Source: Alloascoidea hylecoeti
Lineage: Eukaryota
Direction: 5' to 3'
Assembly (NCBI GenBank): GCA_001600815.1
Contig: BCKZ01000006.1
Location: forward strand, 1,088,137 to 1,152,136
DNA length: 64,000 bases
Shown here: one piece after another, positions 1 to 64,000 of the stretch
Numbering within the stretch: the first letter of the stretch is position 1
Layout: each line of letters begins with the position of its first letter
Program-made: the position numbers and the translations under genes
Notes under the pieces: generated by a model
The model's input: the letters and a program-made list of their open reading frames with translations, nothing else
Databases searched by the model: none
What the model was told of the DNA's origin: nothing

Positions 1-957
1 GAGTATATAAAAACTGGATCGTTGGGAAAATTCTTAGGCTTCTGGTCTGTATTGACTTCAACTGTGTATTCTTTTGGTGGTGTTCAATCAATTGCTCTAT
101 TAGCAGGAGAAACTTCTAACCCAAGATATAACATTCCCCTTGCAGCTAAAAGAATTATATTCAGGGTTGTCGCACTTTATCTCTTGACTGTTTTTATTTT
201 GACTCTCATTGTCCCATATAACGATAAAAATATTGCAACCGGAACAGGAAATGCCTCATCTTCTCCTTTTGTTATCGCTTTCCAGAGAGCAGGAGTTAAT
301 GCGATCCCCAGTATTATTAATGCGGTTGTGTTGACTTCAGCCTGGTCTGCTGCCAATCTTTCATTACTTATGGGTTCTCGAAATTTGTTCTCCTTAGCCG
401 CAAAAGGAATGGCTCCTAAGATTTTTCTAAGAACAAATAAATTTGGGTTACCTTACGTTGGTGTTATATTCTCAGCAATTTTTATTCCATTAGCATATAT
501 GTCAGTCTCTTCAAAGTCGGCTAATGTATTTAATTGGTTTCAAAATATGACATCCTCACTACTATTGGTAGGGTGGATGTTGATTTCAGCAAACCATGTT
601 GCGTTACACAGAGCTTTAAGAGCCCAGGGCTACACTAAGGAGGATCTACCTTTCAATTTTAGACTGGGTTCTTTGCCTGGATGGATTTCAGGTATCGCTT
701 CTTTCCTTATTTTTATTACGGCTGGATTTAAAGTGTTTATTCACGGATTTTGGAATTTTGAAACATTCTTTTCATCCTACTTCACTCTTGTACTATTGGT
801 GGTTTTATATATAGGCTGGAAGCTTTTTAAGAAGACTAAATTTGTGCGTTCATCTGATGTTGATTTGAAAACATTATTCGAGGATGTTGAAAAGAATCCG
901 CCTGTCTTTCCTCCTCCGATGAAGAAATGGCAGTATTTTAGTTTATTATGGTCATAA
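1..957 (+). CDS. APC/YAT-family amino-acid permease, C-terminal part (5' end outside window); PUT4/DIP5-like
   Basis: Frame is open from base 1 (EYIKTGSLGKFLGFW...). Motifs AGETSNPR, SSPFVIA, INAVVLTSAWSAAN and GSR-LFSLA are typical of yeast amino-acid permeases. Confidence 0.9.
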   Translation, partial: EYIKTGSLGKFLGFWSVLTSTVYSFGGVQSIALLAGETSNPRYNIPLAAKRIIFRVVALYLLTVFILTLIVPYNDKNIATGTGNASSSPFVIAFQRAGVNAIPSIINAVVLTSAWSAANLSLLMGSRNLFSLAAKGMAPKIFLRTNKFGLPYVGVIFSAIFIPLAYMSVSSKSANVFNWFQNMTSSLLLVGWMLISANHVALHRALRAQGYTKEDLPFNFRLGSLPGWISGIASFLIFITAGFKVFIHGFWNFETFFSSYFTLVLLVVLYIGWKLFKKTKFVRSSDVDLKTLFEDVEKNPPVFPPPMKKWQYFSLLWS

Positions 958-2009
958 ACCTGTTTTAATAATAAAATGATATAATGCTGAATATTTAGTA
1001 CTAATGTACCTTTACCATATATCCCTATACCTGCACTTCAGTTACTAAATATTGCGATCGATTAATGTTGAAGTCAAGCCTGTAGTATATGAAAATAGTG
1101 GTTCTGGAATATTACAGGATACATAGTTAATAAATACCGGTAAATGAATAAATAATGAAATACTATATAATATTATTGACCAGCTATTTACCTAAAGAAA
1201 CTATAGCATCCTTACTCGAAAGGTAAAATTTTTAATAAAAATAATGTATTAGTTAAGTATTCATAGTATAAAAAGATAGATAGAATAATAAATAAAACCT
1301 GTATATGTAATAAGACTAATACTAATAATGAATAAAGAAAAAACGAAGAAAAAAGAAGTGGAGATTTTGTCAACTAATAAAATTGATTGCGTGATTTAGG
1401 CTATCTATTGTAAAAATATTATTTAATTTTTACGGGAGAACTATAACTGAATGACTGAGAAGTTAGAATTATGTTGCAATTGCTATACTCCACTCTTATA
1501 TGTATACTTTAAAAGAAGCTATTTAATTAATAGTCTACCTAACTATAAAATATAGACCCTGTATCTATACCCATATAAATGATCTTAGTAGATCTAAAAA
1601 TATATTAATATTTATTCTTCTTAGAATTCTAATTATAATGGTTTCTTTTTATCCCTGATGATCAGTATCCCAGATAAAATAATAGGAATTTTTATTAATA
1701 TTAGAGACAGGAGATATTCAGGTGTGATTTTGTACTCACAATGTCTCCCATCGATAATATAGCTAGAACAGAGACTAATTAGTAAGTAGTAAGTAGCCAC
1801 TAGTCAGTGATCAGTAGTCACCCATGTCAATGATTCCGTTGTTGGTGTTTTTTTCAATTTCGATGGTACGGCTGGAAAAATTAAGGGTACGATTCCCTTA
1901 TGCATAATTTCAAAACTATGAAAAGTTTAAACCCTGCATTTAGTATACACGTAAAAAAGTAATATGATCATAATATAATTATATTTTAATCACCAGATTC
2001 ACGACCCAC

Positions 2010-2450
2010 CGCCATGTCAAAAAATTCTTTAACTCAAAGCGAGAAAACGATGGTTGAGATTAGATAATCGTTTTCCCTTAGGAATAGGTCAATTGCAAAT
2101 AACATTTGAGGAGTTTAATAAAATTTTCGGTTTCTCAGGAAGAAGAGATAGTACACATTTGGGAAATGGACAAACGCGGCTGTACTGTAGATAGAGCAGC
2201 ACAATTATTGCAATATCGTTGGTGAATATATCTAGACATGGTAAGAATGTATTCATCCTGACTCAGGTTCTCGATTGGTATAATTTCTTTGAAAAGGACG
2301 AAGATAACATGCAATTGTGCTTCATATAATTCAAATTGTTATGTGAAAAATATAAGCCTTATATGGTAAATACCAGTCATGCAATATTTACAATGAAGAT
2401 GACACGCGCTGTATGGAGATGTTGGAAAGTCCAGGAAAGTGTCGGTTCCA
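2010..2450 (+). mobile_element. Heavily decayed pogo/Fot1-like transposase remnant
   Basis: Broken frames give LTQSEKTMVE..LDNRFP, FGKW, LDWYNFFE and NIYNEDDT (~2382-2405), collinear with the CENP-B HTH and the IYNxDETG motif. Many stops and frameshifts. Confidence 0.4.
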
Positions 2451-2835
2451 GGGCGATTTCCATTTATTCCACAGTCGATCTCTCATAATTAATGGGAAAT
2501 ATACATAGTAATTTGGGTTGAATCCCCTAATGATATTGGTAATTCTGCCACACCTATGGCTATCTTTAAATAGAAACAGTCCAGAGTTTATGGTTTAAAG
2601 ATTTTAGCGAGGATAAGAGAAATAAATGGGTTGTTACGCGATCAAATAGTAGTTATAATTCATTCCACTTAATGAGCATTTAGATTAGGAAGCGTCCTCC
2701 TTTAAAAATGGGAAAATGACTTTTTATCTCTGACAGTTCTACTCATGTAAATAATGAATTTGTAGATAGTCGTTAAATATGTGATGGACTTATCGTTAAT
2801 TCTAATTTTTCATTTTGTTAGATGTGTTAGTATGT

Positions 2836-2843
2836 CCGGGTAA
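2836..2843. promoter_or_regulatory. Reb1-type site CCGGGTAA upstream of the RRF gene
   Basis: Exact match 75 bp upstream of the ATG. The same motif recurs upstream of FLC (12343, 12402), ODC (33998), CPA1 (39581) and MPE1 (47999, 48027). Confidence 0.6.
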
Positions 2844-2918
2844 AAGATACCCTATCCAAATTTAAACTTCTCCACCCATTTTATGGAAAAATTTAAAATA
2901 TTATCATCATTTTCAAAA

Positions 2919-3808
2919 ATGACATCTCGAGCTTTATTTAATGTCCTAAGGAGAACATCTGTGGCCGCAATTCCACAAATTAGAAGTAAATCACTTCGAT
3001 TTATCCCCACTCAATTACAATTTCAAGGGTGAGTTACACTATACCTAGTTAATTATATTTTGCAAACACTAAACACTAAACAATGATAAAAATGATAATT
3101 TTTATTTGATTATTTATTAGCCCAATAAGATCTATTCATCAAACATCAACTGTACTTAAAAAAGGATCTAAAGGGGGGTCTAAAGGAAAGAAAGAAAAAG
3201 AAGAAGAAATAATTGATGATGCCCATTCATCGGGAATTGATGAAGGAGCATTATTAAAATCTACTGAAGAAAAATTTAAAGCAACTATTGAATATTTTAA
3301 AGAAAAAGCTACTGAGATCAAAATTGGAAAGGCCAATCCTAAAATGTTTGATGATATTGAAGTTCCAATAGATCATAATCAAACAGTTCCTTTTAATACT
3401 ATAGCACAAACAAATTCTCGTGGTAAAGCATTACAAATTACTGTATTTGACACAAAATATGTTAAATATGTTGTTTCTGCAATAATTAGTTTAAATCTTA
3501 ACATTAATCCACAAGTTGATCCTAGAAATCCTCAGATGTTAAAAGTTCCTCTTCCAGGTGCTACAAAAGAATCTAAAGAACAAGCTATTAAATTGTTAAA
3601 AGATAAATACCAACATGTTAAGAATTCACCATCTAAGGTATCATTTTCAACTGCTCGAAAAGAAGCATTAGATAGTTCTAAAAAATTAAAAGGTGGAAGT
3701 GATGCTGTGAAGAAATTTACAAAAAAAATTGAAGATTTACATAAAGTATTTGATAAGAAATTAACTGAACACTTAAAAGCAACAGAGAAAGCTATTAATG
3801 ATGCTTAA
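2919..3808 (+). CDS. RRF1: Mitochondrial ribosome recycling factor; exons 2919-3028, 3121-3808
   Basis: Arg/Ser-rich presequence MTSRALFNVLRRTS. The GTGAGT...TAG intron 3029-3120 joins it in frame to IKIGKANPKMFDDIEV...LNINPQ...LKVPLP (RRF domain). Confidence 0.75.
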
Positions 3809-3917
3809 CTTTTTTAATATTTTTTGATAAATTTCATTTATTTTTAACAAACTTTGTACATAGTTAGCATGAAATATATATGAACTAATTATTAGGATAT
3901 TTTGAATCATATATAAA

Positions 3918-5833
3918 TTACGAATTTTTTGCTAAGACTCCAACAGCCTTAATTCTTTTCCATACGCTAGTATGATAACCAGCAACATTAAGAGCTTTTA
4001 CAAACTCCCATGCTTTTTTAACGTTTGGAATTGGATAATCTAGCGGCTTGGGAATAGCGGTACTTATGAATGGGTATTTGTCATAACATACACTTTTAGC
4101 ATAACATAACCCTTGAAGACCTTCTTCACCACCAAATTTACCATAGCCTGATCCACGTACACCACCAAATGGTAGTTGACAAACATAGAAGGTTGCGAAA
4201 TCATTTATTGCAACGTTTCCAGTACTCATATTATTAGTTACATATTGAAGATCTTTCTGATTGGTACCGAATACAGAACCTCCTAAACCAAATATTGTGC
4301 CATTTGCAATATCAACTGCTTCTTCAATGGTCTCAGCCTTCATAATAGTTAATACTGGGCCAAATACTTCGTTCTTTGCAATATCCATATCGGGTGTAAC
4401 ATCAACGAGAACAGTAGGAGTAAAATAATGACCTTGTGTATATTTTGGATGAATATATCGTTTCCCACCATATACTAAACGGGCACCTTGTTTAACAGCA
4501 TTATAAATCTGTTCTTCCAAATCTTTAAACCTAATATCTGTAATAGAAGCACCCATATCAACATCTTCTTGTTGATCGATAGCACTACCAAGTCTAATTT
4601 CAGGTACTCTTTTTTCAAAAATTTCAACTAATTGATCATAAACTTTTGGAAGGGCAACAACACGTTCAATACCAATGCAATTTTGACCACTTGACTGATA
4701 GGTTCCTCTTAATATGATAGAAGCTATACCTGGGATATTATTTGCATCATCTAATACAACAAATGCATCTTTCCCTCCCAATTCAACGACGACTGGTGTC
4801 AATGATTTAGAAGCAGCTGTCAATACTTTATGTGCTACTGGTTTAGATCCAATAAACGTAATATGAGAAATATCAGGATGACTGGTTAGATAGTCTGCAT
4901 CTTCTGGCCATATAGATATAACTTGTACCAATTCTGGATCATGACCACATACTTTTAACGCTCTTTTGACAATCTGTATAAAATGTAGTGACGACCAAAC
5001 AACGCTTTCGGAACATTTAACTACAATCCCATTTCCAGTAAATATAGCAGCAATTACAGGCCCCATAAGGTTATGAAATGGATAATTCCAAGATACTAAG
5101 GCGGCAACGACACCCATTGGTTCATACCTAACTTCAGCACCTTTATAACTCATTAATATATTACTTGGTCCTGGTCTTTTTGAAGGTTTCAAAGCCTTTT
5201 CACCATGTTTTAAGATCCAATTGATTTTTTCTAAAGTAACAAGAATTTCACCCATTGAAGCATCAACCATTGTTTTACCAGAATCTCTACATGCGACTCT
5301 TGCGATTTCATCCTGATGATCAACAATGTATTGACCAAGAGTATTTAAAACTCTTCTTCGTTCAGAAAAAGATGTTAGTTTCCATTTTTGTTGGGCTTTT
5401 GAAGATTGGAATATAGCATTATCGATATCTTCTTTTTGGGCACTTGGAACATTTCCTAAAAATTGGCCAGTTGCTGGACAGTAGCATTGAATAGTGTTTG
5501 GATCAGCTGCATTCTTGATCACAAAAAAGAATTGTTTAGTTATGTTATTAAGGCCGAGATTACAAAACTGACAAATTACATGAAAAAAAATAAACTTACC
5601 CTTAAAGATATTGGATCTAAATGTTTTCCTTTCCAATGAGGAGCGGCTTCAATTGGTGTTGAGAGCGAAAATTTTACAGCCTTTTCTTTTTTACTTGGTA
5701 TAATAAACCATTGTCGATATAAGAAATAGCACAAGGGAAAGATAAATGTGACTAGAAATGACAGAGATATTTCTTTAGTATGAAGAGGTAGCTCTGGAAT
5801 CCTTAAACAGAAGGATATATTTTTTGTTTTCAT
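3918..5833 (-). CDS. MSC7: MSC7-like (ALDH22) aldehyde dehydrogenase with N-terminal membrane anchor; exons 5833-5600, 5513-3918
   Basis: ALDH motifs SWNYPFHN, VELGGKD, SGQNCIG, EVFGPV and PFGG..SGYG. The IQCYCPATGQFLG N-terminus is typical of Msc7. Intron GTAAGT...AAG is phase 0. Confidence 0.9.
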
Positions 5834-6438
5834 GATTTTAAGTAAGGTGTTTATATTAAATCTAGAGAAGGGGCGATTTAAAAAAGTCGGCCATTAAAAA
5901 CAGCAGCAAGGCCCTATAAAAATAAGTTTAAACTTCAAAAAGAGAGGTTAGGTTGATCCGCCTGCACGTGCACACCAGTTCATAATATTAACGGAGCTGA
6001 AAAATCGTACCGTTTGTAAAAGTTTCAGAATATTCATTATAACGTTAACATTACAATTGAAATATAAATCCGTTATTATTATAAAAATTGGACATTTAAA
6101 TGGGAATTTCTAGAGGATCCGGACCTAATTATATTCATTGATTACATAATATAACCTTTCACATAAATTGTGTCTGCGTAAAACAAAGTTCGCTGCATAG
6201 TTAACTTATATTTGGCAGCTCAAAATAATATCAATTCGAATGCATGTCAAATAAGATTCGCTTAATAACTAACGGTAATACTTGTTAATATATACATATT
6301 ACAGTAGCTTTCAATCTTGTGTAGTTTGTGTTAGAGTGATATATAATCCACACCCGTTCTCAGTTATACTGTCGTGTTACTATACGAGGGTTTGCTCTAC
6401 GACTCATAAAATAGGGACCATATTTAAACAATTTCAAC

Positions 6439-7740
6439 ATGGCCTTACACAAAAATCTTGAGAAGACAATCGATTTAGTTTCTTCTCTCCCTGATGAAAT
6501 ATCTGGAATAATCTTCTTAGATTTGTCAATAACAACATTACTTAATTGTAGAAGAGTATCTAAATCATGGAAACAAATAGTTGAATATGATCATATATGG
6601 AAACCAAAGTTTTTACATCAAAAATGGAAATACTACAATGAACAAAAACTGATTCATGGTATCAGTTATATAGAGAACGTTATATTTTAGAATCAAATTG
6701 GAAAAATGGTGAATTTACAGAACATAAATTAAGTGGTCATTCTACTGAGACATTTTGTGTTAAATTCTTTAAAAACTGGATTTTAACTGGTTCAAAAGGT
6801 TGTACAATAAGAATTTGGGATTATGAAACTTTTAAATGTTTAAAAATATTAGGTAAACCAGATATTGAGATTTTAAAACGATTAGGTGCATCAAATATTC
6901 AGACTTTAAGTGAAAATTTACCACCAACAGAAATATTGAAATTAACAAAAGATATTAATATAAAATTTCATTTGGGTACAGTTAGTTTTCTGTATGGATA
7001 TTAATGATAAATATTTGGTTTCTGGTTCACATGAAGGTTCTTGTATAATTTGGAAATTACCAGATTTTAAACCAATACATCGATTTTTGATACCACCAAT
7101 AGGAGAAGATAAAATAACGTTTATAAATACTGTCATTCTATACAATGATTATATTGTATATTCTAAATTTAATTCTATTGGGGTTTGGAAACCAAGCATT
7201 GATAATTTAGAACATCAACTACATCATAATTTACGACACTATATAGAAGATGGTTGCATTATTGATATTTGCATTCATAATGGTATTCTATATGTTGGAG
7301 ACTATTACTATGCAACTGTAGGTGCCTGGAATATTGAAAGTGGTGAAAAGATTCAAGAATTTAAATATAAATATTTAGGATCCATGACGATATATGATCA
7401 AAACTTATTTGTTAGTGAGTACGACAAACTGATAGCTTTGGATTTACAAACAAATAAAACAAACGTTTTATCATGTGAAGAATTCTATACAGGAGTAACT
7501 CGATTATTAATAGTCAATGATAAAATCATTTGTGGTAACGATTGTATTAAGATTTGGAATTTAAATGATCAAAAATTATTTAAAGAATTTAAAATTTTAG
7601 GTCATGAAATATTAGATTTATCTCCTATTTTTACAATTCGTGCTGATTCGAAAAGACTAGCTGCTTTAACTATTGATGGTGATGTTGTTATTTATGATTT
7701 TACCGAAAAATTAAGGAAAAAATATTTAAAACATTTATAA
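6439..7740 (+). pseudogene. F-box/WD40 protein, copy A, two frameshifts (~6645 and 6980-6987)
   Basis: F-box LPDEISGIIF..L...LLNCRRVSKSWK. Middle frame reads SWYQLYRERYILESNWKNG..GHS..LTGSKGCTIRIWD. Third frame reads YLVSGSHEGSCIIWK. The second frameshift is a tandem AGTT duplication. Confidence 0.8.
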
Positions 7741-8213
7741 TCTACTGTTGAAATTGTTGGTAGTGTAGATTTAGAACTTGTAAATTTATTGTATGGGAAA
7801 TCTATTTTATTAAACTAAAAAACTAAGGAAACGTGCATGTTTAAATACTAAAAACATTCTCAATTTAGGGATAGTATTTTGCTGTTCGTGAACCATTCGT
7901 TTGCCTTAAACATCTCCGACTTTCTCTAATTCGGATTACATCCTTGTTCCATTTCGTCAGCTTTTCCATAACTTGATCCCAGACACCCTAGTTTCATGAG
8001 GATAAGTCCTTGTAGATGTCTCCTCATACATCTTAGTTTAAGCTTTAGTCCGAGGGTGTTGGTAATCAATTTCTACCCCAATTTCCGAGTGTGAATTAAA
8101 ATCCATTTATTCAAGGATTAGATGGATTTAATATGTTGAACCAATTGATGTGTGAATCTTTTCCAGCTTTCCATCCCCATGATTATGATTCATGATATCA
8201 TCGATTATATATA

Positions 8214-8760
8214 ATAACCTGTCACATATAAATCGTGTCTTCGTAAATTAAATTTCGCTGATAAATTAACATATTTTTGGCAGCAGATTCTAGCTTTCAT
8301 GTAACCATTCCTCTTATCATGGTAACCCATCCTCGATGACTTGACAATTACTTATAAATGTTAATGACAAAGATTCAGTGTCTAGTTCATCGGATAATAT
8401 TGGAAATTACAAGATTTTAAACCAATAGATCGTTTGATGATACAAAGGCAAATAAAACCTTGTGTAATGCCGTTTTAGACAATGATTTTATTATATTTTG
8501 TTATCATGATGATCGGATATCAAGTCTTGATAATTTTTAACAACAACTACAGTTGAATTTACTACAGGAAGACAAGGTTCCATCAATAGTAACTGAATTC
8601 ATAAGGTTATATCCGTATGGTGTAGAAGACGTTGCAACAACCTAGAATATTAAAACTGGACTTTTTCTTCCTATAATTAAACTTTAGTTGAGGATCAAAA
8701 TTATTAAGACTTAATTTAATGATTATACTATTAGTAATTGGAATTTAAATATAAAAATTC
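8214..8760 (+). pseudogene. Decayed tandem remnant of the F-box/WD40 gene with a duplicated upstream segment (copy C)
   Basis: 8214-8284 aligns with 6149-6219 (ataacct..cacata..gtgtct.cgtaaa..ttcgctg..tttggcagc). 8356-8445 encodes NVNDK..SS..WKLQDFKPIDRLMI, matching copy A INDKYLVSGS..WKLPDFKPIHRFLI. Confidence 0.7.
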
Positions 8761-9158
8761 AAAATTTACAACACATCCAGAACCTTATACTTGTCATTCT
8801 CCATTAATTTGTTTTGAAATCACAACAAATTTGTGAGAAAATATAGACGTTGACCTATTTATACACAAAGAACTAACTGTGATCGGTAAAATAATTAAAA
8901 TATATTGTCACATCATACACAAAATTTCGAAGAAATATTCGGCTTATTTATGTTAACAGAAGATTACTAGTAAACAAGAAGTAAAAATGGCATGCAACAA
9001 GTGTGGACAAAAATGTTCATTATTATATGATAAAATGGACATTTTGGTTCGTCGTCGAGTCGGATCGTTCTCAGATCCAAAATCCTAAAATATTATTGCT
9101 AAGATGTCTCGTCCGGAACATCTGAGTGGAAACCGCCGGGTGGGCTATGCTTACACTG

Positions 9159-9245
9159 CCATTTAACTTAATTTCGGCCATCTCATCTCTTCACAATATG
9201 GTTGAATATTTACTCCACCACATGGCCGAAATCAAGTGGATTAGA
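9159..9245. repeat. Short inverted pair ATTTCGGCCAT / ATGGCCGAAAT; member of a dispersed motif family
   Basis: 11-bp perfect inverted core, extending imperfectly to ~20 bp. Bases 9168-9183 are the exact reverse complement of 12466-12481. A related copy lies at 57234-57256. Confidence 0.6.
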
Positions 9246-9833
9246 AATCCCAACTCACATTTACTTCTAATTTTACAAAATCAAAGTGTAATATTAAAAT
9301 TTCAAAACATATGTTATTTTTATTTAACTCAAATTTATAAAAACTATATCAATATATAATAATATACTACCGAAAACCCCATATAGTTAGGTTTATTATA
9401 ACTTAAGCTTCAGTATTTGAAGATATCCAGATTAAAGATGAAGGATGAAAGATGAAAAATGTAAGGAAATAAAAAGACAAAGTAAAAAAATTGTGTTGTT
9501 ATTTTATCTTAAGAGAAGCATTAAATGCTATATATGATGTTTTTTATGTTGGTGGGTTTTGATTGATTTTTGATTTTTTGATTTTTCTTTTGGGGGGTTG
9601 TTGCTACCAGTAATTGTTAGTTTTTTATTTTCCTTGGCTTTATACACTAAAACGAAGAAAAAAAACAAAAAGATAAATGAAATAAGTAAAAAAGAAGAAA
9701 AAAAAAACATGTGTTCTAATTATAGCAATAGAATTAAAAAATTATGTGCGATTTTTTTGCACACTGCTAAATGTCAATTCAATCAAGTTTTTAATATGAT
9801 TAATAGAATAATTTAAAATTTAAATTTTTGGTT

Positions 9834-12242
9834 TTAATATCTTGTGTATCCAGAATTATTATTATTGCCATAACTTTGACCACCATTAAAGCTTTCATTA
9901 CTAACATTTCTTAATTTAGTTCTATCATCAACACTTGGTGTAGGGGTTAAAGATAAAGTTGATTCATTTGAAGGAGCTTTTAAAGGTAATTGATTATATT
10001 GACTATTACCATAAATTGGAGAATTGATAGTTGAATAATTATTTGATGATGGTAATATAGCAGAAGTTGGTTGAACTAAACCACCTATATTTGAATCGCT
10101 TAAACCATTATTATGATCACCTTCATAAGGCATTTTTGAAGTTGGGAATCTTGCATCAAATGGATCACCATCAACATCATCAATATCTCGATTATTATAA
10201 CCTGTATAAGCAGTATTTTGATATTGAGTTGAATCATGACCATGCATTGCTGTTGCACCAAGAGCATCTAATTCAGTATCACCATCTTTTTCTTTTTCTT
10301 TATTTCTATTTGCAAATGAAAATCGATCATCTTTAACTTGTTGATATCTTGAATCTGGATTTTTTGAAAAAAATGCAATTGAACAAGAACCAATAATCAT
10401 AATTAGTAAAACCAAAGCAAAAACAGCATTTAAAACGAAAAAAACAACTCCAGCAATTGAACCAACAACATCTGGTTGACCAAAAACATTACTCCAAAGT
10501 AAATAAAGAATAGAATTAATCAAACTTATAGTACATATACCAATATTAACACCATTTGTCCTTTTATCCATGTATGGTCTTATGATACAAGTTATTAAGA
10601 AATAAATAAATTCAATAATAAATATACCGACCGATTGAATTTTCCCATGACCTTGAGCAAAAGCAATAAAACAAGATCTAAATAGGATATAACATAATAA
10701 AATAATGACGAAATAATATGCTTGAGCTCTATATTGAACATATAAAAACCCTAAACGATTTAAAATTCGATCATCAGAATATAATAAATAAGCAGGATTT
10801 TTATAAATTTTTGTTGATTCTCTACCATATAAAACAACTCTTACTGCAGCATAAAGTAATAAACCATTAACTGAAAGTAATAAACAAACAGCAGAAACAA
10901 CAATTGCAACTGAATCTCTTTCACATAATTGCCATAGACATAAAACATTAATTTGTGGATAACCAATAACAAATAATCTATATAATGTACCTTTTAATAT
11001 AGTTGCCCAATATTGTCTAAAATTTGAAAATTTATTTGTATTCATTAGGTTTAATTTTGCTAAACTTTCAGTTATTGATTTAACTAAAAATATTAATATA
11101 ATTGATAAAAATACAATTATAAAAAAAAATGTAATTGATGTTAAAAATAAATTTGTAATTTCAATATTTGATTTATAAGCGACTCTTTGAATACCTCTTA
11201 AAACCAAGATATAACTTGATAAAGTCGATGATTTTTCATCCGTTGTATATAAAGAAGAATCATCAATAAAATCAGATTCACTTAATGTTAATCTTGGTAC
11301 TAATTGATGAGCAATTTGAGTAATTTCTGGCATACTTTTAATATGAAAAGAATCTCTTAATTGATCAGGTAATCTACTTGCAACTCTTGTTATTGCATCA
11401 CCAACAAAATCATTAATTTCTCTTTTCCTTTTTTGTACAGATATTGATAAAACAGATTTATTAATTAAAATTGATGTTGAGGTACCACCAGTGGCTTGAA
11501 CATACCAGTTAAATATCTTCTGCATAAAAGGTAAACTCATAATACCAAGGGTCCATTGGAAATTTTGAGCCCAAGAACTTGCAATGTTAGGACAAGCTTG
11601 AACACCCATCATTGCAGTAATAGCCAATGATTGGAAATAAACGAACAAAGAAACACTATTCGAGGAAATATGAGCAGCAGTGTTTGAATGACCGAACATG
11701 GAGGCTAAACCACCAGTAACTAAACCAATACCCGAAAGAACAGCAATGACCCATTGAACACCCTTTTGTTGGACACTCTTACCATTTGTTAAAACGGCCT
11801 CGACACAAGCTACAGCCGTTGTACTATTTTCAGTGTAAACAGCAACTCTAACTTTACCATCGAGATTTGGAATGGAGTAGGCTATGCTTGGAATATCCTT
11901 GACATAAGAAGCATCGACCGTGTAAGAAGTTTCGACATCCAGTCTTCCAGCACTTAACGGACAAACCTGAGAAACACCAAGGGAGCACAAACTGAGCTCT
12001 TCAGTAACGATCGTGATTCCATAGGCAATAACCTCGATTTTTGCGGTGGCTTTTCCGGATATGGTGGTAGTAGCAGCGATTTCGAAATCTACCGAGTTGT
12101 TGCCAGGCGTAAAGCGGACCTTAAAGGTGGAGGCCGTGAGCTCCGAATTGGCCATGCACGTGAGCAGGGAGGTTGATTCGATGTATTTGGCGTGGGCACC
12201 CAGGAGGCACGTGCCGAGGGTCAGCCAGGAAAGAAGCCTCAT
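9834..12242 (-). CDS. FLC: Flavin carrier / TRP-like ER membrane protein (FLC1/FLC2/pkd2 family)
   Basis: Signal peptide, ML-like domain (LLTCMANS, AYSIPNLDG, ACVEAVLTNGKSV), SWAQNFQW, LGFLYVQY, RPYMDKRTN; multiple transmembrane segments. Confidence 0.9.
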   Translation of the reverse strand: MRLLSWLTLGTCLLGAHAKYIESTSLLTCMANSELTASTFKVRFTPGNNSVDFEIAATTTISGKATAKIEVIAYGITIVTEELSLCSLGVSQVCPLSAGRLDVETSYTVDASYVKDIPSIAYSIPNLDGKVRVAVYTENSTTAVACVEAVLTNGKSVQQKGVQWVIAVLSGIGLVTGGLASMFGHSNTAAHISSNSVSLFVYFQSLAITAMMGVQACPNIASSWAQNFQWTLGIMSLPFMQKIFNWYVQATGGTSTSILINKSVLSISVQKRKREINDFVGDAITRVASRLPDQLRDSFHIKSMPEITQIAHQLVPRLTLSESDFIDDSSLYTTDEKSSTLSSYILVLRGIQRVAYKSNIEITNLFLTSITFFFIIVFLSIILIFLVKSITESLAKLNLMNTNKFSNFRQYWATILKGTLYRLFVIGYPQINVLCLWQLCERDSVAIVVSAVCLLLSVNGLLLYAAVRVVLYGRESTKIYKNPAYLLYSDDRILNRLGFLYVQYRAQAYYFVIILLCYILFRSCFIAFAQGHGKIQSVGIFIIEFIYFLITCIIRPYMDKRTNGVNIGICTISLINSILYLLWSNVFGQPDVVGSIAGVVFFVLNAVFALVLLIMIIGSCSIAFFSKNPDSRYQQVKDDRFSFANRNKEKEKDGDTELDALGATAMHGHDSTQYQNTAYTGYNNRDIDDVDGDPFDARFPTSKMPYEGDHNNGLSDSNIGGLVQPTSAILPSSNNYSTINSPIYGNSQYNQLPLKAPSNESTLSLTPTPSVDDRTKLRNVSNESFNGGQSYGNNNNSGYTRY

Positions 12243-12677
12243 TTGCGTGTGTATAATATGGAGGAGAAGAGACAGCCAGCAACAGATCTAGAGATGGGCG
12301 ATGGCTGAGATGTCTATTAATATGTCGCACGTGCGCGTCCGGTTACCCGACCCTCGAGAATCACGGTCTGCGTATAAAAATAGCCTTCGCACATGATGAG
12401 GTTACCCGGCCGGCCGTGCTGGTGTGTGATACAATATACGCCTGTTCTCAGCTATTTAGTCTACCAGATGGCCGAAATTAAATTTAATGGTCCTTGTTTA
12501 CAATCAAGTTTACACTTAATTATCAATGAATTAAAATCCTATTTACTTACTTACAATATTCTTCTTTTAATTCTCTTCCCAAAAATATAAATCAAAAAAA
12601 TAGGGGAAATTTAAATACAAAACTTATAGACTTAAAAAATAGTAAAATATAATAAAGGTTCATATAATATCTTAAAT

Positions 12678-15600
12678 TTAAACTGGTTTACCACCAATCC
12701 ATTCACTCCATCTTTTAACTTCCTTTGGTACTTCTTTACCAATATTAATTTTTTCATTTTTTTCATCGCGTTCAATTTTTTCGTTTAATTTTTGTTTTAA
12801 AGTTTCTGCAAATAATCTAGCAGTATTTGACTCATTAAATAAAGGAATTGCAAAATCAATTGCATTTCTTCTCATTATATAATCAGGATTATTTAAATTT
12901 TCAGCTCTTGATTTAGCTAAATTAAAAACACAAGAAACATCATGTTTTTGAAATAATTCTCTTAATTCTCTTTTATCTTTTGGAAATTCTAATACCAAAA
13001 TTTCAGAAGAATTTGAAATATAATTTGTTAAATAATCTTTAACTTCTTGTGTTGCAACTAAAGTTTTAAAACCTAAATTATCAGAGATTTGAGCAATTTC
13101 ACCAAGGATTGGATTTGTAACATCACCACCATATAAAATTGAACTTGGAGGTAATGGCATATGAAAATTCATTGTTGATTGAATACCAAGCCAATAAGCT
13201 TCAATTAAATCTTTACCAAAACATGCAATTTCACCAGTTGATGCCATTTCAACACCTAAAAATGGATCAGCACCTGCTAATCTTGTAAAAGAAAATTGTG
13301 GTAATTTTGTAGCAACATAATTAAATTTTTTATCCATTGGATTAACAGCAACAGGTGGTTGATTTAATAAAGCTTTTGCAGCAACATCAATAAAATTAAT
13401 ACCTAAAACTTTTGAAACAAAAGGGAAAGATCTTGAAGCACGAATATTACATTCAATTACTTTTAAATCAGCAAAATCAGGATTTCCATTAACATCATTA
13501 TGAATAATTTGCATATTAAAAGGACCTGTAATATTCCAAGCTTTTGCAACTTTATCAGTAATTTCTTTTAATCTATTCATTATAATTGGAGATAAATTTT
13601 GTGGAGGTAAAACTAAAGTTGCATCACCAGAATGAATACCAGCATTTTCAACATGTTCAGATACAGCATGAACTAAAACATTACCATCATGAGCAACAGC
13701 ATCAATATCAATTTCTTGAGCACCTTGTATAAATTTTGAAATAACAACTGGATGATCAGCAGAAACTTTTGAAGCATTATTTAATTTTAATTCTAATTCA
13801 GATTCATCATTAATAACAGACATTGCAGCACCAGATAAAACATAAGAAGGTCTAACTAATACAGGGAAACCAACTTGATTTGCAAAATTTCTTGCATCAT
13901 TAACAGAAGTTAATTCTTTCCAAGCAGGTTGATCAATACCAATTGAATCTAAAATTGAAGAAAATTTATGACGATCTTCAGCTTTATCAATATCTCTTGG
14001 ATCAGTACCTAAAACTTTAGCACCAGAATCTTGTAATTTTAAAGCAATATTTTGAGGTAATTGACCACCAACAGAAACAACAACACCTTGAGAATTTTCT
14101 AATTCATAAATATCTAAAACTCTTTCAAAACTTAATTCTTCAAAATATAATCTATCAACTTCATCAAAATCAGTTGAAACAGTTTCTGGATTATAATTAA
14201 TCATAATAGTTTTTTTACCATTTTCACGTAAAGATCTTGCAGTTGAAACAGCACACCAATCAAATTCAACACTTGAACCAATTCTATAAACACCTGAACC
14301 TAAAACCATTGTACCATTTTCATTAAATATAACATCATTTTCAGTTGCATTATAAGTTGTATATAAATAATTTGTATCAGCAGGAAATTCAGCAGCTAAA
14401 GTATCAATTTTTTTAACAAATGGTATAATACCAAAAGATTTCCTACGTGATCTAACTTCTAATTCAGTTGATCCAACTAATTTTGAAATTTGTAAATCTG
14501 AGAATCCTAATTTTTTTGATCTTAATAAAACATCATTATTTAATGCATATAAAGAACCTAATTTTTCTAATTCTCTTTGCATATTAACAATATTTTCTAA
14601 TTTATATAAAAACCATTTATCAATTTTTGATAAATTATGAATTTTATCAACTGAATAATTTTCAAATAATAATGCTTGACCAACTGCTAACCATCTTCTA
14701 TCTGTTGGATTTGATAATTCATAATCTAAATCTTTAAAATAATCACCTTGAAAACCAATAAATGATGGATCAACTTGTCTAATTGCTTTTTGAAAAGATT
14801 CTTCAAATGTACGACCAATTGCCATTACTTCACCTACAGATTTCATTGATGAACCAATATCTCTATTAACATGTTGAAATTTAGATAAATCCCATCTTGG
14901 TATTTTTGTAACGATATAATCTAAACTTGGTTCAAAATTTGCAGAAGTAGTTTTTGTAACAGGATTTGGTAATTCAGGTAATGTATGGCCTAAAGCAATT
15001 TTAGCAGCAGTATAAGCTAAAGGATAACCAGTTGCTTTTGAAGCTAAAGCAGAAGATCTTGATAATCTTGCATTTACTTCAATAACTCTATAATCTAAAC
15101 CATCAGGTTGTAAAGCATATTGAACATTACATTCACCAACAACTCCTAAATGACGAATAATTTTAATAGCAGCAGATCTTAACATATGATATTCATCATC
15201 AGATAAAGTTTGAGAAGGAGCAACAACAATTGAATCACCAGTATGAATACCTAAAGGATCAAAATTTTCCATATTACAAACAGTAATACAATTATTTAAA
15301 CGATCACGAACAACTTCATATTCAACTTCTTTCCAACCTTTTAAAGATTTTTCAACTAAAATTTGTGGAGCTAATGATAAAGATTGTGAAGCTAATTGTT
15401 TTAATTCATCAGGATTTGAAGCAAAACCAGAACCTAAACCACCAAGCGCATAAGCAGATCTAACAATAATTGGATAACCAACTTTTTCAGCAGCATTTAA
15501 AGCATCATCTAAATTATCAACAGCAATTGATTCAGCAATTGGAATATTAATTTCTTTTAAAGCATTAGAAAATAAATCACGATCTTCAGAAGTTTCTAAA

Positions 15601-16211
15601 GTTTTTATAGGAGTACCTAAAACTTTAATACCATATCTTTCAAATATACCCATTTTATCTAATTGAACACCAACATTTAAACCAGTTTGTCCACCAAAAG
15701 TTAATAATATACCATCAGGTTTTTCACGTTCAATAATATAAATTAAATATTCAGGAGTAACAGGTAAATAATAAACTTCATCAGCTAAAGAATGAGAAGT
15801 TTGATTTGTTGCAATATTTGGATTAACTAAAATTGCAATTTTATTTGCTTCTTTTAATGCTTTAATTGCTTGAGAACCAGAATAATCAAATTCACCTGCT
15901 TGACCTATAGATAAACCACCAGAACCAATAACTAAGACTTTTGAAACATCAACTAATTCAGGTTTATTTGATAATATACCTGCACCAGCATATTTTGAAG
16001 CTTCTGAAATTGTTGAATTATAACGATTAAATAAATTTTTTAAACCAATTGAATTTAAACCAATTTTATTTTGAAATTTAAATGAAGAATTAATTATACT
16101 TTTTGAACAATTAAAATTAAAACTTCCAATAATAGATTTCGTAGTATTACTAAATTGCCTTTTAATAAGATGACTACCCACCAGATTGGAAAAGCCAATG
16201 GGAGGTCTCAT
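12678..16211 (-). CDS. CPA2: Arginine-specific carbamoyl-phosphate synthetase large subunit with a probable mitochondrial presequence
   Basis: VLVIGSGGLSIGQAGEFDYSGSQA, EVNARLSRSSALASKATGYPLAY and IECNIRASRSFPF; no GATase, DHO or ATCase domains. Likely start is MRPPIGF at 16211; the ORF-track start at 16370 runs through promoter sequence. Confidence 0.95.
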   Translation of the reverse strand: MRPPIGFSNLVGSHLIKRQFSNTTKSIIGSFNFNCSKSIINSSFKFQNKIGLNSIGLKNLFNRYNSTISEASKYAGAGILSNKPELVDVSKVLVIGSGGLSIGQAGEFDYSGSQAIKALKEANKIAILVNPNIATNQTSHSLADEVYYLPVTPEYLIYIIEREKPDGILLTFGGQTGLNVGVQLDKMGIFERYGIKVLGTPIKTLETSEDRDLFSNALKEINIPIAESIAVDNLDDALNAAEKVGYPIIVRSAYALGGLGSGFASNPDELKQLASQSLSLAPQILVEKSLKGWKEVEYEVVRDRLNNCITVCNMENFDPLGIHTGDSIVVAPSQTLSDDEYHMLRSAAIKIIRHLGVVGECNVQYALQPDGLDYRVIEVNARLSRSSALASKATGYPLAYTAAKIALGHTLPELPNPVTKTTSANFEPSLDYIVTKIPRWDLSKFQHVNRDIGSSMKSVGEVMAIGRTFEESFQKAIRQVDPSFIGFQGDYFKDLDYELSNPTDRRWLAVGQALLFENYSVDKIHNLSKIDKWFLYKLENIVNMQRELEKLGSLYALNNDVLLRSKKLGFSDLQISKLVGSTELEVRSRRKSFGIIPFVKKIDTLAAEFPADTNYLYTTYNATENDVIFNENGTMVLGSGVYRIGSSVEFDWCAVSTARSLRENGKKTIMINYNPETVSTDFDEVDRLYFEELSFERVLDIYELENSQGVVVSVGGQLPQNIALKLQDSGAKVLGTDPRDIDKAEDRHKFSSILDSIGIDQPAWKELTSVNDARNFANQVGFPVLVRPSYVLSGAAMSVINDESELELKLNNASKVSADHPVVISKFIQGAQEIDIDAVAHDGNVLVHAVSEHVENAGIHSGDATLVLPPQNLSPIIMNRLKEITDKVAKAWNITGPFNMQIIHNDVNGNPDFADLKVIECNIRASRSFPFVSKVLGINFIDVAAKALLNQPPVAVNPMDKKFNYVATKLPQFSFTRLAGADPFLGVEMASTGEIACFGKDLIEAYWLGIQSTMNFHMPLPPSSILYGGDVTNPILGEIAQISDNLGFKTLVATQEVKDYLTNYISNSSEILVLEFPKDKRELRELFQKHDVSCVFNLAKSRAENLNNPDYIMRRNAIDFAIPLFNESNTARLFAETLKQKLNEKIERDEKNEKINIGKEVPKEVKRWSEWIGGKPV

Positions 16212-16305
16212 TTTTTCAAAACTTTGATAATTTCTGGACGTTGAAGAAAGAAGGAAAAAAAAAAAGTGAAATTTACAATTGTGGAATTTATATGTCAGAT
16301 GCAGG

Positions 16306-16337
16306 TGAGTCACTGATTTTAATTTATGAGTCACGTG
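16306..16337. promoter_or_regulatory. Two Gcn4/CPC-1 sites (TGAGTCA) plus an overlapping CACGTG E-box upstream of CPA2
   Basis: TGAGTCA at 16306-16312 and 16327-16333, CACGTG at 16332-16337, all 95-125 bp upstream of the ATG. Confidence 0.75.
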
Positions 16338-16732
16338 GAGATGAGTTCCATTTTTCATCCACAAATCCAAAACTTAAAAATCTTTTTTTTTAATCTAATA
16401 ATATGTATGAACATTATTAATATTGATGATTGATTGATTTGATTGATTGCTATTTAATGAAAAAAAGTCTTTAATTAAAATGTTTAACAAGTTTGCTGAA
16501 TTGCTTTGAAAACAATAATAGTGAGCCAATATTATTCAATTTTAATATTAATATAAATAATTATATAAATAATTAATATTCTATTTAATTTTGGCATTAT
16601 CATGTGCCATATATTCCATTAAATGAACTTATTTAGAATTTACTGTAATTAATGTATGTAAAAAGTAATATATTATAAATGTAATGGAAAAAAAAAAAAA
16701 AAAGGCATATTCTAAATTTTATAAATTATTGT

Positions 16733-17980
16733 TCATTCATTTTTTTTATCTAGATCATTATTTTCTAAAATTGGTAAATTAACCCATGGTAAACTATTTG
16801 GTAATTTTTTAATTATTGATTTTCTTTCTTTATCATTAATATTACAAATTGTTAAAATATCAAACAATTCTTTTGATGATAATATATAACTTGGTGATCT
16901 TCTAAAAGGATTTCTTTTTAATTTTTTTTTAATCAAATTTGGATTTGTACAACCATAAGGATCTTTTGAAAATGGAATTATTGCATTTTTATTTTCTTGA
17001 TTATTTAAATGTTTAATATAATCAGATTCTTTTATTGTTGAAGATGAAGATGAAGATGAAGATGATATTGATGGATCAATTCCAATATAATTAAACCTTG
17101 TTTCTGGATAATGAATTGCTAATCTATGTAAATTAATAAATCTTTTTGATTTAAATTTATAACTTATAATTGTTATTTTTAATGGATATGTATGAGTTAT
17201 TTCATAAAATCTTGCAATTGAAAATAATAAATTTTCATATGAATCTCTTGCAAATTCTTCAGTGAAAGTTCTTGATTCAATTTGTGTTAATAAGTTTCTT
17301 TGTTTTGCAAGTTCCTAAATTTTTTTAAAATTTTATTTTTATATATATGTTAGTGGTCAAAGTGAAAGTTGTAATTCTAATAATAGAATAAAAATTGAAT
17401 TGTTACTTACCCAATAACTTGAAGCTTCACTTATTGGACCAGCATCTTTTTTCGTTTCACCACTAATAATGAAGGTATTAGTAATGATAATGTTAAGATA
17501 ATGGCAAGATAATGAAAGGACATACCCAGAAAAAAGCAGCAAAGCATTTGGATCTTCAGTGACCACCTCAACGCCTTTCTCTATATGTTTAATCATGGTC
17601 AAATGGTCATGGGCTATTTTTTGAAAAGATTGTAGATACCAATCAGAAGAGTTCAAGCCGATGAATTTATTAGTATGTTGGGCAGGATCGTGATTATCTG
17701 AGGAAGCAAAAGGTTTAAAAATAGCATGGCATGGAACGATCACTAGATGTATGAAGTTGGAGAACTCTGAGTTAGTCGAGGCCACGGCGCTGTCGTGTAA
17801 TTGATCCATCAGATGGTCCTCGGGGGTGAGTGTGGGGGAGGGGGCGGATGGAGGAGGGGCGTTGACGGCGTCGCCGGGGTTGATGGAGGCGAGGGAGGAC
17901 AGCTGGAGGTTGAAGAGGAGGACTATGAGCAGGGCCAGGACGGTCAGGAGGGCCGCGATGTGTTTTCTTCGGGCCAGCAT
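16733..17980 (-). CDS. YOR238W-like (DUF218-type) protein with N-terminal signal anchor; exons 17980-17526, 17462-17411, 17314-16733
   Basis: Two GT..AG introns keep the frame. Motifs HLVIVPCHAI, LLFSGGETK..AGPISEASSY, EEFARDSYENLLFSIARF, FKSKRF..LH, DPYG and RNPF. Confidence 0.8.
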
Positions 17981-18022
17981 ACGATTGAAGTAGAGAAAGA
18001 AAGTAAAATTAAACACAATAAA

Positions 18023-18403
18023 TTATTTATAAACATTTGCGTGTGCTTGGTTCGAGATGAAACGCACGACTAAATTCACTTCGTCCGCGGACGGTTGGTA
18101 CTGCGACCCCCCGCTCATGCCCACGTACACCGGACGCTGTTCTCTCCGTGCCACCAGCGTGGCGATCCGCACGCAGGTCTCGTCGAGCCCGTGCAGCCCG
18201 CTCGCCACCAGCGGCGTGGTGGCCGTCTCCTGGCGGTGTGTGTCGTGGATGCCGACCACGTACGCGTCCAGCCCGGCCGCCCGGCCCACCCGGTTGATGA
18301 AAACAGAAATTGGGGGCTTGCTGCTCCCCGTGTCTGGGAGGCTCAGGTCCACGGCCAGCTGCGTGCCATCCGGCAACGTCAAAACATCGCTCACGTTGCG
18401 CAT
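18023..18403 (-). CDS. Probable 20S proteasome assembly chaperone (POC4/PAC4-like), 126 aa
   Basis: TTPL...RIATLVARREQRPVYVGMS resembles the PAC4 signature TxL...RLAxxLARK..xPVYVS. Size fits. Confidence 0.6.
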   Translation of the reverse strand: MRNVSDVLTLPDGTQLAVDLSLPDTGSSKPPISVFINRVGRAAGLDAYVVGIHDTHRQETATTPLVASGLHGLDETCVRIATLVARREQRPVYVGMSGGSQYQPSADEVNLVVRFISNQAHANVYK

Positions 18404-18481
18404 CGTGGAGTGTTGGTGTGGTGGAGAGGTGTTCCGCCGCTGCCTTGTTTTGTTTTTCCCGAGCCAACCTCCAAATTCCAA

Positions 18482-19120
18482 ATGTCCGCGAAAACCCCCG
18501 TGGCCGTGATAGTGGCGGCCGCAGTCCCGTCCTTGGCAATCGGCAGGAACGGTGGCATGCCGTGGAGGCTCTCTAAAGAAATGAAGTATTTCAAACAGGT
18601 CACAGTCGGTAATGGCCATCTCAGAAATGCCGTCATAATGGGTAGAAAAACCTGGGACTCAATACCTGAAAAATTTAAACCTTTAAACGACAGAGTTAAC
18701 GTCATTATCACTTCTCATCAATGTGATCAAAATGACAACGTTTTATTTGAGAGCTCCCTGGATTCCGCTTTATCAAAACTAGATCAATTTGACTTGGATA
18801 GAATATTCATTATTGGTGGTGCTCAGATTTATAATTTATCCTTAAAACACCCAAGAACAAAATATGTCTTATTAACAGAAATCGAAATGGATGTTAATGA
18901 TGGAGATGCCTTTTTTGATTTTCCTTCATGGACATCTTCATCTCCATCTTCATCTCCACCATCGAATGAAACGAATATCAATTCAAACGGATGGCACCGA
19001 AAATCAATCGATCAACTACGCGATTTCATTGGAGACAACGTGGAATACGATGCAAAAGACATTGTCGAAAAAAACACCGTTTACCGCTTTACACTATGGG
19101 AAAAGAATAGTACTGTATAG
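18482..19120 (+). CDS. DFR1: Dihydrofolate reductase
   Basis: IVAA...IGRNGGMPWRLSKEMKYF, VIMGRKTWDSIP.KFKPL.DRVNVII and IFIIGGAQIY. True start is MSAKTP at 18482. Confidence 0.95.
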   Translation: MSAKTPVAVIVAAAVPSLAIGRNGGMPWRLSKEMKYFKQVTVGNGHLRNAVIMGRKTWDSIPEKFKPLNDRVNVIITSHQCDQNDNVLFESSLDSALSKLDQFDLDRIFIIGGAQIYNLSLKHPRTKYVLLTEIEMDVNDGDAFFDFPSWTSSSPSSSPPSNETNINSNGWHRKSIDQLRDFIGDNVEYDAKDIVEKNTVYRFTLWEKNSTV

Positions 19121-19275
19121 TATAGATAATACATATTGTATAAACCTCCATCCTCCTTCTCTTCCTCCTATCACTACTTTCCTTTTTCTTCTCCTCCTTC
19201 TCTTCTTCTCCATCCTTTTTCAAATCTAGTTATTCATTTTCATCTTTCTCATCCAATCCAAGTATCGATATCTCA

Positions 19276-21453
19276 ATGTCTTCTCTAACGCCCAACCCCA
19301 TCATCGCCCAGCCCCCATCACCCCACCTTCACCCCCATTCCCATAATCTTAATCTTAATGACCATCGGGATCTTCAATCAAAATCAACTAGAAGAACAAG
19401 TCTTAATAAAATCTCTTACAATACAAATATTTATGAAGCTCTTTTATCAACAAATCAATCATTCGATTCTGAAAAAATCATTTATTCTACAAAATTTCTT
19501 TTAAAATTAAAAAAATCTCCTTTACTTACACATCCAACAAATTTACCAAATAATGATTTTTGGCGCTTACAATTGTATGTCTTTTTTGGTTGTTTTTAAT
19601 TGATAATAGTTTATGTTATTGACTTACTTATTTCAATTTCTTATCTTATCTTATCTTATCATTATCTTATTGATATTCATTATTTAGAAATACAAAAAGT
19701 TCTTATTTTGAGTACGTTTTTAATTCTTCAGCGTTAATTTATATCATTTCAAATTACTAATAATTATATTCTTTTTAATATCATAGTCATTTTAACGATC
19801 GAAATCCAAAATGTATGTTTTTTAAACAATATTTGCAATTTGGTTAACGTTTTGATCAATGCTAATATGTTTTATATTTTAAAACAGTTGAAACAAATAA
19901 TAGACGAAGAAGACATAGTAATACTGGTCAATTTGGAAGATTTTCTTTTAGTTCAGTAAAACAGAGAGATTTAGATGAGTCACGTTTTAATGAAAATGTT
20001 AATGATAATAAGATCTCAATTGGTGGATTATCGAAATTTAATAATGATAATAAAAGTAAGAAGGGCGTCGCCTCTACAATATCTTCATCAATAACTTCAA
20101 AATCTTCAAAATTAAAATCTAATATTGATTCTAATATTGATTTTAATATTAATACCTCTACTAATTTTATAAATGATATAAATACTAATGATGATATTCC
20201 AGAATGGTATAATGATGAAATAACACCTGATAAACAACATTTAAATTTTGATAATTTTACAATTTATCGTGGTCATTCAGTTAAAGATTTAGAAGATTGG
20301 AAATTAAAAAAACGTCAAGAAGATGGTTGCTTAGATTCATTTCAAAATCGTAAAGTTTCTTCAATGTCAATTGAATCAAATGAATCAATAAATAGTAATA
20401 ATTCAAGTTATAATACTGCTATAACAACCCAAAGTTTAAATTCAAATATAAATTCAAATGATAATAATAATAATAATAATAATAATAATTTAAATTTAAA
20501 TGGTTTAAATGGTTTATGGTATGATAATTCTTCAGCTTCAAACTCTTTAACTACTATTTCAACTGATAGCCCACAATCTTCAAAATTTAAAACTTTATTT
20601 AGGATTGATGAAAACTCAACATTTGATGATAATACAATTAATCAATTTCAAGATACACAAAACATACATAATAAAATTATAAATTCTGATCCAACTTCTT
20701 ATGGTCAATTGAATAAATCTCAATCTAAACCTCAAATTTCAATAGATGATCATGATAATAATCAGTTTAATCATTCAACTCCTATACTTAATAATAGACC
20801 AATGTCATTTCCAATTACAAGTTATAATTTCAATAATGTACCACCACCACCTGAATATCAAATTGATTATATGAATATGATGCCTCCTCCTCCAATGTAT
20901 AATGATATTCCAAGAATTGGTTCTGAAATTCCAATTGAATTTTCAAATATTCAAAAGTTTAATGAATCTAATTCAAGATTACAATATCATGATCAATCTG
21001 ATTTAAAAGAACTACAACAACAATTCCCAATGAATAATAATATTAATATGAATATGAATATGGATCCTAATTTTATAAATATGATGCATGAACAACAAAG
21101 GTTTGAAATGCATCAAATGGAAGAACAAGGTATATTACCACCACCATTACCATTTTATCCACCACATCCACATCCACCTCCACATGATATGATGTTCCCT
21201 CCCCCATCTGGTTTTCATCCAAATTTTGATCCAAGAATAGATGGTCATATGTCTTTACCACCATTCCTTCCACCACCACCTCGTCCAGATATGCAATATG
21301 ATTCTCAAAATGATCAAAATAATTTCCAAAATATTCATCATCAATCTCGTCACTATTCAGTTGGAATGATACCACCTAATTTTGATTATGATCATAATAA
21401 TATGCAATCTATTAATTTCCCTACATTTTCAAATGGAATGAGAATTAATAATC

Positions 21454-21486
<33 letters not shown>

Positions 21487-21536
21487 CAAGATTTCAACAA
21501 TCTTATAATGATTATGATTATTATAATAGAAATTGA
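19276..21536 (+). CDS. Eap1-like eIF4E-binding protein; exons 19276-19574, 19688-19711, 19787-19812, 19888-21536
   Basis: YSTKFLL fits the YxxxxLphi 4E-binding motif, followed by LP..DFWRL, IPEW and GHSVKDLEDWK, then a Pro/Asn/Gln-rich tail. Three introns (GTATGT, GTACGT, GTATGT) join into one open frame. Confidence 0.65.
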
Positions 21537-22231
21537 ATTACTGATATCCATTTTAAATAATGAGTTTCAGCTTTACATTTTTAAAAATTATGTGCTACAT
21601 TACATTGTTTTATTCTATGAATAGATGTTATAACATGCATGAGCTATACCAATAAAATTCTAAAATGTTTAATCAAACATGTTAGTTTTACAAATTTACA
21701 ATATTGTTATTATAAATATAAATATAAATATAAATATGAATATTGTTTTGAATTATAAATTTTTAAAATTATTACTAATATTTTTTTTTTTTTTTTTCTT
21801 TTTTGAGTTTTATGACATCTAAATATTTAATATACCCTTTATAGCTAGTCTTATGAAATACTATATAACTTTACAATCAGGAAAATTCAAAAGTTGATAT
21901 GACATCTCATAGAAAATTAATATCTAGAATTTCCTTAAGTGAGATTTTACGTAATTTCTAATTCTAAGAATTCAAATTTGGAATATAGTGAAAATGGCTT
22001 CTCAATTGTATATAAGCAGAAGGCTTAAGCTTAATATTGCAATTTTTTTTTTTTTCAGTCAATAGAACTTATTGAAAGGGGAATAATCCAAATTCCGTGT
22101 ATTATGAATATGAAATATTTTCAACTTGTAAATCGTATTATCTGAATGAGAAGAACCCCATGAATAGAATTAATTGTGTTGTTTAAAAATAGATTGAAGT
22201 CATCTCATTGTATTTTTTTTTAATTCACTGT

Positions 22232-22255
22232 ATAGAGTGATTGGGGACCCTAATA
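22232..22255. repeat. Dispersed motif ATAGAGTGATTGGGGAYCCTAATA (candidate transposon terminus)
   Basis: 23/24 identical to 44262-44285. A reverse-orientation relative lies at ~56867-56888. Confidence 0.6.
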
Positions 22256-22814
22256 GCAAAATAAAGGAGGTCATCGTACGTTCCTACACAGAACTTCTAT
22301 CCGGTAAACTAAAAATCATGGTGAATTAAATTTGTGGAAAGGATATGAGGCTTTTTGAACAGATCTGAACCCAATGTAGCACATGTGTAATCCCTATAAT
22401 TCATCAGATTTCAAGAATTACATGTATAATTATGAGACTTCAATATTTTTTTGAAGGTGAAGCATTACCTACCGTAATGCTAAAATACTGGTATCTCATA
22501 GATCAAAGTATCCATTTTTCGTAGGGTGGCAGCCGTCTCTGGGGTTAAGGGGGTCAACAGGAACCATTAAACTTATAATTTCAATTTATATATAAATTAT
22601 ATAATCTCTAGAATTTAAGGAACATCATGTACTATAAGAAGTGTTTATGGTCTTGTAGAGTATTCAATAGGTAGGTTATTAAATACGATTTATTTTTCTG
22701 TAGGGTCTTCAACTTTTGAATTATCTTAATTGTACATTATTTAAAAGCAAAACAAAAAGATTGTTTACAAGTAATAAAGAATAAAGATTAAAGGAGTATA
22801 TTTTATAATTTATA

Positions 22815-24473
22815 TTAAAAGAAAAAGATTGCAATTGTTGAAGAAATGAATAATAAAATAAACTTATAATCAAAAGGTGTTGTTGTAATTGGTGATGATA
22901 ATGAAGAGCCAGAACCTTTAGAAGATGAACTTTTAGCAGAACTTTTAGCAGAAATTGAATTTGAGGTAGTAGTTGGTCCAGCACCAGAAGCAGATCCAGA
23001 TCCAGATCCAGAAGGATAATTTATTGTTTTTTCAGTTGGATTAGGAGCAATTTGAGAACCATGATAATCAGTCATTACAAATGATGACTGGGAAACTTGA
23101 TTATCGTTTGGTATACCATTTTTACCATTTGTAATTAATTTAATATTTGAATCAGTTGAATTAGCAATAGCTTGAGCTAAAGAAACTTGATTATTATCTA
23201 AATCATAAACAGCATAAACAGAAGTTAAAAAAGCATCACCTAAAACAAAATAATCTTCACCACCACCTTGTGGTAAAATTTGAATAATATAAATCTTATT
23301 TCCCTTTGATGATTTAACAGGTGAACCATCATTATAAGTTAATGGACTTACTAAATTTTTTAATTCAATAATAATGTCAACACCAAAAAATTGAAAATTT
23401 AATGATTCATATTTAATTGAATCAATATTTTCTATAATAAATGCACCTGCTTGTTTTGAATATACGGCACCTAATTTTGTCATTATTGACTCAATATAAC
23501 TTGATGGAGCATAAATTGCAGTTGTACCAGAATCTAATAATACAGGAACTTCATCATTAAAAAAAGTATCATTACCAGAAGCCCCAATACCTTGAATACC
23601 AGTCATTAAAACCTTTAATTCATATGGTGATGAAATACCTGATGGTATTAAAACATCTTGAGCAACTAATGGATGAACAAATTTTGCTTCATCAATTGCA
23701 CCAAAAAGAATTGAACCTTCACTAGCATTTGGATCATTTAAATATAAACTATAAGCATTTGATTCAATTAATCCAGCTTTAACTAAAGCAATTGGGAAAT
23801 TATCATAAGTAAAACCATTACCAGTATTTGTATATGTTGTTTCTAATAATTTATAACCAATTCCTAAAACTCCAACATCTGAATCAGTTTGAAGACCAAC
23901 TGCAAATGAAAAAGAATTTAATTTAATATTAGTACCCGGTATTGAGATATTATCTGTACCCCATTCTCCAGTTGATGAACTTCCATCACCATATTTAATA
24001 GAAAATTCAACACTATTATTTACTTTAAAACTTGTTGATTCATGTTCATTAAATGTACCATAATCTGAACAATGTAATTTTTTTGATTCACAATATGGAT
24101 TTGTTGATGAAACAACCCATGTATCTGAACTACCAGTATCAATTAACAAACCAACATTTTGATTTGTTGAACCAATTGTCATATTAATAATATAAAAAGT
24201 TTGAGCATTTATTAAAGAAATTTCATCTAATGATGATTCTGCTCTTTTATGAATTGAATTTTTAATTGAATTAACTGGTGGTTGATGTTTTGTAAATGGA
24301 ATTGATAAAACTTTTGATAATGATTCATCATTTGAATATGAGGTTTTTGAACGTGGTAGCAAATTTAATGAACCAGCTGAACTATCAATTGATGGTGGGA
24401 TAAATATATTTTTAGCTTCAGATGAAAGAACCATTATCATTAAAAATGATGAAACAAATAAATTCAATAACAT
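22815..24473 (-). CDS. Secreted, probably GPI-anchored aspartic protease (yapsin/SAP-like)
   Basis: Signal peptide, KR propeptide site, catalytic DTGSSD and DSGTT, LGDAFL, Ser-rich stalk and hydrophobic C-terminus. Confidence 0.92.
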   Translation of the reverse strand: MLLNLFVSSFLMIMVLSSEAKNIFIPPSIDSSAGSLNLLPRSKTSYSNDESLSKVLSIPFTKHQPPVNSIKNSIHKRAESSLDEISLINAQTFYIINMTIGSTNQNVGLLIDTGSSDTWVVSSTNPYCESKKLHCSDYGTFNEHESTSFKVNNSVEFSIKYGDGSSSTGEWGTDNISIPGTNIKLNSFSFAVGLQTDSDVGVLGIGYKLLETTYTNTGNGFTYDNFPIALVKAGLIESNAYSLYLNDPNASEGSILFGAIDEAKFVHPLVAQDVLIPSGISSPYELKVLMTGIQGIGASGNDTFFNDEVPVLLDSGTTAIYAPSSYIESIMTKLGAVYSKQAGAFIIENIDSIKYESLNFQFFGVDIIIELKNLVSPLTYNDGSPVKSSKGNKIYIIQILPQGGGEDYFVLGDAFLTSVYAVYDLDNNQVSLAQAIANSTDSNIKLITNGKNGIPNDNQVSQSSFVMTDYHGSQIAPNPTEKTINYPSGSGSGSASGAGPTTTSNSISAKSSAKSSSSKGSGSSLSSPITTTPFDYKFILLFISSTIAIFFF

Positions 24474-24979
24474 TTTTTTGAATATTTGTTAATGATAATG
24501 AATGGGATATTTTGAAGGATGGAAGAAGTCTAGAAAAATATAAAATATACGAAAAATAATCATTTTAAATTAAATTAATTTAAAGTTTTTTTTAAAGAAG
24601 AGACGCACAATTTCGACGTCACAGATTTAATTCTGCACTGCCATAAACATAATAAATCTGTGAACAATCGATTATAATTAAACGTTTAAGGGAAAATTTT
24701 AAGCATCTGTTTTCTAATTTCTTTACTGTTATATTATACGTGAAAGTATTATTATCATTACTTGCATAGAAATATTGAACCTGCAGTTAAACAATAATAA
24801 TAAGTACAAGAATATGTATTAAACATGGGTAACAAAACGGGTAGTTGCAGCTAAATAGTAAAGACAAAAGATTACTTTCCCATAATTCATGTATTTAGAA
24901 GTAATCACAATAGAACTTTGTTATCGGTAATATATTTGATGCAGCCTCATTTTTTTTGGCTATAGATGATAATAGTATT

Positions 24980-26090
24980 ACACTTCGCCACTAGATACCT
25001 GGCAAGACCTTAAACTGTTCATGAAATACATCACAAGGACTCGTAGATATTATAGATTCTAGTATTACTGAACACTAAATGATGATACAGTATATAAAAT
25101 GGCGTTTTAGGTTCAGTATTTAGTGTTGTGGCTAGAATGCCATTGACGGCTGTCCATACTATCACAAGAGTCATGGAGTCAATCGGATCATCAATGATAC
25201 CACGATTTATATGGTTCCAAATAGTTGAGGAGATTTTAATGATAAATATTTCTTCTTTTTGATATCATGTGAAAGGCTAGCTCTTAGTCTCATCTTTTGT
25301 TTAGTTTTGCCACAGGTTCTCAATAGGATTGGGGTATGAGGAATAAGCCAGCAATTCTATAATAGAATCTATACCAATTAATTGTGACTTTTGCTATATG
25401 GATTGATACACTGTCTCCGTTATACAGTATAATACCGAGTCTGCCAAGCCGGATTAAGTGCTTATTTGATTTAAAGTATGACGATCAGCCTCATCAATTT
25501 TCAAACGGAGTCTCAGCCCCGACTGTAATATGTTAAACTATGTTTTGATCATTGCTTAATAATCGATTAGACACGAGGAAGATTATTGGAAAAAAATTAA
25601 AAATGAGGTATCAAGGTTCTATACAACGTTACGTTAACATTTTGTTCTTTTTTACTTTCTTTCTTTCTTTCTCAACGAATTGTAGTGCTGCTTTTTTTCA
25701 ATAAGGAGACCGATAAGCATTGGAGGGTAATAATTGATGGTATTCAAGATAGGATGGTTCAACACCCTTTATTAGGCACATAGTCGTTGATATTCGAGTT
25801 GCTATGGGAGCTACATTTTCAATATCTGATGTTGAAGTGAACTCCTGTAGTCCAAGCAATCCATTTTTGAATAGTGTAGTAGGAAATTTCACTTTCTACT
25901 CAAATTTTATCATGATTTTTGCAATCTCGGAGAAAATGGAGTTAAATTTGTGTGAATATGAATCTTTACATTCACAGAGTATGTGTTTGATTGCTACAAT
26001 ACCCTACTTCTTAACAATCATAGCCACAGCCAATACCATTTATTATACATGATTAAATAATCTAATTTTAATGTTTGTCCTTAACAATCC
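24980..26090 (-). mobile_element. Decayed Tc1/IS630-like transposase remnant
   Basis: Minus-strand fragments DSVSIHIAKVTINWY (cf. DNAxxH), PNPIENLWQ (cf. SPDLNPIENLW), IDSM and HNTKY* (cf. GxxTKY*) occur in the correct order. Outer limits are approximate. Confidence 0.7.
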
Positions 26091-26680
26091 GGTAGTTCTA
26101 GCTACCAAAATAAAAGGATATAATAGAAAAGTCGGTAATTCTCTAAAGAAAAACAATTATGTGCTAATATTTTAATCTCGACATGCTCTACGCAAAACAT
26201 TCATTTTGTGATTAGAGTTTATTTGCTCTTGCTTTCCCGACTACATTAGAGTTTCCATTAATGACACCTGCATGATGGAATTACTCGCCATACCTTATCA
26301 TGGGAGTTCATAATCATATAATGGTTAATTTATAATTATCAACCGATCGTGAGAAAACATAGAATATAATTATGATTCAAATATTCGAGGATACTGTAGT
26401 TTACATGTTAAAAAATATTACAAGGATAATTAAATAATGGCCATATTTATAATTAACTGCTCTTGGATCGAAAATCATATCAATTACTCTGATGCATGAT
26501 ATTATAACGGTAATAACTAAACAACAAAACAACTTCATTCATTTTTAGGCATTTGACCTTTTAGGAACATACTTATGTTGTAAAATTTTTATCTCTATGT
26601 TTTTTAATATAAATAGTACTTTTTGTCTTCCCTGCTCTTTTACCTTCCTTATCAACTCAAAACTTTTATTATTATTAATA

Positions 26681-27103
26681 ATGGTTTCCAAAACTATTCC
26701 GTCCCGTATTATTTTTCAAGACAAAACTTTGAATAGTTCAGTTGAAGCTTCATCAGCATCCAATGAATTCATTTCTACTTCAATTTCCAGTACCAACTCT
26801 TCAGATAATCATACATCATCGGCCTCAAATTCTAATGGTCAAGTGGATTCTAAAAAGTTGAAATCATCGGATAACGACACGATAGAAATCAAATTATGTG
26901 ACGAATATGAAGAAACGTCGGGTTTCAAAATAATACCAGCTATTGGTCCTTTACAAACTGAGTTTCAATCTCGTTATCTAGTAATACGATCTAGTACAAA
27001 TCCTAAAAAAGTCTCAAAGGGAGATGTTTTAAAAGCCAACCGAAAAGATTATAGCATCACCAAAACTCCATACAGAATAGGAGCCTCAAGAGATTTTTGC
27101 TAA
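26681..27103 (+). CDS. Hypothetical Ser-rich protein, 140 aa
   Basis: Open frame MVSKTIPSR... with TATAAATA ~70 bp upstream and a pyrimidine-rich leader. No recognisable domain. Confidence 0.45.
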   Translation: MVSKTIPSRIIFQDKTLNSSVEASSASNEFISTSISSTNSSDNHTSSASNSNGQVDSKKLKSSDNDTIEIKLCDEYEETSGFKIIPAIGPLQTEFQSRYLVIRSSTNPKKVSKGDVLKANRKDYSITKTPYRIGASRDFC

Positions 27104-28032
27104 TCGGATTATAATAATGTATTTATATTCTCATATTTATATATGTTTAATATTAATGTAATCAATGAAAATAATATCACCGTGCGTTCAATTTGACTTT
27201 TTTCATTTGAAACATTGGTGGATTATGTGGCTGAATGTTTACTCTTCAAAGTGGCCAGAATTATTTGAATAACCGGTAGCATGATATTTTTATTATTATG
27301 CTAATATTAAACATATATATATATATATGTAAATATGAATACCATGATTATGATTAACATAATATATATAAAAGTAACAGGACTGTATATCTAAGTATGT
27401 GTGCACGTGAGATTCCAAACGCATCCAAATAGATTCAAACCGGTGAAAAATGCAGCCACTTCATCACCTCCATATACTTCTCATGAACCCAATTGAAGCC
27501 GATTCCAACTTTACTTTTGAATATACTATTCTGCATGTGTATCCAAGAAATCCCATCAACCACCTATCTCAACCAAAAAATGTGAGATATTATTACAATA
27601 TATCAGAAGGTAAGAAGCACTAAGGGTATAATCCCTAAAAAGATCGATCGAGCTTCGCGATTACTGGGACTCATCTTTTTAATCTCCAGATGATCATAAT
27701 ATTATTAAAGTTCGTAGAGGATTGAATAGTCGAAAAAGAGCAACCAAAAAATTCGAGAAAATTTTCATTTTATACAAGGAGTTACTACTTAAGATATGTA
27801 AACCCACTGAGTTTTTATAAGAACCTTATGAAGCACGGTTGGAAAATTGAAATTTTGATTTATGCACTTGGATAAAGCAGGAGACTTTACTAACATATCT
27901 CATATTAGCACACACCATAGTGCTCGAGAAGAGATATTGGCTTATTATTTACAGTAAACTATCAAAGGTTAATATTAAGTCTATTTATAGCTATTTTCTT
28001 CTAGATTAGAATTGACAATGCGGACATTCTTT

Positions 28033-28865
28033 TCAAAGGTATATTGCGTCTTTTAATGAACCTTTTAACTTATTTTCAAGCGGAGCTGTATGTATCACCC
28101 TGTATTTCTGCTGGAAATCCCTATAACATAAATACTAGAATGAGTCCATTAATTCATTTCTAGATTTTCTTCAGATTTAAGGGAAGTTTCAATCGGGTTT
28201 TGTTTAACTGTTGAAATACTCATTTCAAAAAGTTTAGTTAGTTGGATTTCTTTTTAGAATCAGAATTACGCTCAATCTCGTTAAATGTAGTACTAGAAGT
28301 GAAATGTTTAAAGCTTAAGGATGAGTTTCCTTTGGATGAGTGTAAAAGAGACAAATGCACGCGCTTAGAAAAGTCCAAGCTGTTAGTTCTGAGTTAGTTA
28401 TATTATAAATAATAATAATAATAATAAATATGTGTCTTTCGTCTGGGGTATTAAGCTATAATTAAACCGATCGTGATGAAAATAATTAGATAATTAAATA
28501 CAATATAGTTATAATTCAGATATTTGGAGAGATTAAAGTTGAAAAATCAAAGGAAATTAAAGGGATAATTAAATAAATGCCATATTTATAAATGATTCTT
28601 GGATCGAAAATCATATTGAGAAGATGTTTAGTCAGAATACGTACTTCATTCGCTTAGTTTGGTGTCTATTTCATTTTAGGATTACAATTAAGGGAAATCT
28701 CGCTTAGAATGATTCTAGAATTTGTTTTATTTGTATTTGAAAAGAAGGACCCCTTTTAGTGTTTTCACTTATGAAATTTCCAGCAGAAATTCAGTGTGAT
28801 ACATACAGCTCCGCTTGGAAGAAAATAGGCTAAATGATTCTTTAGGAGACGCAATATATCTTTAA
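28033..28865. repeat. Inverted repeat with ~115-bp arms (28033-28147 / 28746-28865), probably Tc1-transposase derived
   Basis: caagcggagctgtatgtatcac.ctg.atttctgctggaaat matches the reverse complement at 28776-28817. The arms translate as FQQKxxVIHTAP (cf. FQQDNAxxHT). Confidence 0.8.
28465..28615 (+). repeat. Direct copy of 26341-26480
   Basis: Shared blocks aaccgatcgtga, ggataattaaataa..gccatatttataa and tcttggatcgaaaatcatat, in the same order. Confidence 0.8.
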
Positions 28866-29178
28866 TTTGGCACTGCTTTGGAAATTATAATCAAGCATTA
28901 GAATTACAACATATTTAAGAACAGAATGATACTTATTCCGATTACAGAGACTACCTTCCTTCCTAATTCTCCCACATCAACTGTGTTAATGTCGTGCTGT
29001 TACACTTGAATTGTACTTTACTTATCGGTATCTGTAAAATAATAAAGAATCTTTTCAAGGACTAACATCAATGTGATCTACTTGTAAATAATATTAAGGA
29101 CAGCTTCGGTATCATACTCACATATATAATATTTATTGAATTAACGTTTATACGCAATTTATGTTAATTATATACTTA

Positions 29179-30294
29179 TCATTTTGTATCAAAAGGTCTA
29201 ATAACTAATTTTTCATTAGATACTTTATTATCTTTGGATACCAAATATGCTTCATTTAATGAATTCAATCCATTTGGAAGAACCTTAACTGGAATATGTT
29301 TAATTAATCCTTTATTAACAGCCTCAGCAACAACAGGTTGAAATTGTTTTACAAATTCAGCAATTTCAGGATTAGAAATTTTATCGGGACCAATGAAATA
29401 AAAAGGATCACCAGATGAAAAATATGCTAAAGTTTGAGTAATTTTAACATTTGATTTAAGATTTTTAATATCTTCTGATTTAACTCCTAATAAATTATCA
29501 AAAATAACAGGTTTTGTTGAAGATACTGAATCATGGGTTGCTTGAATAGTATTTGGTAATGAAATTGTATCTAATGCATAAACAATATTTTCACCTCCAA
29601 TAGATTTAATTTGATCAACAACATCAGAATCATGATAATCAACAACAAAATCTGCTCCTAATTCTTTTAATTCATCATGGTTTTTCTTAGATGCTGTCGC
29701 AATTACTTTCCATCCAATAAGTTTACCAAATTGAATTGCAACTTGTCCAGTTGATGAAGCACCACCCCAAACTAATAAATATTTTTCTGATTCTTCAGGT
29801 TTAGTTTTACTCAATCCAAATGATCCTCCTAAATTATGTAACAAACTAATTATAATAGTTACTAAAGAAACACCTAATGTAGAAGCACCTTCGAAAGTAG
29901 TTGGAATACCCCTTGGAATCTCATCAGATTCGGATCTTTTCAAACTATCCAATTTAAAAAATGCGTGAGATTTAAGAGCACCGTATTGTGCGAAAGATCC
30001 AGTGTGTGGTCCAGCTTTATTGGAACCGTGTATTAAACCAATTCCGACATCTCCAACGGAGATATTGGTTACTTCAGAACCAATCTTAACTACAGTACCT
30101 GCTAAATCACATCCTGCGATGGCACCAGGTCCAGTTAACCCATAAAAGAGATGTTTCCAGTCTGTGGGGTTAATTGCAGCAGCTTCGATCTTAACAAGGA
30201 TTTCGTTTGGTTTAATGGAAGGGACTGGAACTTCCTTGATGATGAGGGAATCTGTTCCTGTAACAGCAGCCGTTTGTTGTGATGGAATTGACAT
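29179..30294 (-). CDS. MDR-family enoyl-reductase-like oxidoreductase (YNL134C/YLR460C/ToxD-like)
   Basis: AAINPTDWKH, GCDLAGTVV, LLVWGGASSTGQ and DYHD motifs. Confidence 0.9.
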   Translation of the reverse strand: MSIPSQQTAAVTGTDSLIIKEVPVPSIKPNEILVKIEAAAINPTDWKHLFYGLTGPGAIAGCDLAGTVVKIGSEVTNISVGDVGIGLIHGSNKAGPHTGSFAQYGALKSHAFFKLDSLKRSESDEIPRGIPTTFEGASTLGVSLVTIIISLLHNLGGSFGLSKTKPEESEKYLLVWGGASSTGQVAIQFGKLIGWKVIATASKKNHDELKELGADFVVDYHDSDVVDQIKSIGGENIVYALDTISLPNTIQATHDSVSSTKPVIFDNLLGVKSEDIKNLKSNVKITQTLAYFSSGDPFYFIGPDKISNPEIAEFVKQFQPVVAEAVNKGLIKHIPVKVLPNGLNSLNEAYLVSKDNKVSNEKLVIRPFDTK

Positions 30295-31149
30295 TTGTGA
30301 CAGATATTCAATTGAGGTGGATTTAAAAAGATTTGAAGCGAAAGTTGATGCTTTTATATTACCGGAAGAATTGCGATAACTGGGGTCGCTTAATTGATGA
30401 TTGATAATAACATCATATATTTATGCTTATTAATTATATTCCAGACCCTTCTAATAAATAATAATTATAATTCAAAGAAGCGATGTCAGCGAAGTTTGGA
30501 AAAAAAGTGGAGTTAGCGGAGTAGATCATTATCATAACTTCTTTATGATTCCATGAAGCCGTATAAATTTAGTGAAACAATTATTATTATTAATTGGATT
30601 TGTTGTAATACTCTATGATCCAGATGATCCTGTACCTGTGGGTGTTGTTGGTATCGACTAATAACTATATTCTATAACTATATTCTATTAAAGTTCACAA
30701 ACGACACGACGTCTATAATCTTATAAGAGTACAATCTAAGATGATGGAGTTCTCAAAAGAGAATACTTCATGAATAGTTTGTGATTATAAAAGTCTATAA
30801 TCCTAAGGATCCAATCACACACACACATCTAATAATAATCTCTGAACTTTTAAAAGTCTATGATATCATAAGAATCCATTTTAAGCGAACTATACCCCCT
30901 AAAAGAATTAGTTTTAGCAAAGCTGATGTACGAGATGTAGACAGATAGCAGTCAGGAAAGAGTTGAAGGAAAATGAGTGGTCCACACACAGACAAAATAA
31001 TATCCCTATAATGTGTTTTATCTAGAATATTTAAAGAAACGAATATTCTGTAGTTTTTAATAAAATAATCAAGTCAATCAGACATTACAATTTAACAAGA
31101 TAAACAATTTATTTTTAACATTAGTTAAATACTTTAAAGCTTATTTAGA

Positions 31150-31918
31150 TATAGACAATCCGGGTAACACAAAATTACACACAGAGTTAACTATGGGAGA
31201 AGCATTATTCAATGAAGTCAATACCTGTTAATGGGCTGTAAGATTAAAAGTTTGACTTTTATATTTGTTGATTGCCATACTAAAACATGCTCTTACCTGA
31301 AACTCTGTTTTCTTGGACGAAACCCTCATTCTTTTGTTTAATTGTTGACGAAAACCCCTATGTTTGAGAATATTGATCTACAATATTTCCAGCTTTAGAT
31401 CCTGTACTTGTCAAAAATGATAGTGAATGATCCAATAATCTCATTCTAACTCCGTTTACCAAACTTTCAGAAGATACTAAATTACAAATCAGTTTCCAAC
31501 TTTCAGGTACAACATAGTGGGGTGGAATCCTCTTATCGAAGTAAGTCTCAAATCTTGTTAATGCTGCAATGCAAGGAATAACTTCAATTACAAGTTGTAT
31601 TCCTTACATGGCAAAGTTAGCAAGATTTGAGAGTTACTTCGATAGGAGAATTCCTCCAACTATCTTGTACTTGAAAGTTGGAATGTCATTAGTTTCTTCT
31701 AATTAGAGGATTGGTAAATGTAACTAGAATGTATCTATTGAATTATTTTACTTCATTATCACATTATCTAAAGTCGGAACTACTGATATTTCCAAATATA
31801 TTCCTTCGATAAGTAAATAAAAGAATGTGGATTTTGATTTATGAGGGCCCAGTTACCTGTGAGACTGTGTTTTAGTATGACAATCATCAAATATAAGGCC
31901 AAACTTTTAATCTTACAG
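31150..31918. mobile_element. Helitron/PIF1-type helicase remnant duplicated as a palindrome (arms ~31236-31584 and 31592-31918)
   Basis: Right arm (+): IPPTILYLKVG ... RAQLPVRLCFSMTI.KY.GQTFN. Left arm (-): IPPH..YLKVG..ICNLVSSESLVNGVR ... VRACFSMAINKYKSQTFN ... GIDFIE*CFSHS*LCV. These match the Helitron helicase C-terminal motifs PPHxLxLKVG, NGTR, QFPVRLxFAMTINKSQGQT and FSHGQLYV. Confidence 0.8.
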
Positions 31919-32825
31919 TCATCCTGAAAAGAATACAATTACAACCTTTCACGAAAATGAAAATAGTGAAAGAATAAGATTTCAATAATTATACGTGATA
32001 AAGTAACTATGAAGCTAATATTTATGTAATCCCAAATGGATCTAAAGATAGTCATCATATACTTTATTTGTAGTATCGTATTATCGATCCTCTTGACGGG
32101 TACAAACGAGGGTTTCAATGATCTTCCCCCAAACCTTTAATATATTCCAATTCATTTATATAAATCTCTTCAGAGACCTAGATAGTTTTAAGTAATTAGG
32201 TACATACATACAATAAATGTGTCTTAAACTTTAGATGTTTATTTCAGTTCATTTATTCACACAACTGGATGACCTGATTTCGTGGCTTCACAGTACCATC
32301 ATTTCGTCTCATAAAAACTTAATTACGTGTATAAGACAGGTTTAAGGTTTAAGGTTTAAGATATCATATCAACAAATGATATCGCAAAGATAAGTGAAGA
32401 ATATTTTAATAGTATGATAATAAGTTTGACCGTTGTAATTCTGCTGAGTTCAGGAATGATAGTCGGCCGAGTTGGAAATTGGTGATCGTGGGCTTAAAGC
32501 CTTAAACTAATAATGTCAATTTTCAACCCAAGACATTTTGATTGATTTTGACGATCGATATCATATATTATACTAATTAACTAGGTTGTTATTGAAGATG
32601 CCTGCTCTTTTTTTTATTGCGGGGATGTCGAATGACTCGTGTGACCTTTTGGTGTAACAAATCAATTTCCAATTGGGAATAATTAAAAAAGCGAAATAAC
32701 CGTTGAAATTCCGAAGTTTGCGAATATCTAAGTTTTAATATTTTATTTCTTTAGTATATCTATTTTAGTTCCTAATAAAGTACTATTATAATTCTATTAT
32801 CTATGTTTATGTTTGTTTATATTAT

Positions 32826-33857
32826 TTATTGAATTGATCTGAAAAAATCCATACAAGAAGTAAAAACAACTAATAAAATACCACCACCTGGACCTAATCT
32901 TAAGACTTTTGGTAAATAACCTTTATATAAAGCACCAAAACCTTCTTCTTTAAAAATTGTATAAACACCTGGGAAAGCCCAATTATATTTTGGTACAACA
33001 CCAGGTATTTTAGTAGTTGATTGAATTCTTGATTTAACAACATCAAATGGAGTATTTATTGTTGTACCAACAGTACCACCAATTGCACCACTTAATAAAT
33101 CGTTTAAAGTTTTTTCAGTTGATGATTTTGCTTTTGGTAATAATTCACGGACTTTGAAAATAACGCCAAAATAACCAGCATTCCAAGCGATATGTCTCCA
33201 TAATGTTGATTCTAAACCTTTATATAATGCTAATATACCTTCTTGTTTAACAACTTTTGAAACAACATCGATCATACCATTATATTTTCCAATTGATGAT
33301 TTATCTTGTAAACGGATTTTAACTAATTCAAATGGTACAACTACAATTGCCTCAGTTGCTCCTGCTGTTGCACCTGTTAAAACAGATAATGGTTGATTCA
33401 TTTTTTCCATTCCAAATTGTCTTCTGTAGAATTTCCCCCACTCATCATTAGCAGCAAACTTAGTAGCACTTTTAAAATGACATTTTTATTAGTTATTTGT
33501 GAGTAATAATGATATTTATTGTATAGTATGAACTTACCGCTTTGGTGCTTCCATAAGAATTGGAGCTGTTATACCACGATATAAGGCAGAAACACTAATT
33601 AATATTGATTATGGTTAGTAAAATATAAGATTATGATAATGAGAGTGTCAGACGTACCCCTCATGTTTGATAATCTTGGAAAAACAATCAAACATGCCAC
33701 TATAAGCATCTTTCCCAGTACCTTTACCAACTTGTAATTGAACTCTGGTCTTAATGACATCCAAAGGATACATAAGCAAGATTTCGGAAACACCAGCAAT
33801 AGCGCCGGATGCAAACTGATAAATGAAAGGCAGAGGTTTATCGTTGGGAGATGACAT
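32826..33857 (-). CDS. ODC1: Mitochondrial 2-oxodicarboxylate carrier; exons 33857-33658, 33594-33538, 33468-32826
   Basis: KPLPFIYQFASGAIAGVSE, PLDVIKTR, MEAPKRATKF, PFELVKIR, PFDVVKSRIQ and KVLRLGPGGGILL. Introns are phase-consistent. Confidence 0.92.
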
Positions 33858-33961
33858 TATTTAGGATGAGTGAAGAAACAGAAATTTAAAAAAAAGAGAT
33901 CCGGACCAAACCAAAAAGGAGTAGAAGTAATAAAGATGTTTTTTGAAGGAAAGAAGCTAAA

Positions 33962-34005
33962 GAGTCATAAACAATAATGAAAAATGGGGAGATCTGGCCG
34001 GGTAA
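33962..34005. promoter_or_regulatory. Gcn4-like GAGTCAT and Reb1 CCGGGTAA upstream of the ODC gene
   Basis: GAGTCAT at 33962-33968 and CCGGGTAA at 33998-34005. CPA1 has the same arrangement. Confidence 0.55.
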
Positions 34006-34600
34006 CTGTGTGGTGCATTATGGGTAAAGTCGGGTGTTTGTAATCGAATATTATTTATACCTAATGGGCAAGTGGGGAGGTGGGGGTTACCGATTTACTG
34101 GAGTTGGAGGGTCAGCCTTGTACGATTATAATTATATTATGCACACACTCGGGTATTCGTGTTTGCTATTTCCATGTGAACTTCCGACAACTTTAATCGT
34201 GATGGGCACCCACGTTTATTTGGTTGTGGGTATGATGGTTCCCAATTCCCATACTAGTAGGAACTAGTAGGGACTAGTTCCTACAGTATCAGCTAGAACC
34301 CTATACTTTACATTGCTTACAGCACGGATTACAATCTACAATGACTGCTAGGCTGTGCTAGCACTGTTCCGGTATTTGAAATTGGTTACCTTCTTTCTGT
34401 TATTTTCGGGATATATTAGCAAAAAGTTAGAATATCGGTTCGCGATTTAGATCATAATTAATTGGTCGATCCTTTAAATTAATTAGCATCTGATCAGTAT
34501 TGAAAAGATATAAACTTCTCATTTTGACATGTGTTGATGAATACTTTTCAGCCTTGAGCGTCTAAATTAGTTAGTGAACCCGATATAACAATAATCATCT

Positions 34601-37600
34601 CTAGTTGTTAATTCTTTTCACTAAACATTCCCAATCCGGATATCCATTTTTAATCACCCTTTTAGCTAAATCTTTTAAGATTTCTTGATGTTTTGAAGTA
34701 TTGAAAGTAAACCTTAACAATTTGTTCATATAATCTAAAGATAATGAACTATGAATAATTTCAATTGCATCAACACTCCATGAAGGATAATATTCCATGA
34801 TCTAGATAAGTTAATATATGAATCTAAAATTTACAAACTCACAGTAAACTGATTACCTTTAGCGAAAGCCATAATAATTTAAAAATTGAACCATAATTAT
34901 CGTTCACAATCTTATGGTGATCACTCTGATATTTTAAAGCTTTTGATACTTTTGATTTAATGGTAATTAAATTTGTAATACTTATCATTACCAATTCATA
35001 ATTCCAACGACTATTAATGAATAATGAAGCTGGAAACAAAACAAATTAATGCTAGAACTTTTAATCATTTAAAAAAAATACATACCTTCTTTTATTGACT
35101 TTTTATAGAAGTTCGTTAAAACACATTCAAATGCTTTTACCACTTTATCTCTTTCATTTTCCCTCTTTATATTAATTCAAATCTCAATTAGTAGTTAAAC
35201 TTTTAATAAATATTTCATAAAACTTACACTTAAACATAGATCAGATAATAAATGTAAAACATCAATATAACAAATTTCAACATCAACATTTTTACTATTC
35301 CAATTCCCAATACTTATGATAATTAAATCACAAATTTCATTTAAAATTAAATAACTAAAAATTGAATTATTATAAATAAATTTAAAACTTTTTAATAAAA
35401 TTTTAATAATTAAATTATTAATTTTTTTACTTTTACAACCACCAACTTGACCAATTGATGTTATAAATTTAAATAATCTTTTTTTATATGAAAAATTTAA
35501 TAAATTTAATAAATTTTTAATTATTAATGAAATTAGTTGAATATCATTAATTGTTAAATAAATTGATTGATGATTTAATGAACTTGTTGCAATTTTATTT
35601 AATAAAGTTAAAAAAATGTCAAATAATTGAGATGATTTGTTAATTAAAGATTCAAAAATATTTGATTCTACTAAAAATTATTAGTCATGTTAGTAAATTT
35701 GATATTCCTTTGGTTTAATTGATAATACAAGATTTTTAACTTATATTTGGAATAACTTACACGGGCATATTTTATCATCATTAAAAATCTCTAAAATCAT
35801 TTGAATTTTTATATTAATAACAGAACAATCCCATCTTATTTTTTGTAATTGATTTTCAGTATTAATTAATATATTTTTATTAATTAAATGAATTTCAAGA
35901 CTTTCATAACATTTATATCTTAAATTTTGAATCATAATTGGATTTAAAAATAATTCTTTTTCAAATTGTGATGAATCTTTATTATTAATTTCAATATCAG
36001 AATTTTCTAGTGTTGATTTTAATTGTAATTGTAATTGTGATGGATTATTATTTATCATTGTTATTTTCATTGCAAATATAAAACATTTATAAAATTCTTC
36101 CATTAATATAATTGAAAATTCAGAAAATTCAAAATCAATTTTTGAGTATTTTAAAATCCATGGATTTATTTTTGTTAATGATAAAATTAATAATTTTTGT
36201 AATTTAAAAATTAATTTAATATCATTATCTTCTTCATTATTCTCTCTATGAGATTCTGATTCAAATGATTCAATTAATAATTTAATTGATTGTAATAATA
36301 TAATAATTGATGAAAAAACTTTATGATGATTAATATTTTTTTGTTTTTGTATATTTTTATCATCTGAGATTAAAATTAAGTTATTCAATTGAATTTTAAA
36401 AAAGGCCTATAAATTGAAAGAAAATGACAGTTAGTCAATTTTTGGTTCAAGATATATTGTTGAATATGATTATAAATTTTACCTCAAAAACAACCAAGTT
36501 CTCATCATAAGATCTGATAATTGTTGAAAAAAATTCAGAAATTTCAATAATATTATCATTATTGTTTTTCACTTTTTTAACACTATCATGAATCCATTTT
36601 GATATAATTTCTAAATATAATAAATCAATTAATTGACATTTACCACAATAAATTAAAGAATATATTGATATTGAAGGAATTGGTAAAGGAATATTATTAT
36701 CATCATTGTTAAGATAATGATATGTTAATGATGTTCGAATTACTGATGTTGTTATTTCTCTTGATTTTTTCCAATAATTGGCTAATGAATTTCTTTGTTA
36801 TTGATATTTAAATAAAAGTGATTAATAGGATGGAAGAAATACTTACAATTGAAATGATCAGAAAATAATATATCTGCAAACATTAAAGAGATTAAAATAC
36901 CTGAATTTGAATGACCAAAGTTTAATAATTTTGTATCAATAAATGTCTTAATAGTGAATGGATCTAACATTATTAAAAATGTTTTCCTACTATAATTTTG
37001 ACAATTGTCAATAAGTAGTTCATTATTATTTAAAAGTTTAAAAATGGAAAACATACCAATTATCATTTGAAACAAACCAAGATATTGCAATTAAATTTAA
37101 AAAATCAATATCATATTCTTTACAAGAATCTAAAAATAAATTATGAATTTTTAAATTTAATTCTTTAACGTTAACAATTTTTCTTAATTTAGTTTCAAAA
37201 ATTTCTTGTTTTTGATTATTTTGATTATAAAATTTAAGATTTGTTAATTTACACCATTTATTAATTAATAATTTTGATAAAAATGAAATTGAAATTGAAT
37301 CAACAGTTTTTAATTTTTGTAAAATACCTAATGATAACCAATTATCAAAAACATCATTATAATGAATTAAATCACCATTTAATGAAATTAAATCAATTTT
37401 ATTATTTAATAAATTCATTTGTAAATGATTAAATATAATAAAAACATTTGTTTGATCAATTGATTTCATTTGATTAAATAATAATGGTAATAATTCATTT
37501 ATAAAACTATAAATTAATCTTGAATTCATTTTTAAATTATTTAAAACTAATGAATATTTTAAAATTGATATAAATCTTGAAATTTCTTTATTTTGATTAT

Positions 37601-37778
37601 TTTCTTTAATTTTTAAAAATTTTATAAAATTTTTTAAACCATTTATAAAATATTCTTGATATTTTAAATCCCAATTTGATTGAAATTGTGTCATATTTAT
37701 ATTTGACATTGGCATATCATTTCGCAACACGGTGGATGTGATGGATTTAAGGATTGAGTCTAAAAATAACTTAAACAT
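34601..37778 (-). CDS. Unidentified ~901-aa protein; exons 37778-37057, 36989-36847, 36781-36483, 36406-35761, 35670-35228, 35164-35086, 35029-34857, 34801-34601
   Basis: Seven short GT..AG introns, several with ACTAAC/ACTAAT, join the fragmentary ORFs into one stop-free frame of 2706 nt. A possible alternative first exon 37855-37828 splices to 37759. No domain recognised. Confidence 0.75.
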
Positions 37779-37991
37779 TATTAATTGCCTTTATTTAATA
37801 AAGAAAGATTGATATTGATATACAAACCTGCAATATTTAATATATAAGAATCCATTATAAATCAAAAGTTAAGTGGTTGGTAAAAGAAAAGAAATATTCT
37901 TCTCATATTTTTAATTTTCATTTTTCAATTATTATTTAGCTTACACACTACACCTACACCCTACATTATTTTAATTTTTAACCAACCTATT

Positions 37992-39311
37992 TTATTTTTC
38001 AACACCAACACGTTCCTTTGATAAAATATCAACCAATAAACTATTTGGTCTATTATCAACAGAATCTCTAACACCTAATTTTCCTTGTTTTTCTTGATAT
38101 TCTTTAACATGACCAAAATATTTATCAAATAAAAATGATGAATCTAATGGACCACCTTTTGCTTCTGGATGAAATTGAGTTGAAAAAATTGGTCTTGTTT
38201 TATGAATCATACCTTCATTACTTTGGTCATTTAAATTAACAAAATATTCTTGAAATTCAGGATTAAGAGTTGTTGGATCAACAGCATATCCATGATTTTG
38301 TGAAGTAATATGACATTGACCAGTTGTAACGTCTAATGCAGGTATATTATGAGCTCTATTACCATATTTCATTTTAATTGTTTTTGCACCTGAAGCAAGG
38401 GCTAATAATTGATGACCTAAACAAATACCAAAAATTGGACCAGAATAAGTTTCCATTACTTTTTTTAAATGATAAACTGTTGATGAACAATGTGTTGGAT
38501 CACCAGGTCCATTTGAAATGAAAATACCATCAAAATGATGAGCAATTTTATGAATTGGATAATCATATGGGAAAACTGTAATAGATGCTCCTCTACTAAC
38601 CAAAGATCTTAAAATGTTTTCTTTAACACCACAATCAATTACTGCAATGTGATATTTACCAGTTGATGGAACATGAAATGGAGCTTTAGTGGAAACCTTG
38701 TGTACTAAATTGATTGAGCCAGGATCAGAAAATGCTTCATCTTCATCAGCATCATATTCTTCTCCAACAGTAATTCTTGCTAAAGATGAACCTCTTTCTC
38801 TTAAATAAGTGACGATAGATCTAGTATCAACTCCGGTGACTCCGGCAATTCCTTCTCTTTGACACCAATTTGCTAAAGATTCAACAGCAGTCCAATGACT
38901 ATATTTCATTGCAACATCAGCAACAACAACACCAATACATTGAACATGAGGACTTTCAAAGTATTTATACAAATTAAATTGATCTTTAACATTTGAAGGA
39001 ACTCCATAGTTTCCAATTAAAGGTTGTGTAAATACTAAAATTTGACCTTTATATGAAGGATCAGTCATAGATTCTGGATAACCAACTAATGATGTTGTGA
39101 AAACAGCTTCACCCGATACATTTAAATTGGCACCAAAAGAACGACCATGGAAAACAGGGCCATCCCTGATTGTTAGTGTAGCACGATCAAGAGCAGTAAT
39201 AGGTAAAGAATTTGTATCTGTAACAGATGCAAATGAACGTAATGAATTTTTTAAGACATTACTGGTATAACCAGTAGTGCATTTTGATAATAAATTAAAA
39301 GATTTTAACAT
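37992..39311 (-). CDS. CPA1: Arginine-specific carbamoyl-phosphate synthetase small (glutaminase) subunit with a probable mitochondrial presequence
   Basis: [44 protein letters not shown] and QFHPE. Confidence 0.95.
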
Positions 39312-39350
39312 TGCTAATATTGTAGTTTAATGCGAGATTTGAAATTTAAT

Positions 39351-39485
39351 TTAGAGGGAACCTGTTTTCCAAATTTGATCTAAATTTTTCATATATTAGT
39401 TTCCATAAAAACAATAAGATTAAATTGAGGGTGAGAACTTACCAGAAATATAATCAAGTCGTGTAAACAATAAGGTAAAGGGCAT
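39351..39485 (-). CDS. AAP: Arginine attenuator peptide uORF, MPFTLLFTRLDYISDQIWKTGSL; exons 39485-39443, 39379-39351
   Basis: A 63-nt intron (GTAAGT...ACTAAT...TAG) joins DYIS-D-QIWK, matching the AAP core DY(I/L)SDH(I/L)W(K/R). The stop lies 39 nt before the CPA1 ATG. Confidence 0.92.
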
Positions 39486-39569
39486 AAAAATAAGAAACAA
39501 TTATTTCGTATGTTTACCAAAAGTTTTATAGAAATGGAAAAAATCGTTTTTATGTATGAAATAGATTAA

Positions 39570-39587
39570 GAGTCATTGGACGGGTAA
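39570..39587. promoter_or_regulatory. Gcn4-like GAGTCAT and Reb1-like CGGGTAA upstream of the CPA1 uORF
   Basis: GAGTCAT at 39570-39576 and CGGGTAA at 39581-39587. Confidence 0.6.
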
Positions 39588-40649
39588 CCTTTTCCACAGC
39601 AGACTGAAAAATACGCAATCTTCATCTTCTCATTGAATTGAGATGTATAATTATAACTGTAAAGCTTTAAATTTATTGTTTTAATTCCTTCTTCTCTGAA
39701 ATTAATATTCAAATGAAAAATACAAAATACTTCGATTGATGAATACTTTCAAGAAATGTGTTATTTAGCGGTATATTTATCATTATAATGACAGCTAACC
39801 TTAATCTACTATTGGTATAATTATTCATATAAACCGGGAGATTTTGCCTTTCTTATCCCATTAGTTATATTTCATTTGGCTGGGCAATAATCATCTTAAA
39901 CCTCGACTATTAGTATAATAGAAGAATTGTCAAATATTTCAAGTTGATTTGCTATTAGTTAACTTTAAAATCATCAGACCTAGAACTTCTTCTTCAGGAC
40001 ATATTCCAGCTTGCTTGTACAATCTTTAAAAAATAAATTACCACACGCTCTTGTGATTCTTATAATATAAGAGCATTTTAAATAGGCAATAGCCAATTTT
40101 ATTAAAAAAAAAATGCTTTAGTTTAAATGCCGCTTATGATGGGTATGTGCTAATGTGCTAACTGTCGCTGCCTCACTGAAGCATATCATTTATTACAACT
40201 CTAGGTATATGCAAATCACGATTGTCAGTTATTGAAATCCTCTCAACCTTTTTTTTTTGTACTGGCCATGGATCTACAACCTCTTAATTGAGTTGTTTGC
40301 AATTTTTGTTCGTTAAAGTTAATAAGGCAAAATACATGTTGCGATTGTGAGGTCTTAAGCTTATAATGAAACAAGTGAAGGAGAAGTTCTTAACTTAAGC
40401 AAAAAGTATACTACCTGGACATCCATAAGAACAGAAATATTACTACCAATTGTGAGGAGTTCTTCAAAAATATATTGTCATCAAAGTTAATGATTTATTT
40501 TATTAATTGTCCATGTACAGTACATAGCTATAGACCACATTTTTTGAATCCGAATTCATCAATCCCGACTAATAAAATATATTTCAGTACGAAAACAATA
40601 TAACATTGTAGTTATATATTATAACTATCAAATAAACAAAGAACCATTA

Positions 40650-41540
40650 CATTAAGAAATACAGAATGAGGCTTCAACAAATGTGAATAATTCGTCAGTA
40701 TTCAATCTCCCTTTACATTGATTTCCATATAAGCCATGCATTCTTCCTTTTGAGCTGAGTTTTCTCCTCTGGTGGAAAGTCGTGTTTCGTACCAAATGGC
40801 TCATTTTTTTCTGCTATAAGGATCACCAACCACTCTGTATCATAGTACAATTTAGTACGACCTCCATTCCAAATCTTAGTCCATACCATGACACTCACAG
40901 AAACAGACTTCCTTTATATTAAATATTTCTATTCAACGGGCTGGCCTGAATATCATAGATAGGATCAGGATCATGTTACCATCCAAGATTTACCATTAAA
41001 TACAACATCATCCTAACTTCATAAGACCACTTCGATCTATTTTTAAACCATATATATATCTGCTCTTTTAGTTCTTTTAATTCACCTTTTATGCCTCAAA
41101 TGTTCCATATCCATGTTTTTAAAAAGTATCCTTAGGGGAAGCTTTTACAACCCTCAGGATTTGATCCATCGCTTTATCGGTAGGTTCTGTAAGCTTTTTT
41201 TAAATTTGAGGAGGTGTTATACTAGAAGATTTGTTAGCATATTTCTTCACAGTCAATTGCCAGTTGAAGTTTTATTATGGCCAATTTTCAACAAATGATA
41301 TATTAGTCATACTCTCTCGAGTTACATATTTCAATCAGCTTAGTTTTTTGAAATTAGTGTTGTCTGAATTTCTTAACTTAATTCTGGAATTTATTCGATG
41401 TTTATCTGGGTTATTTTATTTTGGAGTGGTGTCAGGAAAAGAGATGGGTACATTTTTACATTACACCGAATACTGGTCATAATGCAGAGGAATATATTAC
41501 GGATTAAATGGCGAAATTGATGTAGTTTTATGACTGCTTT
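40650..41540 (-). mobile_element. Second decayed Tc1/IS630-like transposase remnant
   Basis: Fragments KKLTE...ILRVVKASPK.T, WFKNRSKWS..DDVVFN and KSVSVSVMVWTKIWNGGRTKL (cf. GSVMVWGxI..G...L). The minus-strand 5' edge begins CAGT near 41536. Confidence 0.55.
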
Positions 41541-43246
41541 GGTTATATGTTATCTACTCCTTTTATTTCACCGTATTTCACACTATAGATGAAAAGTAGG
41601 AATCACCAAACTTAAATCAAGAGGTAAAATTTTCTTAATAAAACCAATTAGTGGTTAATTGTCGTCTCTACTCTGTTTGCAATTGAATTTTGAGTTAATA
41701 TCAAATATATCTTATAATTATGACTAGGTGTATCGATGGTATGGTTTAATTATTGACACTTCTAACCACAATTATAAAGGGAATAAGTAGTAAAGATTAC
41801 TATGTTATAGTACTAGTCTAAGTTATAACTGATGATTGATATCCTTAATATTTTATTGCGATTAAGAACCTTAGAAGTGCAATAGAACAACTACTAGTGT
41901 TTTATTTTCTATATATAATTGATCTTAATTATATTGTAAATGATATTTACTAAATCAATTAATAATTAAGCGGCAGTTTCTTATCAAAATTTCCTATCGA
42001 TTGTGATAACTTCATAATAAATTGCAAATATTAAGGTATATAAAGAAGTTTTTTCAAGAACTTTGTGCTTTTGAATACATCTTTTCCTGATATAGGGAGG
42101 ATTATATGTAAGATTCAGGTTCCATTAAATATTGTGGGTTTGTTTATATAATCGACACATAGCTAGCTTAAGGTTTAGAAATAAACTCTAATGAGTAAGT
42201 GTTTCTGGGTATTGTCCTAAAATAGATAAAAGAGATTTAATAAACACGTCAATACCCAATATGTCTAAAATGCTAAACTTGATTCGTAAACCAGCTGTAA
42301 ATATATTGAGACACTATTGTATTATATTGTAACAAGAAGAATTAGACCACATGTACTAAAGACATTTGGTCTATTTTAGGACATGGTAGCGGTATCTAGG
42401 TATTATTTCGGTATTATTTTGGTGCTAAATATAAATATATCCTTAATGAATGGTTGATCAACTTAAGAGACTCAGTTGAGAACTAGGTTTTACAATTACA
42501 ATACATATAAACTTTTTCAATTATATTCGATACAATACAATATAATAATAGCATTATTTAGAAAGCAGAAATCAATTAATATTAAATGTAGCATTAAATC
42601 AATAATTCCAGAAGCAATACATGTTATGATGCCTATAAGTTACAGCATTCATATATTTTACAACCACACATTTGAGTTAATGTGTTCCAAAGGAATTTTT
42701 ATGTCTTCTTGTTAAACCCAATTGGTTTTATGTTGCTGCTCAAATTTAATTTTCTAACTAAGAGCAGCTTGAAAATTTTCGAAGCCGCAACGGGACACGT
42801 TCTACTTTGCTTGAAGACTGGTAAGTTATAGAATTGGTGACCTGGGTCTAGGGCATATTCTTAAGCTTGCTAGTACAACATAAATAATTATTTTCCACTA
42901 ACAAGAAAAATAGCTAATCCGTTTCAAGACATATAAGTTACAAACCAATCCCTTTATTAACTGATTTCTAAATACAAATGCATCACTATTTCCAAAATAT
43001 CAAATAGATGAAAATACTACTATAGAAGTCCTAGATTATGAGTGGAGGAATACATGTACGAAAATTTGTAATTAACATTCATAATAAATACACCAAGTGA
43101 ATAAAGAAATTTGTTTTCATTAATTAATTAAATAGCATACATAACAAATGGTAACCATAATTTCACAAAGTAGTTACGTGAAAATAAAACAATTAGAATC
43201 ATTATAGAATAATTAGCCGCATATTTCTTGGAGAATAGAAACCAAT

Positions 43247-43717
43247 TTATACATCCTCAGCCCATTTATTTTCCTCTATGATTGCAGCTTCCTCTGCTGG
43301 AGTAAAATCATTATGAACATTAAAAGTTTCTCGGAGTTGTTCTGCAGTTTTTCCCTTCATCATATTAGCTACAGTTTTGCAACCGGCATCCAAGAGTTTC
43401 TTTATGTTTAAATAGTTGGCTGCCAAAATGATTTCAAATAACATTTTTTGATCAAGTTGAAAAAACTTTTGATCCCATTCACCTACTTCGGCCAATTTCT
43501 TATCCCTTTCATCCTCAACAGGGGGTTTGTCATCCTGGTGATGATCACACCATTCAATAACCTTCTTTAAAATATTGGACTTGACACCTCCAACAGGAAT
43601 AATTTCATTGTCACCTAAGTCTTCAATAAAGTTTTTGATTAAAACAGAACATTCAGCAATCTTTCGTTCAATTTTGAACTCTTCACCATCGGCGGATATT
43701 AAAGTTATATTTGGCAT
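43247..43717 (-). CDS. SKP1: Skp1-family SCF adaptor, intronless and divergent (probable paralog)
   Basis: [41 protein letters not shown] and NDFTP.EE motifs. Confidence 0.93.
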
Positions 43718-44749
43718 TGTTGTTAAAAAGAATAAAAAAATGATTTTATTATAAAGGGGTGTAATCAGAAAGAAAGAAACTGGAAGTGAAATATTTGCTG
43801 TTTATATGAGTATACGTAATGGACGGTCCATAAAGCTTAATTTGCTATGCATTTAATTATTTATATGTATTTTAAGTGCCTTCCTAATCTGGTAGTATAT
43901 TATGCATAAATCAGGACTATACACTTGCGTTTTCTCTTTTTTGATAGCACTCCAAGGAACAATTCTGAAAAATCATGAAAGTGGAGTACTTGTGATTTGT
44001 TAAAAACAACTTCCGAGTGAGAAGAGCCGAAGTAACTAGGGATGTGGTTTAAAGATTGCTTGGTGTTGTCTCAGGATGTTTGTGATGCTTATTGTATTCA
44101 GTTAACGATTGATCGGTCGGTGGTTACAGGATCCGTGAAAAGTATACTTGAAGACAGTTCCATCGGGCTTTCGAAGCTTAAAATATTTATAAAATAAGGA
44201 ATTCCGGGGATTCATGTTTTACGGTTTGAACTGGAACTCGGAAAGGTAGTCACAATTGTTAATAGAGTGATTGGGGATCCTAATACTATATCCATGCGTT
44301 GTAAAGCTGCCTTTTATGATTTTAAGAGTGCTATATACCACATCACACCACAAGCATACGACAACAGTACCAAACAACCATAACATATTTATATCTGAAA
44401 AATACTCACATGAATAAATATCTTACAAAATTTAAGAAAATATACTCATATATTTGTGATATAATATGAATAATTTCTTTCATTAAAAACGATCTGAATT
44501 CTACTATCAGCGCATTAACTGGAAACAAATATCAATAAATGATTGATAATGGTAATCCCAAGTACAATTTGAAAAGGAGTTGAAATGAGGTCAAATGATA
44601 AATATATTGAAAATATATTATAAGGAACCTACATAAAACAAATTGGTTTAAATAAGTTTAGGAGCTCTCTAAACCCTTTCAACTACAATATTTTCTTCAA
44701 ACTTCTTTATAAGTTTTCTTGATTATTTTACTTACCCTTCCAATCCACA

Positions 44750-44893
44750 ATGCCATACCTACAATTAACATCCTCCGATAGTGAACTGTTCCAAATCGAA
44801 CAAAATATTTCCGAACGTTCCGTTCTACTCAATAATATGATTGAAGACTTGGGTGATGAAGCTCGAAATATTCTTCGGGAAATACGCGCTTAA
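44750..44893 (+). pseudogene. Truncated SKP1 5' fragment (47 codons; not in the ORF track)
   Basis: MPYLQLTSSDSELFQIEQNISERSVLLNNMIEDLGDEA aligns with the Skp1 N-terminus, then runs into unrelated sequence and TAA. Confidence 0.85.
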
Positions 44894-46499
44894 TTATTTA
44901 TATTTTATTTAGATACAATCACTCTTGTGAAATTGCGAAGTCGACTACCATTTGCTATGTATACCATTTAATGCAAAGATGTTATGATGATGGAATTCTG
45001 AATCTAATTTGCAATATTTACAAATGTAGTCAAAATTAATCTTAGTATTTATAAAAGTGAATACAGCTACTTATATAGTAGAAATAACTATATAGCTATA
45101 CAACATAACAAAAGAGGGTTGGTAAACCATTGTTCATGTTTGTATTATCAAAGAGAGCTAGTTACAAATGTACTCCTAATATTCTGTATAACAAAAGAGA
45201 GATATTTAAGTACAACATTAATTAAACATCAATTAAGCCAAGACCGTCGGCATATATTGTATAAGAACGATTTTGGGCTCTTCAATTGGAATATTTCTGA
45301 AACAAATCGACGAGTACTACCCTATCTATTCAATAGGAAGGAATCTAAATCAAGACAGTCACAGAATTCGTATCCGGAAAAGTCTGTGACAGCCAGGCTG
45401 TAATTGAGATTATGAGCTCGAGCCTTTCACATGTACATGATGTATATGTGAAGAAATGCCTAATGTTTATGTCTCTTTCAAAATGTTAGGTCCTCATGGA
45501 GTAGGATAACATTGATGATCTGCTTGACCACATGACTAGTAGAGTGACAGCCGTTTAAAAAGGTTTAGGGTAAGAACATCAAATATTAAATTTAAAATAA
45601 CATTTCATATAAGTCTTACACTAATATAATTTCTACAATTTATAAAACGTTATGCACTATCCTAGGAACCTTTTAAAGAATTTTAGAGTATTCGATGGCT
45701 GGTTATAATATATTTGCAGTGGAATCCAAAAAGGATGATTGATTTCACCCACTCTATCATATGCATACCATCAATAGGAAGTTATAACAAATTATATTTT
45801 AAGCTACCCTATACTTAAATAAGCAGAATTTTCTTCCGGTTTGTTTCTTTATAATTACAGCTCTCCAAAAATATTATTTGTTTATTCTTTTTAACTATAA
45901 TGTCATATTAGGGCCCACCCTACCCGTCAACAACCCAAAAAACCCCACATTGATGGCTGAGAAAAAGAATTTTGAATCCTAATAATCGAACGTTTCTGTT
46001 TCCAATCGTTCTAGGTGCCAATTTTCTGGAATCATGTCCTTAATATTGTATGCCAAGGTTTTACAACCAATATCTAATAGATCAGTAAGATGTTTGATAT
46101 AAGGTACAGCTTTATCCTAGAGGAAGTAGCTTCATTGATTTTAAATTTAATTGATTAAAATAGTTGATGGTTATAATATAACTATAAAATGATGTTCTCC
46201 ATTAGTTTACATTGTTTTTGTTGAGTAATTAAAATGTAGTTTAAAATATAATTAATGGGCCTTGATGAATTCAGATCAAAGAAATAAAAAAAAAATTTCA
46301 TATGAATATATCTTCAATTCAGATCATGAACCTTCAATTTATCTGAAACCTAAGCCTGTTATGTAAATTATGAAACTTTCTGTAGTTTTTATACCAAATA
46401 CGCAAGACCGTGAGAGCACTATAACTAATATTGACTTCCATTGCAATTGTAAGCATGAGGAGTCATATGCATATATCACCCTTTTTGCCGTCTACGCAC

Positions 46500-47560
46500 T
46501 ATTAATAATTTCAATTCCATGCTTTGACTAAACAAGTCATAAACTGTGATGATAAGATAATGTTGAGAAACTCCTCTGAATTGGCAATAATAATTCTTTA
46601 TCTTGTGGGCATTAAGGTAATTAAGTATAAGCTGGTTAAATTAATTTAAGAAATATTGCTTCAAGTGTTTCATTATTATTATATTTCGGGAACAAAAAGT
46701 GCAAACAAACTAACCAAGAGGATGTAAATCCCAGTACATCATCATATTGAGATGATTTCATAACTTGACAATCTAAACTTGTAAAACTTTTGTGATGTAT
46801 GATATACTTTGCAACAGTGACACAACAACCGTTAGCAACTATGTTTTTGGAGGTCAATGCCTGGTTTTCTCACATATAATATAGTCCTAATAAGTCAGCT
46901 TTATGGGCACAGAATTGCTGTTCAGAGTGGGATAGATTGTTTGAGTAACATTTCCTGAAAGCAGCCCACTCATTACTGTAGCACCAATTGGGAGGCCTTC
47001 TTGTTAAATAACACCTTAACCGATTCATATACCTCCGAGTATATACCCCGTGTCATCAATGTTTCAGGTGTTCCTTTTATTATAGTGAAATCTGTCGAAT
47101 CATCACTCTGACCAGCTGTGCGCTGTTTGAAGCAAAAATGTACATATCCAATGAGTTTGCACGTTTGTATTTTAGCCCAGGATATTATTTATTAAAGGCC
47201 CCTTATCGATATAATACCCTTTCGCGAATTCCTTAACACTTGTGCAATTGAGTGGTTTGCTGAAAGTACGTACACATCAACTACGTGAAAAAAAGCGCTT
47301 TATCTGGGGTAGAATCAAACTCTGTCATTTCCTGAATGCTCTGTCTTGACTGTTAGAACAGTTAACTTTTACTTAGACACACCTCTATCTATTTGCCCTT
47401 TAGTGTACTTTCGCTCACTCCATAATCTTTTGCGACGCGTGTAAATTTTTCTCAGGAAATTTCCGAGCGTTTAGAGCAACTTTTTCTAAATATTGAGCCT
47501 TTCTTAGTATCTGGAAGATTTTTGTTTAATAATATTGGCTATTTTGGGGTAAGGTTGGGT
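46500..47560 (-). mobile_element. Decayed pogo/Fot1-like transposase remnant
   Basis: VAKDYGVSESTL (psq-type HTH, ~47400-47436), P..TSVKEFA (CENP-B HTH), T*NIDDTGY (cf. WNxDETG) and SNEW...C (cf. NREWVTxIEC), all collinear. Confidence 0.7.
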
Positions 47561-47823
47561 ATATTTTTCATGTTTTTCGGAACCTACCGTTGCTAAGAAA
47601 CATTATTATTACGTATATAGTTCTACCAACCAGAAGCCGATTCCATCATCTAGCTTTTAATGAAAAAGGGAAAGATAAGGATAAAGTAAAAATTTACATA
47701 CTCTATATTTATCAATAATAACGGAGTGCCTGGTGGAGACGTCAACAAGAAATGTTTGATGTCGTTTTGAGAATACGATGATTCCACTTACTTTCGGTCA
47801 CACTGTTAGGTCTTTCGCCATCT

Positions 47824-47955
47824 TTAGGCCGAATAATTACCGGCATGACCCGTTAAAGCGCAGGGATATGGAACAACTGGGTTCCAGTACGGGCCCAAAG
47901 TTAGTTAACGTGATAGACTATAATTAGTAATCAGCATAGCCGAAATTATGTATTC
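47824..47955 (+). repeat. Diverged direct repeat of ~57287-57420
   Basis: Shared accggcat...ccgtta....gcagggatatggaa, ttagtta.cg and taattag.aat. Confidence 0.65.
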
Positions 47956-48349
47956 ACGTGCTGTGTGTCAGGTGCTGCAAGTTATTAGTCCAATCAGACC
48001 GGGTAACAATTGCGTAATTCTGGTAATTACCCGACACATATAAGCATTGATCTCGCACCTTTCAATCTTCTTCCTTCTTCTTTTTCCTTACTCACTTAAC
48101 AACTTTTATATAAATTTTTCTTCTTAGTTAAAGAAACGAATTCAGCAGATTCTTGATTATTTTTGAATAAGGATTTTTAAGAGATATATTATTTATTGTT
48201 TTAATACTAGCTGTTTTTTATACTCTTTATTGTATTATATATTATCAATAAATTTACATTTGAAAAAAAAAAGAATATTTTTAAGATATAATATTTTTAT
48301 TATCATTATTAAGATTATTATCTATAACTACTGGTAAAGTAAACGAACA

Positions 48350-49990
48350 ATGTCCTCATGTGTTTACTATAGATTCATGTCTCAAAAACAGCCTTCAACG
48401 GTTAAGTTTGATGGCACGGGAATTACTGTTTTCGATATTAAACGAGAGATTATAAATGCTAATAAGTTAACGTCTGGAACTGATTTCGATCTAGTCCTTG
48501 AAAACCCAGATACCAAAGAAAAATATGAAGATGACACTCAAGTTTTACAAAGGTCGACAAGTGTATTGGTGAGAAGAATGCCATTAAAATCTAGAGGTAA
48601 AGGTAAAGGTGTTCAACGATATGTTAATGGAACTGGACCAAAAGTGGTGAGGAAACAAGCTCCTGTTCCATCTTCAACAATGAATAATTCTAATAATGCT
48701 GCTATTCCGGTATCAGGAACAGAAGAGGATAAAATCAAGGCAATGCTTCAAGTACAATCAGATCAATGGAAGGAAACTCAACAACATATGGCGTCTGCCA
48801 CCCCTATATATAATAAATCATCATCCCACGCTGATGGTCCCCCACCTCCAGGTTATGTTTGTTATAGATGTGGTGCGAAAGATCATTGGATTAAAAATTG
48901 TCCTACAAATGATGATCCAAATTGGGAGGGTAAACGAGTGAAGAGAACGACTGGTATTCCTAAGACTTTCTTAAAAACAGTAGCAAATCCTGCTGAAGGA
49001 GACACTGATCAGGGTAATTATATGATTACAGAAGATGGACAGTATGTTGTTGCTGTAGCGGATGATAAATCTTGGAAGAGTCATCAACAGAAATCAAGAG
49101 CAGCTGAGAAAGCTCGTACTTCCGACGCAAACACTGACCCTACACTAGTATGTCCATTAACCCATAAATTATTCATACATCCTGTTAAAACGCCTTGTTG
49201 TGGTAAAACTTATGAAGATGATGCTATCCAGCAGGCTTTAATGGATGATGATTTTAAATGTCCAAATTGTGGGAAAGATGAAGTTTTGTTAGAACAGTTA
49301 ATAAAAGATAGTGATATAGAAGCTAAACTTTTAAAACTTAAAGAAGATCAAACATCTAATTTAGAAAATAAGTCAAGTAAAAGAAAACGGGAAGATGAGG
49401 AAACTCCCGATGTAAAAAAATTAAAAATAGAATCAGAATCAGAATCAGAATCTTTAAGCTCAGTTTCTAACTCAAATAAAAATTCAAGATCAAATTCACC
49501 AATAAAAACAAATACAACAGATATAAGTGAGAATTCTAGTGAATCAGCTGTTAAAGAAAATATAAATGAAAAAGTGGTTACTAATAATATACCTTCGACC
49601 AATAATAATATGAATGGAAATGATTGGCCGTTCCCACCACCAATGATGAACCAAGGAGGGTTACCAATGATGCCAATGTTTCCAATGGGACCAATGCAAC
49701 CACCAATGGGTATGAGCATCCCAATGAATATGAATATGGGTATGGGAATGATGAATATGCCAATGCAACCACCAATGGGTATGAATATGAATATGAATAT
49801 GCCATTTCCAATGATGGATCCAATGATGAATATGAACATGCCAATGAATGGAATGCCGCCACTTATGAACATGAACAATATGAACAATATGAATAATAAT
49901 ATGAATAATAATGGTCCATATCTAAGAAATGCTAATAATAAAAAGAAATATAATCAACGTGTAAGGGCTCCTGATTTCCATGTTTTGTAA
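48350..49990 (+). CDS. MPE1: Cleavage/polyadenylation factor Mpe1 (DWNN, Zn knuckle, RING/U-box)
   Basis: MSSCVYYRF.SQK, FDGTGITVFDIKREII, PPPGYVCYRCGAKDHWIKNCPT, KRTTGIPK and TPCC. Confidence 0.95.
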   Translation: MSSCVYYRFMSQKQPSTVKFDGTGITVFDIKREIINANKLTSGTDFDLVLENPDTKEKYEDDTQVLQRSTSVLVRRMPLKSRGKGKGVQRYVNGTGPKVVRKQAPVPSSTMNNSNNAAIPVSGTEEDKIKAMLQVQSDQWKETQQHMASATPIYNKSSSHADGPPPPGYVCYRCGAKDHWIKNCPTNDDPNWEGKRVKRTTGIPKTFLKTVANPAEGDTDQGNYMITEDGQYVVAVADDKSWKSHQQKSRAAEKARTSDANTDPTLVCPLTHKLFIHPVKTPCCGKTYEDDAIQQALMDDDFKCPNCGKDEVLLEQLIKDSDIEAKLLKLKEDQTSNLENKSSKRKREDEETPDVKKLKIESESESESLSSVSNSNKNSRSNSPIKTNTTDISENSSESAVKENINEKVVTNNIPSTNNNMNGNDWPFPPPMMNQGGLPMMPMFPMGPMQPPMGMSIPMNMNMGMGMMNMPMQPPMGMNMNMNMPFPMMDPMMNMNMPMNGMPPLMNMNNMNNMNNNMNNNGPYLRNANNKKKYNQRVRAPDFHVL

Positions 49991-50170
49991 TAATACTTTT
50001 AGGTAAACTAAATAAACAATTTAAACAATATATTATACATGATAATTTTAACATAAAACCATGTTTCATCTATTTGTAAACTTTACTGTCTAATGTAATT
50101 CAAACTTATACTTTAACTTTATCAAATAATCATTTTCTATACTTATTTTTTGTTTCGAAATTTCGATAGA

Positions 50171-51405
50171 TCACGGCCAGTACGTTCTATTTTCAGTTAT
50201 CCATGGGTGATGTTCAACCTGTTCCAAAGGGAATCTTTTTTGAGGATCATGTTGTAGTAGCCTTCGAATCAAATCTGCAGCATTTTGGTTAACAAATGAA
50301 GGAATTATCAAATCAACTTTAGAAATTCTTCGATATGTTTCATTGTATTCAGTCTCTTCAAAAGGGGGTTTACCAACCAAAAATTCATACATTAAAATTC
50401 CCAGAGCCCATACATCAATTTTTTCATTATGGTCTTTTGCTTCTATCATTTCTGGTGGAAGATAATCTAAAGTCCCACACATTGTTGTTCTTCTTGAAGT
50501 TGATGAATGAACACTCCAACCAAAATCTGAAAGTTTGATATTATTATCGGATCCCAATAGTACATTTTCCGGTTTTATATCACGATGGATGATATGCTTT
50601 TGGTGGAGATAATCAAGCGCCTGTGAAGTTTGATAGATGTACTAAAATAAAATGATGTCAGAACTTATGAGTTCATTATAATGTTTATTTTGGATTTAAT
50701 TATAGATAATGCAATTGATTATTCTATAATTTTTACTAACATAAGAGGCCATAATATTTGAAAATCGACGTTTCTTTTGAAGTAGACCATAGAGTTCTCC
50801 ATGTTCTGCATATTCAATTATCAAGTATACATTTTTATCGTCATGAAAGTGACCAAATAATCTCAAGATATTAGGATGTCTAGAGTAACATTGTCGTTAG
50901 CAAATATATGAAAAAATAAACAATTTTAACAGGAAGCAAATATTAATATAATTAATATCGGATCAAACTTACCTGAGATTTGATTGAATCTCTATTTCAC
51001 TACTGAACTGGTTTTCCACTTTGTAGTTGGTCAGATCTTTCTTACTCATCACCTTCAAAGCACAAATATACCCAGTTTCCCTATCACGAACACAATAAAC
51101 TTTACCAAACCTTCCTTTTCCAAGTTTTCTCCCAATTTCAAAGTCATTTAGTGTATAGTATCTATGTGATCCACCTGTGATTCTTTGTAAATGATTTTGC
51201 GGTTGGAATTTAACATTTTGATCTAGTAAGTTGTTATTGTAACAGTCATTTTTTATTCTTTTAGGTGAACTCTTCCTAATTATCTGATCGTGGAAGTCGT
51301 GATTGTAGGTTGAAGGATCCATAAGCATTGATAATTGATAAAATTCTAGAGTGAAAGAACATTAACAGTTGTTATTGACATACTCCTCTTATAAAATCGT
51401 TCCAT
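50171..51405 (-). CDS. IPL1: Aurora kinase; exons 51405-51384 (tentative), 51345-50973, 50879-50741, 50641-50171
   Basis: [47 protein letters not shown] and [16 protein letters not shown]. Confidence 0.92.
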
Positions 51406-51514
51406 GTTGGAATTTAAATACAAAATATGATATCACAAACAGAACATCATCATCACGTGTTGAGTCAAAATGTCTTCAAATTTATATAATTAAATTTTTC
51501 TGAAGCACAAAAGA

Positions 51515-53312
51515 ATGTCAACCCCCGAAATCAATATTGATGCTGATGATAAACTCGATAAAATAATCATTTGGGCAAAGACCCATGGTGTTTTCATAAA
51601 TGATAAAATTGAATTTATTAGGAGTAAGTATTTTCAGTTAAATAATATCAAATTTTTGATTGTAACTGGTTAACTAATTATCTCTTGTCCTAGCGGAAGA
51701 TAGTGGCATCACACTGGTTGCAAAATCCAACTTCAATGCTGAAAATGAAAAGTTAATATCAATTCCAACGGAGATCATCATATCTCCAGAATTGGTTAGA
51801 GAAGAATTTGGTACAAATTTCATTGCAATGTTTTCAGATGAATTGATAGCTTCTAAACTGTTTTTAATACTACAAAAGATATCAAATGAAAATAGTAAAT
51901 GGTATCCATATATTGATGGTCTGCCAACATCTGACGAATTAAACACTCCGTGTTATTTCGCTAAAAACGAATTGAAATATTTGAAAGGTAGCAATATCTA
52001 CGACGCTATTGCTCAGAGACGAGAATTATGGGAATCTCAGTGGAAGGAGATAGAAACGTTATTACCAAATCTTCCACAGAAATTCACATCGATATCAAAT
52101 TTAGATTCAATATCTTTTGATGATTATTTATGGGCAAGTACCATATACACATCTAGATCATTTCCTGCTTACATAATATATCCTGAAACAGATCGAGATT
52201 TATCAATGCTATTACCAATTGTTGATCTCATTAATCACAAGCCCTTAACTCGTATTACTTGGAATGGAACTACCGAAAACACATTTGATGTAACAGTCGA
52301 TGGGACCTTTACAGAGCGCAGTGAAATATTTAACAACTATGGAGCAAAGGGAAATGAAGAACTTCTAATGGGTTATGGATTTTGTATAAAGGATAATTTT
52401 GCTGATACAGTTGCTCTAAAAGTGGTGCCTATACCACAAGGTGTCAAACCAATTGAAGAAAGTGGATTAATAATTCCCAAAGATTCTGTTTATTATATAA
52501 CAGAAAAAGAACCTTATAATAAAGACTTAATTGAAATCCTCGAGATTAATTCAACTGTTATGAGACCTCATACATTAAACAAGAACACTGAGACAATTAT
52601 TAATAAATTTCAAGCAATCGAAAATTATCATGCAGCATTACAACAAAAACTTGGTAAAATAAGACATGTGAAGAAGCCTAAGGATGGGAAAGAGCAAACA
52701 TTGAGGAAATATTTTATTGGTATATATTTAGAAAGTCAAAAATCCATTCTGAAAGCTGCAATTGTCTATTGTAAGGAAACTTTTGAAAAATATATCCGAA
52801 GTTACTCAGAAAATATTATTTCTTTAGAATCTATTTTTAAAGATAAAAATGATTCAGAATTTGAAAAATACTGTTCGATATGGTTTGATAAAGAGAAAAT
52901 AGGTGAAAATACGGATTTATCACCATCTATAATTCGATTATTGGATTTTGAAGAAGAAACTTTGTTGGTTTATCTCGTATATCTAATGAATAAAGGAGTA
53001 AGTTGGCTTCCTAGAATCAGTGAATTGGAATCAAATCACCTTGAAACTTTATTACGTTTTACATCAGAAGAAGATTTCAAAGCTTTACATAATCTTTTAA
53101 CACAGGAATTGTTTGAGAAAATTCCAGAGGTATTTAATGTTGAGATCTATAGTGTTGAAAATTTAAGAATAGCTGGTGCTTTACTTCGAACAAACAGTAT
53201 ACTATCAGCTTTAGGTGTTCCTATCATTACAGATGGTGAAGAATATGGAATTGAAATAATGACTATTATTATACATGATAAACTTCTAACCAATGATTAT
53301 AAGCTTATTTAA
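51515..53312 (+). CDS. SET-domain protein-lysine methyltransferase (Rkm1/Efm1-like); exons 51515-51623, 51694-53312
   Basis: WYPYIDGLP, YLWASTIYTSRSFP, LLPIVDLINH and FNNYGAKGNEELLMGYGF. The GTAAGT..ACTAAT..TAG intron is in frame. Confidence 0.88.
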
Positions 53313-53667
53313 ATAGTTAATGTAGAAATACCATGATCATATGATATGGTCTACACAAAAAGAATTGGTTTTATATGTTTTAAAATAGAGATTTAAATAA
53401 GAGGTAGAGGTTTTCTATTCTATGAGTGATTTCGTCACTTTTAAATAGTTTCTAGTTAGAATTTAATTGGAAATTATATGTAAAACTAGAAAAAATGTAT
53501 GTTTTACTTAACAGAAACATTGGAAAAAATATTTTTGTAAAATGAATTCATTTTTTTAAATAATAGCTATATATAGTCGTTACGTACAATTGTTATAAAT
53601 CAAGAAACTTCAGCCGCTAAGATGATACCATTGAATTGGGGTTTTTTTATTATAAATAATTATCAAA

Positions 53668-54591
53668 TTATAACTTCGATTTTGATTCTCTAGTAACAGT
53701 ACAATCAATCAAACCATTAGGATTAGCTAATGGAAGTAAGACTTCTGTATCCTTTCCAGTGTTCTTCAAACCTTTGTGCCATGCCATATCAATAGCAACA
53801 TAGTGCTTATTAGGTAATGTGTATGAAACATCAGAGACATATGGTGCTTCGTCGATGATTCTAGTAGACATGTTATACATAGTTGCTTGAACAGATGGAG
53901 AGTTTTCTAAAGCAAATAATTCAAGAGTAATGTTTCTGGCGGTGTCAAAAGTAGTATCAAAAACACCAGCATCTGCAGCTTTGTAAATATCTTCAATGGT
54001 AGAGATCTTCTTAACGTCCCATTTCCATGATGCAGTAACATCGGTAGATAAGATTCTATCTGTGGTTGGTTGTAAAGAAGTGTATTCACATTGATGGAAA
54101 TCGTAAAACATAGAACCAGTTGATTTCAAAACAGTTAAGTCTTTCAAACCACTCTTGAATTCAAAAATCTTTTGGGATGGATTATAATGGAAGTGAACTC
54201 TTCTTGTTTCTTCACCATCTTTTAGGAAGGAATGTGGGTGTGGTTGTCCTTTAACGTTATATCTTGTCCATCTATGTTGAACTACATCAACGAAGGCGCC
54301 CTTAATGTGTGGATACTTGGTAACGAAGTGATTTGCTAAGGTGGCAGCAAATCTTTCAATTGGCCATGTATCAGTTTGTTTGGCAAGAATAAAAGTAGTA
54401 TTCTTAACGGTGTCAGTTGGAACAATTGGAGAATTATCAGCTTTGGTGTATGAGACATCTACCTCACCTTCTAATAGACACGTGACTGTTAATTCCATAA
54501 CATCTTGCTTATTTGGGTCCTGTGGGTCTTTTTTAACTTTGAGAAGACGAACGTTGTCTTTTCCGTATCTTGAAGATGATAAATATGACAT
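53668..54591 (-). CDS. UOX: Urate oxidase (uricase), peroxisomal
   Basis: YGKDNVR, PTDTVKNT, LTVLKSTGS, DRILST, SPSVQATMY and LPNKHY; C-terminal SKL PTS1. Confidence 0.96.
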   Translation of the reverse strand: MSYLSSSRYGKDNVRLLKVKKDPQDPNKQDVMELTVTCLLEGEVDVSYTKADNSPIVPTDTVKNTTFILAKQTDTWPIERFAATLANHFVTKYPHIKGAFVDVVQHRWTRYNVKGQPHPHSFLKDGEETRRVHFHYNPSQKIFEFKSGLKDLTVLKSTGSMFYDFHQCEYTSLQPTTDRILSTDVTASWKWDVKKISTIEDIYKAADAGVFDTTFDTARNITLELFALENSPSVQATMYNMSTRIIDEAPYVSDVSYTLPNKHYVAIDMAWHKGLKNTGKDTEVLLPLANPNGLIDCTVTRESKSKL

Positions 54592-54702
54592 TGTTAGGTA
54601 TAAATTTTCAATAACCAGTTAAATTCAATGAAGAATGGAAATAAAAAGAAGATTTCAAGTGGATTTTATACTAAGTTTATAGAGAAAATAAGAAGACTAG
54701 GA

Positions 54703-54778
54703 CGGAGTTTGCCGAGTCAGAATTACCGCATTGGGACACATTGTGGAAGATAACGCAAAAAAGCGTTGTGAGCTTATC
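54703..54778. promoter_or_regulatory. UaY/Ppr1-type CGG-N6-CCG site plus GATA sites upstream of uricase
   Basis: CGGagtttgCCGA at 54703-54715, GATAA at 54749, CTTATC at 54773; TATAAAA on the minus strand at 54664-54670. Confidence 0.65.
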
Positions 54779-57700
54779 AAAAGCCGATTTTCGATGATTT
54801 CCGAGCAACCACATCACCCCACTTTAGACTATATCACTCATTATTTAATATATATATTCATTTGGATAATTCATTTGGATAAAACAAAAAGGTTAACAGT
54901 TATTTATTGTGGGATTGTGTTCTCCAAGCCAAGTGTTCATAATTATAAGCACGGAGTTATTACAAATGCACTTGCATAACCTGTTGAATTCTAGATAGTA
55001 GATACCATGAACTCATTTAAACACTAAAAATTCTTTATCACCACTCTTGTTAATTTGTTTATCGTTTTTTAACTATTTACTAAGATTTTCAATCTATTTA
55101 TATTCTTTCAGTCTAAGCTTTGTCAATGAAGACTTTTTTCGTATTTTTCAGATTTGTGTTTCACTTTAAATTCTTATTGTAAATCTTAAACTTTAAACAA
55201 CCACTACCTGTTTCTATAATGTCGACAATTCGTCGTATCTCATGTAAAGCCAAGCATAGACTTATATTCCGGTTGTAAATGATGAATTAAATCATCCTCT
55301 AGTCTTCAATGTTATATATCGACCTGGAAATATTGATGCATCTGCAGCTGCAATCGGATAGGATAGCTTGCCTCCCACTTATGAAAAGTCTAAAATTGCA
55401 AGATTATTTTCCCTGATAGCGACTGGAAATTTTTATGTGGAGTAAATACAAATTTTATAATTATAGTTAATTATATGGATCTAAGAATAGCGGACGATTC
55501 CGGAGAATAAATTAGGCTTGATTTAGGATTCTTTATTCTTCTCAGTTTCTGTAAATTGAAATGTTTCTTAGAGTGATAAGCTGATATTGATTTAGCTACA
55601 TCGATGACGTATAGCGCTAGAACTTTAATTTAATCAGTGATAAATTGATAATGAGCAATATGGTTGCAAATTAAGGTGGTGAACAATAACATTAAGCTAG
55701 CATACATGCTTGTATATGCATTACTTTCTTACAATTTTATCTTAATTTTAAAGACTTTGAATCATAATATATAAAGAGAAGGCTGATTTAGTTAAACTAA
55801 CTAACTTAATATAATTTATGCTAGATTTTCGGAGGAACTCACCATAACCAGCTCAAAACGCACATTGGCCCTAAATTCGAGCAAGAAGACCAATTACAAT
55901 CGCAATTGCAACATCTAAATTTAAACTTCTCTATAAGGGATATATGGGACAAGAAAAAAGAAAAGCTTAAGAATANTGTTTCTACTTATATATCACATAA
56001 CTAGTAGCATATTATTTAAGTGCAAAGATGTAGTTATAAATTTATGTTATATCTCTCCATGTTTTCGCTAGTTCAGCCAATAAAAACCAGCTTCCAATAA
56101 CGTAGGACTAAATCTTAGAAATATAAATTACTTGGTTCTCTTGCTTTACACCAATTTTATCCTTATATATTACTACAAGTATGTAGAGTTTTCACTTAGA
56201 ATTTTGAATTACTTATATTATAAATCATATTACATTCCATTTTTGATTATACTCTCTTTTTTGTATAGCTACCAGATATAAAGATATAAGGTTAAAAGAG
56301 GCAATCATCCTAGTTAGGTCGGGGTGAGAATTTCTTTATCCTATTTTTTATAGCTAACTACGTATCATCATGGGTTATAGATTTCAAGATTATCATTTGA
56401 TATAGTATTATTTAAACATAGAAGAATTCTTAAACTAATGATTTCAAGAGCTGATTCTCACGTCTTGGCTTCAGCCCCTCAAGCGGTCAAGGATCTCAAA
56501 GAAGCTAATGATGAAGGACCCAAGAACTCGTCGGAAATCCCCTTTAAATTTAAATTCGAAAGTTTGAAAAGCTGGCCACATGAATCTACAGCAGGTCAAG
56601 ACAAAACTAGCGCTTTAATTTCGGGCCACTCCTTCTCATAAAAATGGTAAGATTATAACCAGTTACTGAGTACTCAACATGGCCTTAAGACGGTTTTAAA
56701 ATAGTTTATACTGTTCCATACTTCTTCTAGATACTCTACTATCTAGCCATTTTATATAATTATAAGCTTATATTATGTTTAGTATTTAAATTTACTGTTA
56801 GCGCTCTTATATTAACATAATGATCATAGCTATAAACGAATGCCGTTAGAACTCTATGATCCATGGAGTATTAGGAACCCCAATCAATATATTATACTGT
56901 GGTGAACTCTCCAGACTCCCTTTTGTTATAATTTTTTGGTTCAAAGGCTCTTCCCTGACTTTTGTGGAGCAAAAAATGCACTTTCCCGTACCCGGATCCT
57001 GTAGCGACGGAACATGCATATACTGTAACACCGTCTCAACTTCATAAAGCTACCTTAGCTTATGTTTAAATTATATTTTTCTTATATTTTTTTGTTCCTT
57101 TGAATCTTCGCATTTAGTGAATGACTTTTATATGCCGAAAATATTACATATTCTTGGTTGTTCAGAAGAGTTCTTAGGGTGGTTCGTCGGAGTGGTACCC
57201 GTAAAAAGTTCTACGGTAGCCGTACCTACTCAGCTTAATTTCGACCATCCTCATCATGAATTATCGGCCATTCCCATGGCAAAGGTTTAGCCGCACACAT
57301 CACCGGCATAAGCCGTTATTATGCAGGGATATGGAATTCGGGCGGCAAACTCGGCCGAACTTTAGTTACGGAAAAGACGGATAATTAGCAATATGTATGG
57401 CCCATATTTAGTAAATGACGGCATAAAAATATGACATCAACTCTACACATAACTTTCTATTATAATCCATCTTTTAAGACAAATGTAAGCTTATAGGTGT
57501 ATAATACTGTAAGGACCTACGACAACCAAAGACTGCAGCCTTTGTTTCCTGAAGACTCGATTTCCAGTCAGACCGTAGTATTACTCTTAAACCCAAGGCT
57601 AACTTTATGTTGTACTCTCCGGATGCACTAATCTAATCTTAAGAATGCTTAAAATTTTGTTTTGAATAAACTTTCTGAGGAAACCCCAAAGAATGAATAG

Positions 57701-58419
57701 CAATAATCTTTTACCACCCATTCCGGATATGGATCTTGAGAAAATAAGGCCTAGGCCTATACCTGGTACAACAACGACTGATATTTTCGTTACTACATAG
57801 CTAATTTTTTTACTTGATTGACTCTCTCCTAAAAAATTGTGGAAATCTGTGTGGAAATCTCTGATTCCCGTATGTCTTGATCAAAATTTAAAGATATTCA
57901 TTTTTGTGCTCGCCAGATGATTAATTATAAATTAAAATAAACCCCCAGTTATAGCGCGCTTTTCTTAAAGTTCTTATAATAAGGAAAATATTCCATTAAT
58001 GGCCGCAGTTAATTTATATGTAAATTAAAATGTTTACTGACTATCCTATCTAGATCTGCTTGTGAAACTCAATTTAAGATCGTCAGAATATATAGATCTA
58101 AATGTAGCTTAATCACTGCTAATATTTCAGTGTCAAAAATTAATATTACACAAACCAAAGCAATTTTAAATATAAATTAGAGAAATTCAATCTGAAATTG
58201 ACTTATATGATTATATGGGCCAAAGTTTATAGTTGCTAAATGCTATAAATATGTATATGAAGATCATAATTATAACTATGAGAATATTTATATTAATCAT
58301 ATTTAATACCTTCAGGGTTCATGTGTATAGTTTATAATTGTCTTCTATGTTGCCATAATATTGGCCTCTTTATAGCCATATATTAGAAATAGATTTAATT
58401 AAAAAAAGATAAAAATATA

Positions 58420-58712
58420 TGTTAATCTGAGATAAGGGTATATACAAAAGCTTATAATAAATAATGGTAGTAATAGTTGTTAGTTATTACAATTATGTTT
58501 TCATTTACCAATTATCGTATTATTAATTGAAATAAGGAACCATAAGTCTTATACATATTACTTGCGTCATCTTAATTGAGTTTGTACTGTAGTCTTAATC
58601 AATGGGTATATAATTATAGTCGTATAGCACACGAACCTGACATTGAGTTATTGCTTATGTTGTATGGTGCGCGTCACTGAAAATGAACGACTTTTAGGAA
58701 AATCAAAGAAAT
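58420..58712 (+). repeat. Direct repeat copy 1 (>=290 bp; copy 2 at 63691-64000)
   Basis: The 3' half (tattacttgcgtcatcttaattgag...ggaaaatcaaagaaat) is nearly identical; the 5' half is more diverged. Both copies start TGTT. Confidence 0.9.
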
Positions 58713-59306
58713 TAAAACACACCTCGCGCAAAATGTGATCACAACAGTAAAATTTCATATATATTTTAAGCACGCAAAAAAGGTAGATAAGTGGAAAATA
58801 TAAATCCTGTGTATTAAATTGATTTTTGTACTTCTTTTTCAAGGTGTTTCCCTTCTGTAAACCTCTAGATTTTGCGCCGATACCGATAATTTAGAAATAG
58901 GGTGACGTTGGTCTAATTAGATCAATAGCAATAAATCTTACCTTATAATCTTACCTTATACAGATGAGTACAGCTATATTCATGCTCATATCGTATAAAA
59001 ACTGCATATGGCAAGAAGAATTGAATTATGACAAGCTTACATATCATGATGATCTATCTATTTTACAATTTGCTATATGAGAAACAAATGTATTCGGTTC
59101 ATAAAGAGCTATAGTTAATCGTTACAGGAATTACGTGCTAAGAATCAATTCCTTCATAACTTTTAAATTTAAATCTGCGTGGCTATGTTGGTTATGACCC
59201 AAGACATCCTACAGCTTTACAGTAATGACTTTTTGTTAATATAATATCATGTTAAAATTCTAATAAATATATGCTAATTTTTTTTATAACTTACATAGTA
59301 CTAAAC

Positions 59307-61674
59307 TTAACCATGTAACAATTTAGAAGATAGCGCTTCAAGATCCGCCAATGTTTCTGGCTCATCGACCTCAATAATTTTAGTACTTTTATCTTTGTTA
59401 TGTCGGTGTTTCTTAGACTTCTTAGTTGGTCTTTCACGATCACTTTCGGATTGTGATTCAGATGTTGATATCGAAGCACTTGATTGATCAAAATTGTTAT
59501 ATATTTCTTCATCAGAAATATCCCCTCCTAGTACCGCCACAGGACCATCGGTACCATCATTTCCCTCAAGTTTGCGAAGTTTTCGTTCAGCTTCCTTTCG
59601 CTTTCTTTTCTTTGCTAATCTTTTATCCTTTTGAAGATCTTTATCATCAACATTAGGGGTTATCATCTGTCCAGTTTCTCCTTCAATAAATTTAGCTTGT
59701 TGTTCAGTTGCAGTACCATCAGCTTTAAAGTCTACCTCACCTTTAAGTTCATAGAGAAAGTGGGGAACTCCATCATCATCAAATATAAGTTTTGTAGGAT
59801 TTCCGTTCTGTTGCAAAGAAGCTTTACGAGAAACGGCACGTTTCATTGCCCTATTTGATGTAGGTAATTTATGTAAATCTGAATCAGCATCATCTTTTAA
59901 ATTATGATCAATTCTTTTAAAAGTCATGAAATCATCAGCATCATCACTTTCATTATCACCATCATTTTTAACAAGGTTTCGGTAATGTGCCGACAATTCA
60001 TCTTGATTATTTCCAGTGAGTAATCTTTGATATTTATCCTTTGGCTGATCATCTTTTTTCTTCTGATTACCATCTTCATCACCTCTTGCAATTGTAAGAA
60101 GTTTTCTTGAAGTATTTTTTAATTCTTTACTTCTATTGCCATTTCCTGAAGGTTTTATAACTATTGGTTCTCCACTTAATCCTAAACTTTCAGCATATTC
60201 TTTTAAAGGAATATAATCAACATTAAAAATAGATTTATCATGCTGAGTTAAAATTGATTTATAATATAAAAGCCCTTCGTGTTAAATTTTTATAATCTGG
60301 AGCTGACTGATCATCACCCTTTTTAGCATATAGATTGTGTAATTCATTTTTAATTGATTTTTTTTTGAGCTTCAGGGATTTTTAAATTATTAACTTCAAT
60401 TTTTTTCATTTGAAGTCTTGCTAACATTCCTTCTTCTTCGGATTTTGTTAATAATAATAAAATTTGACCTTTTCTACCAAACCTCGCAGTTATACCACCT
60501 CCATGAACAAAAGTATCAACATCTTCTGGGGCATCAACTTGTATTACCCAATCAACACTAGGAAAATCCAAACCTCTAGCAACAATATCAGTTGCTAATA
60601 AACAAGCATGTTCAGCCCTTGAAAACTTTGAAGTTCTTTCGATTCTTCCAGCTTGTTTCATTTTTACACTTATAGATATTAATGATATACCAGGCTGTAA
60701 AGTTTTAAAAGTTTCAAAGACAAATCTGACCTGTTTTGAAGTTGAAAAAAATACAATCATTTTGGATTTTGTATGAGTTCTTATAAAACAGTATAAAATA
60801 TTCAATTTATCTTCAACATTAACAATTGAATGACTTTGTTGTGAAGATTTTGGAGTCACTGAAGCATCTTCAGGAGTTGAAGTTATAAACAATGGATTGA
60901 CCAAGTTTAATTGTGCTAAATCACGAATTGGTTTTTGTTGAGTTGCTGAAAACAAAAATGTTTGCCTATCAATTGGTAAACTTTCAATAATATTATCCAT
61001 AGTTTGCTTAAAATAATATTATCATTTTTAAATTTGTTGTATCAAAATCATGAGATTCATAAATATGTTGTAATAATCGACCTGGTGTTCATATAATTAT
61101 ATTTAATTTCCCAATTCTTTCTTTTTCATCATGATAACTTTTCCCACCAGTTAACAAACCAACAGAAAATGAATGTAATTTACCAATGTTTTTTAAAACA
61201 TTAAAAATTTGTATTGCAAGCTCTCTAGTTGGTGATATAACTAAAGCACCCAAGCCATCTAGTTGTGTCCATTTATTACGATATAGAACTTCTAACAATG
61301 GTATTAAAAATGCCAAAGTTTTACCTGGTCCTGTTCGTGCGCTGCTCCAAGAATATCATGTCCTTTAAGTGATTTGATAATTGAACGTCTTTGAATATCA
61401 GTAGTTTTTAGAAAATGAGCTTTTTTAAGCCTTGTAATGTTTCTTTTGATAAAGGAAGATCTGAAAATTGACCTATTGGTGTACTCTCATCATTCTTTAT
61501 TATTTAAAAAGTACATATTAGATTGGGAGTATGAATAGTTTTAAACCAATAAGCTTACAAATTCTTAAATTTTTGTCTCAAGGTCTTCGATGATATCTTC
61601 TTCATTCCTTCTTTTTATCTGTCTTTCAGATAACTTTGAGGTTGTTTTACTCTTCTGTTTTCGTGATTTTCCAT
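59307..61674 (-). pseudogene. DBP4: DBP4/HCA4 DEAD-box rRNA helicase pseudogene
   Basis: Dbp4 motifs [49 protein letters not shown] and EPETLADLEAL are present. Defects: frameshift right after the ATG, in-frame stops, TGPGKT in place of TGSGKT, a deleted DEAD motif, and HGGGITAR in place of HRVGRTAR. The intron 61558-61495 is retained. Confidence 0.9.
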
Positions 61675-62087
61675 TTTCTAAAGAATTCTGTGCTCAACAC
61701 GTGATCTCAAAAAAAAAAAAAATTAAAGCAATGTCGAGCTTTAGTCGAGCCTCTGAGATATATCCCTAATCTAAGTTCGAGTCCTGTGTCGATCTCCTCA
61801 CAATTTTCTGAGTCGGTCGAGGCAGCTCGACCAAATTTTTCGCTGAATTCGAGCTCAAACATTTTTGCGCGACGCGGCCTACACCCTTTACACACGTGTC
61901 ATTCCCGCAGCTGAAAATAGTAATTTCACAATCCGACACCTCTCACTATTGCATATGTATTCATTTGAATATTCAGAAACCGCGAGTTCAAACCAGAGCG
62001 AAAATTCGGGGTGGCTTAAGATTTTGCTCGGAACGAATCCGATCGTAACCCTAGCACATGAAGGAGAAATTGAAGATAGTTAATGGA

Positions 62088-62195
62088 TGCCAACACTAAA
62101 TACTAAATTTGAAATGCCATTATAATACTCTAATAGAATCTCTAGTATCTACGGAACTATGCACTATTTTAGGAATAGTTTATGGCGAAGTATTC
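62088..62195 (+). mobile_element. 3' end fragment of the same Tc1-like family as 24980-26090
   Basis: caacactaaatact.aa...aaa.gccatt, tagaatct.ta.tatctacg and tggcgaagt match the reverse complement of ~24984-25128. Confidence 0.6.
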
Positions 62196-62199
62196 AGTG

Positions 62200-63198
62200 G
62201 TTGGTTATAATATTGCCATCTTTATTTATTAGAGTGAAGGAGATGCATAAGGTTAATCTTGAATCAGCTCTATTCTTTCGTTTTGTTTTTAAGAATTTAT
62301 ATATCTTTGAATATATGCATCTTTCTTTAGTATAAATAATATCATCATGGCCGCAAATGACTCTTGAACCATAATTTCTACCTTCTATGCGGATACTGAA
62401 TTGAATATCAAGCTCTATTGTTGATCTTCGATTTCTGGACTTGATTACCAAACCCCAATACAATGACAATTGGAGAACAAAATATTATCATTATATAGAA
62501 ACACCCCGTCTATCAATCTATCTTCATCGCCATCTTCCACCCACTATCTTCATCACCATCTAGATCTACTGGCATCATCAAACGTTTTATTGGTTCGAAA
62601 TCTGGTAACTTCCAGATTATACATGAATGATCCGATCCAATGAACCAGATATCAAATATTTATCATTGACCTCCAAACAAACAACTTCATCTATATGAGT
62701 TCTGATTTCCTGTTAATTTATAAATTCCAATATCTCCATGTCTGTTGAGTCACCTAAATCAATATATATCTCAATATCTGGGTCTCCTAATACTTTTAAA
62801 CATTGATAAGTTTTACTGTCCCAGATCCTAATAGTAGAATCCTGTGAACCCGTTAAGGTCCAGCTTTTATAGAATTTGACACAATTTATTTCGTCTGAGT
62901 GACCAGTTAATCGATTCTGTGAAAACTTTCCATTCTTCCAATTATTATCTAAACGGTATCGCTGTTTATATAATTCAAACCACGAATGGGGGTTGGGATC
63001 GTTATATTTCCATGCCTCTTTATGGAATTTGGATCTCCATATATTCTCGTTAGCTATCATATGCCTCCAAGATTTGGAGGCTCGTCCACAATTAAGTAAA
63101 GTTTTGAGACACAGATCTGAGAATACAGTAATGGCTAATTCATGAGGGAGAGTGGAGACATCACCAATTGTCCCCTCAAGATTTGGCTGTAAGGCAAT
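62200..63198 (-). pseudogene. F-box/WD40 protein, copy B
   Basis: Collinear with copy A: (I)ALQPNLEGTI..STLPHEL..LLNCGRASKSWR..SWFELYKQRYRLDNNWKNG..GHS..LTGSQDSTIRIWD. ATT sits at the start-codon position (63198), there is an in-frame TAA at 62713, and further frameshifts follow. Confidence 0.85.
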
Positions 63199-63690
63199 AT
63201 AAAATTGTTAGATGGTTGTTCTGATGAAAAATATAAAATTAGAAGGGAGAAGAAAAGGAGGTTTTGGACTTCACTCCCTGTAGGCCTACAACACAACTCG
63301 GTGAATGTGATGAGTCTAGTGGAGTAAAGTTACTATATTTTTACACAAATTACTTGTTTGTGCGTAAACACTCAGTTGAATCTACGACCTAATAAACGAA
63401 TACGGAATGCCTAATTCTATCTAAATAACGAAACTCATTGAAGCAGAATAATGAAATATGTGACACCGTGATATAATAGTACGTATCATTTGTCTCCACG
63501 CAGCTACATTCTCAGATACATCGAATTGAAGGACGCAACACTGTCACGCACATGATTAACGAAATAGAGTCTTACTAGATCAACAATTATTAATTTCCTG
63601 TATGTCGGAAATATACAATAAAATGACGAAGTCTTTCCATCATGGCAAATTCAGGGTGAAAGCTCACTACATATTACATAAGATATAAAT

Positions 63691-64000
63691 TGTTGATCTA
63701 AGATAAGGGTATAAAAAAGCTTATAATAAATAATAGTAATATAGGTAGTTATATACCATTATGTTTACATGTACCAATTATATATACGGTACTCTGTCTA
63801 ATGGTGCCTAATACTGCCTATGGTATCACTAATTGAAATAATTCACTATTACTTGCGTCATCTTAATTGAGTTTGTACTGTAGTCTTAATCAATGGGTAT
63901 ATAATTATAGTCGTATAGCGCAGGAACCTGACATTGGGTTATTGCTTACGTATGGTGCGCGTCACTGAAAATGAACGACTTTTAGGAAAATCAAAGAAAT
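63691..64000 (+). repeat. Direct repeat copy 2 (runs off the window end)
   Basis: Matches 58420-58712. Confidence 0.9.

Follow-up and report, generated by a model that had tools for sequence, protein, structure and literature searches.

A palindrome in a budding yeast, most likely an old and decayed foldback of a Helitron-type helicase pseudogene tail

Is the long palindrome that lies between two genes of this budding yeast a working source of small RNAs, or is it a fossil? We addressed this question in a 64-kb stretch of DNA (the window, meaning the whole stretch that was analysed). A preliminary description of the window had offered two readings of the palindrome, a hairpin locus that would keep a memory of a transposon and, as a fallback, the fossil of a template-switch or rolling-circle foldback. 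The fallback proved to be the best explanation here. Most likely, the tail of a Helitron-type helicase pseudogene folded back here long ago, and the product has decayed and is inert, while a working small-RNA locus is unlikely. About 680 bases are involved in total, and they are made up as follows.

31236-31584, minus strand: left arm, a remnant of a PIF1-family helicase, likely of Helitron type, from the 2B domain through the conserved C-terminal motif.
31585-31591: spacer CAATTAC (7 nt), the centre of symmetry, between the complementary pentamers AACTT and AAGTT.
31592-31918, plus strand: right arm, an inverted partial copy of the left arm with more deletions and an abrupt end at about 31918.

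The inverted-repeat blocks are collinear from 31236/31918 inward to the centre. A self-blastn of the region against the window returned a single inverted match, 31236-31918, with 69.9% identity over 721 columns (E 4.8e-78), and its coordinates match the two inverted copies and 7-nt loop that had been described earlier. No further copy of the palindrome region was found in the 64-kb window by blastn. When one arm was aligned globally against the other, 252 columns matched, 71 mismatched and 38 held gaps, the latter falling into 12 indel events; the arms are 78% identical without gaps and 70% identical with gaps, at a K2P distance of 0.26. Measured per 40 columns, their identity is 0.72-0.88 in the inner and outermost parts and is worst, at 0.55-0.65, in the middle. 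Folding the region as RNA, a check proposed with the preliminary description, yielded a strong hairpin: the predicted energy is -278.6 kcal/mol, compared with -148.8 +/- 6.9 in 20 shuffles (z -18.9). The predicted hairpin pairs 271 of 341 positions, and its longest uninterrupted helices measure 19, 19, 17 and 15 bp. Rfam searches in E-value mode also returned miRNA precursors of plant and animal families at 31523-31654. Their scores at the palindrome centre were far below the gathering scores (50.4 vs 130 and 36.4 vs 92), and the candidate was rejected; such matches are generic hairpin likeness and no evidence for a miRNA.

Two other inverted repeats were observed in the window. One has arms of about 85-90 nt at 28035-28120 and 28776-28863, some 655 bp apart, just 3' of the dehydrogenase-like gene listed below. 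Its arms share 84% column identity, with a 45-nt core at 93%, and the structure (28035-28863) could be a small TIR-bearing, MITE-like element or another foldback. The other is a 130-nt repeat at 43611-43740 and 44727-44856, 73% complementary and with 986 nt between its arms, which overlaps the end of a 156-aa ORF (43247-43717).

The palindrome is a genuine feature of the genome. Contigs from four public DNA runs, which represent three samples from three studies, were compared with the window over 30000-33200; the samples include a wood-decay metagenome and another strain, and one sample may itself be the source of the window. In three of the four runs, a single contig covered 30974-33200 with zero differences from the window. 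The fourth run, from the other strain, supplied a contig over 31427-33200 that crosses the palindrome centre with few differences (6 single-base changes and a few indels across about 1.8 kb). Since the centre is bridged in three independent samples and the arms have diverged, the palindrome is not an assembly artefact. Arm divergence had been put forward against an artefact from the start; this was borne out, and independent contigs bridge the centre as well. The chance that the structure is an artefact, or that it arose from two independent head-to-head insertions of the same element, is extremely small. Arm divergence makes collapse or chimera implausible when contigs of three samples from three studies span the centre, and the two arms, only 7 nt apart, come together at a single point of the helicase and have nucleotide-level idiosyncrasies in common, which points to one event. 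Because the other strain differs so little from the window, the arm divergence of 22-30% must be far older than within-species variation. Counting contigs of at least 90% likeness, depth in the four runs stays at one copy all the way from 31177 to 33200. It follows that these runs hold no other copy of the palindrome at 90% likeness or more, and no repeated genomic copies at that likeness were found anywhere across 31177-33200 in the four DNA runs.

The window is AT-rich (30.5% G+C), and the palindrome sits in a 2.5-kb gap between two minus-strand genes. The features around it are listed here.

29179-30294, minus strand: zinc-dehydrogenase-like ORF.
30958-31097: multi-copy block, about 90% alike elsewhere in the genome, ending beside the helicase remnant.
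31160-31168, plus strand: Reb1-type motif CCGGGTAAC, inside the helicase remnant.
32826-33857, minus strand: mitochondrial-carrier gene with an intron.

The Reb1-type site lies 76 bp to the left of the palindrome. Within it, CCGGGTAA (at 31160-31167) is enriched in the window: five sites were counted where 0.37 would be expected, and the motif seems to be a marker of promoters here. The other four CCGGGTAA sites (2836, 12402, 33998 and 47999) are found approximately 140-510 bp upstream of ORF starts. The preliminary description had placed a Reb1-type promoter motif just outside the left arm. The site is real and its motif is promoter-marking; however, it is located inside the helicase remnant, and 866 bp separate it from the ATG of the dehydrogenase-like gene downstream. 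It may equally be part of the upstream region of that gene or be a coincidence of old coding sequence.

From 30107 to 31097, upstream of the dehydrogenase-like gene and within its 5' end, the sequence is a patchwork of multi-copy blocks. Within 30107-31069, contig depth climbs locally to 2-8 times that of single-copy sequence, and contigs of other loci join 30297 to 30566, 30631 to 30856 and 30799 to 30958. A separate 2.7-kb contig, present in three runs, matches 30958-31097 with 11 differences and 4 gaps. Such a patchwork suggests that the members of a gene family have some of their upstream sequence in common.

Some observations bear on the yeast itself. CTG codons number 12 of 6244 in 13 ORFs of the window and are mostly near N-termini, and TTA is the dominant leucine codon. 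With CTG codons so rare and so poorly placed, their decoding in this yeast is unreadable from the window, and no tRNA genes were found in its 64 kb. The carbamoyl-phosphate synthase small subunit marks the organism as a budding yeast without a near named relative: its best named matches are 74-80% identical and come from several orders, and this protein is too conserved to place the yeast in one of them.

What, then, are the arms made of? The preliminary description held that both encode a broken C-terminal part of a PIF1/Helitron helicase. Searches with the window's own frames returned no helicase. Pfam searches with the six read-through frames (stops replaced by X) gave no PIF1-related family at E<=1. 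Phmmer and hmmsearch against the PDB, using a 147-aa frame and two 2-row arm profiles, found no helicase at E<=10, the chains of Helraiser and of cellular Pif1 being alike unmatched by window frames at that threshold. Of 93 candidates from a word-indexed protein search of longer proteins with a 2-row profile, not one reached E<=10, and a protein atlas held no usable match to window frames. A 151-aa frame was also run with HMMER against the full set of 1.84 billion representatives, and no helicase was found; the lone match (E 2e-4), a repetitive beta-helix protein, was discarded as spurious.

Searches in the opposite direction, from helicases to the window, singled out the arms. Comparators were obtained by scanning metagenome contigs with a degenerate pattern of a short helicase motif, which gave 119 loci. 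Nine long comparator ORFs around the motif were considered: six carry Helitron_like_N, PIF1 and Pif1_2B, and three carry PIF1 and Pif1_2B only. The C-terminus of one comparator matched Helraiser at 4.9e-45 vs 9e-13 for human PIF1 and 6e-9 for yeast Pif1. When an HMM of 23 Helitron-type C-termini was run on six-frame chunks of the whole window, exactly two matches were returned, one per arm, with 19.7 bits in the left arm (31243-31341, E 6.6e-5) and 19.4 bits in the right (31820-31891, E 7.8e-5). Both E-values are about 7e-5, and the next best match in the window scored 4.3 bits. Weak matches to the 2B domain were found by HMM and tblastn at the correct distance upstream of the motif in both arms. 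Of the 32 HSPs that tblastn gave with the 23 C-termini at E<=1, 29 fall in 31060-31909.

A second comparator set was assembled through homology instead of the motif; it consisted of 120 full-length relatives, the majority of which have Helitron_like_N recorded. Tblastn of these relatives against the 64-kb window put every one of the 18 HSPs at E<=0.01, and 77 of the 82 at E<=0.1, inside 31000-31960. The set also yielded linked HSP pairs, 2B domain plus motif, on each arm: 31492-31379 with 31338-31234 on the left (E 1.3e-5), and 31650-31814 with 31832-31909 on the right (E 8e-4). In the left arm, a frameshift-aware alignment places profile positions 46-144 at 31528->31243 over 92 codons, of which 31 are identical to the profile majority and 55 positive, along a path with three frameshifts and no stops. 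The right arm is poorer, with only 26 clearly alignable codons in its profile alignment at 31832-31909, 13 of them identical. In all, the surviving helicase amounts to about 100 codons, at most about 165, with frameshifts. The conserved C-terminal helicase motif of the family is altered in the same way in both arms.

Since the first comparators had been picked by a motif that resembles the window, circularity checks were made. The helicase signal depends heavily on one conserved motif: with the motif columns removed, plain HMMER did not single out the arms, and their upstream part scored 4.1 and 3.3 bits (E 4.9 and 9.1). A frameshift-aware profile score was then compared between the arms and 996 controls (600 dinucleotide shuffles and 396 other segments of the window). 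The left arm scored 63.9 and the right arm 52.3, whereas the controls had a mean of 21 and a maximum of 34.9. After the 12 fished motif columns were masked, the arms scored 34.1 and 33.3 vs a control maximum of 32.6, so that none of the 996 controls reached either. The masked frameshift-aware alignment and the comparator set chosen by homology make the helicase origin well supported. HMM, tblastn and the frameshift-aware profile thus agree with the earlier reading that both arms stem from the C-terminal portion of a PIF1-family helicase, apparently of Helitron type. The accompanying claim, that what folded back was coding sequence as opposed to two TIRs, likewise holds.

Helitrons encode a RepHel protein that has an HUH Rep domain (Pfam Helitron_like_N) as well as a helicase. 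Their termini are marked by TC at the 5' end and by CTRR with a subterminal hairpin at the 3' end, and they insert between A and T. No Rep domain was found in the 64-kb window by tblastn with 12 long comparator ORFs and the 120 full-length relatives. Significant tblastn matches are confined to the C-terminal helicase part, the N-terminal helicase motifs being absent, and the best pre-helicase match outside the arms reached E 0.14 at 32430-32498. As the upstream part of the element is gone, no Helitron 5' end can exist. When 31000-31150 was read by eye, a short hairpin beside CTAG was seen within a block shared with another locus. The locus therefore resembles the RepHel of Helitrons such as Helraiser (PDB 7lcc) in having a Pif1 2B domain followed by the conserved C-terminal motif, in the right order and with the right spacing. 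Unlike a RepHel gene, it is without a Rep/HUH domain, N-terminal helicase motifs, a second copy at 90% likeness or more or, as far as 31000-31150 was read by eye, recognisable termini, and its helicase motif is already degenerate in both arms, with frameshifts present. The name Helitron, as used in the preliminary description, was apt insofar as the helicase is of Helitron type by its likeness to RepHel, but it is too strong for the locus as a whole, where only the helicase tail is present.

With so little of the protein surviving, the arms might instead be a pseudogene of a cellular Pif1 or Rrm3 paralogue. The surviving helicase tail is common to all PIF1-family proteins, and the absence of a Rep domain would suit such an origin. 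Nevertheless, we regard this as very unlikely. Within its conserved stretch the left arm agrees with a RepHel comparator at 12/20 residues, with Helraiser at 9/20 and with human PIF1, the cellular side of this comparison, at 4/20; for the right arm the figures are 10/14, 8/14 and 7/14, and all of these tallies are small and were read off by eye. The distance from the 2B domain to the motif likewise agrees with the Helitron-type profile: across 99 positions the alignment has 7 profile gaps and 2 codon insertions. A helicase of Helitron type is the likely identity on these sequence comparisons.

How did this helicase tail come to face itself? The left side of the palindrome has a feature that the right side appears to be missing.

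31060-31235, minus strand: left flank, a probable but weakly supported continuation of the helicase C-terminus past the palindrome.

With one comparator, tblastn gave an alignment that keeps to one frame from 31314 to 31060 (E 4e-5, 33% of 85 residues); the motif part contributes the bulk of its score. A profile restricted to the part that follows the motif matched 31178-31225 at only 2.1 bits (E 28 window-wide). Past 31918, neither profile nor tblastn found helicase similarity on the plus strand. The asymmetry, in which the left side continues and the right side stops, is thus probable. As the left flank probably runs on and the right arm stops dead, the right arm would be the copy, and the left arm is probably the original.

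Fold-back inverted duplications form at broken or stalled DNA ends, through a hairpin-capped break or a template switch, as known from studies of yeast rearrangements. The hallmark joint of such events is a short spacer with inverted microhomology, and the palindrome has one, with 5 nt of microhomology at its centre. Based on this end product, we infer the following order of events. A Helitron-type PIF1-family helicase gene would formerly have stood on the minus strand, probably degenerate already, since both arms share the same motif departure and the copied gene was thus probably defective. A break or stalled copying may have occurred inside the gene, at what is now 31588. The end would then have folded back on the 5-nt inverted microhomology, primed itself and copied about 330-340 nt, resulting in the inverted duplication, with everything upstream of the break lost or displaced. 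Both arms would subsequently have decayed independently and, it appears, neutrally. Because the frameshifts differ between the arms, most of the decay is placed after the duplication; its signs are the K2P distance of 0.26, the 12 indel events and the separate frameshifts in each arm. The locus resembles known fold-back inverted duplications in its very short spacer, its inverted microhomology and its arms, one probably continuous and the other ending abruptly. It differs from fold-back rearrangements obtained in the laboratory in being old, decayed, natural and intergenic, and its mechanism is read from the end product alone.

A related explanation puts the foldback inside the transposon: the rolling-circle replication of a Helitron could have switched strands and made a snap-back, defective copy that was inserted already palindromic. 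The sequence is that of a Helitron-type helicase, and a rolling-circle strand switch would give the same end structure as a foldback made by host repair. However, no recognisable element ends, no Rep remnant and, in the DNA runs, no second copy were seen, and the apparent continuation on the left side only suits a local duplication as well or better. We consider a rolling-circle origin unlikely.

A further alternative is that the palindrome is transcribed and works. A transcript arising near the Reb1-type site and running through both arms would form an imperfect hairpin of about 340 bp, and siRNAs cut from it by the budding-yeast Dicer would silence Helitron helicase transcripts. The strength of the predicted fold (z -18.9, with 271/341 positions paired) and the promoter-marking motif 76 bp outside the left arm speak for this idea, and there is a precedent among yeasts. 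In Naumovozyma castellii, palindromic loci yield 74.1% of siRNA reads according to the accessible part of one report (PMC7528652), which agrees with the role as a major siRNA source that had been ascribed to them in the preliminary description. The palindrome is like these loci in being a long inverted repeat of repeat- or transposon-like origin that would form a hairpin if transcribed; what sets it apart is an arm identity of no more than 70-78%, interrupted by 12 indel events, and that it is known from DNA alone. Inverted duplications that silence transposons also include Mu killer of maize and similar loci, whose arms match almost perfectly and whose promoter and targets are known. Our locus resembles Mu killer in that a portion of a transposon gene is present as an inverted duplication, an architecture able to make a silencing hairpin, but its arms, at 70-78% identity, match far less well.

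Several further points weigh against a functional hairpin. RNAi machinery occurs in only roughly 20% of budding-yeast species, as stated in the available portion of a survey of 1,154 genomes (PMC13017519), and an additional source, as far as its available text goes, describes the distribution of RNAi in these yeasts as patchy (PMC5499181). The arms have decayed freely, and transitions that preserve G:U pairing have no strand bias, 24 favouring a plus-strand transcript vs 17 for a minus-strand one. The DNA runs reveal no further copy at or above 90% identity, which leaves siRNAs with no obvious target. We therefore judge it highly unlikely that siRNAs from such a hairpin silence Helitron helicase transcripts. 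By analogy, one could picture a yeast with Argonaute and Dicer in which the Reb1-flanked hairpin is transcribed as a 'memory' locus, its siRNAs directed at the transcripts of Helitron helicases, but for this scenario we see only the slightest of chances.

Taken together, the palindrome is probably a dead fossil, in which an already degenerate helicase gene underwent a foldback inverted duplication and then decayed neutrally, with no demonstrated function; its lack of function is something that we infer from this decay and the single-copy state of the locus. Both categories are familiar ones, and the locus adds one more case to transposon-gene fossils and to foldback inverted duplications. In the literature searched, budding-yeast Helitrons appear in no curated account. 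The subject is touched on, in the portions of these sources that are accessible, by a Pfam-level screen (PMC10799480) and an automated repeat table (PMC12693490).

In conclusion, if the locus were a true source of small RNAs it would matter much more, and nothing here points that way. As it stands, the palindrome is a mildly interesting trace of a Helitron-type helicase gene that was likely once present in an AT-rich budding-yeast lineage, and it offers a natural, long-surviving example of what is most likely a foldback inverted duplication.

Follow-up and report, generated by a model that had tools for sequence, protein, structure and literature searches.

Extra Skp1 adaptors combined with an extra cullin are described in Caenorhabditis elegans, in which CUL-6, SKR-3, SKR-4 or SKR-5, FBXA-158 and RCS-1 constitute a ligase of the Intracellular Pathogen Response (10.1101/586834, available in part). 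That system resembles the gene set described here in its additional Skp1s and cullin and in its expanded, fast-evolving F-box repertoire, but ours belongs to a budding yeast, has F-box/WD40 receptors rather than FBXA, and counts five Skp1s versus 22. The plant ASK and OSK families are similar in having a few slowly evolving 'master' Skp1s beside fast paralogs, arranged in tandem or dispersed, with many pseudogenes; in the available part of the same source, 22 of 30 divergent rice OSKs bound none of the tested F-boxes (PMC3576659), which is a caution for P0001, the divergent Skp1 examined here. The KSS F-box antidotes of toxin-antidote elements in Caenorhabditis tropicalis also form a rapidly evolving F-box family with a diversifying substrate face, although KSS-1 uses the canonical SKR-1 (PMC12680543, available in part). 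A single SKP1 is stated for fungi or yeast in the accessible portions of two sources (PMC3576659; PMC12680543), and no report of a multiplied Skp1/Cul1 core in a fungus was found in the open-licence PMC and bioRxiv literature.

The window analysed here is a stretch of 64,000 nucleotides (G000:C6:1088137-1152136) of a genome labelled G000, which comprises 24.8 Mb in 136 contigs. The best named relatives of a housekeeping protein in the window are yeast proteins (77-81%), and a one-gene tree places it on an isolated branch among budding yeasts. P0001 (Table 1) has an open frame without intron, and its product exceeds the cut-offs of both Skp1 domains, the N-terminal Skp1_POZ domain (PF03931, 79.7 bits) and the C-terminal dimerisation domain (PF01466, 87.5 bits). 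It matches solved Skp1 chains at the 60% level (1nex_A, E=1.2e-55), and it shares with canonical fungal Skp1 / SconC (S. cerevisiae Skp1, PDB 1nex) the same two domains, the full length and a hydrophobic core on the F-box side. The four divergent motifs for which the gene had first been singled out are all present, namely IPVGGVKS (40-47), DQKML (89-93), KTAEQLR (123-129) and the last eleven residues (146-156). In contrast to canonical fungal Skp1, P0001 is at most 63% identical to any protein in the collection searched, and none of 18 metagenome loci shows more than 65% identity to it, the best long match being 61%. In a set of 30 named fungal Skp1s, picked from 119 other matches, 96 columns show agreement of 90% or more; P0001 is off-consensus at 22 of these, versus 0-5 for the references (leave-one-out) and 6-7 for the canonical copies of G000. 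The mean identity to the 30 references is 71% for the canonical copies A and B on contig C14 and 59% for P0001. On these comparisons, P0001 is not the housekeeping SKP1 of the genome, and the housekeeping copy would be located on C14. From residue 89 onward, all 25 conserved hydrophobic columns are still hydrophobic in P0001 and 21 are identical, so that F-box binding is probably kept.

The initial annotation had described P0001 as an intronless gene sitting alone in a tract of transposable-element remnants, a description that holds only in part. The lack of an intron is real but not distinctive, because the canonical C14 copies, and indeed all Skp1 copies of G000, are intronless too. No other ATG-started open frame of at least 100 aa lies in 39311-48350, but Skp1 remnants occur on both sides of the gene (40734-40811 and, weakly, 45963-46092). 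Dispersed non-coding repeats are also present, but 12 frames of the tract, translated through stops, gave no match to a Pfam transposon family. Since more Skp1 debris is found in the C-terminal helix remnant and, weakly, in the probable further copy of Table 1, the tract is better described, as far as similarity indicates, as a decayed Skp1 cluster amid dispersed non-coding repeats, in which all Skp1 copies other than P0001 are decayed. In the probable further copy, 45810-45906 (+) is homologous to the Skp1 5' flank, weak coding remnants follow at 45963-46028 (+) and 46024-46092 (-) with E values of 0.01-0.3, and the DNA matches a divergent Skp1 paralog with an E value of 4e-8. The 47-codon SKP1 5' fragment noted on the opposite strand is genuine, begins 1,033 bp from the start of P0001 and is closer to the canonical gene, as had been claimed, with 83% DNA identity to C14-B over 146 bp, 5' flank included. 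Its homology stops near codon 41 and its dS to C14-B is about 0.35, indicating a younger copy; by this similarity, the fragment is a descendant of the canonical Skp1 copies. The homology between the 3' flanks of P0001 and copy A ties P0001 to the C14 array, and, together with 5' flank homology among the remnants, it fits a duplication at the DNA level. A processed retrocopy was rejected, the parents being intronless, as was an allele (haplotig), P0001 being only 65% identical to canonical copies that are themselves in tandem on one contig. The two non-coding repeat families are dispersed elsewhere as well, one of ~1.15 kb at 69% (L104:1507-2655, L105:612-1796) and one of ~430 bp at 92-95% (L098:1304-1735), and the former adjoins remnants of Skp1 not only in the window but also on C8 and C32.

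Table 1. Positions of the features discussed; coordinates are those of the window unless a contig or locus is given.
Feature	Position	Strand	Remarks
Intact divergent Skp1 paralog P0001, 156 aa	43247..43717	-	Skp1_POZ + Skp1 dimerisation domain
3' flank of P0001, alignable to 3' flank of canonical copy A (G000:C14:588179-)	43129..43246	-	74% over 600 bp including flank
SKP1 5' pseudogene fragment	44728..44893	+	ORF 44750-44893; homology about 44728-44873
Skp1 C-terminal helix remnant	40734..40811	-	abuts dispersed repeat; tblastn E=1.3e-5
Further decayed Skp1 copy (probable)	45810..46092		flank + weak coding remnants
Piece of old dispersed repeat (~1.15 kb, copies ~69% alike)	40796..41269		more pieces 45393-45732
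Piece of younger dispersed repeat	42211..42367		copies elsewhere (four contigs or places) 92-95% identical
Broken F-box/WD40 family member	6439..7737	+	frameshifted over three frames
Broken, truncated F-box/WD40 family member	62632..63195	-	family match
Cul1/Cdc53 tandem pair	G000:C7:786418-792931		3' part on contig C99
Cul1/Cdc53 dispersed full-length copy	G000:C1:477226-479660 (L077)		
Second F-box family loci	L163, L166, L169, L170, L172-L174, L176, L177, L181-L184, L186-L191		

P0001 is not the sole intact SKP1 of the genome, the alternative against which the initial annotation had weighed its proposal: the genome has four more full-length Skp1 genes, and two of these are canonical. Besides two canonical and three divergent full-length genes, the inventory of G000 includes one truncated copy as well as several pseudogenes. 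The two canonical copies, 97% alike, stand in a tandem array on C14 with one divergent copy and one pseudogene, and C19 carries another divergent full-length gene. The five full-length Skp1s group together with moderate support (82/86), on long branches and with no close yeast outgroup. C19 also encodes a very divergent Skp1-derived form of 143 aa (G000:C19:493061-493492, L006:1456-1887), which is without the last F-box-binding helices and is possibly a decoy or a decaying copy. On C8, a Skp1 5' remnant (L146:2276-2900, G000:C8:130275-130900) precedes a short remnant similar to the window gene at 48350-49990, which we take to be MPE1-like; this suggests that the C8 remnant was copied from the window locus. 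A POZ match on C37 was not counted among the Skp1s and is presumably Elongin C.

The cullin side of the core also appears to be multiplied. Four Cullin_Nedd8 matches were obtained among five candidates in G000, and from their motifs we take one to be Cul3, one Cul4 and two Cul1/Cdc53. Two more 5' halves, in tandem on C7 and both ending at an assembly gap, were found with the N-terminal part of Cul1 as the query. Contig C99 (1.7 kb, L062) has an exact 95-base overlap with both C7 gap edges and contains one ambiguous base, as would be expected if two nearly identical Cul1 3' halves had been collapsed. Cul1/Cdc53 appears to exist in three copies, two of which are split by assembly gaps, the C7 pair not being assembled end to end. 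Identity between the two C7 5' halves is 80% at the DNA level and 78% at the protein level, and this difference of ~20% next to a near-identical 3' part suggests that gene conversion has spared the end that binds Skp1. The open frame of the dispersed C1 copy spans 812 codons, and this copy shares 79% DNA identity with C99; a candidate intron, judged by eye, lies at the position seen in the C7 copies. Ten loci were examined of 22 RING matches, and they include one Rbx1-like and one Apc11-like gene. An expansion of Rbx1 was rejected, because the short RING frames belong to a separate RING-H2 family. These tiny genes (~120 aa; G000:C3:956600-957953, C3:980041-980452 and C11:399050-399443) are related to a larger gene with an N-terminal RING at C15:323923-328220, presumably Asr1-like. 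The RING partner of C. elegans CUL-6 is a non-Rbx protein.

Among the receptors, at least 130 F-box loci of G000 exceed the Pfam cut-off (PF12937; of 173 candidates, 150 were scored and 149 of these matched). For comparison, 20 F-box proteins are given for Cryptococcus neoformans in the available part of PMC9781138. With one member as the query, the F-box/WD40 family yields at least 107 matches (97 scored of 368 candidates), and 32 of the 107 run without a stop across 360 or more of the 432 residues. The protein collection gives 20 matches to the family at 48-64%, beyond which identity falls to 28% or less; of those 20, eight are exact matches to G000 loci and 13 match over a 60-residue stretch, so that the family looks confined to G000. 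Which gene was its parent is uncertain on the comparisons made: filamentous-fungal and Mucoromycota F-box/WD40 proteins score above the Met30-like gene of G000 on the family profile, and Fbw7 ranks above beta-TrCP among solved structures. A second, older F-box family accounts for 20 of 44 long F-box frames examined, with members 14-34% identical and 470-840 aa long. Its C-terminal domain is unrecognised, with no Pfam match beyond the F-box and only generic F-box clusters in the Atlas, and its members are possible partners of the more divergent Skp1s. In addition, L024 and L165 (G000:C13) form a duplicated F-box pair, 60% identical with a dS of 0.65, in the age class of the SCF expansion.

The synonymous distances of these components are similar. 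The dS of P0001 to the canonical copies is 0.79-0.89 (intervals 0.55-1.26 for Skp1 pairs), that between the other two divergent Skp1s is 0.69, and that between the C1 Cul1 and C99 is 0.83, while the F-box/WD40 family has a median of 0.76 with quartiles of 0.67-0.89 (70 of 351 pairs). The small RING genes among themselves and an F-box pair fall at 0.5-0.7; two non-ubiquitin duplicate pairs used as controls show 1.4-1.5, and one more control pair is saturated. These values, with wide intervals and few controls, fit a shared episode near a dS of 0.8 for P0001, the C1 Cul1 and the F-box/WD40 family. The co-expansion of Skp1 with the F-box family that the initial annotation proposed is real, with similar synonymous ages, and a genome-wide count of five full-length Skp1s and apparently three Cul1 copies extends it to the cullin.

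The explanation that we prefer, and which has in our judgement about an even chance of being correct, is that P0001 is an accessory, partly redundant SCF adaptor, a SKP1 duplicate retained from a lineage-specific birth-and-death expansion of the SCF. The canonical SKP1 would have been duplicated and P0001 retained as Skp1, Cul1/Cdc53 and the F-box receptors multiplied, with one Rbx1 found. P0001, presumably expressed, would use its conserved C-terminal helices to grip F-box domains and would link them to one of the Cul1 copies, perhaps preferring the divergent cullin. The loading of many diversifying receptors in this way could spare the essential Skp1 pool, and the targets may be foreign or selfish-element proteins. 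Partial redundancy between P0001 and the other Skp1s is probable, and the F-box/WD40 family would be at most a preferred, not an exclusive, partner. By analogy, the best reading likens the P0001 system to C. elegans SKR-3/4/5 with CUL-6, the yeast set showing a co-expansion of Skp1, cullin and F-box genes and, in its receptors, a positively selected substrate-binding part beside a conserved F-box. A conflict of the toxin-antidote type is a possible reason for the F-box expansion, by analogy with the KSS antidotes. Five Skp1, three Cul1 and more than 100 F-box loci in a budding yeast would add one more independent origin to the expanded SCFs known from nematodes and plants. Yeast assays could then ask whether an arms race or drift drives such receptor families, and whether the receptors are divided among the Skp1 paralogs.

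It is unlikely that P0001, the C1 Cul1 and the F-box/WD40 family form a dedicated, insulated module with co-evolved interfaces and no exchange with the housekeeping SCF. The matching synonymous ages are in its favour, as are non-conservative changes in P0001 at the near-invariant Skp1 positions M30F, P43G, N44G and D104N, which we take to lie on the Skp1-Cul1 contact surface; D104N is common to all three divergent Skp1s. Also in its favour, the LNR motif of the C1 cullin has Ser where Arg stands in all 25 reference cullins (picked from 150 listed). Over its whole N-terminal domain this cullin deviates in 10 of the 42 conserved columns, hardly more than the references do (0-9, n=25), and a prediction of P0001 in complex with that domain (median 0.26, mark 0.34) is evidence neither way. 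Against the module, the conserved Asn is missing from the canonical copies as well (N to V). Moreover, the dedication of P0001 to the F-box/WD40 family, as originally proposed, is not upheld, since the F-box-side hydrophobic core is kept and the family F-box looks canonical, scoring 60.4 bits on PF12937 versus 60.3 for the Met30-like gene. Because this F-box is near the Pfam consensus, the canonical Skp1 should bind it, and the pairing is not assignable from sequence, given three divergent Skp1s and another F-box family of greater age. In the available parts of the sources, SKR-3, -4 and -5 of C. elegans are redundant (10.1101/586834) and canonical Skp1s bind most F-boxes in rice and Arabidopsis (PMC3576659), which further argues against insulation. 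The wider proposal, in which a second, insulated SCF with divergent Skp1 and Cul1, a selected F-box/WD40 repertoire and co-evolved interfaces would serve intracellular recognition of viral, selfish-element or competitor proteins as the yeast equivalent of CUL-6/SKR in nematodes, is doubtful.

Duplication-driven drift, in a genome prone to copying its genes, with P0001 redundant or slowly dying under relaxed selection and the shared age reflecting a burst of duplication rather than a partnership, is improbable. Such drift is reportedly a published model for plant F-box families. It would agree with the presence of several dead copies of Skp1, which often lie next to dispersed repeats, with the 75 of 107 F-box/WD40 family matches that are broken or partial, and with a free-ratio branch model in which dN/dS = 1 was not rejected on the P0001 branch (p = 0.48), although the branch estimate of 5.4 (dS 0.03) is unreliable because the outgroup paralogs are saturated. 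However, the intact frame and conservative substitutions of P0001 are unlikely under neutrality: its pairwise dN/dS is 0.24 (0.13-0.40), and in 3,000 neutral simulations to its divergence a stop arose in 95% and equally conservative changes in 1.6%. P0001 looks selectively retained. The C-terminal domain of the C1 Cul1 is likewise under purifying selection (dN/dS 0.16), which also speaks against drift, as does positive selection on the family receptors, which is concentrated in the WD40 propeller. Codon models were applied to 27 members; two of the 32 intact frames were missed by the motif filter, and three of the remaining 30, without the family C-terminus, were excluded. With gap masking ever stricter, 2dL was 248, 85 and 20 for M2a versus M1a (0-4.7 in 11 null simulations) and 134, 45 and 9.5 for M8 versus M8a. 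The selection is thus significant under each of the three masks, but gene conversion and alignment error can inflate these values, which were obtained with branch lengths rescaled only. At 0.95, the sites that pass in the full set are 30 of 309 in the WD40 part versus 2 of 94 in the F-box and linker (p = 0.009); under the strictest mask the counts are 2 of 116 and 0 of 63, and the enrichment is not significant. In the two clearest repeats, five of six top-face hotspots, assigned by the R1, R1-2, D-1 rule (PMC3419727, available in part), are among the selected sites (K106, F108, A122, T183 and F199).

A cullin-independent role, in which P0001 would keep F-box binding and have lost or weakened Cul1 binding, acting as a decoy, an F-box chaperone or a non-SCF subunit (kinetochore CBF3, RAVE or synaptonemal complex), is also rather improbable. 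Skp1 is said to act outside the SCF in the synaptonemal complex. It does so in RAVE, according to the available part of PMC11648922, and the least conservative changes of P0001 (P43G and N44G, together with R23C and P64K) lie outside the F-box helices, both of which are in line with such a role. Against it, the LAANYL motif is unchanged in P0001, and the duplication of Cul1 at a similar time, with its changes in the C1 copy concentrated in the N-terminal domain, would be left unexplained.

Two other observations concern the window itself. A frameshifted DEAD-box helicase gene at 59307-61486 (-), which we take to be DBP4-like, is apparently a pseudogene. The subunits of the arginine-specific carbamoyl-phosphate synthase are encoded 22 kb apart, at 12678-16358 and 37992-39311, the small subunit being named by its relatives and the other being presumably the large subunit.
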